Part shown: in pieces, positions 1 through 64,000 of the stretch | Layout: the number at the start of each line of letters is the position of its first letter | Position numbering within the stretch: position 1 is the stretch's first letter | Position numbers and translations under genes: made by a program | The notes under the pieces: generated by a model | What the model was told of the DNA's origin: nothing | Database searches by the model: none | What the model saw: only the letters and a program-made list of their open reading frames with translations | DNA from: Bacteroidota bacterium | Lineage (GTDB): Bacteria; Bacteroidota; Bacteroidia; Chitinophagales; Chitinophagaceae | Direction of reading: 5' to 3' | Length of the DNA: 64,000 nt | Assembly: GCA_039805245.1 (NCBI GenBank) | Contig: JBDLUN010000144.1 | Location: 162-64,161, forward strand

Positions 1-643
1 CAGGCAGGATGCGGGGTTTGAAGGTTTGCAAGGGTTCTGTAGTAATACCTTTCAGTGTGGATGCGAATACCGGTCCGGCAAGGATGATGGTGGGTATCGC
101 AATGATGATGCCATACAAAAGCGTTTGTCCCATATCCGCCTGCAATTGTGTTACCAATGCAGCGGGAGAGGGGTGCGGTGGCAGGAGTCCATGGGTGGTG
201 GAAAGTGCCGCCAGCATGGGAATTCCCACATACACAGCAGGAAGCTTGACCCGGTAAACGATAGAAAAAATAAGGGGGACCAGCAATACGAATCCCACAT
301 TGTAAAAGAGTGGTATGCCCACGATGAAGCCGGTCATCACGAGTGCCCAGGTGATTTTGTTGATACCGAAGGCTTTCAGCATCACGTCGCTGATTTTCTG
401 TGCAGCACCCGATTCGGCAACGATTTTGCCAATCATCGCCCCAAACAGCAGCACCATCAGGAGTGAGCCCAGGGTATCACCAATCCCTTTTTGGATGGAA
501 GCTGGAATTTTTTCAAGGGGCAATCCGAGCATCAAACCACCTGCAATCGAAACCAGAATAAATGAAATGAAGGTGTTGCATTTCAACCAGGAAATCAACA
601 GGATGAGCAGCAGGATACAGCAGGCAATCGTAAGGAAAAGCAT
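1..643 (-). CDS. GntP-family gluconate/sugar-acid:H+ symporter, 3' end runs off the window start
   Basis: Not in the ORF track; translated manually from ATG at 643: MLFLTIACCILLLILLISWLKCNTFISF...IGKIVAESGAAQKI...THGLLPPHPSP, which carries the GntP motifs ESGAA and H-x-x-x-PPHP. No stop codon before position 1. Confidence 0.9.
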   Translation of the reverse strand, partial: MLFLTIACCILLLILLISWLKCNTFISFILVSIAGGLMLGLPLEKIPASIQKGIGDTLGSLLMVLLFGAMIGKIVAESGAAQKISDVMLKAFGINKITWALVMTGFIVGIPLFYNVGFVLLVPLIFSIVYRVKLPAVYVGIPMLAALSTTHGLLPPHPSPAALVTQLQADMGQTLLYGIIIAIPTIILAGPVFASTLKGITTEPLQTFKPRILP

Positions 644-771
644 AGTCTTGGTTTAAGGGTGGCAGCGAAAACGTTTTATTAAGTTATGGCATTTAATTGC
701 TAATGCCACCAAAAAATACAATAATTTGTAGCATCAACAACAAAACATTAAATCCTTTAAAACGATTGCAT

Positions 772-1614
772 ATGCATAGCAGAAGAAATTTTTTGAGAAA
801 CAGCACATTGGGCATTGCAGCGGCTGCAGCCATGCCTATCATGGGTAAGGCTGCTGTTGCCGTTACCTCCAGTTCAGTTGCTGAGGGAATGGATTTTCCG
901 ATTGGCTTTGCAGGATTCTCGTTCGTTCGATTTGATCTGGAAAAGTCCATTGCCATGATGAAAAGGGTGGGCGTAACCAATCTCTCTGTTAAAGAATTTC
1001 ACCTGCCGTTGAACAGCAGCCAGGAAACCATTGATGGCGTGAAAAAGAAATTGGCCGATGCTGGTATCAGCATGTACACCGTTGGGGTCATCTATATGAA
1101 AACAAAGGAGGCCGTAGACCAGGCTTTTGCTTATGCACAGAAATGTGGCGTCAACATGATTGTGGGTGTTCCCAATCCAGAACTGCTCACTTATACAGAA
1201 GAGAAAGTGAAGGCTACCAATATCAAAATGGCTATCCACAATCATGGTCCGGAAGACAAGTTGTATCCCAGTCCCAAAGACATTTATGACCGCATCAAAG
1301 ACATGGATCCACGGATGGGATTGTGCATAGATATCGGACATACTTTCCGTGCAGGAGTATTGCCGGAGAAAGCGGTAGTGGAATACAAAGACAGGCTTTT
1401 CGACCTGCATATCAAGGATGTTACAGCCATGGCCAAAGATGCCAAAGTGATTGAAATCGGACGTGGTGTCATCAATTTCCCGGCTTTTGTCAAGGCTTTG
1501 CGCAAAATCAAATACACCGGTATCTGTAGCATTGAATATGAAAAGGATATGAATGATCCCCTTGCTGGCATGGCTGAGTCGGTGGGTTATTACAGGGGAA
1601 TCTTGAAAGGCTAG
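772..1614 (+). CDS. Sugar phosphate isomerase/epimerase family (xylose isomerase-like TIM barrel) with twin-arginine signal
   Basis: Start placed at ATG 772 (MHSRRNFLR, Tat-like). Metal-binding motifs IHNH, CIDIGH, LHIKD and SIEYE. Confidence 0.85.
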   Translation: MHSRRNFLRNSTLGIAAAAAMPIMGKAAVAVTSSSVAEGMDFPIGFAGFSFVRFDLEKSIAMMKRVGVTNLSVKEFHLPLNSSQETIDGVKKKLADAGISMYTVGVIYMKTKEAVDQAFAYAQKCGVNMIVGVPNPELLTYTEEKVKATNIKMAIHNHGPEDKLYPSPKDIYDRIKDMDPRMGLCIDIGHTFRAGVLPEKAVVEYKDRLFDLHIKDVTAMAKDAKVIEIGRGVINFPAFVKALRKIKYTGICSIEYEKDMNDPLAGMAESVGYYRGILKG

Positions 1615-1662
1615 GCGATCCTTTCCGTTCATTTTTCAATGTGGCTGTATCAACTGATGCTG

Positions 1663-3903
1663 TCATTCCACTATAACCTCATCAGCAAACATGAAACCGC
1701 GTTGGCTTTTGGCAAAAAACCGCACATAACGTGCCGTTGTGTTTTTCATTCCAACGGAAAAAGTTTTGAACGTCAGCCTGTCATACAAAGGCGAAACATC
1801 ATTATTGCTCTTTCCTGCTGGAGTGAAGGTTTGTCCGTCTGCAGAAGTGTAGACTTCAATATAGTTCGGCATATAAACACCCGGACCAATAACCTGCATG
1901 AAACGGCAGGAAACGGATTGCAGCGCTTGGCTGGTGCCCAGGTCGATGGTGACATCCAAATCTGTGAGGAAACCCTGCCATTGTTTATCCTGATACGTCA
2001 ATGAACCGGTGTAGCCATTGACCAGCGTTTGTTCTTTTTGTGCTGGGTAACTGCCACTCCATTTTTTAGCATAAGTAACTGTCTTGCCCAGTGCCTTGTG
2101 CAGCCGCAAATCAAGGGTATCAGGCTGTTGGGTCATCTTACCATTTCTGAAAACTGCAGTCTTCAACAAAGTGGTTCCGGTCAGTGTAAACGGACCAGCA
2201 TACCTGTTTGAGGTGTTTGACGGCAGCGTTCCGTCTGTCGTATACCGGATTTCAGGGTTATATTGCTCCGTGCTGAGGGTGATGGTTGTTTGTCCTGTTG
2301 CCGGATTGATAACCGGACTGATTTCCACCCGGTCTGATGGTCTGCAGTAGTTTACATTTTTTTGTTGCAGGATGCGGTAATGGGAATTCAATCTGGCTTG
2401 GAAGCTGGTCCATTCCCTGGTGGATTTCGGACTCCAGGTCACTTCACTCAAAGCGATGATCCGCGGAAAAACCATGTATTCCAGGTGTTCCGTGGTGGGG
2501 ATGTATTCTGTCCATACATTGGCCTGTGCCCCTTTTACAAATCGGTGTTTGTCGCCAGCCAGTTCTGCCGGAATGGGTTCATACTCATATACTTTTTGCA
2601 AAGGCAGGAATCCACCAATAGCTTCCGGTTCCCGGGTGGGGTCTTGTTGGTATTTGTCGAAATAACAGGTCTCCCCGGGGGTCATGATGACATCATGCCC
2701 CATATTGGCCGCATCAATGCCCCCTTTTTCACCCCTCCAACTCATCACCGTAGCACCTGGTGCGAGGCCACCTTCCAGAATCTCATCCCACCCCAGCAAT
2801 ATCCTGCCTTTGGAGGAAACGAACCGCTCCATGCGGCGGATGGCATAGCTCTGCAGTTCCAGTTCGTCTTTGAGTTTGTTGTCTTTGATACGCTGCTGGC
2901 ATTTGCTGCAGGCTTTCCAGTTTTTTTTGCCGGCCTCATCACCGCCGATATGGATATATGGGGATGGAAAAATGGACATAACCTCCGTCAGCACATCTTG
3001 CATGAATACAAATGTGGAGTCGTTGCCGATGCAGAATTCACCCTGGCCTTGTTTGGCTCCCACACATCCCACTTGCGGATAAGTGGCAATGACTTCCTCG
3101 GAATGGCCGGGCATTTCAATTTCAGGGATGATGGTTATTCCTCTGGTGGCCGCGTATGCCACCAATTCCCTTGCATCGTCCTGCGTGTAGAAGCCACCGT
3201 AAGCTTTGGGCTCACCAGCACGGGCATAAGCCCTGTCGCCATTCCACCAGGGTTTCCATTGCAGTGATGACCGCCATGCAGCCTGTTGGGTCAGTCCTGG
3301 GTATTTTTTGATCTCCATCCGCCATCCTGCTGCATCAGTGAGGTGGAGGTGCAGGGTGTTCAGTTTGTATAAAGCTATGAGGTCTATCATTTTGTGCACA
3401 AACGAAGGCGGAAAAAAATGCCTCGAAACATCCAACATCAAGCCCCTATAGCCAAAGCGGGGTTTGTCAAGGATGGTTGCACAGGGTATTGCCTGCTGTA
3501 CTTCCTGCATCATGACCAGTTGGGTGATGCTTTGCATGGCATGAACGGCACCGGCATAACCGGAAGCACTGACACGGATGCCGCCGGACTTGATTTCCAG
3601 TCGGTAGGCACCGCTGTCTGGTTTTTGGTTGTCCTGTTTTTCCAACACTATGGAACCTGCCGGTATTGTGGCCCCTTTTTGCAAAATCGATATTTGCTTG
3701 GCGGGCAGTTTCATGGTTTCTGCCAGCAGTTTTGCTGCAGGCAGGAAAGCTTTGCTGGCAAAGATTCGGGTATGTTGACCATACACATAACTTCCTTTGC
3801 CAGGAGTGACTTCAGCGGGTTGGGGAATGATATTCAAAGCCGATTGTGAAAAAGCCGGTACTGAACAAGCGAACATCAAAACAAACAGTAAGGAACGTAT
3901 CAT
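1663..3903 (-). CDS. GH20 beta-N-acetylhexosaminidase with C-terminal CHB_HEX_C/FN3-like and F5/8-type domains
   Basis: RGLMLDVSRHF, HLHLTD, PEIEMPGH and catalytic HIGGDEA motifs. Signal peptide from ATG 3903 (MIRSLLFVLMFAC). Confidence 0.95.
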   Translation of the reverse strand: MIRSLLFVLMFACSVPAFSQSALNIIPQPAEVTPGKGSYVYGQHTRIFASKAFLPAAKLLAETMKLPAKQISILQKGATIPAGSIVLEKQDNQKPDSGAYRLEIKSGGIRVSASGYAGAVHAMQSITQLVMMQEVQQAIPCATILDKPRFGYRGLMLDVSRHFFPPSFVHKMIDLIALYKLNTLHLHLTDAAGWRMEIKKYPGLTQQAAWRSSLQWKPWWNGDRAYARAGEPKAYGGFYTQDDARELVAYAATRGITIIPEIEMPGHSEEVIATYPQVGCVGAKQGQGEFCIGNDSTFVFMQDVLTEVMSIFPSPYIHIGGDEAGKKNWKACSKCQQRIKDNKLKDELELQSYAIRRMERFVSSKGRILLGWDEILEGGLAPGATVMSWRGEKGGIDAANMGHDVIMTPGETCYFDKYQQDPTREPEAIGGFLPLQKVYEYEPIPAELAGDKHRFVKGAQANVWTEYIPTTEHLEYMVFPRIIALSEVTWSPKSTREWTSFQARLNSHYRILQQKNVNYCRPSDRVEISPVINPATGQTTITLSTEQYNPEIRYTTDGTLPSNTSNRYAGPFTLTGTTLLKTAVFRNGKMTQQPDTLDLRLHKALGKTVTYAKKWSGSYPAQKEQTLVNGYTGSLTYQDKQWQGFLTDLDVTIDLGTSQALQSVSCRFMQVIGPGVYMPNYIEVYTSADGQTFTPAGKSNNDVSPLYDRLTFKTFSVGMKNTTARYVRFFAKSQRGFMFADEVIVE

Positions 3904-3949
3904 GGGAAAATTCAGGGGATTGTTTACCCTAAAGATACGGCTTAGCTGT

Positions 3950-5146
3950 TCACATCCTGCCGGGCAGTATTTCATTCCAGTACAACCAAGGTAGGATATA
4001 TCTTTTCAGCATGAACATGCTCCTCCTTTCTTTGGCCTGGTTGAAGGGGAATGTTTCAGTAGGTTGGTTGTTGTAATCAAATTCAGCCAACATGAGCTTC
4101 CCATATCCTGTGATGATTGGGCAGCTGGTATATCCGTTGTAACGGGCTTCCAGTGGTTTGCCTTTCATCGTGGCCATCAGGTTTTTGACGAGTACAGGAG
4201 CCTGCTTGCGGATGGCTGCTCCTGTTCTGCTGGTGGGCAGGGAGGAGGCATCACCGAGGGAGAAGATATTTTTGTACTTGTTGTGTTGCAGGGTGTAGCG
4301 ATCCACATCCACCCAACCTGCAGCGTTGGCGAGCGGACTGTTCCTGATGAAGTCGGGTGCAGACTGTGGTGGGGTTACATGAAGCATGCTGAAGTCCACC
4401 CAGGTTTCCATATCCTTGTTTTGTTCTCCGATACCGATGAATTTTGCCTTTTTATTTTCGCCGTCAATTTCCACCAATTTTTGGTGGAACTGCATGTTGA
4501 TATGCCTTTCAGCGATAATCCCTTTCAAGACCTCTTCGTATTTGGGTACTCCGAAAACACGGGTTCCGCCCGACCACATGGCCACTTCTATTTGTTTGTC
4601 GCGGCCCTGTTTCCTGAAATAGTCACTCGCCAGGTACATGATCTTTTGCGGAGCACCGCCGCATTTCACAGGCGTGTGTGGATTGGTGAAGATGGCTTTA
4701 CCGCTATGGGTTTGCTGTATGCAGGTCCAGGTATAATTTGCATAGCGAAAATCATAATTCGAGCAGACCCCATTTTTGCCCAGGTTTTCTTTCAATCCTT
4801 TCACCTCGTCCCAATTCAATTGTATGCCGGGCGCTGCAATTAGGTAATCGTATGTCATTCGGAGCCCGCTTGCCAGCAAGACTGCATTCTCTTCAGGTAT
4901 GAATCGGGTAGCGGCGTCTCTTATCCAGGTGGCACCCTTCGGAATGACACTAGCCTCGCTGCGAACCGTTTTGGCTTTGTTGAAGATGCCTGCACCCACC
5001 AACGACCAAGCCGGTTGGTAGTAGTGTTTGTCGGAGGGTTCGATGATGGCGATGGGCAGTTTTTTATCTTTTCTCAACAGCTGTGCAGCAACAGAGATGC
5101 CTGCATTGCCGCCGCCAACAATGAGGATGGGATAGTGGGTGATCAT
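3950..5146 (-). CDS. sqr: Sulfide:quinone oxidoreductase (type II-like FAD-dependent oxidoreductase)
   Basis: GGGNAG FAD motif, HYYQPAW, KCGGAPQKIMYL and GYTSCP (the redox cysteine pair), LAEFDY. Confidence 0.85.
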   Translation of the reverse strand: MITHYPILIVGGGNAGISVAAQLLRKDKKLPIAIIEPSDKHYYQPAWSLVGAGIFNKAKTVRSEASVIPKGATWIRDAATRFIPEENAVLLASGLRMTYDYLIAAPGIQLNWDEVKGLKENLGKNGVCSNYDFRYANYTWTCIQQTHSGKAIFTNPHTPVKCGGAPQKIMYLASDYFRKQGRDKQIEVAMWSGGTRVFGVPKYEEVLKGIIAERHINMQFHQKLVEIDGENKKAKFIGIGEQNKDMETWVDFSMLHVTPPQSAPDFIRNSPLANAAGWVDVDRYTLQHNKYKNIFSLGDASSLPTSRTGAAIRKQAPVLVKNLMATMKGKPLEARYNGYTSCPIITGYGKLMLAEFDYNNQPTETFPFNQAKERRSMFMLKRYILPWLYWNEILPGRM

Positions 5147-5161
5147 GGTGATTGTTTACAG

Positions 5162-5169
5162 CAAAGCTA
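5162..5169 (-). promoter_or_regulatory. Bacteroidota -7 promoter box (TAGCTTTG) for sqr
   Basis: Exact TAnnTTTG match on the minus strand just upstream of the sqr ATG, with TTTG 16 bp further upstream. Confidence 0.55.
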
Positions 5170-5215
5170 TTGCCTGTTTTTGGCGCAAAAGGTGATATTG
5201 GTCACCTTCAGGAAG

Positions 5216-6193
5216 TCAATGGTGCCCCCCACCCGCAAAACGAGGGTCACGGATGAATGTTGAATCATCCAGTGTTTTTAGGAAGGCCTTCAGGTTGGTG
5301 CGGTCGGCTGCGGTGATGGGAATCGTTTGCCGGTAGTGGTCAAGCACCCTGTCGATGGTGGAAAAGCGACCATCATGCATATATGGCTTGGTGAAGCTGA
5401 GGTTCCGCAGGCTGGGGGTTTTGAAGGCATAGAGATCCTGGACGTTGCCGGTGGCGTGCATCCGGCCGGAGTCGGCTACATTCGAAACAGGCAATCCGGT
5501 ATTGTGGAATTGGTTGTCTGTAAAAAGCGGTTCACGGTGGCAGCCGCCGCAATGTTGCTTGAAGAACTGGTAGCCTGCATTTTCTGTGGGGGTGAATGCA
5601 GTCAAACCCTGTTGCAGGCTGTCATACCGCGACTGGCTGCTCACGAGCAGCAGCATAAATTGTGAGAGCGCTTTCATCATGGTTTCTTCCGTGGCTATAG
5701 GCTTTCCGAAAGCGTCTGCAAACATGCGGCGGTAGATGTTAGACGCATTTAACAAACGCAGGATTTCAGGCATCTGCATACCCATTTCTATCGGGTTGGT
5801 TAGTGGCTTGATGGGTTGTTTATCCAATGTGCCAACACTGCCATCCCACATGAAGCTGGTGCTCCAGGCCAGGTTGAAAAGGGGGGGTGCATTGCGTTTG
5901 GTGAAAGCGCCATTCAGTCCATGGCTGAAATCATGCTCATGGTGTGTGAAGGCTGATGAGGGCATGTGGCAGGATCCGCAGCTGGTTAATTGGTCAGCCG
6001 ACAGCGTGCTGTCGAAAAACAGCATTTTCCCAAGCGCAAAACCTGCTGGCGTTACCGGATTCTGTTGCAGGTTGTATACCGGTTCAGGAAAGTGCAGCGG
6101 TTTTCCAAAACCACTGAAAGTATCCATCATCTCCTTGGAGCAAGCCATGAAGAGCAGCAGTAATAAGGCTGAAATGGTCAGTCGCAGGTTCAT
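5216..6193 (-). CDS. Di-heme cytochrome c peroxidase family (MauG/MbnH-like) lipoprotein
   Basis: Two CxxCH motifs (CGSCH, CGGCH), RNAPPL, FMWDG and FKTPSLRN...PYMHDG. Lipobox-like FMAC. Confidence 0.9.
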   Translation of the reverse strand: MNLRLTISALLLLLFMACSKEMMDTFSGFGKPLHFPEPVYNLQQNPVTPAGFALGKMLFFDSTLSADQLTSCGSCHMPSSAFTHHEHDFSHGLNGAFTKRNAPPLFNLAWSTSFMWDGSVGTLDKQPIKPLTNPIEMGMQMPEILRLLNASNIYRRMFADAFGKPIATEETMMKALSQFMLLLVSSQSRYDSLQQGLTAFTPTENAGYQFFKQHCGGCHREPLFTDNQFHNTGLPVSNVADSGRMHATGNVQDLYAFKTPSLRNLSFTKPYMHDGRFSTIDRVLDHYRQTIPITAADRTNLKAFLKTLDDSTFIRDPRFAGGGHH

Positions 6194-6238
6194 TTAACTT
6201 AAAATTAATTCAATTATTTTTACAAAAATTATTCTACC

Positions 6239-7888
6239 ATGACCAGGATACTTGTTGTGTGCGCCATGATAGCTTTTTGTTCATGTTCAGGAAATAGGGC
6301 TGACAGTGTGTATGTGAACGGTCAGTTTTGGACGGGTGACGTGAGCAATCCGGTGGCGACGGTCGTGGCCATCAAAGACGGTAAAATCATCTATGTGGGT
6401 GATGATGCTGATTTGTACAGTGCCAGTGAAAAGATTGATCTGGAAGGCAAATGGGGCTATCCGGGTTTTTCAGACAACCATACCCACTTCCTTTCTGCAG
6501 GCTATGGTTTGTCGAGTGTGCAATTGAAAGACGCCATGACCAAAGAGGAATTCATCAAAAGAATCAGGGAGTTCAGTGCTTCCCATCCGGGTGACACCTG
6601 GATTTTGGAAGGCAGCTGGGATCATGAAAACTGGGGTGGGGAGTTGCCCTCGAAAGAGTGGATTGATTCAGTGACCGGTGATCATCCCCTCTTCATTTCC
6701 CGCTATGACGGACATATGGCCTTTGCCAACAGCAAAGCCATGAAGCTGGCAGGTATCACTGCCGCAACAAGCTCTCCTGCCGGTGGGGTGCTGGTGAAAG
6801 ATGCTCAGGGTGAACCAACAGGCATTTTCAAGGATGCTGCTATGAGCCTGATTCTGAAAGCAGTTCCCGACCCTACGGAGGCCCAGCTGGATGAATATTT
6901 GACGGCTGCCACAACACATGCCCTTTCGAAAGGCATAACCCATGTCAACGATATGGGCTCTTATGGCGGCTGGAAAGACCTGGAAACATATCGCAGGGCA
7001 GCAGCAGCCGGTAATATGAAACTCCGCATGTATTCTTTTGTGCCTTTGGCCACTTGGCAACAGCTCGATAGTTTTGTGCAAGAAAATGGCAAGGGGGATG
7101 ATTTGGTGCATTGGGGTGGTTTGAAAGGCTATGTGGATGGGTCATTGGGCTCCACTACAGCATGGTTTCATCAGCCTTATCTTGATGATCCTCATTCCCA
7201 TGGGTTGAGTATCACTGATACGGCAGACCTCAGGAAATGGGTATTGGGTGCCGATAAAGCTGGTCTTCATGTGGCTGTGCATGCCATTGGCGACAAGGCT
7301 AATGATTTCATTTTGGGGGTATATGATGAGGCCAGGAAAGTAAATGGAGAAAGGGATAGGCGGTTCCGTGTGGAACATGCGCAACATGTAACACCAGCAG
7401 CCATCGATAATTTTGCCAGGCAGCAGGTTGTTGCTTCCATGCATCCCTACCACCTGGTAGATGATGGGATTTGGGCTTACAAACGCTTGGATACCAGCCG
7501 ATTGAAAGGTACTTATGCCTTCAGGAGCATGTTAAACAAGCAAGTGATGGTTACTTTCGGTTCAGACTGGCCAGTAGCTCCTGTTGATCCCATGTTGGGC
7601 ATCTATGCTGCTGTTACAAGGCGCACAGGCGACAATAAAAATCCGGATGGATGGTATCCTGCCGAGAAAATGACAGTTGAAGAGGCCATCAGGGCTTACA
7701 CTACCGGCAACGCATTTGCATCCTACCTCGATGGCAAAGTGGGAGTACTTAAACTGGGCAATTATGCAGATTTCACCGTCCTTGATCAGGACATCCAAAA
7801 TATGGCTCCTGAAAAGATCAGGGACGTGAAGGTGTTGCATACCGTTGTCAATGGCAAGCATGTTTATCGCGCAAAGCAGTCGAATTGA
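6239..7888 (+). CDS. Amidohydrolase family 3 (YtcJ-like) metallohydrolase, probable lipoprotein
   Basis: PGFSDNHTH, DGSLGS, HAIGD, RVEHAQ and FGSDWPV motifs. Confidence 0.9.
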   Translation: MTRILVVCAMIAFCSCSGNRADSVYVNGQFWTGDVSNPVATVVAIKDGKIIYVGDDADLYSASEKIDLEGKWGYPGFSDNHTHFLSAGYGLSSVQLKDAMTKEEFIKRIREFSASHPGDTWILEGSWDHENWGGELPSKEWIDSVTGDHPLFISRYDGHMAFANSKAMKLAGITAATSSPAGGVLVKDAQGEPTGIFKDAAMSLILKAVPDPTEAQLDEYLTAATTHALSKGITHVNDMGSYGGWKDLETYRRAAAAGNMKLRMYSFVPLATWQQLDSFVQENGKGDDLVHWGGLKGYVDGSLGSTTAWFHQPYLDDPHSHGLSITDTADLRKWVLGADKAGLHVAVHAIGDKANDFILGVYDEARKVNGERDRRFRVEHAQHVTPAAIDNFARQQVVASMHPYHLVDDGIWAYKRLDTSRLKGTYAFRSMLNKQVMVTFGSDWPVAPVDPMLGIYAAVTRRTGDNKNPDGWYPAEKMTVEEAIRAYTTGNAFASYLDGKVGVLKLGNYADFTVLDQDIQNMAPEKIRDVKVLHTVVNGKHVYRAKQSN

Positions 7889-8019
7889 TATCGTACAATT
7901 ACGTAATTGTGGACTTATTGTCTGCCAAATTCTAATGAAATCACAATATTAAGTTAACGGTCGGCGTTACAAGTGGGTGTTAAAGGCTTTCTTTGACACC
8001 CCTCCTAATCCGTCGTACC

Positions 8020-9858
8020 ATGAAAACCAGACCCGCAAAGGCCTTGGTGGCCCTATATATTAGGGTACTCCTCTTGTCTATTTCGCCAATGGTCAGCATT
8101 GTTGCACAGCCTATTTTCAATGTAGGTTTCGGCACATTCCAGTTTACAGCAGCAAACAAAATCCATAAAGTTGGAACCAATGGTTCTGCGGCTGGTAACG
8201 TTACCCTGTATACCAATGTTATAACCATTGCCGGACAGCCCATTGATTGTATCATCAGGACTGTCAGCATCACCAATGGCAGTTTTGCACTACCCTCAGG
8301 TGCAGCAGCTGGAACAATACCATTCGACTACGCTTCCAATGTGGCTGCAGGGGGTAGCATGACAGCCAATCTAGACCGGTTTTTTGCTCCAACGGTAAAC
8401 TTCAACAACGGAGGCGGAAATGTCAAATTCAAGTTTGAATTCATATTGGGAGGAAGCTATAACAATGCCACCCATACCGGCTCCAAAGTGGTGCTGCAAA
8501 ATGTGCGGTTGAATACCTACGATATAGATGGAAATGGGGGTGCTTCATCCAATCAATACAATGAATTTGGCGGATTTGCCTCAGTTGCTCTTGGTGCCAC
8601 AACCAATATTTCCCAATCATACAATGCAGCTTCGGGGTTGACCAAGTTCCGGTCAAACAGTTCGACCAACGTTGCAACAGTAACCGATCCTGTTAATCGG
8701 GTTAGGGTGGAATATTCCATGGTTAGTGATTTTGAAATTATGGTGGGTGCTGATGCTTCCGGTCCTGCTTATTTCTTCCTGGATTTTTCCAACTATGTTT
8801 TTTCGAATGTCATCATCTACACCACCCCTGGATTTGATCTCAATACACAAACTCCAGGTTTCGGCAATGCCAATGGCGCCTGCTCAGGCACCAAAAGGTT
8901 CACCAATGGTCCGGGTTACGACAATATAACCAGTTCATCAGGGGTCATTGATGAAATCATCATCACCTACAATCGGGCAATGATACAAAATGGCAACAGT
9001 GAAGTATTGTTTCCCAAAGGGAATGCAAGTCTACCAGGAGATAGTATCAGGCTTGGGTTTACTGCTGCTGTAGCCAATAAGACCTTTACCATTGGAGGAG
9101 TTCAGTTTACGGTTGTCCGATCAGCTGACCCCACTGTCAACACTATTCGTTTGCGCAAGTTGACCGGAATCATGACTACTGCGCAAGCTGAAATGGTATT
9201 GGATTCCCTCTATTACGAGAATACATCACTGACCCCAACAGTAGGCTCGAGAGTCTTCGGGGTTTCCATCAGGGAGGGTTCATTCACTTCACCCATTGCT
9301 GATTTTGATGTGAGTGAAATCTGTATTTTGCCTGTCCGCTGGCTGGGATTCAATGCTGGCAAAGATGTAAAAGGGCAATTGAAGTTGGACTGGCAGGTGG
9401 CGGACGATGCGAATGCAATTGCCTATGATGTGGAATACAGTCGAAATGGTATGCAATGGCTTAAACTTGGTCAGGTTGATGTGTATGAAAACAGCAGCCA
9501 TACAGGGCGCTACACTTTCCATTCCATGCAGCCATTCACCGGATTGGTTTACTTCAGGATCAGGCAGGTTGATTTGAGTGGGCAATATGGTTTTTCAGCA
9601 GTCAGGTTGGTGGAATTTTCGAGCGTTGAGACAGTACGCATCTGGCCAAATCCTGCGGTAAATCAGGTTCAGGTAGAAGTAAAGGAGAGCAGTGATTTGG
9701 AGCTTCTGGATCAGGTTGGCAGCGTTTTTTATCGTGCTAAAGTAAGGCCTGGATACCCACAATATATTAGCCTGGAAAAACTACCTAAGGGTGTTTATAT
9801 CATGAGATTTTTAACAATCACAGGAAGTTCAACTGTCAAACGCCTGGTTAAGCAATGA
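8020..9858 (+). CDS. T9SS-secreted protein (type A CTD) with unknown N-terminal domain and an Ig-like adhesin-type module
   Basis: Signal-like N-terminus. ILPVRWLGF linker and C-terminal IWPNPA...LPKGVYIMRF...RLVKQ. Confidence 0.85.
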   Translation: MKTRPAKALVALYIRVLLLSISPMVSIVAQPIFNVGFGTFQFTAANKIHKVGTNGSAAGNVTLYTNVITIAGQPIDCIIRTVSITNGSFALPSGAAAGTIPFDYASNVAAGGSMTANLDRFFAPTVNFNNGGGNVKFKFEFILGGSYNNATHTGSKVVLQNVRLNTYDIDGNGGASSNQYNEFGGFASVALGATTNISQSYNAASGLTKFRSNSSTNVATVTDPVNRVRVEYSMVSDFEIMVGADASGPAYFFLDFSNYVFSNVIIYTTPGFDLNTQTPGFGNANGACSGTKRFTNGPGYDNITSSSGVIDEIIITYNRAMIQNGNSEVLFPKGNASLPGDSIRLGFTAAVANKTFTIGGVQFTVVRSADPTVNTIRLRKLTGIMTTAQAEMVLDSLYYENTSLTPTVGSRVFGVSIREGSFTSPIADFDVSEICILPVRWLGFNAGKDVKGQLKLDWQVADDANAIAYDVEYSRNGMQWLKLGQVDVYENSSHTGRYTFHSMQPFTGLVYFRIRQVDLSGQYGFSAVRLVEFSSVETVRIWPNPAVNQVQVEVKESSDLELLDQVGSVFYRAKVRPGYPQYISLEKLPKGVYIMRFLTITGSSTVKRLVKQ

Positions 9859-9870
9859 TGGGAAATCCAG

Positions 9871-10653
9871 TTATCTGATATCGTTTAGTACATCAATTTG
9901 AACCAAGTATGAGGTTTGATGAGGGTTGTCTATATAAGCCAATAAGGCAATTGCAAAAGCAAAAGCCAGACTGAATAAAATGGTAGTTGCACGCAATGCA
10001 TTCTTGTTTCCTATATGGGAAAAGGCAATGGCAATCTGTGTGAAAAGTCCGAATATGAACAACACTGCAATTTTCGATGTAGGTATATGTTGTTTCCTCA
10101 ACTCACGCCGTTCAAACCAGGATTGTCGTATGTTCTCAAGTTCTGTATAAAAAGCTTGTTGCATCACTGCATGTCCGGCAAAGTACTTTTCATCTGCAGC
10201 AATCAAATAATATTCCTGAAATGTTTGTTTTGAAAAGGACTGAACCTTGTAATTATTGTATCCTTCTCCGCCCAGCATATCGTCATTGACTTCTTGTTCT
10301 TTAAGTTTTTGAATATAGTTATTTACGGCATTAGCAACCCTGATTGAATCAGGTCCTAAAGGTTCTGTCATCCGAAGCAATGCACGCATGGAATTTGCCT
10401 GCTCAGTCATCAATGCATTTGTTTTGGTCACTTTGTTCCAAACCTCAGAAAAAATAAGACTCAAAAACAGCGCAAATAGCAAGGCCACCGAAGCAAAATA
10501 TGACGGTGAAACACTTCTGGGACTGTGTTTCCAATCACTGTATTTTTGCATACCAATAATTACGGTAATGCCCATCAAAATCGGAAGCAGTGCGGTTGAA
10601 AATTTAAGCATTATCATCGCAGTTGATTTGTGGTGCCAAAAGTAACGATACAA
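9871..10653 (-). CDS. DUF4239 (bestrophin-like) membrane protein; true start may be 10617 or 10611
   Basis: Pattern VALLFALFLSLIFSEVW...EQANSMRALLR, plus two C-terminal TM helices. Confidence 0.7.
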   Translation of the reverse strand: MYRYFWHHKSTAMIMLKFSTALLPILMGITVIIGMQKYSDWKHSPRSVSPSYFASVALLFALFLSLIFSEVWNKVTKTNALMTEQANSMRALLRMTEPLGPDSIRVANAVNNYIQKLKEQEVNDDMLGGEGYNNYKVQSFSKQTFQEYYLIAADEKYFAGHAVMQQAFYTELENIRQSWFERRELRKQHIPTSKIAVLFIFGLFTQIAIAFSHIGNKNALRATTILFSLAFAFAIALLAYIDNPHQTSYLVQIDVLNDIR

Positions 10654-10702
10654 TCATAGAGAGAAATTTTATTCCTTGAAATTCTTTTGATTAATTTGAG
10701 AT

Positions 10703-11950
10703 ATGAAAAAATGGGTCATCATACTGGCAATTGGTTTAGTTTCTGCAGAAAAATTGTTTGCTCAAGGCAATATAATTCAGCGTGACTTAGAGTGGGCAAA
10801 AGGCTTTACCAAGACCATCATGACAACTTATCCGGACTCTATTGTGGTGAAGAAATTTGTTCAGCACATGATGCAAGACAAGGAAGGCAATGATCCTTCC
10901 AAGCGGGCAGCTGTCTGGAATTATGAGGAAGCGGTGGTGCTCAAAGGCATCCTGCGATTGTGGAACAGAACTGGCGACCAATCGCTTTTCAATTACACGA
11001 AAAAAATTATCGATCATTTCATAGCAGAAGACGGCAGCATCCGCACCTATCAACCACTTGATTACAATTCCGATCAGGTTACCGGAGGTTTGATTCTGCT
11101 TGAATTGTTTAAGCAAACGAAAGCGCCAAAGTACAAGTTAGCCATGGACCATTTGTGGGAACAGATCCAATGGCAGCCACGCACCAAGGAAGGCGGATTC
11201 TGGCACAAGTACAAATACCCTTATCAAATGTGGCTGGATGGCGCTTATATGCTTGATTATTTTTATGCATCATATGCCCATACATTCCAAAAAGATGCCT
11301 TTACGGATATTGCCAATCAGTTGATCTGGATGGAAAAGCATATGAAAGATCCCCAATCGGGATTGCTTTTCCATGGCTGGGACGAAAGTAAAAAGCAGGG
11401 ATGGTCTGATCCTGTTACCGGCCGCTCACCGGAAGTATGGAACCGTGCTATGGGATGGTATGCTATGGCTTTGGTGGATATTCTAGACATTTTCCCGGAA
11501 AAACATCCCCAAAGAAAAGAGCTCATCAGGATATTATCAGATATGCTGCAGGCTGTTGCACGCTATCAGGATCCAGTATCAGGAACCTGGTATCAGATTC
11601 CCAACAAGGGTGATCAGCCTGGCAATTACCTGGAAGCTTCCGGCTCCACCATGTTCACCTACGCGCTGGCAAAGGGTTTGAATATGGGCATCTTGCCTGG
11701 GGTTATGAAACCTGTGTTGGATAAGGCATACCAGGGCCTGCTCAAAACCTTCATTACGGTTGATGAAAAAGGTTTGCCTCACATCCACCACTCTTGCAGC
11801 GGCGCAGGGCTTGGCGGCATTCCTTATCGGCCTGGAACTTATGCCTATTACGTTAACGAGCCACAGCGTTCGGATGACTTGAAGACCATTGGTCCTTTGA
11901 TTAGCCTGTTTTTGGAGATGGAGAGATATGCGCAAAACAGTGGCCGTTAA
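10703..11950 (+). CDS. GH105 (GH88/105) unsaturated rhamnogalacturonyl/glucuronyl hydrolase, YteR/YesR-like
   Basis: WNYE, GGFWHK, MWLDGAYM, WNRAMGW and YLEASGS motifs; signal peptide. Confidence 0.9.
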   Translation: MKKWVIILAIGLVSAEKLFAQGNIIQRDLEWAKGFTKTIMTTYPDSIVVKKFVQHMMQDKEGNDPSKRAAVWNYEEAVVLKGILRLWNRTGDQSLFNYTKKIIDHFIAEDGSIRTYQPLDYNSDQVTGGLILLELFKQTKAPKYKLAMDHLWEQIQWQPRTKEGGFWHKYKYPYQMWLDGAYMLDYFYASYAHTFQKDAFTDIANQLIWMEKHMKDPQSGLLFHGWDESKKQGWSDPVTGRSPEVWNRAMGWYAMALVDILDIFPEKHPQRKELIRILSDMLQAVARYQDPVSGTWYQIPNKGDQPGNYLEASGSTMFTYALAKGLNMGILPGVMKPVLDKAYQGLLKTFITVDEKGLPHIHHSCSGAGLGGIPYRPGTYAYYVNEPQRSDDLKTIGPLISLFLEMERYAQNSGR

Positions 11951-11961
11951 ATTTCTGCAGC

Positions 11962-13029
11962 TCAGAAACTATATTTAAGTCTTATGAAACCAGTATGTTG
12001 AATGGAGATGAATCCTTTATGCCGGTGACCCCAAAAACCCTGCCAGACCATGTCCAGCAACAAATTGCTCATCAGGTTGAATGAGCCAGTAGGGTAGAAA
12101 ATCCACAGCCCTGTTAAGGGTGCTTGCAAAACATGCATACTGGCTGAGATGATTGGAGTGATTTCTTTGCGCAGGGCAATCAAGGTATTCCAACGGGTTG
12201 GCATGAGTTTGTCTGCCGTATTGCTGAAGTTTAATGCTTCCCAATTTCCTGGATGTTCATGCAGACCTCTTTGATTGAACAACAGACTTCCAGTCCAATA
12301 CCATCCTTTTGTGCTGATGAAATCCCACTCTATACTGGCATTCAACCTGCCTGGGCTGAAAGGGTCTTTTGAAAAATATTGAATTTCACCTTTGAAACCT
12401 GTATTGCCCATACTTCCTTGCCATCCCATTCCTATGGTTGGTCTACTATTGAAAAATCCACCAATCAATTGCCAATCATAACTGCCTATATGCCGGTTGT
12501 ATTTTACAGCAATAATATTTTTATAACTGGTATAGTGTGGTTTCCATGCAAGATCTAAAGAACTATTTGATGAAAAGCGGTAATGCATCTTCATTCCATC
12601 TACACCTGATCTTTCTTCAAAGTCAAAATCAAATAGATTATAAGTGTTGAAAATATCGTTGGGATTCCAGCTATTATTCATACCCCAATTGATTCTTTGC
12701 CTGCCTGCCGTTATACTCAAACGTTCATTTCGGTATTCAACCCATAACCTTTCGAGACTGGATTTGAGTTGGTTATTATTCCAAAAAAACCTGTTTCGCA
12801 AGGCTGCACCAGCTTTCCAGCGATTGCTTTGCCAATCCAGGTTGAACCGGTTGTGGATGATATTTTCATATTTAAACGGTTGTAATTTGTTGGGGAAACT
12901 GATAATATTCAGGTCTTTGAGGTATCCGTTCCATTGAAAAAAGGTTTTTTGTGTTGAATCTTGTGCAGGGCATATGGAAATCAAACAACCCATGCTGAAA
13001 ATCAAACATATAAGAGGTATCAACCTCAT
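11962..13029 (-). CDS. Hypothetical outer-membrane beta-barrel protein
   Basis: Signal peptide, GRQRINWG...WNPNDIF motif, alternating beta-strand pattern and C-terminal Phe (RLKYSF). Overlaps the ABC ATPase stop by 4 bp. Confidence 0.7.
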   Translation of the reverse strand: MRLIPLICLIFSMGCLISICPAQDSTQKTFFQWNGYLKDLNIISFPNKLQPFKYENIIHNRFNLDWQSNRWKAGAALRNRFFWNNNQLKSSLERLWVEYRNERLSITAGRQRINWGMNNSWNPNDIFNTYNLFDFDFEERSGVDGMKMHYRFSSNSSLDLAWKPHYTSYKNIIAVKYNRHIGSYDWQLIGGFFNSRPTIGMGWQGSMGNTGFKGEIQYFSKDPFSPGRLNASIEWDFISTKGWYWTGSLLFNQRGLHEHPGNWEALNFSNTADKLMPTRWNTLIALRKEITPIISASMHVLQAPLTGLWIFYPTGSFNLMSNLLLDMVWQGFWGHRHKGFISIQHTGFIRLKYSF

Positions 13030-13730
13030 GACGGTAGAGTTAGATTTGAGGTATCATCAGCAATTTTACCGTCAACCAATTTGATGATGCGCTTGGCCCG
13101 GTCAATGACCCGTTGGTCATGGCTTGAAAACAGGAAGGTCATGTTTTCATCCTGATTCAGTTTATACATCATATCCAACAAATTGAATGCTGCAACAGAA
13201 TCGAGGTTGGCAGTGGGCTCATCAGCCAGAACAAATTGAGGTTTGGAGGCGAGTGCCCTGATGACGGCAACACGCTGTTGTTGGCCACCTGAAAGTTCTG
13301 CCGGTCTGGCATTTTCTTTTCCTTCCAGGCCCACTTCCCTGAAGAGATTTCGGATCCTCTCTTCCCGTTGGTTTTTTGGAATTTTCTGAAGCAGCAAGAT
13401 GAATTCTGCATTTTCTTTGGCCGTCAATACCGGTATCAGGTTGAATGATTGAAAAACAAATCCAATGTTCCTCAGCCGGAAATCAACCAGCTGGCGTGAC
13501 GTCAGCGCAGTTGTCTCCGTGCCGTTGATGATGATGCTTCCCTCATCAGGTTTGTCGAGCCCCCCGATGATATTCAATAAGGTTGTTTTTCCCGAACCTG
13601 ATGGCCCAACAAGAGCAGCAAATTCGCCACGTGCAAAATGTAAATGAACATTACTGATGGCGTGAACTGGAATATGCTCTGCATGATAGGTTTTGCTGAT
13701 ATTGTGTGCATCGATTACCGTGTTTTCCAT
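13026..13730 (-). CDS. ABC transporter ATP-binding protein (LolD/MacB-like)
   Basis: [28 protein letters not shown] and SSHD. Confidence 0.95.
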
Positions 13731-13733
13731 TGT

Positions 13734-14948
13734 TCAATTTTGAAGTGCATCTATGGGATTCATTTGAAGGCTTTTCCAAATGGGTAAGAGTGAAGAAACA
13801 AGTGCGGTGGCCATCACAATCAGCAGGATACCCGGAATGGCTGCTGCAGGAAAGCTCGGATAAATGGCTGTTTCAAATCCAAAGCTTTGCATCATTTCCT
13901 GCCCCATGCCACTGAAATCCATTCCGTTTTTACCATAATAGGCAATGGCAAGCCAGGCAACGGTAATGGCCACCGGAATGCCACCCAATGCGAGCAAACA
14001 TGTTTCCAATAAAATAAGCTGTAGGAGTATGTTTTTGCTCATTCCTAATGCCATCATCATGCCTGTTTCATGCTTTCTTTCCAAAATGGACATCATCATG
14101 GTATTCATGATGCCAAAAGAAAGTGCAATCATGATAATGACGAGGATGATGGATGAATAGGTATTGATCGTTCCTGCCATCAGGTCTGTTTCCGGAGAAA
14201 GGCTTTGCCAGGGTTCTACTGCAAGATGCTGATTGGATGATGCGAGAATATTTTGCGTGGTTTCCAATGCGGAGTCAGACTTGAGGAGGATGGCCACCTC
14301 ATGAATTTCTTCAGACAGTCCGAGCATCGCCCGTAAATCATTGATGTTGGTATAGACAGTCACCTCATCTAATGGGGCATTAGCAGATTGGAAAATCCCC
14401 ATGATGCTGAATGCTCCTGCAATTAAGCTTGAAGCAGTATCCACTGTAGTCAGTACTATTTTGGAACCTTTTTTCAATTTCAATTTTTGGGCCAGTTTTT
14501 TTCCTATCAGCACTCCTTTTTTATTTTCAGGCCAGCTCATCACTCCGGCAATGATTTTTTTATCCAATCCGGAAACAGCTGCCTCTTTTCCGGGCATAAT
14601 ACCGGTAATAATTACACCTGCGCTGCCTGTTGCAGTTGTCAGCATACCCGCACTCACAGTCCGTTCTGCAAATGCCGCTACTGCCGGCATAGTGTTGAGT
14701 TCTTCAAAGAGTGAAGCCTTCCCTAAAATGAATGCAGAAGGATCCTTTTCTTCAGTAAATTCCGGATCATGTATTTGAAGATGACCTGTTTCTGTTTGGA
14801 TAACGGTTCTGACACGGCTGTCCATCATGCCTTTGTATAGGGCATTAACTGCAATGCCTGAAAACAATCCAACTGAAACAGACAACATGATAACAAGGCT
14901 TCTTGTCCGATTTCTCCAGATGTTTCTCCAAGCCAATTTGAATACCAT
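13734..14948 (-). CDS. ABC permease, FtsX/LolC-E/MacB type
   Basis: LAWRNIWRN...RS start, large periplasmic loop, MSILERKHETGMMMALGM and three C-terminal TM helices. Confidence 0.92.
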   Translation of the reverse strand: MVFKLAWRNIWRNRTRSLVIMLSVSVGLFSGIAVNALYKGMMDSRVRTVIQTETGHLQIHDPEFTEEKDPSAFILGKASLFEELNTMPAVAAFAERTVSAGMLTTATGSAGVIITGIMPGKEAAVSGLDKKIIAGVMSWPENKKGVLIGKKLAQKLKLKKGSKIVLTTVDTASSLIAGAFSIMGIFQSANAPLDEVTVYTNINDLRAMLGLSEEIHEVAILLKSDSALETTQNILASSNQHLAVEPWQSLSPETDLMAGTINTYSSIILVIIMIALSFGIMNTMMMSILERKHETGMMMALGMSKNILLQLILLETCLLALGGIPVAITVAWLAIAYYGKNGMDFSGMGQEMMQSFGFETAIYPSFPAAAIPGILLIVMATALVSSLLPIWKSLQMNPIDALQN

Positions 14949-14951
14949 GGT

Positions 14952-16169
14952 TTATTTTTTCATTGCTTCAACAGGTTTCATCTTTTGGATGATAAACATG
15001 GGATAAAGGCCCAAAAGGGTGCCCATTATAAAAACAGTTATCCATTGGCTCAGGAAAAGAACCGGATCGGTAGAGGTGGGGAAAATGGGTTCAAAGCCGA
15101 ATTTTGAATAGGTTTCCGCAAGCTTTCCGCTGATCTGCAATGGATATTTTTTCAGTATTATAGCTATCGGATAGGCGATGAGGAGTCCGCCTGTAGCGCC
15201 TATCATTGCGGCGAAAATCAATTCGATGAACATCAGCTTTTGGAGAACCCTTTTGTGCATGCCTAGTGCAAGCAGCATACCATTTTCCCGTTTTCTTTCA
15301 GACATCATAATCAGTAGCGTGCTGAAAACACCAAAGCTTACAAGAAAATACAGGATATATTGGATTATTTGCATATTACCGGAGTCTGCATCGATATGTT
15401 GTTTGATGTCAGGCATCAGTTCACCCCAGGTCAGTGTTTCAAAATCCGCGCCAATTGCCGATTGGATATTTTCAGCGAGCTGTTCAGGGTTGATTTTGGA
15501 GCTTGTCAAAATTGACCAGGTGGTGATGAGGGAGTCGGCGCCAAGCAATTGCTGTGCTGCAAGCAAGGGCATAATAATCAATTTTTTATTGAGTTGTGGT
15601 GATCCCAGGTCAATGATTCCTGAAACAGGGTATTTGCCTCCAGCAGAAGCGCCATGATAGCCTTGCCCAATCAGTATAAGTGTATCATTAACCATGATCT
15701 GCAGTTCTTTAGCAAGTTCTTTGGCTACCATTACTTTGTTATCTCTGCTATTCGCCAGCTGCCCTGCATGGATTTTGTTTTTCAAGTGCATGAAACGTTC
15801 GGATTCAGTAGCTTCCACCCCTACAATCATGCATCCTTTGGTTTTGTCTTCATATGAGGTCAAGGCAAAACTGACAAGCCTGCCTGTCATGGCGTCTGCA
15901 CCTTTTTGATTTAGAATTTTCCGGCCGATGGCATCGCTAGGGAAAAAAGCATTTTCAAGTGTCTGTTCATCCTGGTATCCTTGTCTGCTGATTTGAATAT
16001 GTCCGGTATAACTGCTCACCATATTCATAACCAGCTGATCGAAAATGCCATTCTTCAAGCTGGAGGCAAGCGTTGATATCAGCGTGGCAAAGAAGATTGA
16101 TAATATCGTGATCCAGGTTCTGCTTTTATTTCGCCAAAGATTTTTCCATGCCAGCAAGATTATCCACAT
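14952..16169 (-). CDS. ABC permease, FtsX/LolC-E/MacB type (paralog of the neighbouring gene)
   Basis: LAWKNLWRNK start from ATG 16169; SERKRENGMLLALGM. Confidence 0.92.
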   Translation of the reverse strand: MWIILLAWKNLWRNKSRTWITILSIFFATLISTLASSLKNGIFDQLVMNMVSSYTGHIQISRQGYQDEQTLENAFFPSDAIGRKILNQKGADAMTGRLVSFALTSYEDKTKGCMIVGVEATESERFMHLKNKIHAGQLANSRDNKVMVAKELAKELQIMVNDTLILIGQGYHGASAGGKYPVSGIIDLGSPQLNKKLIIMPLLAAQQLLGADSLITTWSILTSSKINPEQLAENIQSAIGADFETLTWGELMPDIKQHIDADSGNMQIIQYILYFLVSFGVFSTLLIMMSERKRENGMLLALGMHKRVLQKLMFIELIFAAMIGATGGLLIAYPIAIILKKYPLQISGKLAETYSKFGFEPIFPTSTDPVLFLSQWITVFIMGTLLGLYPMFIIQKMKPVEAMKK

Positions 16170-16188
16170 ATGCTGTAATTGAAGCGTT

Positions 16189-16929
16189 TTACCGGGCAAT
16201 CAGGTATCTCATTTTGTCTACTGTGAAAAATTCATCAGCGATTGGTTTGTCGAATTGGATGGATTCGTAACGCATTTCCGTTTTCTGATTTTTCTTGTCA
16301 GCCGGAATCATTTCAAATCGGGTTGGAATCAATCTGCCATCCATGAGCTTTATATCATATCCATTCATGGTGTTTACAAGCCTGTTTTCATCATCATAGA
16401 ATTCGGCATGCAACTGCACCAGTCTTTCTTTTTCAATGCAGGTAATGAGTTTGCCCCATACCACTGCCGCTTCGGGTCTGGGTATAAGCAGTATTTTGTA
16501 GCAGGACCTGTTCCCGATGATGGTGTCTCCACTGAAACTGTGGATGTAATCAGAAACCAGTGAAGACTCCTTTACCAGGTCATCATTGGTAAAGTCGGTT
16601 CCCATCCACGATTGGCTCATCATGGAAGGGGGCAGTTTGATTGTCTTTTCTATCGAAGGCATCCAGTTCCATACTTCCTTGTTTCTTTTCAGAAAAACAA
16701 TTCCTTTGTCCCTTGCTGGTGCTTCAATCAGCAGCATGGAAAAGCTGTTGCCTTTTATCCAGGCCTGTATTTTCATCTCCCGTTTCCAGGTGGGTCTGAT
16801 GGTGCTAACAATCAAAACGGCTGTTGATGTTTTGCCCCTCATTTTCTCCTCTGTTTGCCTGACAATATCAGAGGCTGATTGGCTTTGGATGGTAAACGGT
16901 ATGATAAAGAACAGCAGCAAAATCTTCAT
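16189..16929 (-). CDS. Outer membrane lipoprotein-sorting protein (LolA-like fold)
   Basis: Signal peptide from ATG 16929; APARDKGIVFLK...VWNWMPS...SWMGTDFTNDD family motif. Confidence 0.88.
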   Translation of the reverse strand: MKILLLFFIIPFTIQSQSASDIVRQTEEKMRGKTSTAVLIVSTIRPTWKREMKIQAWIKGNSFSMLLIEAPARDKGIVFLKRNKEVWNWMPSIEKTIKLPPSMMSQSWMGTDFTNDDLVKESSLVSDYIHSFSGDTIIGNRSCYKILLIPRPEAAVVWGKLITCIEKERLVQLHAEFYDDENRLVNTMNGYDIKLMDGRLIPTRFEMIPADKKNQKTEMRYESIQFDKPIADEFFTVDKMRYLIAR

Positions 16930-17035
16930 AATGGGTTGCATGAACCATGAAGCTAGTTGCGTTTTGGCTGGCTGCAAATGATTTGGCGCAAGACATTACT
17001 GATTTAAATCATGTAGTTTTTGCCAAAGCAATTAA

Positions 17036-17818
17036 TCAGTGGCAGAGTGTAGTTTTTTGTGTGAGCACCCTTCCAAGTTCTTCCGATGATCCGTTTTCAT
17101 GAACATGGTACAGGATGTCTGCATAATCTATTTGACAATCCCTTATTTTTTTGTTCAGCAATACAAGGTATCCGTCTTTCACTTTGGCGAATTTTCCTCT
17201 GGGCCAATAGCTGGCGTTTTCCAAAACAAACCAGGCATCATAAGGGTTTTGGGTACGTGGAATCAGTTTGTTCATTTCACCGGGGCCATTTACCTGAATG
17301 ATTTTGTTTCGCGTGGAAAGTCCGATGAAATAATGTCTGCAATCCCCGGGAGGGCAATCATTCCCAAATCCTACAGGCTGGTGAAAATCTTCATAGCCGG
17401 CTCTCCTGGGTGCCTGCTTCAGCCGGTTTTTTTGGGTAACGGTGAGTTGTCTGCTGAAGAGGACTGATGTATCATTTCCCATACCCCTTCCAGTCGATAC
17501 TATGGCAACATAGGCGATGGTATCTGGCCAGGATAACTTGTTGAAGAATTTTCCTTGCTCGAAATCGTTGAATCTGGCAAGGTTAATCCGGTAGTCTCCA
17601 ATATCCAGCAAGCCATCTTTCCAGTCTAAGGCTGACTTGTTTTCAGACCTTCCGTCAACAATCTCCAAACCGTAACGGTTGTACCGTTCATCAGCAGGGA
17701 TGGCCAGCAGGCTGTCTGGCAGTTTCATGATGATGGAATCAGCGGTATTGCCAGCCCTCGCAACTTGTGTGGTACTGAGGGAGAACATCATTATGGCAGT
17801 GGCCAAAAATACTTTCAT
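17036..17818 (-). CDS. Hypothetical secreted protein with four cysteines
   Basis: 260-codon ORF filling the gap; signal peptide MKVFLATAIMMFSLST...ARA; GFGNDCPPGDC, DCQI and LCH. Confidence 0.75.
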   Translation of the reverse strand: MKVFLATAIMMFSLSTTQVARAGNTADSIIMKLPDSLLAIPADERYNRYGLEIVDGRSENKSALDWKDGLLDIGDYRINLARFNDFEQGKFFNKLSWPDTIAYVAIVSTGRGMGNDTSVLFSRQLTVTQKNRLKQAPRRAGYEDFHQPVGFGNDCPPGDCRHYFIGLSTRNKIIQVNGPGEMNKLIPRTQNPYDAWFVLENASYWPRGKFAKVKDGYLVLLNKKIRDCQIDYADILYHVHENGSSEELGRVLTQKTTLCH

Positions 17819-17954
17819 ATAAGGGGATTGGGGTAATTCCAATAAAGTTAGGTGTTGGTATGGAAATCCGGATTTTTTTCAGTATCTTCATTTCGATGGT
17901 TGCTATTTACCCTTTAAGGGTGACAGGCAACCATTTGTCATTTAAAACAGAACT

Positions 17955-19433
17955 ATGACCATCCAGGCAATGCTCAAGGACTACCTGCGCGCTGGCGCAT
18001 GGGATGAGATGCTTGGGGAAGACTCGGTAAGAGAACCTTACATGAAGCTGATGATGTCTTTGTCTCATCTGCATGCGGATGACCTCAGGCAAAAACACTT
18101 GCATGCCAGTGAGCTCTTCATGAACCAGGGCATCACCTTTACGGTGTACAGTGATGATGCCGGTATTGAAAGGATATTTCCTTTTGATGTCATTCCCAGA
18201 ATCATCACCTCTACAGAATGGAACCATATCGAATTGGGCATCAAGCAAAGGCTCAAGGCACTCAATATGTTCCTGCACGACATCTACCATGAGCAGCACA
18301 TTCTCAAGGATGGCATCGTGCCTAATGCGCTGATTGCGTCCTGTCCGCATTACACCCGCGAGGTTGCAGGCATTGACGTTCCGCACCAGATATATGTACA
18401 TATTTCCGGTATTGACCTGATCAGGGGTGATGGGGGTGAATTTTTTATCTTGGAAGACAACCTGCGGACACCATCAGGGGTCTCCTATATGCTGGAAAAC
18501 AGGGAAGTCACCAAACGACTTTTTCCAGACCAGGTGGCTGCGCATCAGGTGAGGATGGTGAATAATTATCCGCTGATTCTCCATAGCAACCTGCTTGCCT
18601 TGTCTCCACGGTCAGTAAGCAATCCTGTTGCTGTAATCCTTACTCCGGGCGTGTTTAACTCCGCCTATTACGAACACACATTTCTTGCCAGGCAGATGGG
18701 TATCCCATTGGTGGAGGGCACAGATCTGGTCGTGAATAACAGTAAGGTGTATATGAAGACTACGCGCGGATTGACACAGGTGGATGTCATTTACCGGCGT
18801 GTGGATGATGAATTCCTCGATCCGCTTACTTTTCGCCCGGATAGTATTTTGGGTGTACCCGGATTGATTGCAGCTTGCAGAAAGGGCAATGTGGCTATCG
18901 TCAATGCCGTAGGCAATGGTGTGGCTGATGACAAGGCTGTTTATGCGTATGTACCCGCCATGATCCGGTATTACCTCAATGAAGAGCCTGTACTGCCCAA
19001 CGTTCCTACTTATCAAATGAGTAACAGGGAGGAGCGGGAGCATGTATTCAAAAACATCCACAAAATGGTGCTGAAGGGCACGAATCAATCTGGCGGATAT
19101 GGCATGCTGATGGGCAATAAGGCTTCTGATGAGGAGATAACCCGCTTCAAAGCCAAAGTGGAAGATTCTCCCCGGGAATTCATTGCACAGCCAATCATCA
19201 AACTGTCAACTGTTCCCTGTTTTATTGATGGGAAGCTACAGGCAAGGCATGTGGATCTCAGACCATACGCACTTTGTGGGCCCTCTGGCATTGAGATCGT
19301 TCCGGGAGGATTGACCCGTGTTGCCCTCAGGGAAGGTTCGCTGGTGGTGAATTCTTCGCAAGGCGGAGGCAGTAAAGACACCTGGATCATTGATACGGAT
19401 TCCTTCAACCAAAATTTGAACGATGCTCAGTAG
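17955..19433 (+). CDS. Circularly permuted type 2 ATP-grasp protein
   Basis: GITFTVY, FPFDVIPR, GIDLIR, LEDNLRTPSGVSY, DVIYRRVDD, GNGVADDK, HVDLRP and NSSQGGGSKDTW. Confidence 0.95.
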   Translation: MTIQAMLKDYLRAGAWDEMLGEDSVREPYMKLMMSLSHLHADDLRQKHLHASELFMNQGITFTVYSDDAGIERIFPFDVIPRIITSTEWNHIELGIKQRLKALNMFLHDIYHEQHILKDGIVPNALIASCPHYTREVAGIDVPHQIYVHISGIDLIRGDGGEFFILEDNLRTPSGVSYMLENREVTKRLFPDQVAAHQVRMVNNYPLILHSNLLALSPRSVSNPVAVILTPGVFNSAYYEHTFLARQMGIPLVEGTDLVVNNSKVYMKTTRGLTQVDVIYRRVDDEFLDPLTFRPDSILGVPGLIAACRKGNVAIVNAVGNGVADDKAVYAYVPAMIRYYLNEEPVLPNVPTYQMSNREEREHVFKNIHKMVLKGTNQSGGYGMLMGNKASDEEITRFKAKVEDSPREFIAQPIIKLSTVPCFIDGKLQARHVDLRPYALCGPSGIEIVPGGLTRVALREGSLVVNSSQGGGSKDTWIIDTDSFNQNLNDAQ

Positions 19434-20364
19434 AATAGCAGATTCCATGTTCTGGATGAACAGGTATTTGGAAAGATCGGAGGGACTCCTGCGGATGTTG
19501 ATGACAAGCTATGTGCTCTCATTGGATAAGGGTTTAAGCGGGTCTAACAGCTGGGAGCCAGTCATGCACATCTTTTCCGGACTATCCCCTGAACGCAGGT
19601 TGGAAATTGCTTCCCATCCCAACCAGGCTATTCAATACCTGTTGCTCGACCAGGAAAACAATAACTCCCTGAAATCGATTCTTAACAGGGCCAGGGAGAA
19701 TGCAAGGGGCATGCAAGACCACATCACCAAAGAGATGTGGGAACAGGTCAATCAACTGTATCACTTGGTGAACAGTCCTAAAACAGAAAAAGGACTGGTA
19801 TCGGGTGAGCAGCTGGCAACCATGGAAACCCTGTTGAACAATTGTTTGTTATATACCGGCATCACCGACAGCACCATGCCCCGCGGCATGGCCTGGGGTT
19901 TCATGAACTTGGGCAAATACATTGAACGTTGTCAGCTCACCCTTTCCATCACAGCAACCCATTTCAATGGCATCTCGTCGAAGGGTCAGCAGGATAGGGA
20001 TATCCTTTTCTGGCGGAGTCTGCTGTTTACGCTATCCGGGTATGAGTTGCACCTGAAACATTACAGAAGTACCGATACCGACCGCAATGTGCTTGATCAG
20101 GTCATCTTCAACAGGTATTTTCCGCATTCTGTCATATACAGTCTGGAACGGGTAAAAAAATACCTGCAAGACCTCGTAGAACAGAACCAGCCTGATGGCA
20201 GAACGGAGATGATGCGTTTGTTCGGCAGGCTGATGAGTCAGGTGCAATATGCCGATCAGCAGGCTTTGCAAGATGAAACACTGATGGGCTTTTTGGATGC
20301 AATCCAATCCAATATCAATGCCTTTCATTACCAACTTTCCCATACATTCTTCTCATATTCATAA
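19423..20364 (+). CDS. Alpha-E domain-containing protein
   Basis: MLSRIADSMFWMNRYLER, ARENAR, GKYIER and FPHSV. Overlaps the ATP-grasp stop. Confidence 0.93.
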   Translation: MLSRIADSMFWMNRYLERSEGLLRMLMTSYVLSLDKGLSGSNSWEPVMHIFSGLSPERRLEIASHPNQAIQYLLLDQENNNSLKSILNRARENARGMQDHITKEMWEQVNQLYHLVNSPKTEKGLVSGEQLATMETLLNNCLLYTGITDSTMPRGMAWGFMNLGKYIERCQLTLSITATHFNGISSKGQQDRDILFWRSLLFTLSGYELHLKHYRSTDTDRNVLDQVIFNRYFPHSVIYSLERVKKYLQDLVEQNQPDGRTEMMRLFGRLMSQVQYADQQALQDETLMGFLDAIQSNINAFHYQLSHTFFSYS

Positions 20365-20373
20365 AAGTGTAGC

Positions 20374-21318
20374 ATGGCCCTGTTTAGGATTCAGCATATA
20401 ACCCGGTATTTGTACGAGCGTCCCGTATCAGAGAGTGTCAATGAGTTACGCATCTATCCTATGCTTTCATCCGGACAGGAAGTGCTCCAGCATGATCTGA
20501 TTATCACAGGGGATCCTGAAATGCAGGTATATACGGATTATTGGGGTAACCGGACCGGTTTTTTCAATGTGTTGGAAGGTCATCAGGAGCTCAAAGTGGA
20601 AAGCAGGTTGCTCATCAGGACATTTGCTCCCGAATTAGGGAAAACCAATTGTGTCGGCAGTTTTGCCGAACTAACTGCAGCGATGGAAAAATCATTACTG
20701 CTAATTGAGTTGGGCAGTCCTGAGCAGATTGAACGCATAGATGATATCCGGGCCATCTGTGAATCCCTTCATGACGGAACACGCAATATAGGTGAGCTGG
20801 TTGAAGGCTGCAGCCGGTATATCTTCGACAACTTCACCTACAGGAAAGGAATCACAACCATTGAAACCACTGTTGATGATATCCTCAAAATCCGTGAAGG
20901 GGTTTGTCAGGATTTTGCCCATGTGTTGTTGCAATTGCTGCGCACCATTGGAATCCCCTGTCGCTACGTCAGCGGTTATATTTGTCCGAATAAAAACGGC
21001 ATGCGCGGTGAAGGGGCAACCCATGCTTGGGTGGAAGCCTACATCCCCGAAAGGGGATGGTGTGGGATAGATCCCACCAACAATGTATGGGTTGGAGACA
21101 ACCATGTAAAACTCGCAGTGGGTAGGAATTTCAAGGATTGTACACCGGTCAAAGGAACATTCAAAGGTGCTACAAGACAACACCTGTTTGTATATGTTTC
21201 TGTTGGTTATGAAGATGGACACATCTTTGAAGAAACGACCGAAGTAAGGTTGGATCATGTGGATGCGCCAACAGTGACCGAAGCGGAACTGCTTGCTGCG
21301 ATGGCTGCACAGCAATAA
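20374..21318 (+). CDS. Transglutaminase family protein with N-terminal Bact_transglu_N-like domain
   Basis: FRIQHITRYLY N-terminus; Cys-His-Asp triad motifs GVCQDFAH, THAWVE and IDPTN; GRNFKDCTP. Confidence 0.93.
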   Translation: MALFRIQHITRYLYERPVSESVNELRIYPMLSSGQEVLQHDLIITGDPEMQVYTDYWGNRTGFFNVLEGHQELKVESRLLIRTFAPELGKTNCVGSFAELTAAMEKSLLLIELGSPEQIERIDDIRAICESLHDGTRNIGELVEGCSRYIFDNFTYRKGITTIETTVDDILKIREGVCQDFAHVLLQLLRTIGIPCRYVSGYICPNKNGMRGEGATHAWVEAYIPERGWCGIDPTNNVWVGDNHVKLAVGRNFKDCTPVKGTFKGATRQHLFVYVSVGYEDGHIFEETTEVRLDHVDAPTVTEAELLAAMAAQQ

Positions 21319-22056
21319 CTAGGATTGCAGGCTGTAAAACAACCTGCCCAATGCTTCTCGAACACATTTTTCAACAGTGGCCATACCGTCTGGTCTGGGA
21401 ATGAAATCCATCGGTACCAGCTTACTGCCTCCTGTCTTGAAATCTACTGGATAGGTTTGAACTTCCATCCCTGCATTTTCAAAGACCATCTTGGCTCTGG
21501 GCATGTGGTATGAAGAAGTGACCAAAATGATGCGGGTGCCTTTTCCTTTAAGTAACCTGCTCGTTTGGGTGGCTTCCTCGGCAGTATTTTCAGCATCTTC
21601 TGCAATAAGGATTTGCTGAGGTTCAATCCCCAGTTGCAAGGCTTTTTCAGTTAGGATTTCCGATTCAGTTGGACCAATCCTCCACGGTAGCCTTCCTTTC
21701 GTGAAGACGATGAATGGAGCCAAGTTTGATTTAATCAATTCGATTCCGCCAAAGAAACGGTCGGGATCGTGCCATTCGCTAACCGTTCCTTTTACAGTTG
21801 GGATGTTATGCGTCATTCCGCTTAGTACAACAATAGCATCTGCTTTTTGCATGTCTGATGGCTGTTTCCTGCTGCCACTGTTTTCAAGCCATGCAAAAAG
21901 TGAATTGCTCACTACAGGCATGGAAATAACCATCATTACCCCCATAGCAATCCAAATGATACGCCTGTTCTTCCGCAGCAGTCCAATGAAGATGGCTACA
22001 GACAGCAACAAAAAGGGCGATAAAAGCAGGGGTAGTAATTTGTGTAGGTAGATCAT
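21319..22056 (-). CDS. YdcF family (DUF218, ElyC/SanA-like) membrane-anchored protein
   Basis: AIVVLSGM, NTAEEA and LVTSSYHMPRA motifs; N-terminal TM helices. Confidence 0.9.
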   Translation of the reverse strand: MIYLHKLLPLLLSPFLLLSVAIFIGLLRKNRRIIWIAMGVMMVISMPVVSNSLFAWLENSGSRKQPSDMQKADAIVVLSGMTHNIPTVKGTVSEWHDPDRFFGGIELIKSNLAPFIVFTKGRLPWRIGPTESEILTEKALQLGIEPQQILIAEDAENTAEEATQTSRLLKGKGTRIILVTSSYHMPRAKMVFENAGMEVQTYPVDFKTGGSKLVPMDFIPRPDGMATVEKCVREALGRLFYSLQS

Positions 22057-22155
22057 CGATACATTGTTGGCTATAAAATTACTTAAACTCTTTGGGTTCT
22101 TGTGTGGCAAATTGCAACGGAGCGTGATGGAAAATCATTAAATTGTCATCCAATT

Positions 22156-24567
22156 ATGATGCGGTACATTTCTTTTTCTCTTGTGGTGGTATTCTTATTA
22201 GGTCATACAGCGTTGCAATCCCAATCGACCCCTACAACCATCAGAGGGTTGGTATTGGCCATGAGAGACAGTACACCAGTATCCTTTGCCAGTGTGCTGC
22301 TGAAGCAAAAGGACAGCCTGATCAAAGGATATAATCTGAAAGCTGATGCCCAGTTCAGCATAACAGCTTTGCCGGGAATGTACCGGTTGGAAATCTTTCA
22401 TGTTACGCACGAACCCATGGTTATGAACCTTGTTGTTCGGGCAGGGGATACCGTGATCAATCTTGGTATCCTATATCTGAAGGATTTGAAATCACAAACC
22501 CTTGACAATATTATTGTACAGGCAGAGAAAAGCAGTATGCAGTTGTCATTGGATAAGAAAATATTCAATGTAGGGAAAGACTTGGCCAATGCCGGCGGAA
22601 ATGCCTCTGATATATTGCAGAATATACCATCCGTTTCCGTTGATCCTGATGGGGGCGTAAAACTGAGGGGCAGCGATAATGTGAGGATTTTAATTGATGG
22701 CAAACCATCCGGATTGGTGAGCATCAAGGGCGGCAGTGGCTTGCAACAGTTGCAGGCCAGTCTTGTAGAGCGGGTTGAGCTGATAACCAATCCCTCTGCA
22801 CGATATGAAGCTGAAGGTATGGCTGGAATCATCAATATTGTTTTGAAAAAAGACAGGCGCCAAGGCTTCAATGGCTCGTTTGAGTTGATTTCCGGCAATC
22901 CTGATAATTTTGGATTAGCTGCCAATTTGAATTACCGGAAAAATAAGATAAACTTTTTTGTTAACTATGGTATTGCACACCGCATTCAACCATCAAAAGG
23001 AAAGGTATCACAAACCTACGTATCAGGAGATTCCACTTTCTTTTTTGAGCAACAGGATCGTATGCGATTGAAAACGTTCAATAATAATGTACGTGCAGGA
23101 TTGGATTATTTTTTCAATGAAACAAATATCCTGACGGCGGCATATTTATATCGGGGAAGTCTGGCTAGTAGAGAACGCAAATTCCGGTATGATGACTTTC
23201 TGAATTCCAAGTCCAATATTACCGGTTTTGTGAACAGGACCCAGCTGGAAGAGGAAGATGAGCCCAATTCAGAGTTTTCCATAGTACATAAAAAAAGTTT
23301 CAAAAAAAAGGGTCATGAAATCACTAGTGAGTTCAAGTATATTGATTATTGGGAAAATTCTGACCAGTCCTACTTCCAAAGCAGTTTTACTCCAGCAGGA
23401 ACTGAAATCAAAAACAGATATTTGAATCAAAAATCATTGAATGATGAATTTGAAAAGCAGTGGCTATTACAGGTGGACTATTTGTATCCATTAGGGAAAG
23501 ATGGTAAGTTGGAAACAGGCGTGAGAACAAGTTTCCGGGAAATGGTCAATGACTATCTTGTTACCCAAATGAATCCATCAGGAGTATTTGATGTAATACC
23601 AGGATTGGATAATGTATTTTTATATGATGAAAATATACATGGCCTTTACGGCATCGTTTCCAATAAAAAAGGCCATTTTGGTTATCAGGCCGGCATTAGG
23701 GCAGAATGGACCGATGTCACTACCACTTTGAAAGAGACCAATGAAGTGAACCCAAGAGATTATTTGAATCTTTTTCCAAGTGTCCATTTTGATTATCAAT
23801 TGAAGAAAGATAATGCAGTACAATTAAGTTATAGCAGGAGGGTAAGGCGGCCATTTTACAATGATCTCAGTCCATATGTCACATTATCTGACAGCAGGAG
23901 TTTTTTCAGTGGCAATCCGGACCTCAACCCGGAATTCAGTGATGTAGTTGAAGTTGGTCATATCAAAACATTCGAAAAAGGCTCACTGGCATCCTCTATA
24001 TATTACCGGTCAACTACCGGCAGGATTGACCGCATCAGAAAAGTGGATAATTTGGGTAACGCTGTTACCCGAACAGAAAATTTGTTGTCGGAAAAGGCAT
24101 TTGGAGTAGAGTTGACATCGACAGTAAAGCCATTCAAATGGTGGAAAATGGATGGCAATTTCAATTTGTTTTATGCAGAAATTGATGGTACAAATATTCT
24201 GCCGACATTTCAAACCAATACCTATAGTTGGTTTCTTCGTCATACTTCCAGATTCAGTTTAAACAGTGTTGTGGATGTTCAGTGGAGAATGAATTATGAG
24301 GCAGCCCAAAAAACAGTTCAGGGAAGAAGATTGGGGTTGTTTTATGCTGACTTGTCAGCAAGCTTGGATATGCTAAAAAATCAGGGGACATTGACACTTA
24401 ATATTACAGATGTATTCAATAGTAGGAAAACAAGAACTATAGTAAAAGGTGCGAATTTCTCATTCGAAGGTTATGGAGGTTTTCGCCCTCGTCAGGCAAA
24501 TCTTACATTTGTGTACCGCATAAAGCAAAGCAAAAACGTCAAAACTGTGAAGATCATTCAGGATTGA
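22156..24567 (+). CDS. TonB-dependent receptor-like outer-membrane beta-barrel protein
   Basis: Signal peptide, carboxypeptidase-regulatory-like N-domain, plug motifs NIPSVSVD...GSDNVRILIDGKPS and ITNPSARYEAEG; GNPDLNPE. Confidence 0.88.
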   Translation: MMRYISFSLVVVFLLGHTALQSQSTPTTIRGLVLAMRDSTPVSFASVLLKQKDSLIKGYNLKADAQFSITALPGMYRLEIFHVTHEPMVMNLVVRAGDTVINLGILYLKDLKSQTLDNIIVQAEKSSMQLSLDKKIFNVGKDLANAGGNASDILQNIPSVSVDPDGGVKLRGSDNVRILIDGKPSGLVSIKGGSGLQQLQASLVERVELITNPSARYEAEGMAGIINIVLKKDRRQGFNGSFELISGNPDNFGLAANLNYRKNKINFFVNYGIAHRIQPSKGKVSQTYVSGDSTFFFEQQDRMRLKTFNNNVRAGLDYFFNETNILTAAYLYRGSLASRERKFRYDDFLNSKSNITGFVNRTQLEEEDEPNSEFSIVHKKSFKKKGHEITSEFKYIDYWENSDQSYFQSSFTPAGTEIKNRYLNQKSLNDEFEKQWLLQVDYLYPLGKDGKLETGVRTSFREMVNDYLVTQMNPSGVFDVIPGLDNVFLYDENIHGLYGIVSNKKGHFGYQAGIRAEWTDVTTTLKETNEVNPRDYLNLFPSVHFDYQLKKDNAVQLSYSRRVRRPFYNDLSPYVTLSDSRSFFSGNPDLNPEFSDVVEVGHIKTFEKGSLASSIYYRSTTGRIDRIRKVDNLGNAVTRTENLLSEKAFGVELTSTVKPFKWWKMDGNFNLFYAEIDGTNILPTFQTNTYSWFLRHTSRFSLNSVVDVQWRMNYEAAQKTVQGRRLGLFYADLSASLDMLKNQGTLTLNITDVFNSRKTRTIVKGANFSFEGYGGFRPRQANLTFVYRIKQSKNVKTVKIIQD

Positions 24568-24769
24568 TTTTTACGGCAGACTGGTGTAGGAATATGCCAA
24601 TAATCATTTATTGTTCAATTGTATTTCTATTGTTAAATATGCTGAAATTCAATCTGGAAAAGGATTTCAGGGCGTATGCTGAATTTCGTCATTGGAATAA
24701 TTGACATTTGTCATCTCCTTGACAATCCTCAACAGGTACTTTCGTTTTCGAAATCAAATCGTAACGAAG

Positions 24770-25552
24770 ATGCCCATGAGAATCCTGATCAACATATTCA
24801 TCCTGATGGTAGTAACCTCGTTGGTATCATGCCTGAATACCAAAAACATCGGTTATTTCAATGAGGCAAAAGAGGCTGTATACGCTTCAGACCGCTTGCA
24901 GAATCAAGAACTCATTCAAAAAAATGATATCCTGGATATCACCATTACCAGCTTGAATACAGAAGCTTCTGCTGTTTTCAACACCAATAACGGTAACGCT
25001 AATGGTTTGAAAGGCCCATCGGCAAGTGCTTTCCAATACGGAGGTTACCTTGTTAATGAAGATGGGTTAATCCAATTGCCAATCCTGGGTAGTATTCAGG
25101 CAGCTTCAATGACCAAGCAACAGTTGAAACAGCTCATTACGACCATGATTGAGGAGAGGAAATTGTTGATAGATCCCATAGTAAATATTAGGCATCTCAA
25201 TTTTGAAGTGACAGTAATAGGGGAGGTTGCCAAACCATCGGTCATATCAGTACCGAGTGAAAGGATCTCTTTGTTGAAAGCATTGGGTTTGGCTGGGGAT
25301 ATCACCATTTATGGCAAGAAAGACAATGTATTGTTGATTAGGGAAGCCAATGGTAAAAAAACGGTCAGACGCATCAACCTCAATACAGATTCTTTTTTGA
25401 ATTCAGCATACTATTATCTGCAGCCCAATGACATCATCTATGTAGAGCCCAATAAAAACAAGCTGGCAAGTGTAGGAAGAGGAAGGCAATTGTTGCCGGT
25501 ATTTATGTCAGGTTTATCGGTGATGGTCATTGTATTGGACAGGATTTTATAA
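24770..25552 (+). CDS. wza: Polysaccharide export lipoprotein (Wza/Poly_export with SLBB domain)
   Basis: Lipobox LVSC; DILDITI, GLIQLPILG, VIGEVAKP, GDITIYG and YYLQPNDIIYVEPN. Confidence 0.92.
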   Translation: MPMRILINIFILMVVTSLVSCLNTKNIGYFNEAKEAVYASDRLQNQELIQKNDILDITITSLNTEASAVFNTNNGNANGLKGPSASAFQYGGYLVNEDGLIQLPILGSIQAASMTKQQLKQLITTMIEERKLLIDPIVNIRHLNFEVTVIGEVAKPSVISVPSERISLLKALGLAGDITIYGKKDNVLLIREANGKKTVRRINLNTDSFLNSAYYYLQPNDIIYVEPNKNKLASVGRGRQLLPVFMSGLSVMVIVLDRIL

Positions 25553-25563
25553 ATAAGAAACTC

Positions 25564-27864
25564 ATGAAAACAGATAAGCAGCAACAGGAAGAAAGCCTTT
25601 TGGCAGAATTGATTGTCAAGTATAAGCCTTATTGGCCTGTATTTGTAATATTGGCAGTAATGTGCTTGACCATTTCATTTGTTTACTTGAAGTATGCCCA
25701 GCCCAAATTCAAGGCATCAGCCTCTTTGATTATCAAAGATGAGAAAAAGGGCTATGAAGACCCAAGATTGATGGAGTCGTTGAATCCTATGGGAGCCAAA
25801 AAAATTATAGAAAATGAAATTGAAGTATTGCAATCAAGAACGACAATGGAAAAAATTGTCAAACACTTGAAGCTCTACGCACCGGTATACCAAAGCAGAG
25901 GACTGATCAAGAGAAGAATCTATGAACAATCACCAATTTCCATTGAAGCGGCTTCACCTGATTTGATCAAAGAATCATTAAAGGATTTGCGTATTACATT
26001 TTCCAATCATAATGACAGTGTTGTTATTGATGGAATATATGGTGGCTTGAGCGGAGAATGGATCAACACAGCCTATGGGCCTTTAAAAATCAGTTTGAAC
26101 CGCGGGAAAATAAATCCAGAGAGCACTGTGGAATACTCTTTCAGGTTGCATGATGTACAAAAGGCGGCAAAGCAGATGATTGACCACCTGAAAGTGCATT
26201 CTGCCAATAAACTTTCTAGTATTGTTGAACTGGAGTATAAGGATTACACACCCGGATTGGCTGAAGATATTTTAAATCAAATCATACTCAGTTATAATGA
26301 GGATGCTTTACTTGAAAAAAACAATGCAGCAAAAAATGCCATTAAATTCATTGAAGGTCGATTGACAGTTATTGGTAGTGAATTGACAGAAATCGAAAGA
26401 AAGATAGAGCAATACAAGGCCAATAGCGGGGCAGTAGATATAAGTAAGCAGGGGCAGTTGTTTCTGGAAACGGTAAGGGACAATGACAAAAAAATGAGCG
26501 ATATCAATCTGCAAATTGCAGTGATGGATGAATTGACAAAACAGTTGTCATCTAATGCCTACATGAATGGTGTGCAGACGGCGACTGTTGGAAATGTTGA
26601 TCCCTTGCTCAACCAATTGATTGTCAGTTTGAATACTGCTGAATTGGATCGGGAGCGTTTGAAGAAAACAGTTGCTGTCAATAATCCGGTATTGGTTGCA
26701 GTTTCTGACCAGATCAGTAAAATAAAGAATGACATTTCGACTGTTATACAAAATCAACGTAAAAACCTGGCTGCAACCAAACAAAACCTTTCTTATACCA
26801 ATGCCAATTACAATGGCATGTTGTATTCAATTCCCGTCAAGGAAAGGGAGCTTCTTGAGTTGAGTCGGGATCAGGAAATAAAGAGTGGTATTTATTCTTT
26901 TTTGTTGCAGAAGAGGGAAGAGAGTGAGTTGTCTTATGCTTCAAACATAGCAGACAGTAGGGTAGTGAACAATGCATCAGCTTCCAAAATTCCGGTGAGT
27001 CCCAATACTTACATGGTTTATGCCATCGCATTATTATCCATAATTGCTTTGCCTGTTGGTATCATTGGCGCCAAAGAAACATTAGCCTCCAATATACTTT
27101 TTAGAAATGAAATCGAAAGGCTTACCAGTATTCCAATAATCGGTGAAGTGAGCTTTCACAAATCAGCTTCACCTTTGGCGGTAGAGACCGGAAAAAGGTC
27201 TCTTGTTGCAGAGGAATTCAGGAGAATAAGGTATGCGTTGCAATATAATCTTAATAAGACCTCCAATAAGAAAATACTGGTCACCTCAAGTATTTCTGGA
27301 GAGGGGAAAAGCTTTATTTCAGCCAATTTGGCCATCAGTTTTTCAATGACCGGTAAAAAAGTGGCTTTGGTGGATTTTGATTTGCATCAATCTTCTTTGG
27401 AAAAGATTTTTGGAAGTGAACACAAGGTTGGCTTGAGTGAATACCTGTCTGGTAATGCCACTTTGCAGGAATTACCAATGCGTGTCGAAATTTATGACAA
27501 TCTTTATTTCATCACAGCAGGTAAGGCAGACAATGACCCATCCGAAACCCTGGAGGGGGCAAGGACTGAAGCATTGTTGAGGTACTTGGATGATCACTTT
27601 GATTTGGTTATTATTGATTGTTCTCCATTGGCATTGGTAACGGATGCCAATTATCTGTCTGCATATTGCAATACAACCGTATATGTTGTCAGACATGGGT
27701 ATTCACCCAAATTCATACTCAAACGCCTTGATGAAAATAATGCTGTCAATCCGTTGGTAAATCCTGTCATCATTTTTAGCGGAATTAGAAATAGAGGGTT
27801 TACAGGAAACAGAAACAGTTATGGATATGGCTATGCTTACGGCATAGATCATAGAAAAGCCTAG
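25564..27864 (+). CDS. wzc: Polysaccharide co-polymerase / BY tyrosine kinase
   Basis: Two TM helices flanking a coiled-coil periplasmic region; EEFRRIR, Walker A GEGKS, VDFD, IIDCSP and Tyr-rich tail SYGYGYAYG. Confidence 0.93.
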   Translation: MKTDKQQQEESLLAELIVKYKPYWPVFVILAVMCLTISFVYLKYAQPKFKASASLIIKDEKKGYEDPRLMESLNPMGAKKIIENEIEVLQSRTTMEKIVKHLKLYAPVYQSRGLIKRRIYEQSPISIEAASPDLIKESLKDLRITFSNHNDSVVIDGIYGGLSGEWINTAYGPLKISLNRGKINPESTVEYSFRLHDVQKAAKQMIDHLKVHSANKLSSIVELEYKDYTPGLAEDILNQIILSYNEDALLEKNNAAKNAIKFIEGRLTVIGSELTEIERKIEQYKANSGAVDISKQGQLFLETVRDNDKKMSDINLQIAVMDELTKQLSSNAYMNGVQTATVGNVDPLLNQLIVSLNTAELDRERLKKTVAVNNPVLVAVSDQISKIKNDISTVIQNQRKNLAATKQNLSYTNANYNGMLYSIPVKERELLELSRDQEIKSGIYSFLLQKREESELSYASNIADSRVVNNASASKIPVSPNTYMVYAIALLSIIALPVGIIGAKETLASNILFRNEIERLTSIPIIGEVSFHKSASPLAVETGKRSLVAEEFRRIRYALQYNLNKTSNKKILVTSSISGEGKSFISANLAISFSMTGKKVALVDFDLHQSSLEKIFGSEHKVGLSEYLSGNATLQELPMRVEIYDNLYFITAGKADNDPSETLEGARTEALLRYLDDHFDLVIIDCSPLALVTDANYLSAYCNTTVYVVRHGYSPKFILKRLDENNAVNPLVNPVIIFSGIRNRGFTGNRNSYGYGYAYGIDHRKA

Positions 27865-27898
27865 TTTATTCAAGTGATTTTTATTGCGATAGAACAAT

Positions 27899-27929
27899 AT
27901 TCAATGTGATTGAATGTGGCGAAGCCATG
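27899..27929 (+). promoter_or_regulatory. Putative pause hairpin plus ops-like element for UpxY loading
   Basis: Hairpin ATTCAAT-gtg-ATTGAAT (27899-27915), then GGCGAAGCCATG (27918-27929), 27 bp before the upxY ATG. Confidence 0.5.
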
Positions 27930-27956
27930 TATTTTTCAAAAAACAAAATCAGGTTT

Positions 27957-28502
27957 ATGCAAAAAAAATGGTTTGTTCTGTACACGAGATCCCGCTGTGA
28001 GAAAAAAATAGCAGCTTTATTAACCAAGAGGGATATAGAGAATTATTGTCCGCTCAGCAAATCAATCAGACAATGGTCTGATCGAAAAAAATTGATATAT
28101 GAGCCACTGTTTCCTTCCTATGTTTTTGTTCATGTTGATGATGTTGAACTGCTTTCTTTAAAAAGAATATCTGGAGATATTGTCAATCCAGTCTATTGGC
28201 TCGGAAAGCCTGCTTGGATATGCCAAGAGGAGATTGATGCAGTGAAATATTTCCTCAAAGAGTATGGTGCAGTTCGACTAGAAAAACAGGATGTGAATGT
28301 GAATGATAGGGTGCGTATAATCCGTGGACCATTCAACAATTTCGAGGCCAACGTTGAAGGTTTCAGGAACAATATGGTCAAATTATCATTACCGGCATTG
28401 GGATATATGGTGATTGCAGAAATGGATACATCAGACATTCAGATCATTTCTAAAAATGGAATAGGTGTCAAACAGTTATATCCTTCTGTGTACGCAAATT
28501 AA
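27957..28502 (+). CDS. upxY: UpxY family (NusG/RfaH paralog) transcription antiterminator
   Basis: KWFVLYTRSRCEKK, QWSDRKK, EPLFPSYVFV and KOW domain VRIIRGPF. Confidence 0.93.
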   Translation: MQKKWFVLYTRSRCEKKIAALLTKRDIENYCPLSKSIRQWSDRKKLIYEPLFPSYVFVHVDDVELLSLKRISGDIVNPVYWLGKPAWICQEEIDAVKYFLKEYGAVRLEKQDVNVNDRVRIIRGPFNNFEANVEGFRNNMVKLSLPALGYMVIAEMDTSDIQIISKNGIGVKQLYPSVYAN

Positions 28503-28511
28503 TATCAATTT

Positions 28512-29423
28512 ATGAGATGGACTCTGCGAAATCTAGCTGCCATGTTTTTGGCTATCTGGTATATAGTTTCCGGTAAAGTCAGGAAATCTCTTGTCCGTGC
28601 AAAACGAGGGGAGTATATCTTGTCTGTTTATTTCCATGAACCTGATAAAAAGCTTTTTACTGGTTGCGTAAAATGGTTGATGAAAAAGGGAATGCATTTT
28701 ATTTCTATTGCCGAATTGATGCAAATTATGCGAGGGGAAATGCCCTTTCCAAAGGGAGCCGTATTGTTGACGGCAGATGATGGTTGGAAATCCAATCAAA
28801 ACAATATTATAGATATAGCCAACAGATTGAACATCCCTATTACCATCTTTCTCACCGTGGATCCAATTATATGTGGTACACCGTTCTGGTGGTCTTATAT
28901 AAAAACAGCCAGGAATAAGGGTATGATTCAATTCACTATTGAAGACATGAAGAGAATGGAATTCAATCGTGTGTATGAAATTGTAAATGGATTGAAAGAG
29001 GTCATTGTACTGGGTCGTGAAGCATTGACGGAAGAGCAGGTTAATGATGCCATCAGTCATGGGAGAGTGTCTATTGGAAGCCATACCATGAGTCATCCGA
29101 TTCTTCCCCAATGTTCAGAAGAAAGGGTGGTGTATGAAATCAAACAATCCAAAGATCGGTTGGAAGAGGTTTTTAAAACGGCAATCAAAAGTTTTGCTTA
29201 TCCCAATGGATCTTATACTGACCGGGAAACCAGGATTCTGCAGGATTCAGGATATGATATTGCATTTACAACGGAATTGAGTCCCATCACCCCTGACAGA
29301 CTTATTGAACATTATACAATTCCCCGTATGGAAGTGCTTGAGCATGTTTCATTTTGGGAAACCATTTGCAGAATGAGTGGTGTTTGGGAACCACAACACA
29401 ACTTTAAACAAAAACAAGCATGA
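28512..29423 (+). CDS. Polysaccharide deacetylase (CE4/NodB-like, IcaB/PgaB type)
   Basis: YFH, TADDG, SHTMSHP, FAYPNG and AFTT...IPR motifs. Confidence 0.85.
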   Translation: MRWTLRNLAAMFLAIWYIVSGKVRKSLVRAKRGEYILSVYFHEPDKKLFTGCVKWLMKKGMHFISIAELMQIMRGEMPFPKGAVLLTADDGWKSNQNNIIDIANRLNIPITIFLTVDPIICGTPFWWSYIKTARNKGMIQFTIEDMKRMEFNRVYEIVNGLKEVIVLGREALTEEQVNDAISHGRVSIGSHTMSHPILPQCSEERVVYEIKQSKDRLEEVFKTAIKSFAYPNGSYTDRETRILQDSGYDIAFTTELSPITPDRLIEHYTIPRMEVLEHVSFWETICRMSGVWEPQHNFKQKQA

Positions 29424-30715
29424 TTCAGAAAACGATAGCCATTCTTGTTTTGGTGACTTACTTCATACTGATGTTCATGGGTAAGTCCAACCGGAATACT
29501 TTGTATGTCGGATTCATTCTAATTGCGTTTCCTTTTATGGGTATTGATCTCATTCCCAGCATATTCAGTTTTCGCATTTTTGATTTCATAACACTTACAT
29601 TTCTGTTCCTCTTTTATAAAAAAAGGAAGAAGTTGACGGAAAATCGAAATTCCAAACCAATACTGGCTGTTTCTTTCTTTACAATCGTTGCAGTTTTTGT
29701 ATTGAATGCTTTAAATCAAAGAGATTTAAATACCACCTTTTATGTATCCGCATTACAATTGGTATCGGTTACTATGTTTGCCAAAATAGTTTTTGATGAA
29801 TTTGTTTATGATGACAGCTTGGTATCCAAGATATTACCTTGGTTCAGAATCATGTTGGTATTTTCCCTGATGTTTTTAATGATGCAATTTTTATTTGGCA
29901 CGGCATTTACCTTCTCCAAATCGCCCAATATCAATATAGATGGAGGTGTTGTTATAAGATTCCCCGCTTACTTTCAAGATCCTCAGAAGTATGCTCAATT
30001 TTTGGCAGCTATGAGTTTTCCTGTACTGCTGGCCAGCCATAAAGAAAATAAAATTTCATTCCAAGGGGTTTGCTTATTTGCTGTTGCACTTTTTGCATTA
30101 TTGTACACAGGTGGCAGGGCAGCTTTATTGGGTTGGCTTGTTGGGGTTATTTCTTTGTTGATATTCATGTCAAAGCGGTTTCGATTTATTTTATTGGCAT
30201 TTTTGTTGATTTTGGTTTATATCGGTTACGAGTTTCAGGATAATATTCCAGTTTTGAAAAGGGCAAGTATTGGTGACTCATACGCTTTTCGAAATGAAAT
30301 ATGGATGGATGCCTATAAAATATTCCTCAAATATCCTTTCACTGGCATAGGTTTTGGTGAATATTCAACTTATGTGGCTATTCATAATCCTGATCAATTC
30401 TGGATAGCAGACAATGATGTAACCTATTTTGATCATCCAGAGAGTGGATACCTGAAACTGCTTGTTGAATTCGGACTATTCGGGTTTATTCCTTTGGCAA
30501 TTTTTATGGTTTATCCGATTGTCAACGGGTTAAAAGATTATTTTAAAAATTTCAATACACTTTCTTTGCTGTTTTCCATCTCATTAGTGACATGGATTAT
30601 AGGATTTTCTACTGTCTATTCTCTTGGGGATATCCGGATTGCAATTATGGTGATTACCATTTCTGCCTTTCTCTTGGCACTTTCATCCCCCTCAAATATC
30701 CAAACCCATGATTAA
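29420..30715 (+). CDS. O-antigen ligase/Wzy-family polymerase
   Basis: About 11-12 TM helices; FQDPQ, TGGRAA, R-x-x-IW, GIGFG and HPESGYLKLLVEFG. Confidence 0.8.
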   Translation: MIQKTIAILVLVTYFILMFMGKSNRNTLYVGFILIAFPFMGIDLIPSIFSFRIFDFITLTFLFLFYKKRKKLTENRNSKPILAVSFFTIVAVFVLNALNQRDLNTTFYVSALQLVSVTMFAKIVFDEFVYDDSLVSKILPWFRIMLVFSLMFLMMQFLFGTAFTFSKSPNINIDGGVVIRFPAYFQDPQKYAQFLAAMSFPVLLASHKENKISFQGVCLFAVALFALLYTGGRAALLGWLVGVISLLIFMSKRFRFILLAFLLILVYIGYEFQDNIPVLKRASIGDSYAFRNEIWMDAYKIFLKYPFTGIGFGEYSTYVAIHNPDQFWIADNDVTYFDHPESGYLKLLVEFGLFGFIPLAIFMVYPIVNGLKDYFKNFNTLSLLFSISLVTWIIGFSTVYSLGDIRIAIMVITISAFLLALSSPSNIQTHD

Positions 30716-32075
30716 TATCACCAATCCTCTTTTTCGATTCGTTAAAAGCAAACTTTTTCAAAACAGCATTTGGGGTATTGCTGCCTCTATATTTCAAAAT
30801 CTGGTTTTCTCACTTTTTTTTATCCTATTGGCTAGAACTCTTGATTCAGCAGAATTTTCGGGATACATCATTGCGAATACGTTTTATGGTTTGGTATTGT
30901 CATTTTCTTCGTTGGGAATGAGTCAGTGGTTTATCAGGAATCTGGTTGATACTGAAGACCAAAATAGACTTATTACCTTGTTTTTTTATATTCAATTGTT
31001 TTCTGGAATCATATTTTATTTGTTTCAGGTTGTTTTGGTGTATGGTATTTATGAAGAAAACCTGATCCATATCCTGGCGCTTATACTCGGTATCAATATT
31101 ATTTTCGATAATATCATTTATGTTTTCAAGTCAATCAATATTGCTTTTAACAGCCAAAAAAAAACATTTATTATTTCTTCTTTGGAAGCATTCTTCAAGT
31201 TGATTGCAGCTTTTTTCATTTGGAAATCAGGTGTGCATATCATCGCAGTTGTTTTCATAATCATCATTCTTAGACTAAACACCTTGTTTCTTTTTGTGAA
31301 ATATGGAATGCCTGAAAATTTTAAATTGATTATTTACCGAATAAAAGCCACTTCAAATCTTATTCAATTATATGAAGTTGTTTCCCAGAACAGGTATTTT
31401 ATATTTATTGGCAGTATCAGTGTTTTATTTTGGAGTATCGGCAATATTTTGGTTTCAAAAATGATAGGTTTGAATGCAGTTCCAGTTTATGAAATATCGT
31501 TCAAATTGTTTTCGATGAGTGAAGTTATTCCATTGATGTTTTCAGCCTCAGTCTTCCCTTTATTGGTTCAAAAAAACAAATCAAATATTGCTGAAAGGAA
31601 TATGTATTACCGAAAGATATTCCGCATATATGCCGGATACGGGTTGACAGCATTTTCTTTTGTTTATTTCTTTGCAGATTATTTTATACCTCTCCTTTTC
31701 GGTAATGAGTATCAGCTTACTTCCACTTTTGTTAAGGAAATATTTTTGACGATGTTGTTGTTTCCTACTGCTTTGTTACAGGCAAATTTAATCATCTCTA
31801 TGGGCCATGAAAGAATGGATATGTGGTTCAATTTAAGCAGTTTATTGCTCAATATTGGATTTTCATTAGCTGGACTTTACTTTTTCAAATCATTATCAAT
31901 CGTCAACTATTCGATATTTTTTGCCTTTTGGATATTTCACATGCTACAGGATGTATTTCTCTTAAAGAAAGGCATAGCTGAAAAAAGGGAAGTATTTATA
32001 TTTCATTGCTTGATTATAGCCATTTCTGCCATTTTCTTTTTCAGTAAACAATCAATTATCCTTTACATCCCATGA
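30708..32075 (+). CDS. wzx: Oligosaccharide flippase (Wzx/MOP family)
   Basis: Highly hydrophobic, about 12-14 TM helices; LARTL...FSG and YEISFKL...FPLL patterns; located inside the wza-wcaJ locus. Confidence 0.8.
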   Translation: MINITNPLFRFVKSKLFQNSIWGIAASIFQNLVFSLFFILLARTLDSAEFSGYIIANTFYGLVLSFSSLGMSQWFIRNLVDTEDQNRLITLFFYIQLFSGIIFYLFQVVLVYGIYEENLIHILALILGINIIFDNIIYVFKSINIAFNSQKKTFIISSLEAFFKLIAAFFIWKSGVHIIAVVFIIIILRLNTLFLFVKYGMPENFKLIIYRIKATSNLIQLYEVVSQNRYFIFIGSISVLFWSIGNILVSKMIGLNAVPVYEISFKLFSMSEVIPLMFSASVFPLLVQKNKSNIAERNMYYRKIFRIYAGYGLTAFSFVYFFADYFIPLLFGNEYQLTSTFVKEIFLTMLLFPTALLQANLIISMGHERMDMWFNLSSLLLNIGFSLAGLYFFKSLSIVNYSIFFAFWIFHMLQDVFLLKKGIAEKREVFIFHCLIIAISAIFFFSKQSIILYIP

Positions 32076-33238
32076 CCATGTTAAAAAAGAAAACCATTGT
32101 TTATTATTCTCAGCCGTATTTCCTAGACAGCACTCTTGAAACTTTAAATTGTATCAAATTTGATTTTGATGTCCATTTAATAGTTGAGATTTCAAATGAT
32201 TCAAAGACTTCAACTATATTGGATTTTTCAGGCATAGAATTGATACCTGGTATTTTTGACTTGGAAGAAATCATGCCTGAAAACCAAAAACCCTTTTTTT
32301 CAAAGCATTTCTCCGCAATCAAATCAGTTAAATTCATTGTTTTTGGTGGAAAAAGATCCTTATCTATGGCATCTTTTCTGGGTTCAATGGATTTGTCGGC
32401 CTACATCAATGCATTACAACCTTCTTTGATTCATTTTGATTCTGTTTCACTTAGAGCCATTTGGTCGCTTCCTTTTTTGAGCAATGTCAAATTGATTTCA
32501 ACAATACACGATCCCGTGCCACATCAAGGGGAAGGAAACTGGAAATTTCATTTAACAAGCGTTATTTATCGGCAGTTCACTTCTTCGGTTTTTTTGTATT
32601 CTGAATATGCACTATCCCTTTATAAACAGCATTACCCCCATTTCAAGAAATTGTATAAGATTTCTTTAATGCCCTATCATTTCATTACACAGTATGTCAG
32701 TGACAAAAGTTTACGCGGAAAGTATATCCTTTTTTTTGGAAGATTGTCTGCCTATAAAGGAATTGATCTCTTGCTCAAAGCCATTCCAGATGTGTTAAAA
32801 ACCCACCCTGATGAGCAATTTGTGATTGCCGGTAATCCTGAATCTAACATTCATATTGATTTTCCTGCAGATTCGAGATTGCGTATTATTTCCCGTCACC
32901 TCGAGTTGGATGAATTGGCTAACCTTATTGCCAATGCCAAATTTATTGTTTGTCCATATAGGGAGGCGACACAGAGTGGTGTGTTGATGACAGCTTTTGC
33001 ATTCAATAAGTGTGTTCTGGCTTCTAATGTTGGAGCATTTCCGGAATATATATCAAATGACGATAACGGTTTGTTGACCGCGCCAACCATACAGGATTTG
33101 TCTAATGGTATCAGAACCATGGTAGACAATCATTATTATGAGCAATTGAATTATAATCTGGCTAATGCCAATAACAAATGTATAGAGCAAAGTAACCGAA
33201 TCATCTTAAAACATGTTTATGAGCAGGCGGCAGAATAA
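32072..33238 (+). CDS. GT4 glycosyltransferase
   Basis: TIHDP, FFGRLSAYKG, PYREATQSGV and ASNVGAFPE. Confidence 0.9.
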   Translation: MTMLKKKTIVYYSQPYFLDSTLETLNCIKFDFDVHLIVEISNDSKTSTILDFSGIELIPGIFDLEEIMPENQKPFFSKHFSAIKSVKFIVFGGKRSLSMASFLGSMDLSAYINALQPSLIHFDSVSLRAIWSLPFLSNVKLISTIHDPVPHQGEGNWKFHLTSVIYRQFTSSVFLYSEYALSLYKQHYPHFKKLYKISLMPYHFITQYVSDKSLRGKYILFFGRLSAYKGIDLLLKAIPDVLKTHPDEQFVIAGNPESNIHIDFPADSRLRIISRHLELDELANLIANAKFIVCPYREATQSGVLMTAFAFNKCVLASNVGAFPEYISNDDNGLLTAPTIQDLSNGIRTMVDNHYYEQLNYNLANANNKCIEQSNRIILKHVYEQAAE

Positions 33239-34385
33239 TCCTTTGGGTATATGCTCAAAGAAGAAATTTCTTTTTGTCATCCACGGTTTGCCAATGGGTG
33301 GTGCAGAAAAATTCCTTATTGGCTTGTTGAATCATTTTGTACAATTGGGATATCATCCGGTTTTAATTTTATTGAGTCATGATTTGACGCTTCTTAATGA
33401 ATTGGATAATGCAATAGAAGTTAAGATTGTTACCAAAAAGAACAAGTTTGATTTATCTTTTCCTTTTCGTGTCAAAAATGTAATTAGATTGGCCAATCCT
33501 GATTTGATAGTCTGCATTAATCCTTACTCTTTTTTTATAGCCAGAATCCCCTTTTTACTCAATAGATCATACCGTTTCTGTCTCTCTCCTCATTCAACCA
33601 TACCATTTTCATTCAAGAATTATCTCCAAAACTATTTATACATGTTGAGTGTAAGAGCACAGGACATGGTGATATGTTTATGTGCAAAGCAAAAGGATTT
33701 TCTTACAACCAATTATCCTTTGTCTTCAAGACATATTTTAGTTATCAATAACGGCGTTGATTTTAGTCATTTCAAACCTGATGGGGGATTTAATGAACAA
33801 ATTGCTTACTGGAAAGGCTTTTATAGTATAAAGGAAAATGAGAAGACGGTTCTTTTGGCCGCTAGGATTACTGAAGAGAAAAGGCACATAGATGCCATTG
33901 AAGTAGTTGCCCAAATGAATCAGAAAAATGTGCAGAAATGCCACTTACTGATCGTAGGAGATGGGCCTGTAAGCTTGGTTAATTCATTAAAAAAACAAGC
34001 CAGTAACCTTAAACAGGATCAATTTATTCATTTTTTGGGTGCTGTGCAGGATGTGCGACCATTTTATGCCATGGCTGATTTGTTTGTACTCACCTCATTC
34101 AGTGAGACATTTTCTATAGCTGCAATAGAATCCTTGTCTTTTGGTGTTCCACTTGCCATCACTGATGTTGGTGGTGCAAGTGAAATGGTTGTTGATGGTT
34201 TTAATGGTGTTTTAACAACTCCTAAAGATATTGATGGAATGGCCCATAAATGGCATTTAGCATTGAATAGAAATTACAACCATGCTGAAATTATCCAATC
34301 AGCCCGTAGCAAATTCGATTTGCCTGTTATGTTACGAAATTATGAGAAAGCCTTTTTTGAGTATTCCCCAACATTTCAAAATTGA
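33213..34385 (+). CDS. GT4 glycosyltransferase
   Basis: GGAE, NNGVD, ARITEEKRH, SETFSIAAIES and TDVGGASE. Confidence 0.9.
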   Translation: MFMSRRQNNPLGICSKKKFLFVIHGLPMGGAEKFLIGLLNHFVQLGYHPVLILLSHDLTLLNELDNAIEVKIVTKKNKFDLSFPFRVKNVIRLANPDLIVCINPYSFFIARIPFLLNRSYRFCLSPHSTIPFSFKNYLQNYLYMLSVRAQDMVICLCAKQKDFLTTNYPLSSRHILVINNGVDFSHFKPDGGFNEQIAYWKGFYSIKENEKTVLLAARITEEKRHIDAIEVVAQMNQKNVQKCHLLIVGDGPVSLVNSLKKQASNLKQDQFIHFLGAVQDVRPFYAMADLFVLTSFSETFSIAAIESLSFGVPLAITDVGGASEMVVDGFNGVLTTPKDIDGMAHKWHLALNRNYNHAEIIQSARSKFDLPVMLRNYEKAFFEYSPTFQN

Positions 34386-34388
34386 CTC

Positions 34389-35432
34389 ATGGGTTATCCT
34401 TTTCATAAAGTGCTTTTTATAGGACCAGCTGACCAACAGGGTGGAATGGGGGCAGTATTGCGGAGTTATGCAAAGTCAATCAAAGCGTTTAATGTGATAA
34501 CAACCCATGACATAAATAATCAGCAATATTTTTACTTTATTATACAATTTATAAACATAATCAAGTTTATACTTCTTAATGATGACTTGGAAATACTGCA
34601 TATCCATTCTGCTTCCAAAGGCAGTTTTGTCAGAAAAGGGTTAGTGCTTTTATTGGCAAAAGCTTTCAATAAGAAAGTTGTTTTTCATATTCATGGCGGT
34701 GGCTTTATGGATTTTTATTCTTCCAGCAAGCATGCTAAACCAATAATCCGTTGGGTATTGTCTAAGGCAGATGTACTTATTTGTCTATCTGAAGAATGGA
34801 AACAAATATTTGAAAAGGAAGCTTTCAATCGACAAGTTGTACGACTGAATAACCCTGTACAGGAATTTTCTTTTCCTCCTAGGAATTATGACAGATCCGT
34901 TTTAAAAATTCTTTTTTTAGGTAGAATTTCAGCCGAAAAAGGGTTGTTCGATTTGTTGAATTATTTGAAATCAAATACTCATTTCAGGAAAGGATTGATC
35001 ACTTTAACAATTGGTGGAACTGGAGATCATGAAAAATTAAATGCATTACTTAATGATGATGTTTTTCATGATCGTGTCATTTATAAGGGTTGGTTGAATG
35101 AAAATGGAAAGCAAAGACAATTATCCGATAATGATATATTCATTTTGCCGTCTTATTATGAGGGAATGCCAATTTCCATTTTAGAGGCTATGTCTGCCAA
35201 AATGCCCATCATTGCCACCAATGTTGGAGGTATACCTTCTGTTGTAAAGCCCGGATTGAACGGATGGTTATTTAATCCTGGGTCGTTTTCCAGCCTGGAT
35301 TCAGTATTTGATGATCTGATGGCAAATAAAAAATATATCAACGCGTATGGGGAGCAATCGCTACGTTTGGTTCAACCTTATTTGGCAGATAGAATCATGC
35401 AAGATTTGAGTGAAGTTTATTCTACTTTATAA
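34389..35432 (+). CDS. GT4 glycosyltransferase
   Basis: HIHGG, FLGRISAEKG, PSYYEGMPISILEAM and TNVGGIP. Confidence 0.92.
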   Translation: MGYPFHKVLFIGPADQQGGMGAVLRSYAKSIKAFNVITTHDINNQQYFYFIIQFINIIKFILLNDDLEILHIHSASKGSFVRKGLVLLLAKAFNKKVVFHIHGGGFMDFYSSSKHAKPIIRWVLSKADVLICLSEEWKQIFEKEAFNRQVVRLNNPVQEFSFPPRNYDRSVLKILFLGRISAEKGLFDLLNYLKSNTHFRKGLITLTIGGTGDHEKLNALLNDDVFHDRVIYKGWLNENGKQRQLSDNDIFILPSYYEGMPISILEAMSAKMPIIATNVGGIPSVVKPGLNGWLFNPGSFSSLDSVFDDLMANKKYINAYGEQSLRLVQPYLADRIMQDLSEVYSTL

Positions 35433-35441
35433 TCGTACACC

Positions 35442-36728
35442 ATGAATTTATATCCTATTTGGGGCATTTTGAATTTGTATTTGATTGATATGTTAAGGGG
35501 AACCCACATACAATCTTATCTGAAAAATTTACGAAAGGAACAATTTCTTTCTTCAGAAGAGCTATATCGCTCATCCAAGCTAAAATATCAAGAGCAATTG
35601 CACTTGGCCCAACAGCATACTGTATATTTTAAAAATTTGTCTGCGGATAGCCCTGTACCGGTATTGACTAAAGATTTGATCAGAAAAAATCATAAAGGAT
35701 TGATAAATAAAGCATACAAAGGTCCTTTAATCCAAAAAGCTACCGGTGGATCTTCCGGGAACCCACTTGTTTATGTTACAACCAAGGAAGCACAGTCCTT
35801 CATGTGGGCCGGAATAATCCTATCATGGGAAGTTGCCGGATACAAGCATGGGGATAGGATTGCATTTGTGGCTGGAACATCACTTTCCAAGTCTGATTTC
35901 AAGCACAATATATTTCATGCTTTACTGAATATAAAAACCTATTCTGCTTTTGACCTAACAGATGAACGTATTGCTGAATACCTTGATGATATACGCAATA
36001 GACAGGTTAAAATCATTTATGCCTATTCTTCAGCTTTGGATGTCATGGCCGATTATATGATTAGGGTAGGCTACCCCCGAATTCCATCTTTGAAATCCAT
36101 TGTTTCAACAGCTGAGATATTAAGTTCCTCATCTAGAAAAAAAATTGAATCAGCATTCAGGGTAAGGGTATATAACCAATATGGATGCAATGAAGCGGGA
36201 GTCTCAGCCTTCGAATGTGAAAATGGCAGTATGCATCAGATTAATTCTGCTTCATGGACCTACACTGATGCTGATGATAATCTGTTGGCTACAAACCTGG
36301 TGAATAAGGCATTTTTGATGATCAATTATTTTACTGGCGACAAGGTTATATTTTCCAAAAAGCAGCCATGTTCGTGTGGACGCGGTTACCCGGTCATTGA
36401 AGAAGTGATTGGGAGGACTTTTGAGTTCATCACGGATATGAATGGTAAACTACTTCATGCTGCTTTCTTCAGTATTCTTTTCAGAAATGATGATTCTATA
36501 GAACGGTATCAGGTACAATATGATACTGATTCTATTCATATCCTTTTGAAAGTGAAATTCACGAAAACAGGAAAAAGTCATTATGACCAATATATCCAAA
36601 AAGTAAAACAGCACCTTGTTTTCAATACCTATGATATCCAATTGAATATGCCTTTCTTTTCAGAGAAGAATGGCAAAAATTTACAGGTAGTAAACCTTAC
36701 AAAAGTCCAACATGAAAATCTGGTTTGA
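35442..36728 (+). CDS. Phenylacetate-CoA ligase family / CapK-like adenylate-forming protein
   Basis: ANL P-loop TGGSSGNP, TAE, NQYGCNE, YFTGD and CSCGRG...IGR. Confidence 0.82.
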   Translation: MNLYPIWGILNLYLIDMLRGTHIQSYLKNLRKEQFLSSEELYRSSKLKYQEQLHLAQQHTVYFKNLSADSPVPVLTKDLIRKNHKGLINKAYKGPLIQKATGGSSGNPLVYVTTKEAQSFMWAGIILSWEVAGYKHGDRIAFVAGTSLSKSDFKHNIFHALLNIKTYSAFDLTDERIAEYLDDIRNRQVKIIYAYSSALDVMADYMIRVGYPRIPSLKSIVSTAEILSSSSRKKIESAFRVRVYNQYGCNEAGVSAFECENGSMHQINSASWTYTDADDNLLATNLVNKAFLMINYFTGDKVIFSKKQPCSCGRGYPVIEEVIGRTFEFITDMNGKLLHAAFFSILFRNDDSIERYQVQYDTDSIHILLKVKFTKTGKSHYDQYIQKVKQHLVFNTYDIQLNMPFFSEKNGKNLQVVNLTKVQHENLV

Positions 36729-37740
36729 CATTTCCAATTCACCGCATATCAATATGTGGTATGATATCATCCAGGATCTTGAACGTTCAGGTCATGAAGT
36801 GGTTATTACTTCACGGCCATTGGCTAATACCATCCAAATCCTTGATCAAAGGGGATTGAATCATACTGTCATCGGCGAACATTATGGAAAGAATTTATTT
36901 AAAAAATTATTGGGTTATCCTATCCGTATTTTTCAGTTATGGAAACATCTGAGGCATAAACAGATCAATTTGGCCATTTCACAAAGTTCATTTCATTCAC
37001 CATTGGCTTCATTTCTCTTGGGTATACCGTCTATTTATACCAATGACAATGAACACGCTTTTGGTAATATTCCCGCTTTTCTTTTTGCAAGCAGGATATT
37101 GATTCCAGAAAACATGAAGAGAAATGCGATGCTTCGTTTACTTTACAAAAAGACCCAAACCTATCCGGGTATCAAAGAGGGCATTTACCTCTGGCGTCTT
37201 GCTGAAATCATTGCCCAAAAAAGGCAGCAATTCAATCAAAACAGTTTCCGTGTTTTTATTCGTCCGGAACCTGCAACTGCCCAATATTATGATGGTAAAG
37301 AAAATTTCATGGATGATTTATTATCGGATTTGACTGATCAAGCCCCAGTTACAGTTCTTACAAGAAATAAAAGTCAGTTCAATCATTACAACAGTGAAAA
37401 ATTCCCCAAGCTGGAAGTGCCTTCGATTCCGATTTCATTCGAAGATATCGCTTCAAGTTGCTCTTATTTCATCGGTGCAGGTGGCTCTATGACTAGGGAG
37501 ATGGCCATGGTTGGCGTTCCAACTGTTTCTGTCTACCAGGATAAGTTGCTTGAAGTGGACAAAGCATTGGTTGATTCAGGATTGATGATTCATGAACCAG
37601 AATTGACTATGGATAAGCTCAATACAATTGTCAAGACATTCAACTCAGCAACTGATAAAACAGCATTAATGCAAAAAGGGAAATCAGCGTATGAACAATT
37701 TATGCAAACCATCAATCAGTATAACATTCAAAATCAATGA
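36712..37740 (+). CDS. DUF354 domain protein (GT-B-like fold)
   Basis: MKIWFDISNSPH, IGEHYG, DNEHA, RPEP and IGAGGSMTREMA. Confidence 0.82.
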   Translation: MKIWFDISNSPHINMWYDIIQDLERSGHEVVITSRPLANTIQILDQRGLNHTVIGEHYGKNLFKKLLGYPIRIFQLWKHLRHKQINLAISQSSFHSPLASFLLGIPSIYTNDNEHAFGNIPAFLFASRILIPENMKRNAMLRLLYKKTQTYPGIKEGIYLWRLAEIIAQKRQQFNQNSFRVFIRPEPATAQYYDGKENFMDDLLSDLTDQAPVTVLTRNKSQFNHYNSEKFPKLEVPSIPISFEDIASSCSYFIGAGGSMTREMAMVGVPTVSVYQDKLLEVDKALVDSGLMIHEPELTMDKLNTIVKTFNSATDKTALMQKGKSAYEQFMQTINQYNIQNQ

Positions 37741-38750
37741 GTATGATAAAAGTAGGACTAATTGGGGCCGGTAAAATGGGCATTTCACATTTGGCCATTC
37801 TGGGCATGCATCCTGATGTAGAGCTTGTTGGTGTGGCAGACCAATCAACAATGGTATTGGATGTGATAAGGAAGTTGACACATTTCAAACCTTATTCGGA
37901 TTACCGCAATATGATGGAACAGGAGAGGCCTGACGCCGTTGTGGTTGCTGCACCTACGAGGTTACATGAGCCTTTGGTTCAGGAATTGGTCGATTCCAAC
38001 ATCCATGTATTTGTTGAAAAACCATTTTGTATGCATACCTCCAAAGGCAGACAATTGGTGAACGCTGTCAAAGAAAAGAGACTGGTCAACCAGGTTGGTT
38101 ACCACAATAAATTCATGGGAACATTCAATGAAGCTAAACGGATTTTGGATGGCGGATACATAGGATCAATACAACACTTTTCAGGGGATATGAATGGTCC
38201 TGTAGTAATCAAAAAGAAAGACGGCACATGGAGATCAAAACCTGAGGAAGGTGGAGGGTGTCTAATGGATTATGCAGCCCATTTGATTGACTTGTTGGGT
38301 TACCTGATTGCACCTTTGGACACCATTTTGGGAGCTGATTTGTTATCGTATTATTCTGGTCATGTGGAAGATGCTGTCTACTGTCTGTTGGTTTCTCGAA
38401 ATGGAATCCATGGTAATATCAATGTCAACTGGAGTGATGATGCTTATAGGAAAATGTCTACGGCTGTTACCATTGATGGGACTTTGGGTAAAATAATTGT
38501 TGATACCACTGAAATAAAAGTCCATTTCCGCACAGACAACTGTCCTTCCCCCTATGTAAAAGGATGGAATGTTTGCCATATCAATGAACTTGCCCCTCCT
38601 GTTTCCTTTTATTTACGGGGTGAAGAATACTCGGCGCAAATGGACAAATTCATCAATGCTGTTTCAGGTAAGTCTCCTAATGATATAAACACTTTTGAAA
38701 CAGCACTTCATACTGACTTGCTGATTGAGAAAATCAAAAATTACAACTGA
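37737..38750 (+). CDS. Gfo/Idh/MocA family NAD(P)-dependent oxidoreductase
   Basis: GLIGAGKMG, HVFVEKP and GGGCLMDYAAHLID. Confidence 0.9.
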   Translation: MSMIKVGLIGAGKMGISHLAILGMHPDVELVGVADQSTMVLDVIRKLTHFKPYSDYRNMMEQERPDAVVVAAPTRLHEPLVQELVDSNIHVFVEKPFCMHTSKGRQLVNAVKEKRLVNQVGYHNKFMGTFNEAKRILDGGYIGSIQHFSGDMNGPVVIKKKDGTWRSKPEEGGGCLMDYAAHLIDLLGYLIAPLDTILGADLLSYYSGHVEDAVYCLLVSRNGIHGNINVNWSDDAYRKMSTAVTIDGTLGKIIVDTTEIKVHFRTDNCPSPYVKGWNVCHINELAPPVSFYLRGEEYSAQMDKFINAVSGKSPNDINTFETALHTDLLIEKIKNYN

Positions 38751-38755
38751 TACTT

Positions 38756-39658
38756 ATGGAAAGAATCATTTTCGGCGATAATCAATTTTTTGGCGTAAAT
38801 CATATATCTGACCAAAAATCCCGTGACCAATCCATCCGGTTCAGAAATGACATTTCCATTCTGGATACTTTGGATAAGGCTAGAGCATCGGGGGTGAACA
38901 CTTTCATGTGCACTACCCACGACCGTATGATCAGCATTTGCAAGTTGATGCGTGAATCAGGCGAAAAATACATGGATTATACCATTTATCCTTGCATACC
39001 CTATGCGCATAAGTATGCCAATGCTGTTACCGAGCTGGGCATGTCAGGTGCCATCAAACAGTTTCTGCCAGATAACATATTGGGATCAATATTGAAGGGC
39101 GGTACAGCCGTAATTACCAAGAACTATATTTCCATGATGGAGTTGATGATTGATGCCGAATTGAAAATGTTCAAGGGTTTGCACACGCCCAAAATATTTC
39201 TGCAAAATGTAATCACTGATCTGCTCCTTGGTTTGGGTATGGATAAGGTTTTTTTGGCTTTTGATGAATATGTTCGGAGGAAATACCATGCTGAACCAGG
39301 CTATATTACTATGAATCTGCCTGCCCTAAAAGCGTTTCTGAAAAAGGCGGGAATTCAAAATCCGCTGATTTGTACTTCAATCAATAAAGACGGCTTTCGC
39401 ATGTCTGGTGGCAAAAATCTATATGAAGCATCTATTGCCGCAGGCGATTGCAGGGTCATTGCTATGCAGGTTTTTTCTGGCGGCGCTTCCAGTCCTGCTG
39501 CTTCACTTGAATATGTATGTTCATTGCCAGGGGTTGAATCCATTTTATTTGGAGCTTCCTCCTCACAACATATTGAACAGACGGTTCAGTTGATCCACCA
39601 ATTTGATGCACCTCGAATTCAAAATGAACAAATACACCACATAAAAGCAGTTGTATGA
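38756..39658 (+). CDS. Conserved hypothetical protein, possibly aldo/keto-reductase-like TIM barrel
   Basis: 300-aa ORF tightly packed in the operon; IIFGDNQFFGVNH, FMCTTH and terminal SILFGASS. The fold assignment is inference. Confidence 0.7.
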   Translation: MERIIFGDNQFFGVNHISDQKSRDQSIRFRNDISILDTLDKARASGVNTFMCTTHDRMISICKLMRESGEKYMDYTIYPCIPYAHKYANAVTELGMSGAIKQFLPDNILGSILKGGTAVITKNYISMMELMIDAELKMFKGLHTPKIFLQNVITDLLLGLGMDKVFLAFDEYVRRKYHAEPGYITMNLPALKAFLKKAGIQNPLICTSINKDGFRMSGGKNLYEASIAAGDCRVIAMQVFSGGASSPAASLEYVCSLPGVESILFGASSSQHIEQTVQLIHQFDAPRIQNEQIHHIKAVV

Positions 39659-40782
39659 AAATAACACTTGTAGCAGGAGCCCGACCTAATTTCATGAAAA
39701 TTGCACCTTTGATCAGGGCCATAGAAGCGCGTCAGGCCAATGGATTTGATTTGCATTTCAGGCTAGTACATACCGGGCAGCATTTTGATACCGTAATGAG
39801 CAGTACTTTTTTTGAGCAGCTGGGTATTCCAACCCCTGATGTCAACCTTGGTGCTGGCGGCGGAAGCCAAGCAGAACAAACATCATCAGTCATGTTGGGT
39901 TTTGAACGGGAACTGCAGTTGTTCCCACCTGATCTGGTTATTGTTGTTGGCGATGTAACATCTACGATGGCTGCAACCATTACAGCCAAGAAATTGGGTA
40001 TTCCTGTAGCGCATGTGGAAGCAGGCATCCGTTCCGGTGATATGCAGATGCCGGAAGAAATCAACAGGATGGTAACAGATGCCATAACGGATGAGTTTTA
40101 TACTACTACAATTATGGCGGCCAACAACCTAAAGAACCTGCAAGTCAGTGCTGATCGGATTCATTTTGTTGGCAATACCATGATCGATACACTTTATCAC
40201 CATTTGGATGGTATCAAACAACCTGATTTTTGGGAGGATTTCGGCTTGTCTTCAGGCAATTACCTGCTGATAACCTTACACAGACCTTCCAATGTGGACG
40301 ATCCCGATAAATTGCAATCCATTTTAACTGTATTGGAACAGAGCTCCCGTGGTTTGCCCATGGTTTTTCCTGTTCATCCCAGAACGCAAAAAACAATTAC
40401 TGCCCTGTCAGATAACCATAAGTTGTTCAAACTCACCGGCCCACAAGGGTACCTTGAATTCATGTACCTGATCAAAAATGCACGAGGCGTGATAACCGAT
40501 TCTGGAGGCATAACGGAAGAGACAACTGTACTGAATATACCCTGCATCACCTTACGTGATTCTACAGAGCGACCAGAAACAGTTAGTTTGGGTACAAATG
40601 AGCTCGTAGGTGATGATCTTGTCAAATTACAAGACAGGCTTGATATCCTTTTGGCTGGGCAATGGAAAAAAGGGACTATTCCTGCCCTTTGGGACGGTAA
40701 AACTGCAGACAGGATCATCGATAAGATCTTAGAAAGACATGCTGTCCCTTTGCTTGTACCCATGGAAGCAGAATCCATGTAA
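39655..40782 (+). CDS. wecB: UDP-N-acetylglucosamine 2-epimerase (non-hydrolysing)
   Basis: GARPNFMK, HTGQH, GDVTST, HVEAG, PEEINR, TLHRPSN and TDSGGITEE. Confidence 0.92.
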   Translation: MKITLVAGARPNFMKIAPLIRAIEARQANGFDLHFRLVHTGQHFDTVMSSTFFEQLGIPTPDVNLGAGGGSQAEQTSSVMLGFERELQLFPPDLVIVVGDVTSTMAATITAKKLGIPVAHVEAGIRSGDMQMPEEINRMVTDAITDEFYTTTIMAANNLKNLQVSADRIHFVGNTMIDTLYHHLDGIKQPDFWEDFGLSSGNYLLITLHRPSNVDDPDKLQSILTVLEQSSRGLPMVFPVHPRTQKTITALSDNHKLFKLTGPQGYLEFMYLIKNARGVITDSGGITEETTVLNIPCITLRDSTERPETVSLGTNELVGDDLVKLQDRLDILLAGQWKKGTIPALWDGKTADRIIDKILERHAVPLLVPMEAESM

Positions 40783-40793
40783 ATGCTGTTTCA

Positions 40794-42182
40794 ATGAACC
40801 GAGAATTTGTAAAATCATTGCAGGTGTTGTTTGTTTTTCTGGATTTGCTGATGCTGAATCTGGCCATGTTGGGTGGTTACCTGTTCAACAGCCAATTGTT
40901 TTTAGCAGAAGATTATCCAGTTACCCTTCCCGCGCTGCTGGTCAATTGCTGCTGGGTTTTACCGTCATTATTATCAGCACTATATGCAGGGAATTCCATT
41001 TTGAAGTTTGAATTGTTTGCCAAAAAAACAGTTCAGACATACATGCTGCTGGCATTGTTCTTGATGATATATCTGCTTTTCTCACCTTTTGCCATCTCTT
41101 TTAGGCTCCTCGTTTTGGAGGTGTTGCTTTTGTTTCTTTCAGGGCTGGTGATGGTAAGGTTTCTATATTTCTGGTTGAAAAAGCAATTGGTGAAGCAAGA
41201 GGATCTGATCAACAGGGTTGTAATCTTGGGCTACAATGATACGGCAAAGAAACTGGCAGGTTACCTGGAAGAGGATGGCATCAATACGGAGCTGGTCGGA
41301 TTTTTTGCCAATCCCAATCAAATCCAGGAACTGACGCACTATCCGATATTGTCGGATGTTTCCAATGCTGTACAAACTGCCAGCGCTATGAATATCCAGG
41401 AAATATTTTCCACCATCTCACCGGAAGAGGATGCTTCAATATACCTGTTGATGCATGAATCGGAAAAAAAATGCATCCGATTTAAAGTGGTTCCAAGCCT
41501 GAGTTCATTCTTCAGCCGTCCCTTTCACATGGATTATATCAATGATCTGCCCATCCTCTCTCCCCATGCAGATCCTCTTGACGATTTGGGCAATAAAATC
41601 AAAAAAAGGGCTTTTGATGTGGCAGTCAGTTCACTGGTCATCATTTTTGTACTTTCCTGGTTGGTGCCCATTCTTTCGTTGTTGATTTTACTGGAATCAA
41701 AAGGGCCTGTTTTTTTTATGCAAATGCGAACTGGCATGAACGATAAGCCTTTCAGGTGTTTCAAATTCAGGAGTATGCGCACAACCCCGCAATCTGAACA
41801 TATTCAGGCTACGAGAAAAGATTCTAGGGTTACCCGAATCGGCGCATTCCTGCGCAAAACAAGCCTGGATGAGTTCCCACAGTTTTTCAATGTTTTCAAT
41901 GGGGATATGAGTATTGTGGGGCCGAGGCCACACATGCTGCAACATACCCATGAGTTTGCACAACTTGTTGATCATTACATGATCAGGCAACTGCTGAAGC
42001 CTGGTATAACCGGATGGGCCCAAGTGAATGGCTTTAGGGGGGAAATTACCCATCCGGACCAGTTGAGAATGCGGGTGTCAAACGACCTCTGGTATCTGGA
42101 AAACTGGAGCATATGGTTGGATCTGCGTATCGTTTTCCTGACCGCTTATGGTGTTGTCAAAGGGGATAAAAATGCCTATTGA
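40794..42182 (+). CDS. wcaJ: Undecaprenyl-phosphate glucose phosphotransferase (priming glycosyltransferase)
   Basis: Four N-terminal TM helices, CoA-binding-like domain, [26 protein letters not shown] and [12 protein letters not shown]. Confidence 0.92.
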
Positions 42183-42187
42183 CTTTT

Positions 42188-44227
42188 TTATAATTTGACA
42201 ACCACCAATGATCTGACACCTGAACCAATCTTCACTTTCACATAATAACTCCCTGCTGGAAAATTATGGCCAAAAACATATTGTGAGTAAATATCCCCTT
42301 TGGTGGAATACATCCACAACCCTTGGGCATTGTACACATCGATGTAAACTGTATAAGGGCCATGTATTCTGCTGACCTGTAATTTGAAATAGTTGGTGGT
42401 TGGATTGGGCCAAATGCTCACCTTGAACCTCGGATTATAATAGTCGTTTGTGCTTTCTGCAAGGATGAGTGATTTGGTTGACATACAGCCATTGTAGTCT
42501 CTGATATTGAAGGTATAGTTTCCAGCTGTCAAATTGCTGAAGACAGGGTCTGCTTGATAGGCGCCCCCATTCACATTATAGCTATACGGAATGGTTCCTC
42601 CTGCAGCAGAAACGGTTACTGAAGTACTGCCACCCGCTGTGGTAATGCTGCCTGCTGTAATTGAGGCAGAAACGGCTTGTGGTTGTGTGAGTGTTACAGT
42701 AACGGAATCTCTGTTTCCTCCGGCATCACTTACAAAATAAACATGTTTGCCCGCTCCTGCTTTGAAAACGCCAGTACCGGTATAAGGACTGGTACCTCCT
42801 GTTGCTGAAACGGTAACCGATGTTGTTTCGCCAAAGCAATTGATGGTTCCACTGTTAGCTGATAAGACCATTGCTGTAGGCCTGACCGTATTAGCAGAGA
42901 CATATTCTATGATGCCGGCATCAGGATTTCCATTGATGGGCTGTCCTTTAAAATCGAGATTCAATCCCACTGGCACCCCGAAATTAATCGCTCTTGAACT
43001 ACTCAATGGGTCAAGGTTCCATGACCCTGGATCGCCGGAAACACTGGAGAAAAGACTCAACGTGCCATCCAGCAACTCCGAACTGTTCAGCGTGATTCCG
43101 AGTGTGCCAGAACTCATCCGGTAAATGTTGTTGGTATGGATCATCTGGCCGCTGTTGAACTTGCTGCTGGCCAGATTTACCCCTGATGATAACCAGAAGA
43201 TATTGTTTTTCAACACCACCAAACCGGCATTACCGGTACCAGCCATCCAAAAAAGACTTCCGGGCTTGGTGTATTGCTTCACAGTTTCTATGATGACATT
43301 ATTATAGTATTGAAGGTTTTTGACGGATACAGTAAAGGTTGATCCATTTTGGTACACCCCAATGATGCCGCAGTTGATGACTTTATTGTAGGCAATCAGG
43401 TTGTTTTCCGCCACCCCACCAGTGCTGCTCCCAATTTCCAGAAAACCATTGCAGTTGATGGCCGTGTTGTAGATGACCTGATTGTTGTTCATGGCAGCGC
43501 CAAAGAATTCAACAGCACCACCATCAAAACCATAGTCGTAACTGGATGCCCAGCATTCTTCAAAACGGTTTTTGGATATGATGTTGTTTGAACTGCCAAC
43601 AACCATTGGGTTGGCACCATAATCATCATCCGGGTTAATACTGGTAGGGGTGTTCCGTACCATGCGCAGGTTATGCATGTAGTTTCCGGTTATGGTGGTG
43701 TAATTGGAACCGGTAGTAACCGATATGCCTACGCCCACCAGTGAAATGTCGCAATTACTGATGGTGCAATAGGGTGAATTTGCAATATTGATTGCGTAAC
43801 TCACTTTTGCTTGTACCGCATGGTCTGTGGTGCTGATGGATCGGTCCGTGATTTTCAACCCATCAATGACTATATACTGTTTATTGCTGATGCTGATGAT
43901 ATCGGATATGGAATTGTTCATTTCGGGTAATTCACCTGTTCCATAGCTGGTGTACACAATGGGCTTACCTGCTGCTCCAGACCGCTGAATGCTGAATCTG
44001 CCTGAATATTGTTGCCCCTTTTTGAAGAATACAGTATCCCCAGGATTCAGGAGGGCGGTTCCTGCATTCATCTGACTGATTGTTTTCCAAGGATTGGCCA
44101 GTGTACCGTTAGTCGTTGCTGAAGTGGAAGAGGGGTCAACGTAATAGTTGGTTGCTGAAGCATCTGAAGGCGGAATTGCCCCTGATGCCAAGCATAGAAA
44201 GGCTGATTTGATGATAAAGTTTTTCAT
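42188..44227 (-). CDS. T9SS-secreted right-handed parallel beta-helix protein with SprB repeats
   Basis: YYVDP...NPWKTI...PGDTVFFKKG N-cap, Asn-rich I-x-x-N repeats, SprB-type TGGTSPYT/AGGTIPYSY...RDYNGC and CTD IWPNPT...AGSYYVKV. Confidence 0.85.
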   Translation of the reverse strand: MKNFIIKSAFLCLASGAIPPSDASATNYYVDPSSTSATTNGTLANPWKTISQMNAGTALLNPGDTVFFKKGQQYSGRFSIQRSGAAGKPIVYTSYGTGELPEMNNSISDIISISNKQYIVIDGLKITDRSISTTDHAVQAKVSYAINIANSPYCTISNCDISLVGVGISVTTGSNYTTITGNYMHNLRMVRNTPTSINPDDDYGANPMVVGSSNNIISKNRFEECWASSYDYGFDGGAVEFFGAAMNNNQVIYNTAINCNGFLEIGSSTGGVAENNLIAYNKVINCGIIGVYQNGSTFTVSVKNLQYYNNVIIETVKQYTKPGSLFWMAGTGNAGLVVLKNNIFWLSSGVNLASSKFNSGQMIHTNNIYRMSSGTLGITLNSSELLDGTLSLFSSVSGDPGSWNLDPLSSSRAINFGVPVGLNLDFKGQPINGNPDAGIIEYVSANTVRPTAMVLSANSGTINCFGETTSVTVSATGGTSPYTGTGVFKAGAGKHVYFVSDAGGNRDSVTVTLTQPQAVSASITAGSITTAGGSTSVTVSAAGGTIPYSYNVNGGAYQADPVFSNLTAGNYTFNIRDYNGCMSTKSLILAESTNDYYNPRFKVSIWPNPTTNYFKLQVSRIHGPYTVYIDVYNAQGLWMYSTKGDIYSQYVFGHNFPAGSYYVKVKIGSGVRSLVVVKL

Positions 44228-44338
44228 GTCATACAGGATTTGAATTAACAAAAAAGTTTGCTACCAAGATTGAAATTAACCTTGTTAATCAAAGGATTTT
44301 GCTAAAAGTCACCTTCCGGAATTTATTTCGAAAATGTT

Positions 44339-44397
44339 TATACCATATCGGGTATCAAGCCTGACAGGTCCTTATAAAATATACCCCATCGGGATGC
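44339..44397 (+). promoter_or_regulatory. Two copies of an imperfect palindromic operator upstream of the HTH gene
   Basis: TATACCATATCGGGTATC (44339-44356) and TATACCCCATCGGGATGC (44380-44397). Both approximate the palindrome TATACCCGATCGGGTATA and are 41 bp apart. Confidence 0.6.
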
Positions 44398-44399
44398 AT

Positions 44400-44618
44400 A
44401 TGAATATCTCCATCTTCGTCAGGCAACAACGAAAAATGCTCAAACTGACCCAGATTACCCTGGCATTGAAGTCTGGGGTCGGCTTGCGCTTTATCCGCGA
44501 TTTGGAGCAAGGAAAAAAAACCTTGCGTTTGGATAAGGTAAACCAGGTATTGCTATTTTTTGGATACCAAGCAGGGCCGGTAAAGTTGGAAGATAAAGAA
44601 CCACCTGAAAGTTGGTGA
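44400..44618 (+). CDS. XRE-family HTH regulator, HipB/y4mF-like antitoxin type (72 aa)
   Basis: VRQQRKMLKLTQ...LALKSGVGLRFIRDLEQGKKTLRLDKVNQVL. Confidence 0.88.
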   Translation: MNISIFVRQQRKMLKLTQITLALKSGVGLRFIRDLEQGKKTLRLDKVNQVLLFFGYQAGPVKLEDKEPPESW

Positions 44619-44720
44619 ATTACCAATTTAATTAGGTATAAATATCAGATTATCAATGGAGTACGGAATTTGGTTTTAGACAAAAATCGACTTATTCAAC
44701 TTTGGGTTTACTGTCGCGTA

Positions 44721-44756
44721 ACCTATTTTTCCACCTATTTCATCACCTATTACCCC
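44721..44756. repeat. Three tandem imperfect 12-bp units (ACCTATT-N5)
   Basis: acctatttttcc / acctatttcatc / acctattacccc. Confidence 0.75.
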
Positions 44757-44864
44757 ACATCTTATTAATAAATAAACGAATTTCAACTTATACATTATGC
44801 AGTGGTACCACCCAATATATTCGCCTATTGGCACCGCTGATTTATGAAACAGCACCCTAAAACT

Positions 44865-44892
44865 CAAAACCCATGGATATCCATGGGTTTTG
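44865..44892. terminator. Perfect 28-bp palindrome, likely a bidirectional intrinsic terminator
   Basis: CAAAACCCATGGATATCCATGGGTTTTG, followed by TTTTG on the + strand. Confidence 0.75.
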
Positions 44893-44893
44893 T

Positions 44894-44925
44894 TTTGTCA
44901 ACGCATTACAACGGGACTATCTTTG
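44894..44925 (+). promoter_or_regulatory. Bacteroidota housekeeping promoter of the M16 peptidase gene
   Basis: TTTG (44894-44897), 20-bp spacer, TATCTTTG (44918-44925), 18 bp before ATG 44944. Confidence 0.75.
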
Positions 44926-44943
44926 CAGCCTAAATCTGATTGC

Positions 44944-47766
44944 ATGAAAAAGTACGCGGTGCTGTTCATATCCCTGATTTTTCTTTTTTTAGCAGAGTTT
45001 TCCCTTGCCCAATTTAATCCAACATCCCCTTTGCCACAAGATGGCAAACTGGTCAAGGGCAAGTTAGGGAACGGACTGACCTATTATATCCGTGAAAACA
45101 AGAAGCCGGAAAAGAAATTGGAATTGCGACTGGTGGTGAAAGTGGGATCTATCATGGAGGATGATGACCAGCAGGGTTTGGCACACTTTGCGGAGCATAT
45201 GGCCTTCAATGGTACCCAAAATTTCAAAAAGAATGATATCGTTTCTTACCTGCAGGGTATTGGTGTTGAATTCGGTAACGACCTGAATGCCTATACCGGT
45301 TTTGATGAAACGGTTTATATCCTGCCCATTCCTGCTGATCAACCAGACAACTTGGAAAAGGGATTCCAGATCCTGGAAGACTGGGCACATCAGGTTTCAT
45401 ACAACACAGAAGATATCAACAGCGAACGTGGAGTCATCCTCGAAGAAAGCCGATTGGGAAAAAGCGGTGAGGAAAGGATGTTCAAAAAGGTTTACCCAGC
45501 CTTGTTTAAGGGTTCAAAGTATGCACAACGCTTACCTATTGGCAACGACAGCATCATCAAAAATTTTCAACCTGATGCCATCAGGCGTTTTTACAGCGAT
45601 TGGTATCGCCCTGAACTGATGGCTGTAGTGGTTGTAGGAGATCTGCCTGTTGACCGTGCCAAAGGGCTTATTGAAAAGCATTTTTCCGGACTGAAATCAC
45701 CAGCACAACCCAGAGCAAGAGATTATGCTGTCGTTCCACCTTATGCAGACAATACAGCCATGGTAGTAACTGATAAAGAAGCTACAGGCTTTGAGTTTGC
45801 AATCAATTATCCTGCAGTGTCTTACCAAAAGGCCACTACAGCAGGTGAATACCGCAAGGAATTGATCCATAACCTCTATACCTCCATGTTAGGCAGCCGT
45901 CTCCGGGAACTCACACAGCAGGAGAATCCGCCATTCGTATATGCCTATGCCGGTTTCGGCGGCTATGCCCGAAACTACCAGTCTTTCACCATCCAGGGTG
46001 GAACCGGTACCAATGACGTCAAGAAAGGTATTGATGCAGCACTCACGGCAGTGGAAAGTGTCAAGCGCTTTGGCTTTACTGCAGCTGAACTGGAAAGGGC
46101 CAAAAAGAATATCTTGAGCAGCTATGAACGCAGCTGGAACAACAGGGACAAAACAGAATCTGCGCAATATGCTGATGAATACATCAGGAATTTTACCGAA
46201 GGGGAGTCCATTCCCGGTATTGACACGGAATTTGAAATGGTCAAAACCATGTTGCCGGGTATTGCCATTGGGGAAGTCAATGCTGTTACAGATATTTTCA
46301 AGAACGAAAAAAACAGGTTCACCTACGTGATGGGTCCGGAAGGAAACGCCAACCTGCCTGCCACCCCGGCGATACTGGCTATGCTGGACAGCAAAGCTAC
46401 TGACCCCAACATCAAACCCTATGAGGAAAAAGCGGTAGCGGCCAGTTTGCTTAATACCATGCCCAAAGCAGGAAAAGTTGTTTCCAAATCTGCCAACACT
46501 GTTTTGGGTACCACCGAGTTGGTTTTATCCAATGGCATAAAGGTTTCCCTGAAAGCAACCGATTTCAAAAATGACCAGATTCTCTTTGCCGCTTCCAAGC
46601 CCGGTGGTTTGTCCAACTATGGCTTGGCCGACAAATACAACGCTGAAAATGCAGTGGGCATAATCTCCGCCATGGGTGTGGGTGCGTTCAGTCCAACCGA
46701 CCTCACCAAAGCCCTCGCCGGTAAGGTGAGCTCCTTGAGGCCTACCATCAGCAATTACACCTCCGGTTTTTCTGGCTCCAGCAGCAAAAAGGACCTGGAA
46801 GTACTTTTCCAGCTCCTTAACCTCTATGTTAGGGAACCCAGAAAAGACAGCGGACTCTATAATGCTGTTATCCAGCGCGGTAAGGCACAGGTTGCCATGT
46901 TGGGCGCCAATCCACAAGTGGCATTCATTGATACACTGAACCAAGTCATGTACAACGCCAATCCGCTTGCTCCAACGGCTGTTCCCAAGACAGCCCATTT
47001 TGAAAAAATCGACCTTAATAGGAGTATGGCTGTCTATAAGGAATTGTTAGGCGATTTGGGTGGCATGCACATCAGTATCGTAGGCAGTTTCGATGAGCGG
47101 GAAGTGGTAGCCCTGCTGGAAAAATATGTAGCAGGTTTGCCTGCTGTTTCCAAGCCGGTAGCAGTAGACAATAAAGTGCGTATTGCCAAAGGCCAACAGA
47201 CTTTCAGGGTCAAAAAAGGGAAAGAAGATAAGAGCCTGATCGTGGGGGTTTTTGCCGGGGATATCCCCTACAGTGAGGCTTTAGCGCTGCAATTGAATGG
47301 TTTGAGTGATGCATTGAACATCATCATCACAGAGGAAATGCGTGAGAAAATACAGGGTATCTATGGGGGTGGCACCAATGCCGGTGTTAATAAAACGCCA
47401 TACGGCGCCTTCCAAATGATCCTGCAATTGCCTTGTGGACCGGCTAAAGTAGATACACTGATTGCATCATTCAACCATGAACTCGGCCGCATTGCTGCCA
47501 AGGGGATTGACCAGTCTTATGTCGACAAAGTCAAAAAAGCATGGGTTGAAAAATACAAAGTAGACAGCAAAACGAATGCCTACTGGCTTGCTGCCCTGCA
47601 GGATGTTGCCCGGGGCGAAAGGTCTGCCGACAGGATTGTAAACGCTGAAAAGTATTACGATGCACTGAGTTTGCAGGATTTGAGCGATGCCGCCAAACTG
47701 ATCAGCAAAGCCTCCTCCCGTATCATTGCCATACAGATGCCTGAAACTACAACTGCAGCCAAATGA
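44944..47766 (+). CDS. M16 family zinc peptidase (PqqL/insulinase-like)
   Basis: Signal peptide, inverted zinc motif HFAEH, NAYTGFDETVY, ERGVILEE, WYRPE and a duplicated M16 domain (LSNGIKV). Confidence 0.93.
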   Translation: MKKYAVLFISLIFLFLAEFSLAQFNPTSPLPQDGKLVKGKLGNGLTYYIRENKKPEKKLELRLVVKVGSIMEDDDQQGLAHFAEHMAFNGTQNFKKNDIVSYLQGIGVEFGNDLNAYTGFDETVYILPIPADQPDNLEKGFQILEDWAHQVSYNTEDINSERGVILEESRLGKSGEERMFKKVYPALFKGSKYAQRLPIGNDSIIKNFQPDAIRRFYSDWYRPELMAVVVVGDLPVDRAKGLIEKHFSGLKSPAQPRARDYAVVPPYADNTAMVVTDKEATGFEFAINYPAVSYQKATTAGEYRKELIHNLYTSMLGSRLRELTQQENPPFVYAYAGFGGYARNYQSFTIQGGTGTNDVKKGIDAALTAVESVKRFGFTAAELERAKKNILSSYERSWNNRDKTESAQYADEYIRNFTEGESIPGIDTEFEMVKTMLPGIAIGEVNAVTDIFKNEKNRFTYVMGPEGNANLPATPAILAMLDSKATDPNIKPYEEKAVAASLLNTMPKAGKVVSKSANTVLGTTELVLSNGIKVSLKATDFKNDQILFAASKPGGLSNYGLADKYNAENAVGIISAMGVGAFSPTDLTKALAGKVSSLRPTISNYTSGFSGSSSKKDLEVLFQLLNLYVREPRKDSGLYNAVIQRGKAQVAMLGANPQVAFIDTLNQVMYNANPLAPTAVPKTAHFEKIDLNRSMAVYKELLGDLGGMHISIVGSFDEREVVALLEKYVAGLPAVSKPVAVDNKVRIAKGQQTFRVKKGKEDKSLIVGVFAGDIPYSEALALQLNGLSDALNIIITEEMREKIQGIYGGGTNAGVNKTPYGAFQMILQLPCGPAKVDTLIASFNHELGRIAAKGIDQSYVDKVKKAWVEKYKVDSKTNAYWLAALQDVARGERSADRIVNAEKYYDALSLQDLSDAAKLISKASSRIIAIQMPETTTAAK

Positions 47767-47770
47767 TGCC

Positions 47771-48394
47771 ATGAATCCAGATTTGTATACGCCAGAACAT
47801 TTGTCTTCACTTCAAGCCGTTGAAGAGATTTGTTGGACACTGTTGCATGGTGGGGCTTCCAGCCGGAAATCCCCCATGCACCAGGCGTCCATTGCCACTG
47901 CCGTTGATGGCATAGCCCTCATGCGCACCGTTGTTTTGAGGCGTACTGATGCAGTAGGAAAGAAACTCTTCTTGCACACCGACGGGAGAAGCAAAAAGAT
48001 GCAGGATTTTGAAAAAGTGGATACCCTTTCCTGGTTGTTTTATGACCAGTCGGCTGCCACGCAAATCAGGTTGAGTGGTCGGATTCACCTGCATCATCAG
48101 GACGACCTTTGCAGGGAGCATTGGCTTAAAACAGGACACCACAGCAGAAGATATTACATGTCGGCCATAGCTCCATCAGTACCTCAAATTGAACCTTCTA
48201 CAGGACTTAATCCTGCATTGACTGCTTTTGCTTACACCCAGGAAGAAAGCGAAGTGGGCTTTGATTATTTTGTAGTAGTGGAAACGGCAATCAACTGGAT
48301 GGAATGGTATTATACACACCATACCGGTAACCGCAGGGCCGTTTTCAGGTATGGCAATGGGTCTGTTCAGGAGGCCCAATGGCTTTCACCATGA
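47771..48394 (+). CDS. Pyridoxamine 5'-phosphate oxidase-like FMN-binding protein
   Basis: RTVVLR, FLHTDGRSKK, QIRLSG, and terminal NRRAVF...W-L-S-P. Confidence 0.85.
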   Translation: MNPDLYTPEHLSSLQAVEEICWTLLHGGASSRKSPMHQASIATAVDGIALMRTVVLRRTDAVGKKLFLHTDGRSKKMQDFEKVDTLSWLFYDQSAATQIRLSGRIHLHHQDDLCREHWLKTGHHSRRYYMSAIAPSVPQIEPSTGLNPALTAFAYTQEESEVGFDYFVVVETAINWMEWYYTHHTGNRRAVFRYGNGSVQEAQWLSP

Positions 48395-48423
48395 TCGAAA
48401 TATAGCATTTACCGTTTTTTCAC

Positions 48424-48431
48424 TAACTTTG
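48424..48431 (+). promoter_or_regulatory. -7 promoter box (TAACTTTG) of the helicase gene, implying a ~110-nt 5' UTR
   Basis: Exact TAnnTTTG match. Confidence 0.6.
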
Positions 48432-48547
48432 CAGTATTCATATAGTCTCTCATCATCCCTGTTATTCTTACGTATCAAAGTTCATCAGGTCATTTTAGGC
48501 AGGTTATATAGTGCTGCCATGCAGCATTCACACTTAAATTTTACACA

Positions 48548-49861
48548 TTGTCATTCAAAGCATTGAATTTGATCGAGCCCATCTTGAGGTCGCTCGAAAC
48601 AGAGGGTTACAGTACCCCCACCCCCATCCAACAACAATCCATCCCTGTAGCCCTTGAAGGAAGAGACCTTCTGGGATGTGCACAAACAGGTACAGGAAAA
48701 ACAGCAGCCTTTTCCCTTCCCATCCTGCAACAACTCTATCTGGCCAAACAGCAGGGCACATTGCCCAAAGGAATCAGTACACTCATCCTTACTCCCACAA
48801 GGGAACTGGCAATCCAGATTGCAGAGAGTATCGGCGTTTATGGAAAACATCTGGGATTGAAGCATTTGGTCATTTTTGGAGGGGTTTCCCAACACCCCCA
48901 AACGGAAGCCCTTCGCAGGGGTACAGATATACTCATCGCCACACCAGGTAGGTTGCTTGATCTCATGCAACAGGGATTCATCAGCCTGACACAGATCAGC
49001 ATTTTTGTGCTGGATGAGGCCGATAGGATGCTGGACATGGGATTTATCCATGATGTGCGCAAAGTGATTGCCAAATTGCCTGCGAAACGCCAAACATTGT
49101 TCTTCTCCGCCACCATGCCTGCTGAAATCGCTACGCTGGCAGACAATATCCTGAATAGGCCTGTCAAGGTGGAAGTGACTCCAGTGTCATCCACCGCACA
49201 GACCATTGCACAGGCTGTTTATTATGTTGATAAGGGCGATAAGAAACACCTGCTTGTTCATATCCTACATGACAAATCTATTGAACGCGTATTGGTTTTT
49301 GCCCGCACCAAACATGGATCTGATAAGGTGGTCAAGGATTTGCACAAACACGGTATTCCTGCCGAAGCCATTCATGGTAACAAATCCCAGAATGCCCGGC
49401 AGCGAGCATTGGCCAATTTCAAAAGTGGAACCACCCGTGTGCTGGTGGCAACAGATATAGCCGCGAGGGGTATCGATATTGACGAACTCACCCACGTAGT
49501 CAATTATGAACTGCCCAATGTACCGGAAACCTATGTGCATAGGATTGGTAGAACCGGACGCGCCGGAGCCAGTGGCATCGCGCTGTCATTTTGCGATCTT
49601 GAAGAAAGGGAATACCTCCGGGACATACAGAAGCTGATTGGCAAAGTGGTTCCCGTTATAGCAGATCACCCCCATGTATTGGATGTAAGTCCGGTTGGCA
49701 TGTCTGCAATAGGCTCATCTAAGTCAAAACCTTCCATAAGACAAGAACAGCCATCAGGTCGGAAAGGTGGATTCCAACAACGCAATGATCCCCGACAAAG
49801 ACCTGCTCCAGCTCCGGAAAGAAGGGGCAGTAGGATGGTCATTGAAAAAAGACAAGGATAA
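48548..49861 (+). CDS. rhlE: DEAD-box ATP-dependent RNA helicase (RhlE-like), TTG start
   Basis: Q motif [36 protein letters not shown] and [10 protein letters not shown]. Confidence 0.93.
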
Positions 49862-49891
49862 AAAAGAGAGGGGGTATAGAAATACCCCCTC
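49860..49891 (-). terminator. Intrinsic terminator whose better U-tract is on the minus strand (probably bidirectional)
   Basis: 10-bp stem GAGGGGGTAT/ATACCCCCTC (49868-49891). The minus strand continues TC-TTTTTT; the plus strand continues only GTTTG. Confidence 0.75.
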
Positions 49892-50182
49892 GTTTGTCTA
49901 ATAACTCTTAACGCTCGCACTAGGCCCGAAAGCCCGATGATTTTTCAATTCTGACATTATTGGATCTAAAATTTTACTGGTAGGTCTCGAGTACCGGTAT
50001 CAATATTATCTATATCAAATCAAGTTATTGATTATCAATTTATTTTGGTGCTTTTGCCAGGTTTTTGATAGTATCTTTTGGGATTTAAGCAGGGTTCCAA
50101 TGCGGAACTGATTTGCTGAGGTCTTCCTTGCAATGTATAAGGACTTGCAAAAAGGAAAAGGATTTGTTAACTTAGCGTTTGG

Positions 50183-50214
50183 CAAATATGAGTGAATATT
50201 AAACATTTAACAAA
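50183..50214 (-). promoter_or_regulatory. Putative leftward promoter divergent from oxyR
   Basis: Minus strand: TTTG (50214-50211), 20-bp spacer, CATATTTG (50190-50183; one mismatch to TAnnTTTG). Confidence 0.45.
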
Positions 50215-50234
50215 CTGAAATATTCTATCTAGGC

Positions 50235-50273
50235 ATAGAGTTAATCTATATTATCTATATTGGTTTTATCTAT
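50235..50273. promoter_or_regulatory. Putative OxyR/LysR binding site upstream of oxyR
   Basis: ATAG-N7-CTAT (50235-50249)-N7-ATAT-N9-CTAT, resembling the ATAG-N7-CTAT-N7-ATAG-N7-CTAT consensus. Confidence 0.55.
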
Positions 50274-50311
50274 ATTAGTCATATCTATTTCAGCCTTATA
50301 TTAGTAGAATT

Positions 50312-51256
50312 ATGAATATTCAGCAATTGGAGTATGTCATCGCACTGGATGATCATAGGCACTTTGTAACGGCTGCAGAAAAATGCCATGTCACACAAGC
50401 CACCTTGAGCATGATGGTCAAGAAACTTGAAGATGAGCTTGGGGTGAAACTGTTCGACAGAAGCAAAAAACCATTGGTACCAACCTCTGTAGGGAAAAGA
50501 ATCATATCACAGGCCCGCGTCATCATCCAGGAAGCATCGCGTATGGATGAAATCATTGGCTCGGAAAAGGGGGTCTTGAAAGGTGAACTGAGGCTCGGGG
50601 TAATACCCACATTGGCACCTTACGTCCTGCCCTTATTCGTAAAGGACTTTCTTCACAAATACCCTTTTGTTAAATTGAAAATAAGTGAAGTCACCACAGA
50701 TGAGATCATCTACAAGCTGGAGCAGGGTGACTTGGATGCCGGATTGATGGCCATTCCCCTGGGTAAAAAAGGATTGGTGGAACACCATCTGTTCAATGAA
50801 GAATTTGTGGTTTATGCTTCAGACAACCAGAGACTTCTCGAAAAAACCTATGTCATGCCTTCTGACATCGATCATAGCCAGCTTTGGTTATTGGAAGAAG
50901 GACATTGCATGCGTACCCAGGTGGTCAACCTTTGTGAACTGAAAGAAAGGGAAAGGGATTTGCACCAATTGGAATTTGAAGCCGGTAGCCTCAAAACCCT
51001 TAAGAAGGTTATCGACATCATGGATGGTATGACGGTATTGCCAATGTTGGCTATCAAGGAAATGAGTGAGCAAGAGCGGAAAAACATCCGTTATTTCAAA
51101 GCCCCGGCTCCGGTAAGGGAAATTGGTTTGGTAACTTACCGGTATTATGTCAAAGAATCCCTCGTGGAGGCCTTGAAAGATGTGATCCTGGCGAATATCC
51201 CTCTCGAAATTCCAGAGGGCTCACTGGCAGCCCCGCCGATGGTGATGAGGCCATAA
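50312..51256 (+). CDS. oxyR: Hydrogen peroxide-inducible genes activator (LysR family)
   Basis: HFVTAAEKCHVTQATLS HTH, GVIPTLAPY, and the redox cysteine pair in LLEEGHCMRTQVVNLC. Confidence 0.93.
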   Translation: MNIQQLEYVIALDDHRHFVTAAEKCHVTQATLSMMVKKLEDELGVKLFDRSKKPLVPTSVGKRIISQARVIIQEASRMDEIIGSEKGVLKGELRLGVIPTLAPYVLPLFVKDFLHKYPFVKLKISEVTTDEIIYKLEQGDLDAGLMAIPLGKKGLVEHHLFNEEFVVYASDNQRLLEKTYVMPSDIDHSQLWLLEEGHCMRTQVVNLCELKERERDLHQLEFEAGSLKTLKKVIDIMDGMTVLPMLAIKEMSEQERKNIRYFKAPAPVREIGLVTYRYYVKESLVEALKDVILANIPLEIPEGSLAAPPMVMRP

Positions 51257-51374
51257 ATTAACGTTTTCTTTTATCAGGAAGGGATAATTTCGCATCCCAA
51301 TAGCGGGGAATGGTATTGAACAAAACCATATGTCCCTTGTTATGGCTTCTTTGTTGTAGTTCTAAATTTCCGGT

Positions 51375-53099
51375 ATGGCAGGCATCGATGTGGAGGTTTC
51401 CCTCGGGAAATCCATCAGCAGATTTTTTGAAGTAATAAGGCTTGAAAAAAAAGAGGTTTCGGCCATCTATTTTTTTGCCATGCTGAGCGGGCTTATACAG
51501 CTTTCTCTTCCCTTAGGCATCCAAGCCATCATCAATTTTGCACAAGTTGCAGCAGGACAAAGCAAACTACCCGCTTCCATGTGGCTGTTGATTGTGATGG
51601 TTGTTTTGGGGGTGCTGTCTGCTGGTGTGCTGCAAGTGAGCCAAATGCGCGTTGTTGAAAAAATCCAGCAACGGATCTTCACCCGCTACGCATTGGAATT
51701 TACTTATATCATCCCCAAACTGAAGGTCGCTTCAACAGACCAATACCACCTGCCTGAATTGGTGAACCGATTCTTTGATACGGTTTCCCTCCAAAAAGCA
51801 CTTTCCAAATTATTGATCGATATCCCATTGGCAGTCATCCAAATACTTTTCGGATTGATACTGCTTTCTTTTTACAATCCGGTATTCATTGTATTGGGTT
51901 TGCTTTTGTTGACTATACTGTATGCAGTGTTGTATTATACCTCCAAACCCGGACTGGCAGCATCCCTTAGGGAAAGCAATTACAAGTATAGCGTAGCCGG
52001 TTGGCTGGAAGAGCTCGCGAGAACCTTCAAAACATTTAAGGTTGCCGGAAACAATAGCATCCACCTGAAGAAAACGGATAAAATCCTGGAAGGCTATCTG
52101 AAAGCGCGAACAGAACATTTCCAAGTCTTAAAATTCCAGTATTGGTCATTGATATTTTTCAAATTGCTGATCACCGCTGCCATGCTGATCATCGGAGCGT
52201 TTCTGTTGATGGATCAACAGCTCAATCTGGGTCAGTTTATCGCAGCCGAAATCGTCATCCTCACTGTGCTCGCTGCTGTAGAAAAGCTGATCCTCAGCCT
52301 GGATAAAGCCTATGACCTGCTGACCAGCATCGATAAACTCACCAAAGTAACCGATAAAGAAATTGAAACGGGAGGTAGCATGTTGTTTCGTCCGAACAAC
52401 CTGGGCATTGCTCTCCACTTGGAAAACCTCACCGTAGGATTTGATGAAAGCAAGCCCATACTCAGTGGCATCAATTTATCTATGATGCCCGGAGAGAAAG
52501 TTTGCATCATGGGTGATGCTTCCTCCGGCAAATCAACACTGTTGGAAGTGGTGACGGGAGCCTTGCAACATCAGCAGGGTTCGGTGCTGGTTAATGGTAT
52601 ACCCATCGGTAATTACCAGCCAGAAGCTTACCGTAAACACATTGGTGTATTTTACCATGATCAGGATATATTTGAGGGAACCCTGCTTGAAAACATCACC
52701 ATGGGTGACCCTGCCATTGAGATTCAAACCTTGATGCCTCTGGTGGAAATGGTAGGACTGAAGTCATTCCTCAGTTCCCTACCGGCAGGATTTGATACCC
52801 TGCTGCAACCCACCGGAAAGGGACTCTCCAGCATTATTGCCAAAAAAATCCTGCTACTCAGGGCCTTCACCGGAAATCCGGAATTACTCCTGCTAGACGA
52901 ACCCTTTGAAATGGCAGGTGGGGAACAGTGGCGAAAAATTGAGCATCATCTGTTGGAATTGAAAAATACCAGTATGCTTGTGGTAACAGGTAATATTGAA
53001 TTCGCAAAGCAGTGTGACAAGCTGGTCATCCTGGAAAACGGTAAGGTTAAAAAAAGCGGTAGTCCCTTGATGATACTGCAAGAGGAGGGAAAGATCTGA
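51375..53099 (+). CDS. T1SS-type ABC exporter (TMD+NBD, no C39 peptidase domain)
   Basis: ABC membrane domain (PELVNRFFDT, GQFIAAEI), Walker A GDASSGKST and Walker B LLLDEP; signature motif degenerate. Confidence 0.88.
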   Translation: MAGIDVEVSLGKSISRFFEVIRLEKKEVSAIYFFAMLSGLIQLSLPLGIQAIINFAQVAAGQSKLPASMWLLIVMVVLGVLSAGVLQVSQMRVVEKIQQRIFTRYALEFTYIIPKLKVASTDQYHLPELVNRFFDTVSLQKALSKLLIDIPLAVIQILFGLILLSFYNPVFIVLGLLLLTILYAVLYYTSKPGLAASLRESNYKYSVAGWLEELARTFKTFKVAGNNSIHLKKTDKILEGYLKARTEHFQVLKFQYWSLIFFKLLITAAMLIIGAFLLMDQQLNLGQFIAAEIVILTVLAAVEKLILSLDKAYDLLTSIDKLTKVTDKEIETGGSMLFRPNNLGIALHLENLTVGFDESKPILSGINLSMMPGEKVCIMGDASSGKSTLLEVVTGALQHQQGSVLVNGIPIGNYQPEAYRKHIGVFYHDQDIFEGTLLENITMGDPAIEIQTLMPLVEMVGLKSFLSSLPAGFDTLLQPTGKGLSSIIAKKILLLRAFTGNPELLLLDEPFEMAGGEQWRKIEHHLLELKNTSMLVVTGNIEFAKQCDKLVILENGKVKKSGSPLMILQEEGKI

Positions 53100-53100
53100 T

Positions 53101-54444
53101 ATGAAAAACATTATCCGAACCATCGAAAAGGAGACAGGCTATGCTCCTCAAGCGCCTGAAAAGATTTACCGGGCACATCGGGAAAGCAACGTGAAATATT
53201 GGTTCTCAGGTATCCTGACCTTCTTGGCCATCCTGCTGTTTTTGCCCTGGACGCAAAATATCAATGCCTCAGGAACGGTAACCACCTTGTATCAGGACCA
53301 GCGTCCACAGGAAATCAATGCCATCATCCCCGGCAGAATCATCAAATGGTGGGTGAAAGAAGGCGATATGGTCAAAAAGGGGGATACCCTGGTGCAGTTG
53401 GCTGATGTGAAGGATGATTACCTGGATCCTCAACTCCTGCAACGGACCGAAGAACAGATCCTTTCCAAGCAGCAAAAAATTGGTTTTTACGAGGATAAGA
53501 TTAGTGCAACGGAAAGTCAAGTGGCAGCCATTGAAATGTCGCGGGACTTCAAACTCAGTTCCCTGGAAAACAAGCTGGAACAGCTGAAACGCAAAGTGAT
53601 AAGCGACAGTGCTGAACTTACGGCAGCAGAAATCGACTTGGGTATCGCCACTCAGCAATTCAACCGTGCCAAACAAATGTTCAGCGAAGGCATAATAGCC
53701 CTGACTGAATTGGAACGTAGGACTGCCCAATACAATAAAATGCAGGCCTCTGCTACTGAAAAAAGACAAAAGTTTTTCAATACCCGTCAGGATATCACCA
53801 TCACAGAAATTGATATGAAGGGTGTCAGCCAGGACGCTGCAGACAAAATCTTCAAGGCCAAAAGTGAAATTGCAGGCGCACGCAGTGAAGTGGCTTCAAC
53901 TGGAGGAGATTTGGCTAAAAACACCAACCAATTGGCCAACTACGCTATTAGGGGGAGTCAGCGCTGGCTGCTGGCACCTCAGGATGGGCAATTGATCAGT
54001 GCCAAAAAACAGGGCCTCAACGAAATGGTTAAGGAAGGTGAAACGATTGCAGAAATTGTGCCTACCCAAACCGACCTGGCAGTGGAATTGTATGTGGCTC
54101 CACAAGACCTGGTGTTGATCAGCAAGGGTCAAGAGGTGCGACTCATTTTCGATGGTTTTCCGGCCATCGTTTTTTCAGGATGGCCTGCTGCCAGCTATGG
54201 TACATTTTTAGGTGAAGTCATTGCAGTAGAAACAAACGTCAATCCCAACGGTAAATTCAGGATTTTGGTTGTACCGGGTAAAAATGAAAAACAGTGGCCT
54301 GTCAATGTCCGCTTTGGAGCCGGTGTCAAAGGCTTTGCCATGCTGAAGAACGTGAGTATCTGGTATGAATTGTGGCGTCAGATCAATGGCTTCCCACCAG
54401 AATATTACCTGCCGGGAACAGTATCCAAAGACAAAAAGAAATGA
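53101..54444 (+). CDS. HlyD-family periplasmic adaptor
   Basis: LPWTQNI, lipoyl halves (IIKWWVKEGDMVKKGD; APQDG), coiled coil, FDGFPA and YELWRQINGFPP. Confidence 0.92.
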   Translation: MKNIIRTIEKETGYAPQAPEKIYRAHRESNVKYWFSGILTFLAILLFLPWTQNINASGTVTTLYQDQRPQEINAIIPGRIIKWWVKEGDMVKKGDTLVQLADVKDDYLDPQLLQRTEEQILSKQQKIGFYEDKISATESQVAAIEMSRDFKLSSLENKLEQLKRKVISDSAELTAAEIDLGIATQQFNRAKQMFSEGIIALTELERRTAQYNKMQASATEKRQKFFNTRQDITITEIDMKGVSQDAADKIFKAKSEIAGARSEVASTGGDLAKNTNQLANYAIRGSQRWLLAPQDGQLISAKKQGLNEMVKEGETIAEIVPTQTDLAVELYVAPQDLVLISKGQEVRLIFDGFPAIVFSGWPAASYGTFLGEVIAVETNVNPNGKFRILVVPGKNEKQWPVNVRFGAGVKGFAMLKNVSIWYELWRQINGFPPEYYLPGTVSKDKKK

Positions 54445-54445
54445 T

Positions 54446-55837
54446 ATGTACAAACTGATCATTTGCCTTTTTGCCTGCCTCAGTACCCTGCATGCCCAAG
54501 AGAAATATCTTTCCCTGGAAGATGCCAATGCAATCATCCGCAATTATCACCCGGTTGTACGCCAGGCCAAACTTGAAGTTGCGCAAGCTGATGCGGCATT
54601 GCAGGCTGCAAGGGGACTCTTTGATCCATCCTTCTACAATACCCTGGAGCAGAAAACCTTCAACGGAACGGATTATTTCAATTACAACAGTCAAACGCTG
54701 AAAATACCAACCTGGTTTGGGGTGGATATCAAAGCAGGATTGGAAAACAATACAGGTCTTCGTACAGACCCGTCTTTGACCACTGATAAAAGCACTTATG
54801 TCGGCATTTCCATTCCTGTGCTGAAGGGCTTGCTCTTCGATAAACGCAGGGCGGCCGTGCAACAGGGCAAACTTTTTGTTCGCATGAGTCAGCAAGAGCA
54901 GAGGCTGATGATCAATGAATTGTTGCTGGAAGCCAGTATGACTTACTGGAAATGGGCAGCAGCACACCGGGTCAATGCTGTGCTTTCTAAGGCTTTAACC
55001 GTCAGTGAAAACCGTTACAACCTGGTACGCAAGTCCTGGTTGTCTGGCGACCGTGCAGCCATTGATACCGTAGAAGCAATGGCTCAACTGCAGGCTGTAC
55101 AGGTCATGCAAAGCCAGGCTGGATATGAGCTGCAGAAGGCAAGACTGATGCTCGGCAATTTCATGTGGACACCCGAGAGCAAACCGTATGATCTGCCTGA
55201 AGAGGTTTTGCCTGATACTTCCTGGATGGCTGTACCGGTAAAGGCTTATCCTGTTCCCGTTTTGGATGATATGCTGAAACTGGCTTTGGAAACACATCCT
55301 AAGCTGATGAATACACAGTTGAAAGGGGATGTGTTAACCATTGAAAAAAGGGCCAAGTTCCAATCGCTCTTACCGAAATTCGATATCAGTTATAATTTTC
55401 TCAACAAAGGCTATGGGTTGAACAAGACTTTTTCGCAACCCCTGTTTGAGAACAACTATAAGTATGGGGCTCAATTTGCATTGCCTTTGTTTCAGCGGGA
55501 GGCAAGGGGTGATTACCGCTTGGCCAAATTGAAGTTGCAAGACAACCTGTTGGAATTGGACAAACTCAAACTGGAAATCGGTAACAAAGTGAAGGCAGTG
55601 TATGCTGAGATATTGGCCATGCAACAACAGGTCCTTTTTATGCAGCAGAATACCCTGAATCAGCAACTGTTGTTGCAGGCGGAGGAAACGAAGTTCAATT
55701 TGGGTGAGAGCAGCCTTTTCCTGGTAAATGCAAGGGAAAATAAGCTGCTTGAAACGGAACAGAAGTATGCTGAACTCCGCTCCAAATTTTTCATTAGCCT
55801 GCAAGCCATTCAGGCTGCGGCAGGAACACTTCGCTGA
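54446..55837 (+). CDS. TolC-family outer-membrane efflux protein
   Basis: Signal peptide from ATG 54446, ARGLFDP, duplicated OEP repeats and GESSLFLVNARE. Confidence 0.92.
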   Translation: MYKLIICLFACLSTLHAQEKYLSLEDANAIIRNYHPVVRQAKLEVAQADAALQAARGLFDPSFYNTLEQKTFNGTDYFNYNSQTLKIPTWFGVDIKAGLENNTGLRTDPSLTTDKSTYVGISIPVLKGLLFDKRRAAVQQGKLFVRMSQQEQRLMINELLLEASMTYWKWAAAHRVNAVLSKALTVSENRYNLVRKSWLSGDRAAIDTVEAMAQLQAVQVMQSQAGYELQKARLMLGNFMWTPESKPYDLPEEVLPDTSWMAVPVKAYPVPVLDDMLKLALETHPKLMNTQLKGDVLTIEKRAKFQSLLPKFDISYNFLNKGYGLNKTFSQPLFENNYKYGAQFALPLFQREARGDYRLAKLKLQDNLLELDKLKLEIGNKVKAVYAEILAMQQQVLFMQQNTLNQQLLLQAEETKFNLGESSLFLVNARENKLLETEQKYAELRSKFFISLQAIQAAAGTLR

Positions 55838-55863
55838 TATTCATACAAAAGCTGATATAGATC

Positions 55864-56919
55864 TTATTCCACTTTCAGCAACACATGTTTGATTTTCTTC
55901 CGCTTCCAGGTATAGGTGATATGCACCAGGCCATCAGCGGTTTGAATGACATATGGGTAGGAAAACTCCATCTTAGGCTCATTTTCCAGGATGGCCAAAG
56001 GCTCCCAGTTTTTCCCGTCACGAGAGATCGCAATATTCAAAGGTGATCGTCCGCCCCATCCTTCTTTAACAGATTCCGGAGGTTTCACATTGTTATAAAC
56101 CAGCAAATGCCTGCCATCCCTTAAGGTGATGGCATCAATGCCTGAATTGTTGTTGGGCATGGGGGTTTGCTGCAAAGGTTGCCAGGTGCGACCATTATCG
56201 TAGCTCCAGGTTTCATTGATGGTGCGGTTCTGGCTGCGTGTCAGGGCTTGCAATGTTTTGCTGTCATGTCTCAGCACAGCCGGCTGGATACCGCTAATGG
56301 GTTTGGCATCGTTGAGGTCTGGACCTTTGCTCCAAGTGCGTCCATTGTCTTTGGTGAATTCAAAGTGAACTTTCCATCCATCTCGCTCCGTACTCGAAGG
56401 ACAAATCAGCAAACCATCTGCAAAGTAGGGTTGGTTGCGGATGGGGCCCAGGATGCCGTCTGGCAGGCGTTCTGCAGGCCCCCAGGTGAGTCCCAAATCA
56501 GTTGACCGCTTCATCCAGCCTGTCCAATCAACCACCCTCGGACCGATTTTATAAAATAACAGCAACTCCCCGTCAGGTGCAAGGAACAATACGGGATTAT
56601 AGCAGGCGTAACGTGTTGTAGCATCAATGAAGCCATCTGCTGCGAGGGTTGGAGCCGACCATTGTCCGCCGACAAACCTGCTCATATAGATGTTTACATC
56701 CTTGTGCCCTTCTCTGGTGCCACCAAACCAAGCTGCCACCAGCCCATTGGGTGTTTCAACAATGGTTGATGCATGGCATTCAGGGAACGGTGCAGATTCA
56801 TAAATGAACCGGTCTGCAATGATTCCGTTTCTGTCTGAAGCAGGGATACTTTCCCGCTGCACTTGGGCATATGGGAAAAGATGCAACATCAATGCAATGG
56901 CTGTCAGGATCTTTTTCAT
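55864..56919 (-). CDS. BNR/Asp-box beta-propeller, sialidase-family (BNR_2) protein
   Basis: Asp-boxes STDLGLTW, TKDNGRTW, SYDNGRTW and SRDGKNW; CHASTI, NNNSG and FSYP. No RIP motif, so activity is uncertain. Confidence 0.8.
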   Translation of the reverse strand: MKKILTAIALMLHLFPYAQVQRESIPASDRNGIIADRFIYESAPFPECHASTIVETPNGLVAAWFGGTREGHKDVNIYMSRFVGGQWSAPTLAADGFIDATTRYACYNPVLFLAPDGELLLFYKIGPRVVDWTGWMKRSTDLGLTWGPAERLPDGILGPIRNQPYFADGLLICPSSTERDGWKVHFEFTKDNGRTWSKGPDLNDAKPISGIQPAVLRHDSKTLQALTRSQNRTINETWSYDNGRTWQPLQQTPMPNNNSGIDAITLRDGRHLLVYNNVKPPESVKEGWGGRSPLNIAISRDGKNWEPLAILENEPKMEFSYPYVIQTADGLVHITYTWKRKKIKHVLLKVE

Positions 56920-56955
56920 ACTTGAAAATACATCATCCCGACAAATCCACAAGCG

Positions 56956-58851
56956 TCAGATATTGATAATCAAAACGGGTATGCGCAGGGCATGACGCAC
57001 AGCATCCACTGTTTGGCCATAAACCACGTCTCGGATGCCGGAATGTCCGTGCGAGCCAATGACGAGCAGGTCGGCCCGTTGTTCCCGCACTATCCTGACG
57101 ATCTCTTTCACCCTGCCGTCAAAGCCCAATAAGCCTGTGGCGGTGTATCCTTTGTCTCTCAACTCCTGAACAAATTTTTCCATCCGCTCCTTGTCGTTTC
57201 GCGTTTCCATATCATCTGCAGCATCGCCGAGGAAGCGGGTGGCCGGACTTTCCACAATATGTATCAACAGGTAATGGCTTTCTTTGGTGCCTTGCCCCAG
57301 CGCATGACCAATCAGTTTGTGGTCGTTCTTACTGAAGTCGAGGGCCACGGCAATCTTTTGAGCAGCTGCTTTCGCCTTTAAAGGAATCACCACATGCTGC
57401 AGTTTTTCTGGCAAGGGATGCACACTGGTTTCAGGTGTGGAGATCTTGACGAAAAGCGGATAGAAGATAGCCATCAATAGCAATGTCAGGTATGCCAATC
57501 CACCAGCAATAATCAATGCCTTGCCCAACAAGGACTGTGACTCCTCGAAGAACAGGGATGCCTGTTCGTACACCATGCGCAGGTTCAGGTAAACAAGCAC
57601 CAATGTGATTAATGATGCCAATACAATCAACCAGGGTTTGATGGTGAAGATGCCCATTGTTTTTCTGTCGCTTGTAAAATGGATCAGGGGAATGATGGCG
57701 AAGCCGAGTTGCATACTCAGGATAACCTGACTAAATATCAGCAGGCTGTCGATATTGTTTTCACCATTGATGAGGATGACTACCACAGCCGGTACAACAG
57801 CAATCAAACGGGTCATCAGCCGCCTCACCCAAGGTGTAATCCTGAGCTGCAGGTAGCCTTCCATCACAATCTGACCTGCCATTGTTCCGGTGATGGTGGA
57901 ACTTTGTCCGGATGCTATCAGTGCGATGGCGAAGAGTGTTGGCGCCAATGAAGAACCCAGCATGGGGGCGAGCAGTTCATGTGCCTGTTTGATTTCGGCT
58001 ACATCGGTTCTGCCGGAGCTGTAAAATACAGTGGCTGCCAAGATCAGGATAAACGCATTGACAAAAAAAGCAAGGTTCAGTGCGATGGCACTGTCAATGA
58101 AGTTCAGTTTGAGCGATTTTTTGATACCGGCAGTATCCCGTTTGATCTTCCTTGTTTGCACCAGTGCCGAATGCAGGTATAGGTTATGGGGCATTACGGT
58201 TGCACCTATGATACCAATGGCAATGTAAAGCGCCTGCTCATTGGGAATGGAAGGGATGAAACCTTTGGCCACTTCACCCAAATCAGGCTTGGCCAGAAAC
58301 ATTTCTGTCAGGAAGCTGAATCCAATAATCCCCACTAGGGAAATGATAAAGGCTTCCATCTTGCGGATGCCCAATCGCTGGAGGAAGAGGAACAGAAAGG
58401 TATCTGCTACGGTCAGCAAAACTCCCCAAATCAGGGGCAAGCCGGTGAGCAACTGAATGCCAATAGCCATTCCGAGGATTTCGGCAAGGTCAGTTGCAGC
58501 AATGGCTACTTCCGCCAGGATATAAAAGGCAAAATTGACACCTTTGGGATAGGTTTCCCTATTGGCTTGGGCCAGATCTCGGCCACGGACAATACCCAGT
58601 CTGGCCGACAGGCTTTGGAGCAGTAATGCCATCAGGTTACTCATCAACAAAACCCAGATGAGCTTATAGCCAAATTGGCTGCCACCAGCCAAATCTGTGG
58701 CCCAGTTGCCTGGATCCATATAGCCAACACTTACAAGATATGCTGGCCCAAAGAATGCCAGCACCCTCCTCCAGCCTTTGCGCTGATGGGCAGGGTCTAC
58801 ACTGTGGTGAACTTCGCTAAGGGAACTGTAGTTGGGGTCGGTATGTTTCAT
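56956..58851 (-). CDS. mntH: Nramp divalent metal (Mn2+) transporter with C-terminal USP-like domain
   Basis: YMDPGNW, MPHNLYLHS and GQSSTITGT; C-terminal AVALDFS...GSHGHSG...YG USP fold. Confidence 0.93.
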   Translation of the reverse strand: MKHTDPNYSSLSEVHHSVDPAHQRKGWRRVLAFFGPAYLVSVGYMDPGNWATDLAGGSQFGYKLIWVLLMSNLMALLLQSLSARLGIVRGRDLAQANRETYPKGVNFAFYILAEVAIAATDLAEILGMAIGIQLLTGLPLIWGVLLTVADTFLFLFLQRLGIRKMEAFIISLVGIIGFSFLTEMFLAKPDLGEVAKGFIPSIPNEQALYIAIGIIGATVMPHNLYLHSALVQTRKIKRDTAGIKKSLKLNFIDSAIALNLAFFVNAFILILAATVFYSSGRTDVAEIKQAHELLAPMLGSSLAPTLFAIALIASGQSSTITGTMAGQIVMEGYLQLRITPWVRRLMTRLIAVVPAVVVILINGENNIDSLLIFSQVILSMQLGFAIIPLIHFTSDRKTMGIFTIKPWLIVLASLITLVLVYLNLRMVYEQASLFFEESQSLLGKALIIAGGLAYLTLLLMAIFYPLFVKISTPETSVHPLPEKLQHVVIPLKAKAAAQKIAVALDFSKNDHKLIGHALGQGTKESHYLLIHIVESPATRFLGDAADDMETRNDKERMEKFVQELRDKGYTATGLLGFDGRVKEIVRIVREQRADLLVIGSHGHSGIRDVVYGQTVDAVRHALRIPVLIINI

Positions 58852-59282
58852 GATTGTGTGTTTCTGAAGTTTCCGTTATGGTCGGGAATAGGGTCTCCAT
58901 GCGGATCCAATTTAGGGTAGCCTAAATATGCATCCAGTTTTTCAATGAGTTTAAGGCTGCTGACATGTTCGAGCTGTTCGGCCACCTCATGTACTTCATC
59001 CCATTGGAAATCAAGCTTGTCTGCCAAAAAGAATTCCCAAAGCCGATGCCTGCGGATGATGCCTAGGGCTACACGGTTGCCCTCTGCACTTAGCCTGAAA
59101 CCATGATAGGGCTTGTAATTCAGCAGTTTTTTCGCTTTCAGTTTCTTAAGCATATCCGTTACCGATGCCGGTGCGGTTTGCAGGGAACCTGACAACTCTT
59201 GTGTGGATACCTGGGCAGTCTGCTTTTGCAGGTGGAAAATGGCCTTGATGTAATTTTCTTCGGTCTCCGTATATTTTACCAT
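58848..59282 (-). CDS. mntR: DtxR/MntR metal-dependent regulator, short form without FeoA/SH3 domain
   Basis: EENYIKAI, SVTDMLKKL, RRHRLWEFFL, EVHEVAEQLEH and DPHGDPIP. ATGA overlap with mntH. Confidence 0.9.
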   Translation of the reverse strand: MVKYTETEENYIKAIFHLQKQTAQVSTQELSGSLQTAPASVTDMLKKLKAKKLLNYKPYHGFRLSAEGNRVALGIIRRHRLWEFFLADKLDFQWDEVHEVAEQLEHVSSLKLIEKLDAYLGYPKLDPHGDPIPDHNGNFRNTQS

Positions 59283-59293
59283 TCCCAATAAAG

Positions 59294-59309
59294 TTTAGAC
59301 GAATCTAAA
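59294..59309. promoter_or_regulatory. Putative MntR operator
   Basis: Palindrome TTTAGA-CGAA-TCTAAA, 11 bp upstream of the mntR ATG. Confidence 0.7.
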
Positions 59310-59356
59310 AATTTATCGGGAATGTGTCAATTTTCTGCGAAACTATTTTTTGGGAT

Positions 59357-59542
59357 TCAGTCCCTGAACTGGAGAAAACCCCAATTTTCCGGCTTATGCA
59401 TGTCGATTACCCCCTGTGGGCTCCACACCCAATTGTTGTCGGTTTCCCTGTTGTCGTTCAAGGTGCCATTCAGAAGAACTGCTGTGCCTACACCTTTTGT
59501 ATTCCATTGCATATCTGCGGGTCCGCCTTTCCCTATCTTTGG
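59357..59542 (-). pseudogene. Internally deleted remnant of a carbohydrate-binding family 9-like (DOMON-like) gene
   Basis: Translates as PKIGKGGPADMQWNTKGVGTAVLLNGTLNDNRETD fused directly to NNWVWSPQGVIDMHKPENWGFLQF. From recall of the family, these are two normally separated conserved blocks. Confidence 0.65.
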
Positions 59543-59563
59543 ATGAATTGTAACGGAACGCTT

Positions 59564-60640
59564 ATGGAAAAACAATTTGGTTTTGGCATCATTGGGGCAG
59601 GAATGATTGCACACGTTCATGCCCGGGCCATCAGGGAAATTCCCCAGTCCAGACTGGTTGGTGTATTCAGCACTACCCCGCAAAAAAGGGAGGCTTTTGC
59701 AGGCAAGGAAAATTGCAAGGCATTTGAAAGTCTTGATGCGATGTTACAAGATCCTGAGATTGACATCGTTTGTATCTGCACACCATCTGGTGCACATCAG
59801 GATCCAACGCTGGCCTGTATTGCAGCCGGCAAGCATTGCCTGGTTGAAAAACCGTTGGAGGTAACCCTGGAGAAGTGCGACCGTATCATCAACGCTGCTG
59901 AACAACATGGTGTCAAAGTGGGAGTTATTTTTCCTTCCCGCTTTTACGATCAGGCTATGCATTTGAAAAAAGCAATTGCCGAAGCCAGATTTGGAGATAT
60001 TGTATTGGGGGATGCCTATGTGAAATGGTATCGCAGTGAAGCCTATTACCAATCCAATGCCTGGCGGGGAACCTGGGAATTGGATGGCGGTGGGGCACTG
60101 ATGAATCAAGGCATCCATTCGGTTGACCTCTTGCAATGGTATATGGGTCCGGTTAAAGCTGTGCAGGCTTTCAGAACAAACCGCAGGCACAAAACAATTG
60201 CTGTTGAAGATACAGTGGTGGCGGTGGTTGAATTTGCCAATGGGGCATTGGGGAACATGACCTGTTCAACAGCCATTTTTCCAGGAGAATTGAAACGCAT
60301 CGAAATCAATGGTACAGCCGGAACAGCGGTATTGCAGGAGAGCAACCTCGTCAAATGGGAGCTTGAGGTGATGGGGGATGAAGATATTGCCCTTCAGAAG
60401 CGCATGCAGGAAAATGGTCTCTCGCACGGCGGCGGTGCATCCAACCCGGCAGATATCAGTTTCAAAGGTCATCAGTTGCAGATTGAAGATATGCTGCAAG
60501 CCATCGAAACCAATGGGACCCCATTGGTGGATGCCGTGGAAGGCAGGAAGGCTGTGGAAATTGTACTGGCTATCTACCAAAGTGCTGCAACAGGCAAAAA
60601 GGTTGGGTTGCCGTTGGACAGCAGGAATGACCTTTCGTGA
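59564..60640 (+). CDS. Gfo/Idh/MocA family oxidoreductase
   Basis: GIIGAGMIA, ICTPSGAH, HCLVEKP and WRGTWELDGGGALMNQGIHSVD; start at ATG 59564. Confidence 0.92.
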   Translation: MEKQFGFGIIGAGMIAHVHARAIREIPQSRLVGVFSTTPQKREAFAGKENCKAFESLDAMLQDPEIDIVCICTPSGAHQDPTLACIAAGKHCLVEKPLEVTLEKCDRIINAAEQHGVKVGVIFPSRFYDQAMHLKKAIAEARFGDIVLGDAYVKWYRSEAYYQSNAWRGTWELDGGGALMNQGIHSVDLLQWYMGPVKAVQAFRTNRRHKTIAVEDTVVAVVEFANGALGNMTCSTAIFPGELKRIEINGTAGTAVLQESNLVKWELEVMGDEDIALQKRMQENGLSHGGGASNPADISFKGHQLQIEDMLQAIETNGTPLVDAVEGRKAVEIVLAIYQSAATGKKVGLPLDSRNDLS

Positions 60641-60710
60641 TATTAAAATAACCTTATCTTCATACTAAGGCCGTTGGGTCAAATCACCCAACCTGCCAGA
60701 ATCAATTAAT

Positions 60711-61631
60711 ATGAACACAACACATCTTGAGGGCTTGATAGCAGCCCCATTCACTCCCTTTCATGCCGATGGCAGTTTGAATCTTGGTTTGGTGCCTGCG
60801 TATTACGCATTCCTGAAAAAAAATGGTGTGGCAGGGGCTTTCATCTGCGGTTCTACCGGTGAGGGCATTTCCATGACCATGGATGAAAAAATGGCACTGA
60901 CGGATGCCTGGGCTTCAGCCACCCAAGGCGATCCCGATTTCCGGGTCATACTCTTTGTGGGCGGAAACTGCTTGGCTGAATGCAGGCAGCTGGCAGCGCA
61001 TGCCGCAAAGGCAGGTTTGTATGGTTTTTCGATGACTGCCCCCAGCTATTTCAAACCATCAAGCATTGAGGCACTGGCCGCTTGTTGCATAGATGTGGCT
61101 GCTGCTGCCCCGGAACTTTCTTTCTACTATTACCATATACCTGTATTCACCGGAGTACGGTTCCCCATGGCGCAGCTGTTGAAGCTCCTGGACGGGAAAA
61201 TTCCCAACCTGGCCGGAATCAAATACACTGATGAAGACGTCACGGAGTACACCAGCTGTGTCAATTATGGCCATAAAAAATTTGAAGTCATGTGGGGTAG
61301 GGATGAATCGCTCTTGGCTGCACTTGCAGTAGGTGGGAAAGCAGGTATTGGCAGTACGTATAACTATGCCATGCCTTTGTACCAGAAGCTAATCAGTGCT
61401 TTCAACAATGGTGATATGGAAACAGCCGCAGCCTGCCAGCAGCAGTCCATTGACATGATTGCTCTGCTGGGCAAATATGGTGGCATGGCTACGGGTAAAG
61501 CATTCATGCGGGCAGTGGGCATCGACTGTGGCCCATTCCGCTTGCCTTTCATAGATATGCCGGAATCCAGAAAAGCTGCTTTCCTGCAAGATTTGGAGTC
61601 CATTGGTTTTGACGCGCTCAAGTCGGTTTGA
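60711..61631 (+). CDS. nanA: N-acetylneuraminate lyase-like (DHDPS/NAL family, Bacteroides NanL type)
   Basis: CGSTGEG, YYYHIP (catalytic Tyr), Schiff-base GIKYT, GRDE and IGSTYN. Confidence 0.85.
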   Translation: MNTTHLEGLIAAPFTPFHADGSLNLGLVPAYYAFLKKNGVAGAFICGSTGEGISMTMDEKMALTDAWASATQGDPDFRVILFVGGNCLAECRQLAAHAAKAGLYGFSMTAPSYFKPSSIEALAACCIDVAAAAPELSFYYYHIPVFTGVRFPMAQLLKLLDGKIPNLAGIKYTDEDVTEYTSCVNYGHKKFEVMWGRDESLLAALAVGGKAGIGSTYNYAMPLYQKLISAFNNGDMETAAACQQQSIDMIALLGKYGGMATGKAFMRAVGIDCGPFRLPFIDMPESRKAAFLQDLESIGFDALKSV

Positions 61632-61703
61632 GGCTTACGCTCTCTATCTGCGGAGGGATTTGCTGCAGTCCAATAATTTTCTTTTTTTTCAAAGCATCCA
61701 ACC

Positions 61704-62912
61704 ATGTCATTCAAAATCAGCTATCCTTGGCGTTTGGTCTTCCTGCTCTCTGGTGTTGCCTTACTCAATTACATGGATAGGCAGATGATTTCCACCATGC
61801 GTCCGGCGATGCAATTGGATATTGTGGAACTGCAACAGGCAACCAATTTTGGTAGGCTGATGGCGGTCTTTCTCTGGGTATATGGTGCCATGAGTGCCTT
61901 CTCAGGCGTCATTGCCGATTTCTTCAATAAAAAATGGCTCATCATCAGCAGCCTTTTCGTTTGGTCTGCTGTCACCTGCTCTATGGGCTTTGCCCAGGAT
62001 TTTGATCAACTTTACCTGCTTCGTGCTGTCATGGGTTTCAGTGAAGCGCTATATATCCCTGCAGGCTTGGCGCTGATCGCTTCAAGCCATCCCGACCATT
62101 CGCGGTCATTGGCAGTGGGCATCCACATGGCAGGGATTTACATCGGGCAGGCTTTAGGTGGCTTTGGTTCCACTATCTCCAAATACTACTCCTGGCAACA
62201 GACATTTTTACTTTTTGGGGGCATCGGTATTGTCTATGCCATCCTCCTGATTTTTTTCATCAGGGATATCAAACCTGCTCCTGAAACAAAAGATGCTATC
62301 CGGGTGAAACCATTGGCCTCCATCGCCTCTTTGTTGGGTTCTTTTCCCTTTTGGATCATTGTACTCTACTTTGCTGTACCCAGCCTGCCGGGATGGGCCA
62401 TCAAAAATTGGGCCCCCACGCTCATTGCCCAAAACCTGGGTATTGAAATGGCTGTGGCAGGACCACTGACAACCATCAGCATTTCCCTCTCCTCACTCCT
62501 GGGTGTATTGGTAGGGGGTGTGATGAGCGACCGTTGGTTTAAAGTCAACAGCAAGGGGAGGATTTATACGGGAGCCATCGGACTCTCTCTGACGATTCCA
62601 GCCTTGCTGCTCATGGGCTATGGGCATTCGGTCTTTCATGTGGTAGGAGCAGCTTTTCTGTTCGGTTTTGGTTTCGGACTTTTCGATACCAACAATATGC
62701 CCATCCTTTGCCAATTTGTTGGCCCGAACCAAAGGGCTACTGCTTATGGCTTCCTGAATACAGCAGGCATTTTTGCAGGTGCAATGATTACAGACTACCT
62801 CGGTAAATCAACTGATGCCGGTAACCTGGGAGCTGATTTTGCTATGCTCTCAATAGTTGTTGCAGCAGTCATCATCGTACAACTGATTTTCCTGCGACCG
62901 GCACAAAAATGA
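61704..62912 (+). CDS. MFS transporter, putative sialic-acid/sugar-acid permease
   Basis: NYMDRQ, ADFFNKK loop motif, GFSEALYIP, FDTNNMP and 12 TM helices; downstream of nanA. Confidence 0.85.
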   Translation: MSFKISYPWRLVFLLSGVALLNYMDRQMISTMRPAMQLDIVELQQATNFGRLMAVFLWVYGAMSAFSGVIADFFNKKWLIISSLFVWSAVTCSMGFAQDFDQLYLLRAVMGFSEALYIPAGLALIASSHPDHSRSLAVGIHMAGIYIGQALGGFGSTISKYYSWQQTFLLFGGIGIVYAILLIFFIRDIKPAPETKDAIRVKPLASIASLLGSFPFWIIVLYFAVPSLPGWAIKNWAPTLIAQNLGIEMAVAGPLTTISISLSSLLGVLVGGVMSDRWFKVNSKGRIYTGAIGLSLTIPALLLMGYGHSVFHVVGAAFLFGFGFGLFDTNNMPILCQFVGPNQRATAYGFLNTAGIFAGAMITDYLGKSTDAGNLGADFAMLSIVVAAVIIVQLIFLRPAQK

Positions 62913-62920
62913 CAATCCTG

Positions 62921-62928
62921 TATATTTG
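62921..62928 (+). promoter_or_regulatory. -7 promoter box (TATATTTG) of the cyclase gene
   Basis: Exact TAnnTTTG match, 16 bp before ATG 62945. Confidence 0.55.
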
Positions 62929-62944
62929 TTGAAAATTCAACACC

Positions 62945-63742
62945 ATGCGCCGTTTTATCCTGATCAGTTCCCTTTTTCTGGCTGCCTGCAACAACAAGCC
63001 TGCAACCCTTTCCTTCCAGGAGATGAGCTGGATTGACCTGACGCATGCGTTCGATAGCAGTACTATCTACTGGCCTAACAATCCAACAGGATTCCAACAC
63101 AAAACAGATGCTGAAGGTGTTACACCAGCGGGCTTCTATTATTCATCATACCAGATTGCCACACCGGAGCATGGTGGTACACACCTGGATGCGCCAATTC
63201 ATTTTTCACAGGGTGGACTGACGGTAGACAGCATTCCATTGACTAGCCTCACAGGAAATGCGGTGGTTATTGATGTTTCCGCAAAATCACTGGAAAACAG
63301 GGATTACCTCATCTCCGTAGCCGATGTGGAAGCCTGGGAAAAGGAGCATGGAGAAATTCCGAAAAACAGCATTGTTTTATTCCATACCGGGTATGGAAAA
63401 TTTTATCCAGATCGCGCAAAAGTATTGGGAACTGCCAAACACGGTGTGGAAGCCATACCGGAACTGCATTTCCCGGGTATTGCACCTGAAACAACCCAGT
63501 GGTTGCTGGATAAACGGGATATCAAGGCCATGGGTCTGGATACGCCAAGTACTGATTACGGACAGTCAAAGGATTTCAAAACACACCAAATCCTTCATGG
63601 TAAGAATAAACCCGGCTTTGAAAATGTGGCCAACCTGGATAAGTTGCCACCTACAGGAGCTTATATCGTTGCCCTGCCGGTAAAAATAGGTAAAGGTAGT
63701 GGTGGTCCGCTGCGCATCATAGCAGGCATTCCTCAACCATAA
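62945..63742 (+). CDS. Cyclase family (kynurenine formamidase-like) metal hydrolase, lipoprotein
   Basis: Lipobox LAAC; DLTH, EHGGTHLDAPIHF, GLDTPS, FENVANL and GSGGPLR. Confidence 0.9.
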   Translation: MRRFILISSLFLAACNNKPATLSFQEMSWIDLTHAFDSSTIYWPNNPTGFQHKTDAEGVTPAGFYYSSYQIATPEHGGTHLDAPIHFSQGGLTVDSIPLTSLTGNAVVIDVSAKSLENRDYLISVADVEAWEKEHGEIPKNSIVLFHTGYGKFYPDRAKVLGTAKHGVEAIPELHFPGIAPETTQWLLDKRDIKAMGLDTPSTDYGQSKDFKTHQILHGKNKPGFENVANLDKLPPTGAYIVALPVKIGKGSGGPLRIIAGIPQP

Positions 63743-64000
63743 TCAGAGATTCAACCAATAAGTGGCTTTCAACACCAAAGCACTGCCTTTGGATCGGTAA
63801 TTGTCTGCATAGTAATTGTCGGTATACACCAAAAACAAATCTGACGCGGGAGCAAAGCGCCATTGGAAGCGGATATTGGTATTGATGTTGTTGATCTGGT
63901 TGTTGTATTGGATCAGCGTGGAGAGGAAGATTGATTTGGAAAAAGTCACTTCCAGTTTCGGACCAATCAACACCAAGTCAAGGCTCTTGTACGGTAAGGG
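63743..64000 (-). CDS. C-terminal fragment of an outer-membrane beta-barrel protein (DUF5916-like); 5' part lies beyond the window
   Basis: Frame is open to position 64000; NIRFQWRFAPASDLFLVY and LKATYWLNL terminus. Confidence 0.7.
   Translation of the reverse strand, partial: PLPYKSLDLVLIGPKLEVTFSKSIFLSTLIQYNNQINNINTNIRFQWRFAPASDLFLVYTDNYYADNYRSKGSALVLKATYWLNL

Follow-up and report, generated by a model that had tools for sequence, protein, structure and literature searches.

The rhlE–oxyR gap and its predicted features

The locus was examined in the 2.69-Mb genome of an uncultured freshwater Chitinophagaceae bacterium, within a stretch of 64,000 nucleotides that is called the window below. 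Between an rhlE-like helicase gene and oxyR lies a unit without an ordinary gene, which is predicted to yield an RNA from the minus strand. According to a covariance model, this RNA unit occurs as one copy per genome in 14 of the 82 species of a single genus, and it adjoins oxyR in divergent orientation in 14/14 genomes. The unit spans two clades, A and B, between which the OxyR proteins are 67–69% identical. The features of the locus are listed below.

50312–51256, plus strand: oxyR, a LysR-type peroxide sensor gene with both redox cysteines (GHCMRTQVVNLC)
50251–50311, no strand assigned: oxyR-proximal leader with additional direct repeats of the ATATAGATAA type, clade A only, read from the sequence
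50225–50249, minus strand: predicted OxyR-type operator, ATAG-N7-CTAT-N6-ATAG, from motif and conservation
50183–50214, minus strand: predicted Bacteroidota-type promoter, with the -33 box TTTG (50214–50211), N20 and the -7 box CATATTTG (50190–50183)
50143–50174, minus strand: 5' block of the RNA, UAAGUUAACAAAUCCUUUUCCUUUUUGCAAGU, identified from conservation
49971–50142, minus strand: variable middle of the RNA, with interspecies indels of up to ~45 nt
49940–49970, minus strand: single-stranded stretch 1 (predicted unpaired), UUUAGAUCCAAUAAUGUCAGAAUUGAAAAAU, a candidate interaction site
49918–49939, minus strand: hairpin CAU-C-GGGCU-UUCG-GGCCU-A-GUG, with the core GGGCU-UUCG-GGCCU (49935–49922) and a CAU/GUG extension
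49898–49957, minus strand: 19-aa open reading frame (ORF) MSELKNHRAFGPSASVKSY, with its stop 6 nt before the terminator stem, judged non-coding
49892–49917, minus strand: single-stranded stretch 2 (predicted unpaired), CGAGCGUUAAGAGUUAUUAGACAAAC, of which GAGUUAUUA is common to clade B
49860–49891, minus strand: intrinsic terminator, from a terminator scan, with a 10-bp stem (49891–49868), a UUUC loop and a U-tract
48548–49861, plus strand: rhlE-like DEAD-box helicase gene (Pfam and NCBIfam), a convergent neighbour outside the RNA unit

The product of the flanking gene carried the HTH_1 and LysR_substrate domains of Pfam, and its top NCBIfam family was OxyR, with a score of 207 bits that lies under the equivalog cut-off. 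The top PDB matches were all OxyR, the first being 4x6g (E 1.7e-43). On these protein comparisons the gene is a genuine oxyR in which both redox cysteines are kept. The host genome has one OxyR, and in the clade A genome G011 a second OxyR paralogue adjoins katG. The oxyR-proximal leader was invariant at 61/86 scored positions in five genomes; it is missing in clade B, where the operator directly adjoins the oxyR ATG. The downstream neighbour of the unit differs from species to species, and in clade B it is a weak Kelch-like, beta-helix or M16 peptidase gene rather than rhlE.

The boxes of the operator were invariant in the 12 clade A sequences, and their spacing was identical in clade B. The three-box motif had 3 exact matches in the 2.69-Mb genome and 11 at no more than one mismatch, none of which (exact or with one mismatch) fell within 500 bp of katG. 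The first-pass annotation had placed the promoter boxes correctly, but the distance from the end of the last ATAG box of the operator to the -33 TTTG downstream of it is 10 nt, not about 20 bp as was claimed there. Throughout clade A, TTCAGTTTG and A-N-ATTTG were invariant, and clade B retained the TTTG of both promoter boxes with unchanged spacing. The pattern TTTG-N19-21-ANNTTTG had 11 matches in the 64-kb window versus 8.2 ± 2.8 in shuffles. The promoter motif by itself is therefore at chance level, and the support for the promoter comes from its conservation and not from the frequency of the motif. It is proposed to be an imperfect promoter of the Bacteroidota type and is predicted to be activated by OxyR, and the start of transcription is inferred to lie at ~50177. 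Clade B has a perfect TAnnTTTG box for oxyR within the operator, on the opposite strand, so that the promoters of oxyR and of the RNA overlap.

Conservation and structure of the predicted RNA

The predicted RNA is ~318 nt long here, close to the ~310 nt estimated beforehand, and about 195–320 nt in relatives. Its parts have evolved very differently. The 5' block was invariant at 27/31 positions in five genomes and at 24/31 in 12 sequences, whereas the corresponding values for the middle were 40/170 and 18/170. Stretch 1, scored as 49970–49937, was invariant at 33/34 positions (5 genomes) and 31/34 (12 sequences), and its homology to clade B was still recognisable. All 12 clade A sequences agree at 29/29 positions of stretch 2, scored as 49920–49892; in clade B, 7/8 sequences retain GAGTTATTA, and the remaining one, from G006, reads GAGTCATTA. 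Conservation ends directly at the terminator, past which 1/24 positions was invariant.

The coding sequence of oxyR provided the reference for these values. At its third codon positions, the identity between the host genome and other clade A genomes was 47–50%, and 37.6% of the positions were invariant in five genomes. The operator, the -33/-7 boxes, the 5' block and the 3' domain were conserved far above such synonymous sites, and the ~110-nt 3' domain (96%) surpassed even codon positions 1 and 2 of oxyR (91–92%). Judged by these comparisons, the part that is predicted to be transcribed is under strong purifying selection.

The terminator stem contains 6 G–C pairs; the sequence after it is TCTTTTTTAT on the minus strand, compared with only GTTTGTCTAA on the plus strand, in agreement with the earlier claim of a U-tract that serves the minus strand. 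The UUCG hairpin was likewise found where it had been annotated. Covariation among relatives, which had been suggested as a check, was evident in both elements. All of the 162 cells that were scored in the hairpin and the terminator pair, 4 pairs were changed on both sides, and the covariation score was reached by 0/500 shuffles. Every cell of the hairpin pairs, with changes on both sides in 3/8 pairs (for example C–G to U–A and G–C to A–U), and the terminator contributed a compensatory G–C to A–U change. G–U pairs made up 18/162 cells; they become A–C mismatches on the plus strand, which assigns the structure to the minus strand. In clade B the UUCG hairpin is not retained, and a different yet equivalent terminator stands at the unchanged position.

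The folding z-score of the whole RNA was only -2.0, and neither a consensus structure nor covariation was found in its 5' part. A possible UUUUCC/GGAAAA stem would join the 5' block to an island further downstream; 94% of its cells pair, but covariation is absent, and the pairing persists after a slide of one column. Another pairing from the minimum free energy fold, between AACGCU at the 5' end and AGCGUU in the 3' domain, was rejected because the 5' partner varies and the 3' partner shows no compensation.

Searches beyond the genus gave a narrow distribution. The covariance model R2 had zero matches across 400 further genomes of the family, and the model R1 had two matches only in 401 genomes of the order, both of them to the terminator alone (L012 and L013). 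The match L012 lies behind a SusD-like gene. A cmscan of positions 49000–51000 against Rfam, on both strands and at E <= 10, gave no match to OxyS (RF00035) or to another family; the seven hits that it returned were unrelated and all far under the thresholds. It is the comparative data that make the RNA unit convincing.

Proposed function of the unit and alternative readings

The rhlE–oxyR gap is read as an independent non-coding RNA gene, the product of which is predicted to be a regulatory RNA under activation by OxyR, analogous to OxyS but outside the OxyS family (probability roughly 0.6). The OxyS-like layout that had been proposed for the gap, a gene-less unit divergent from oxyR, is borne out by the conserved, covarying minus-strand structure and by the linkage in all carriers. 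Oxidised OxyR would bind the ATAG-N7-CTAT-N6-ATAG operator and activate the imperfect promoter, the same operator–promoter design serving katG in more distant congeners. Transcription would then proceed away from oxyR along the minus strand and stop at the terminator (49891–49860). In the resulting RNA the conserved 5' block would be followed by a middle part that evolves freely and by an almost invariant 3' domain, in which a single-stranded stretch, the UUCG hairpin, a second single-stranded stretch and the terminator follow one another. The most likely role of the two invariant unpaired stretches would be trans pairing with mRNAs, or the binding of a protein, in the peroxide response.

Targets were sought with RNAduplex, by which the three conserved stretches were compared with 2203 ORF starts of one genome, a crude prediction made without accessibility. 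No oxidative-stress theme emerged among these 2203 starts, and katG and oxyR ranked in the middle. The top candidates were the 5' region of a sialidase-like gene and carA, and neither site was conserved among genomes in which the RNA stretch is identical. The sialidase-like site (~56942–56974) was present in one other clade A genome only, with its complementarity eroded there, and the synonymous positions of the carA site vary though the RNA stretch is invariant; both candidates were rejected.

The lack of a conserved target in this search would suit a real RNA that acts in cis or binds a protein in place of pairing with mRNAs, for example by divergent or overlapping transcription that sets the expression of oxyR, or by sequestering an RNA-binding protein. 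The strict linkage to oxyR (14/14) and the overlap of the two promoters in clade B point in the same direction. However, a nearly invariant 3' domain of 110 nt that lies 200 nt from oxyR would be needless for promoter interference, and the null result came from the crude search described above. Long invariant unpaired stretches with a hairpin and a terminator on their flanks are typical of base-pairing small RNAs. A cis-acting or protein-binding role in place of pairing with mRNAs is regarded as unlikely.

Much less probable is a messenger, bearing a long 5' untranslated region, for the 19-aa protein MSELKNHRAFGPSASVKSY, or an RNA of dual function. The ORF was present at 49957–49898 as annotated, is intact in 12/12 clade A sequences and follows an A-rich stretch, as is common before translation starts in Bacteroidota; an alternative alignment of clade B ends in ...SVK(V)SY-stop. 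The pattern of variation argues against translation. The variable sites were distributed 2/2/2 over the codon positions, every one inside the hairpin, where pairing is held and the residues change (R/K, A/V, F/L, G/E and P/L). The remaining 14 codons had no synonymous change, whereas 62% of the third positions of oxyR vary; 18/20 third positions of the ORF were invariant versus 37.6% in oxyR (P = 1.8e-6). In clade B the ATG is replaced by ATA, the homologous region contains indels of 1–2 nt, and stops occur at differing positions. The 19-aa ORF was judged non-coding, and the earlier suggestion of a small-protein mRNA is not upheld. The first-pass annotation had also stated that no normal gene fits the gap; this held, but a 63-aa ORF (50206–50015, minus strand) had been passed over. 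That ORF starts upstream of the -7 box and had no Pfam match; in relatives it is interrupted by indels, and it was rejected. With both ORFs checked, the RNA unit has no conserved reading frame.

The slot beside oxyR is occupied by other genes in relatives. The more distant congeners G012 and G015 have katG there, encoding a catalase-peroxidase of 741–747 aa, and in a different family of the order the slot holds dps-ahpC. The operator and promoter of the present unit align with the oxyR–katG intergenic region of these congeners (local score 31, equalled by 0/200 shuffles). Such data would fit a gap without function of its own, left by the deletion and decay of an OxyR target gene such as katG, an origin that had been offered as the alternative in the first-pass annotation, along with a comparison of synteny. 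The part of that proposal which stands is the katG in the slot and its aligned operator and promoter; the transcribed part does not fit. Its 3' domain is conserved beyond the synonymous sites of oxyR and also beyond codon positions 1 and 2 of that gene, carries compensatory changes and is kept in two clades with OxyR proteins as divergent as given above. Moreover, the similarity of the RNA to the katG 3' ends of G015, G012 and the host, and to the region upstream of the host katG, was not above that of shuffles, and a derivation of the RNA from katG mRNA was rejected. CCTTTTTGC has 113 occurrences in the genome, and a likeness of the 5' block to a stretch upstream of the host katG was therefore put down to chance. 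A recent horizontal transfer of the conserved block is unlikely in view of the divergence of the middle and the preserved synteny. A decaying remnant is accordingly held to be highly improbable.

Conserved blocks that are DNA elements only, such as regulator sites or a bidirectional rhlE terminator, would fit the ability of the hairpin at 49868–49891 to end rhlE transcription as well and the position of the 5' block, a possible operator site directly downstream of the promoter, but the G–U pairs and compensatory changes indicate a minus-strand RNA, clade B retains the unit without an rhlE neighbour, and the single-stranded stretches are non-palindromic, so that this reading is highly improbable.

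Relation to OxyS, katG promoters and known small RNAs

OxyS is a textbook stress-induced small RNA that is confined to Enterobacteriaceae. Little is known of stress-linked small RNAs in Bacteroidota, a phylum in which Hfq is not known to occur. The regulatory RNA predicted here is like OxyS (RF00035) in being a gene-less unit divergent from oxyR, with a predicted promoter that abuts an ATAG/CTAT operator and with an intrinsic terminator. It differs in its length (about 195–320 nt versus ~110 nt), in its Bacteroidota -33/-7 promoter and in having neither a sequence nor a structure match to RF00035. In both cases the slot is filled in relatives by an OxyR-controlled peroxidase gene, which is katG here; OxyS stands where such a gene stood beside oxyR (PMC8825220). 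The source of OxyS is the 3' end of the peroxidase gene; in the present unit the likeness to the katG locus is confined to the operator and promoter.

The oxyR–katG regions of G012 and G015 and the oxyR2–katG region of G011 have the same operator architecture and the same distance to the -33 box, ATAGAT..CTAT..ATA(G/A)A..TCA(G/A)TTTG. In the oxyR–katG congeners the promoter drives a catalase-peroxidase, and here its predicted product is a non-coding RNA; between the transcribed parts there is no significant similarity. Given katG in the same slot and the aligned operator and promoter, the promoter of the RNA may descend from that of a peroxidase gene. The likeness of the operator to katG promoters could also reflect shared OxyR binding instead of common descent. 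With somewhat less than even odds, the unit would represent a new RNA family and the first OxyR-dependent regulatory RNA in Bacteroidota, in which a katG-type promoter beside oxyR came to drive a non-coding RNA in an independent re-run of the OxyS route.

Intergenic small RNAs of Bacteroides thetaiotaomicron, such as GibS and MasB (PMC7366714, PMC10994844), belong to the same phylum and share with the present RNA the promoter grammar, intrinsic terminators and a probable use of conserved unpaired seed regions. There is no homology to them, and those RNAs have been detected experimentally, whereas the present one is predicted. No small RNA beside oxyR is reported in the two papers, and the term OxyR was absent from both in a full-text search.

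The predicted RNA family is narrow, comprising 14 species of uncultured freshwater bacteria, whose MAGs come from Lake Mendota or river samples. Within it, the nearly invariant unpaired stretches of 26–31 nt offer a starting point for target finding. If the proposed reading is true, the OxyS-type arrangement would be exemplified in a new phylum, and the unit would be another case for the idea that small RNAs arise at the loci of genes in the same regulon (PMC8825220). The pairing of a peroxide sensor with a divergent regulatory RNA would then be a recurrent solution, reached here with a non-homologous RNA in the same slot under a katG-type operator.

Layout and signals of the rhlE-oxyR gap

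The putative minus-strand RNA gene (~50177 to ~49860) lies on contig C144 of genome G000 (2.69 Mb in 260 contigs), among the following features of the window.

48548-49861, plus strand: RhlE-type DEAD-box helicase gene (Pfam, NCBIfam)
49862-50311: rhlE-oxyR gap, 450 bp, between two plus-strand genes
49891-49868, minus strand: terminator, a 10-bp G+C-rich hairpin
49935-49922, minus strand: GGGCU-UUCG-GGCCU hairpin
49957-49898, minus strand: 19-codon ORF
50214-50183, minus strand: promoter TTTG-N20-CATATTTG
50249-50225: OxyR-type site, ATAG-N7-CTAT-N6-ATAG
50312-51256, plus strand: oxyR, LysR-type regulator gene

The regulator was assigned from its protein sequence as a genuine OxyR, because its best NCBIfam and PDB matches were all OxyR and both redox cysteines were present in GHCMRTQVVNLC. 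G000 contained one OxyR copy only, and the gap was single-copy within the genome. The gene that follows oxyR, for an ABC transporter (51375-53099), was also kept in clade B, a sister group with a shorter RNA unit (locus L033, 2565-3899); therefore, oxyR and the downstream exporter operon may share a transcript or be linked in function.

The promoter, hairpin and ORF proposed in the first-pass annotation were all found in place, and the terminator had a good U-tract on the minus strand only, as had been described. The OxyR-type site was also present, although it stood 10 nt upstream of TTTG rather than at the suggested distance of about 20 bp. The promoter pattern alone occurred at chance level (11 matches in the window vs 8.2 expected). 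The Rfam search of the gap gave no family matches, even at E <= 10.

Conservation, RNA structure and reading frames

The third codon positions of oxyR were 47-50% identical between G000 and the other genomes of clade A, the G000-like group (unit of ~318 nt in G000 itself), and 37.6% of them were invariant in five genomes. The invariant positions of the unit are given below; the 12-sequence set takes in six metagenome contigs.

Invariant positions by region (five genomes; 12 sequences)
Stretch between hairpin and terminator: 29/29; 29/29
Stretch before hairpin: 33/34; 31/34
5' block: 27/31; 24/31
Promoter: 32/43; 29/43
Middle: 40/170; 18/170
24 nt beyond terminator: 1/24; 1/24

Conservation began at the operator/promoter and ended exactly at the terminator, and thus its boundaries would be those expected of a transcription unit.

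Base pairing was counted for the hairpin and terminator together in 12 sequences, 9 of which were distinct. Standard pairs were formed by 100% of the 162 cells, and four pairs had both partners replaced: in the hairpin, C-G became U-A twice and G-C became A-U once, and in the terminator, A-U became G-C. The covariation score was reached by none of 500 shuffles, and pairing fell to 49-56% when the partner was slid by one column. G-U or U-G pairs occupied 18 of the 162 cells and would become A-C mismatches in a plus-strand RNA, which places the RNA on the minus strand. The UUCG hairpin was specific to clade A, and neither a consensus fold nor covariation was detected in the 5' part of the RNA.

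The 19-aa ORF, which had been offered as a possible small protein, owed its intactness throughout clade A only to the near-absence of variation in this region. The few variable sites were distributed 2/2/2 over the codon positions in the five genomes, every one inside the hairpin, and the hairpin changes altered the residue (R/K, A/V, F/L, G/E, P/L) yet preserved the base pair. The third positions were invariant at 18/20 vs 37.6% expected (P = 1.8e-6). In clade B, the position homologous to the ATG was ATA, a T-run within the region varied in length by 1-2 nt and the stops fell at differing places, with a further 1-nt deletion in G006. The ORF was ruled out as a gene because it had no coding periodicity and its frame was not kept in clade B. 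A 63-aa ORF (50206-50015) was also rejected; it started upstream of the -7 box, had no Pfam match and was broken by indels.

Linkage to oxyR and possible origin of the promoter

The covariance model R1, built from the 3' part of the unit, matched in 6 of the 82 species of the genus, which constitute clade A. Clade B was first recognised in another four species, whose OxyR orthologues are 67-68% identical to the window OxyR. Their operator and promoter match those of clade A, and the unit behind them is shorter (~195 nt), ends in a terminator of its own and has a 3' part recognisably homologous to that of clade A. With R2, built from both clades, the unit was found in 14/82 species, once per genome, and in none of 400 other genomes of the family (~150 other genera). 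R1 over 401 genomes of the order gave only two terminator-only matches. The carriers were freshwater MAGs from Lake Mendota and rivers, labelled Chitinophagaceae, Sphingobacteriales or Bacteroidota.

The unit adjoined oxyR and diverged from it in each of the 14 genomes, whereas the far-side gene changed. It was convergent rhlE in clade A; G013 has a weakly Kelch-like gene (under the Pfam cut-off), G006 a beta-helix gene and G009 a convergent M16-peptidase gene. Hence, the unit travels with oxyR and not with the other neighbour. A second strong hairpin (AGCCCATGTAGTTACATGGGCT) stood ~50 nt past the terminator in clade B, before a co-oriented downstream gene (L033 of G013, ~1150-1200; L034 of G016, ~2700-2740).

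The box spacing, ATAG-N7-CTAT-N6-ATAG-N10-TTTG-N20-(-7 box), was identical in both clades, and an exact match to the three-box operator occurred at only three places in the G000 genome. In clade A, ~60 extra bases (50251-50311) separate the oxyR ATG from the core operator; they comprise three to four direct repeats of the ATATAGATAA type, which add further ATAG half-sites. The ATG of clade B directly abuts the operator, which contains, on the opposite strand, a perfect TAnnTTTG box serving oxyR; this would fit autorepression with divergent activation as in E. coli.

The first-pass annotation had raised the question of whether relatives carry katG or dps in this slot. Full-length katG (741-747 aa) was divergent from oxyR in the more distant congeners G015 and G012 (OxyR 48-50% identical to the window OxyR), and dps-ahpC occupied the slot in another family of the order. 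The oxyR-katG intergenic region of G015 and G012 could be aligned to the RNA gene over its operator and -33 element (local score 31, reached by 0/200 shuffles). The same design thus precedes katG, the archetypal OxyR target, and dependence of the RNA promoter on OxyR finds its best available indirect evidence here. The RNA promoter may descend from a katG promoter, or the two may merely share constraints imposed by OxyR. The transcribed part resembled neither katG 3' ends nor the flanks of G000 katG, which lies elsewhere (contig C75, ~8114-10318). No three-box operator occurred within 500 bp upstream of this katG; the nearest one-mismatch match was ~560 bp upstream (C75, ~7534-7558). Duplication is another possible origin, as one genome of clade A, G011, carries a second OxyR paralogue adjoining and divergent from katG (L041, G011:C95, 1340-2439; 41% identical to the window OxyR). 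The intergenic region there contains ATAG/CTAT boxes at a different spacing and a TACATCTTTA box resembling the -7 box of the clade B RNA promoter. In the katG leader of G015 (L042, G015:C136, ~120-210), a terminator-like hairpin, CAGGAU..GCUC-UUGGCAG-GAGC-AUCCUG, and U7 stand ~25 nt before the katG ATG; it could be an attenuator or yield a leader-derived short RNA.

Putative function and relation to OxyS

The RNA is proposed to be a regulatory RNA activated by OxyR, and its interaction surfaces would be two invariant unpaired stretches, 49970-49940 and 49917-49892; GAGUUAUUA is common to both clades. RNAduplex prediction with three conserved stretches against 2203 ORF starts revealed no oxidative-stress theme, and katG and oxyR were not among the predicted targets. 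The two best candidates failed the conservation test. Separately, the 80 bp upstream of carA (G000 contig C245, ~10595-10674; alignment A15) hardly varied across both clades and exceeded the first part of the carA coding sequence in conservation; they contain the hairpin AAGGCAGGTC-TTTTAG-TCCTGCCTT, a T-run and TTTTGCA.

The layout of the unit resembles that of oxyS. OxyS took the place of a peroxidase gene beside oxyR, from whose 3' end it is derived (PMC8825220), the peroxidase gene being the source. However, the unit lacks an Rfam match, is two to three times longer and differs in promoter type and host phylum; hence, it falls outside the OxyS family. Full-text literature searches brought up no account of an sRNA linked to OxyR in Bacteroidota. 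The probability of a functional non-coding RNA gene is estimated at about 0.8; the whole explanation including OxyR control is moderately favoured, and action in trans is less secure than that. Judged from the comparative sequence data, the unit appears to be a real, conserved and structured non-coding RNA gene, representing a new RNA family whose arrangement is of a known kind.
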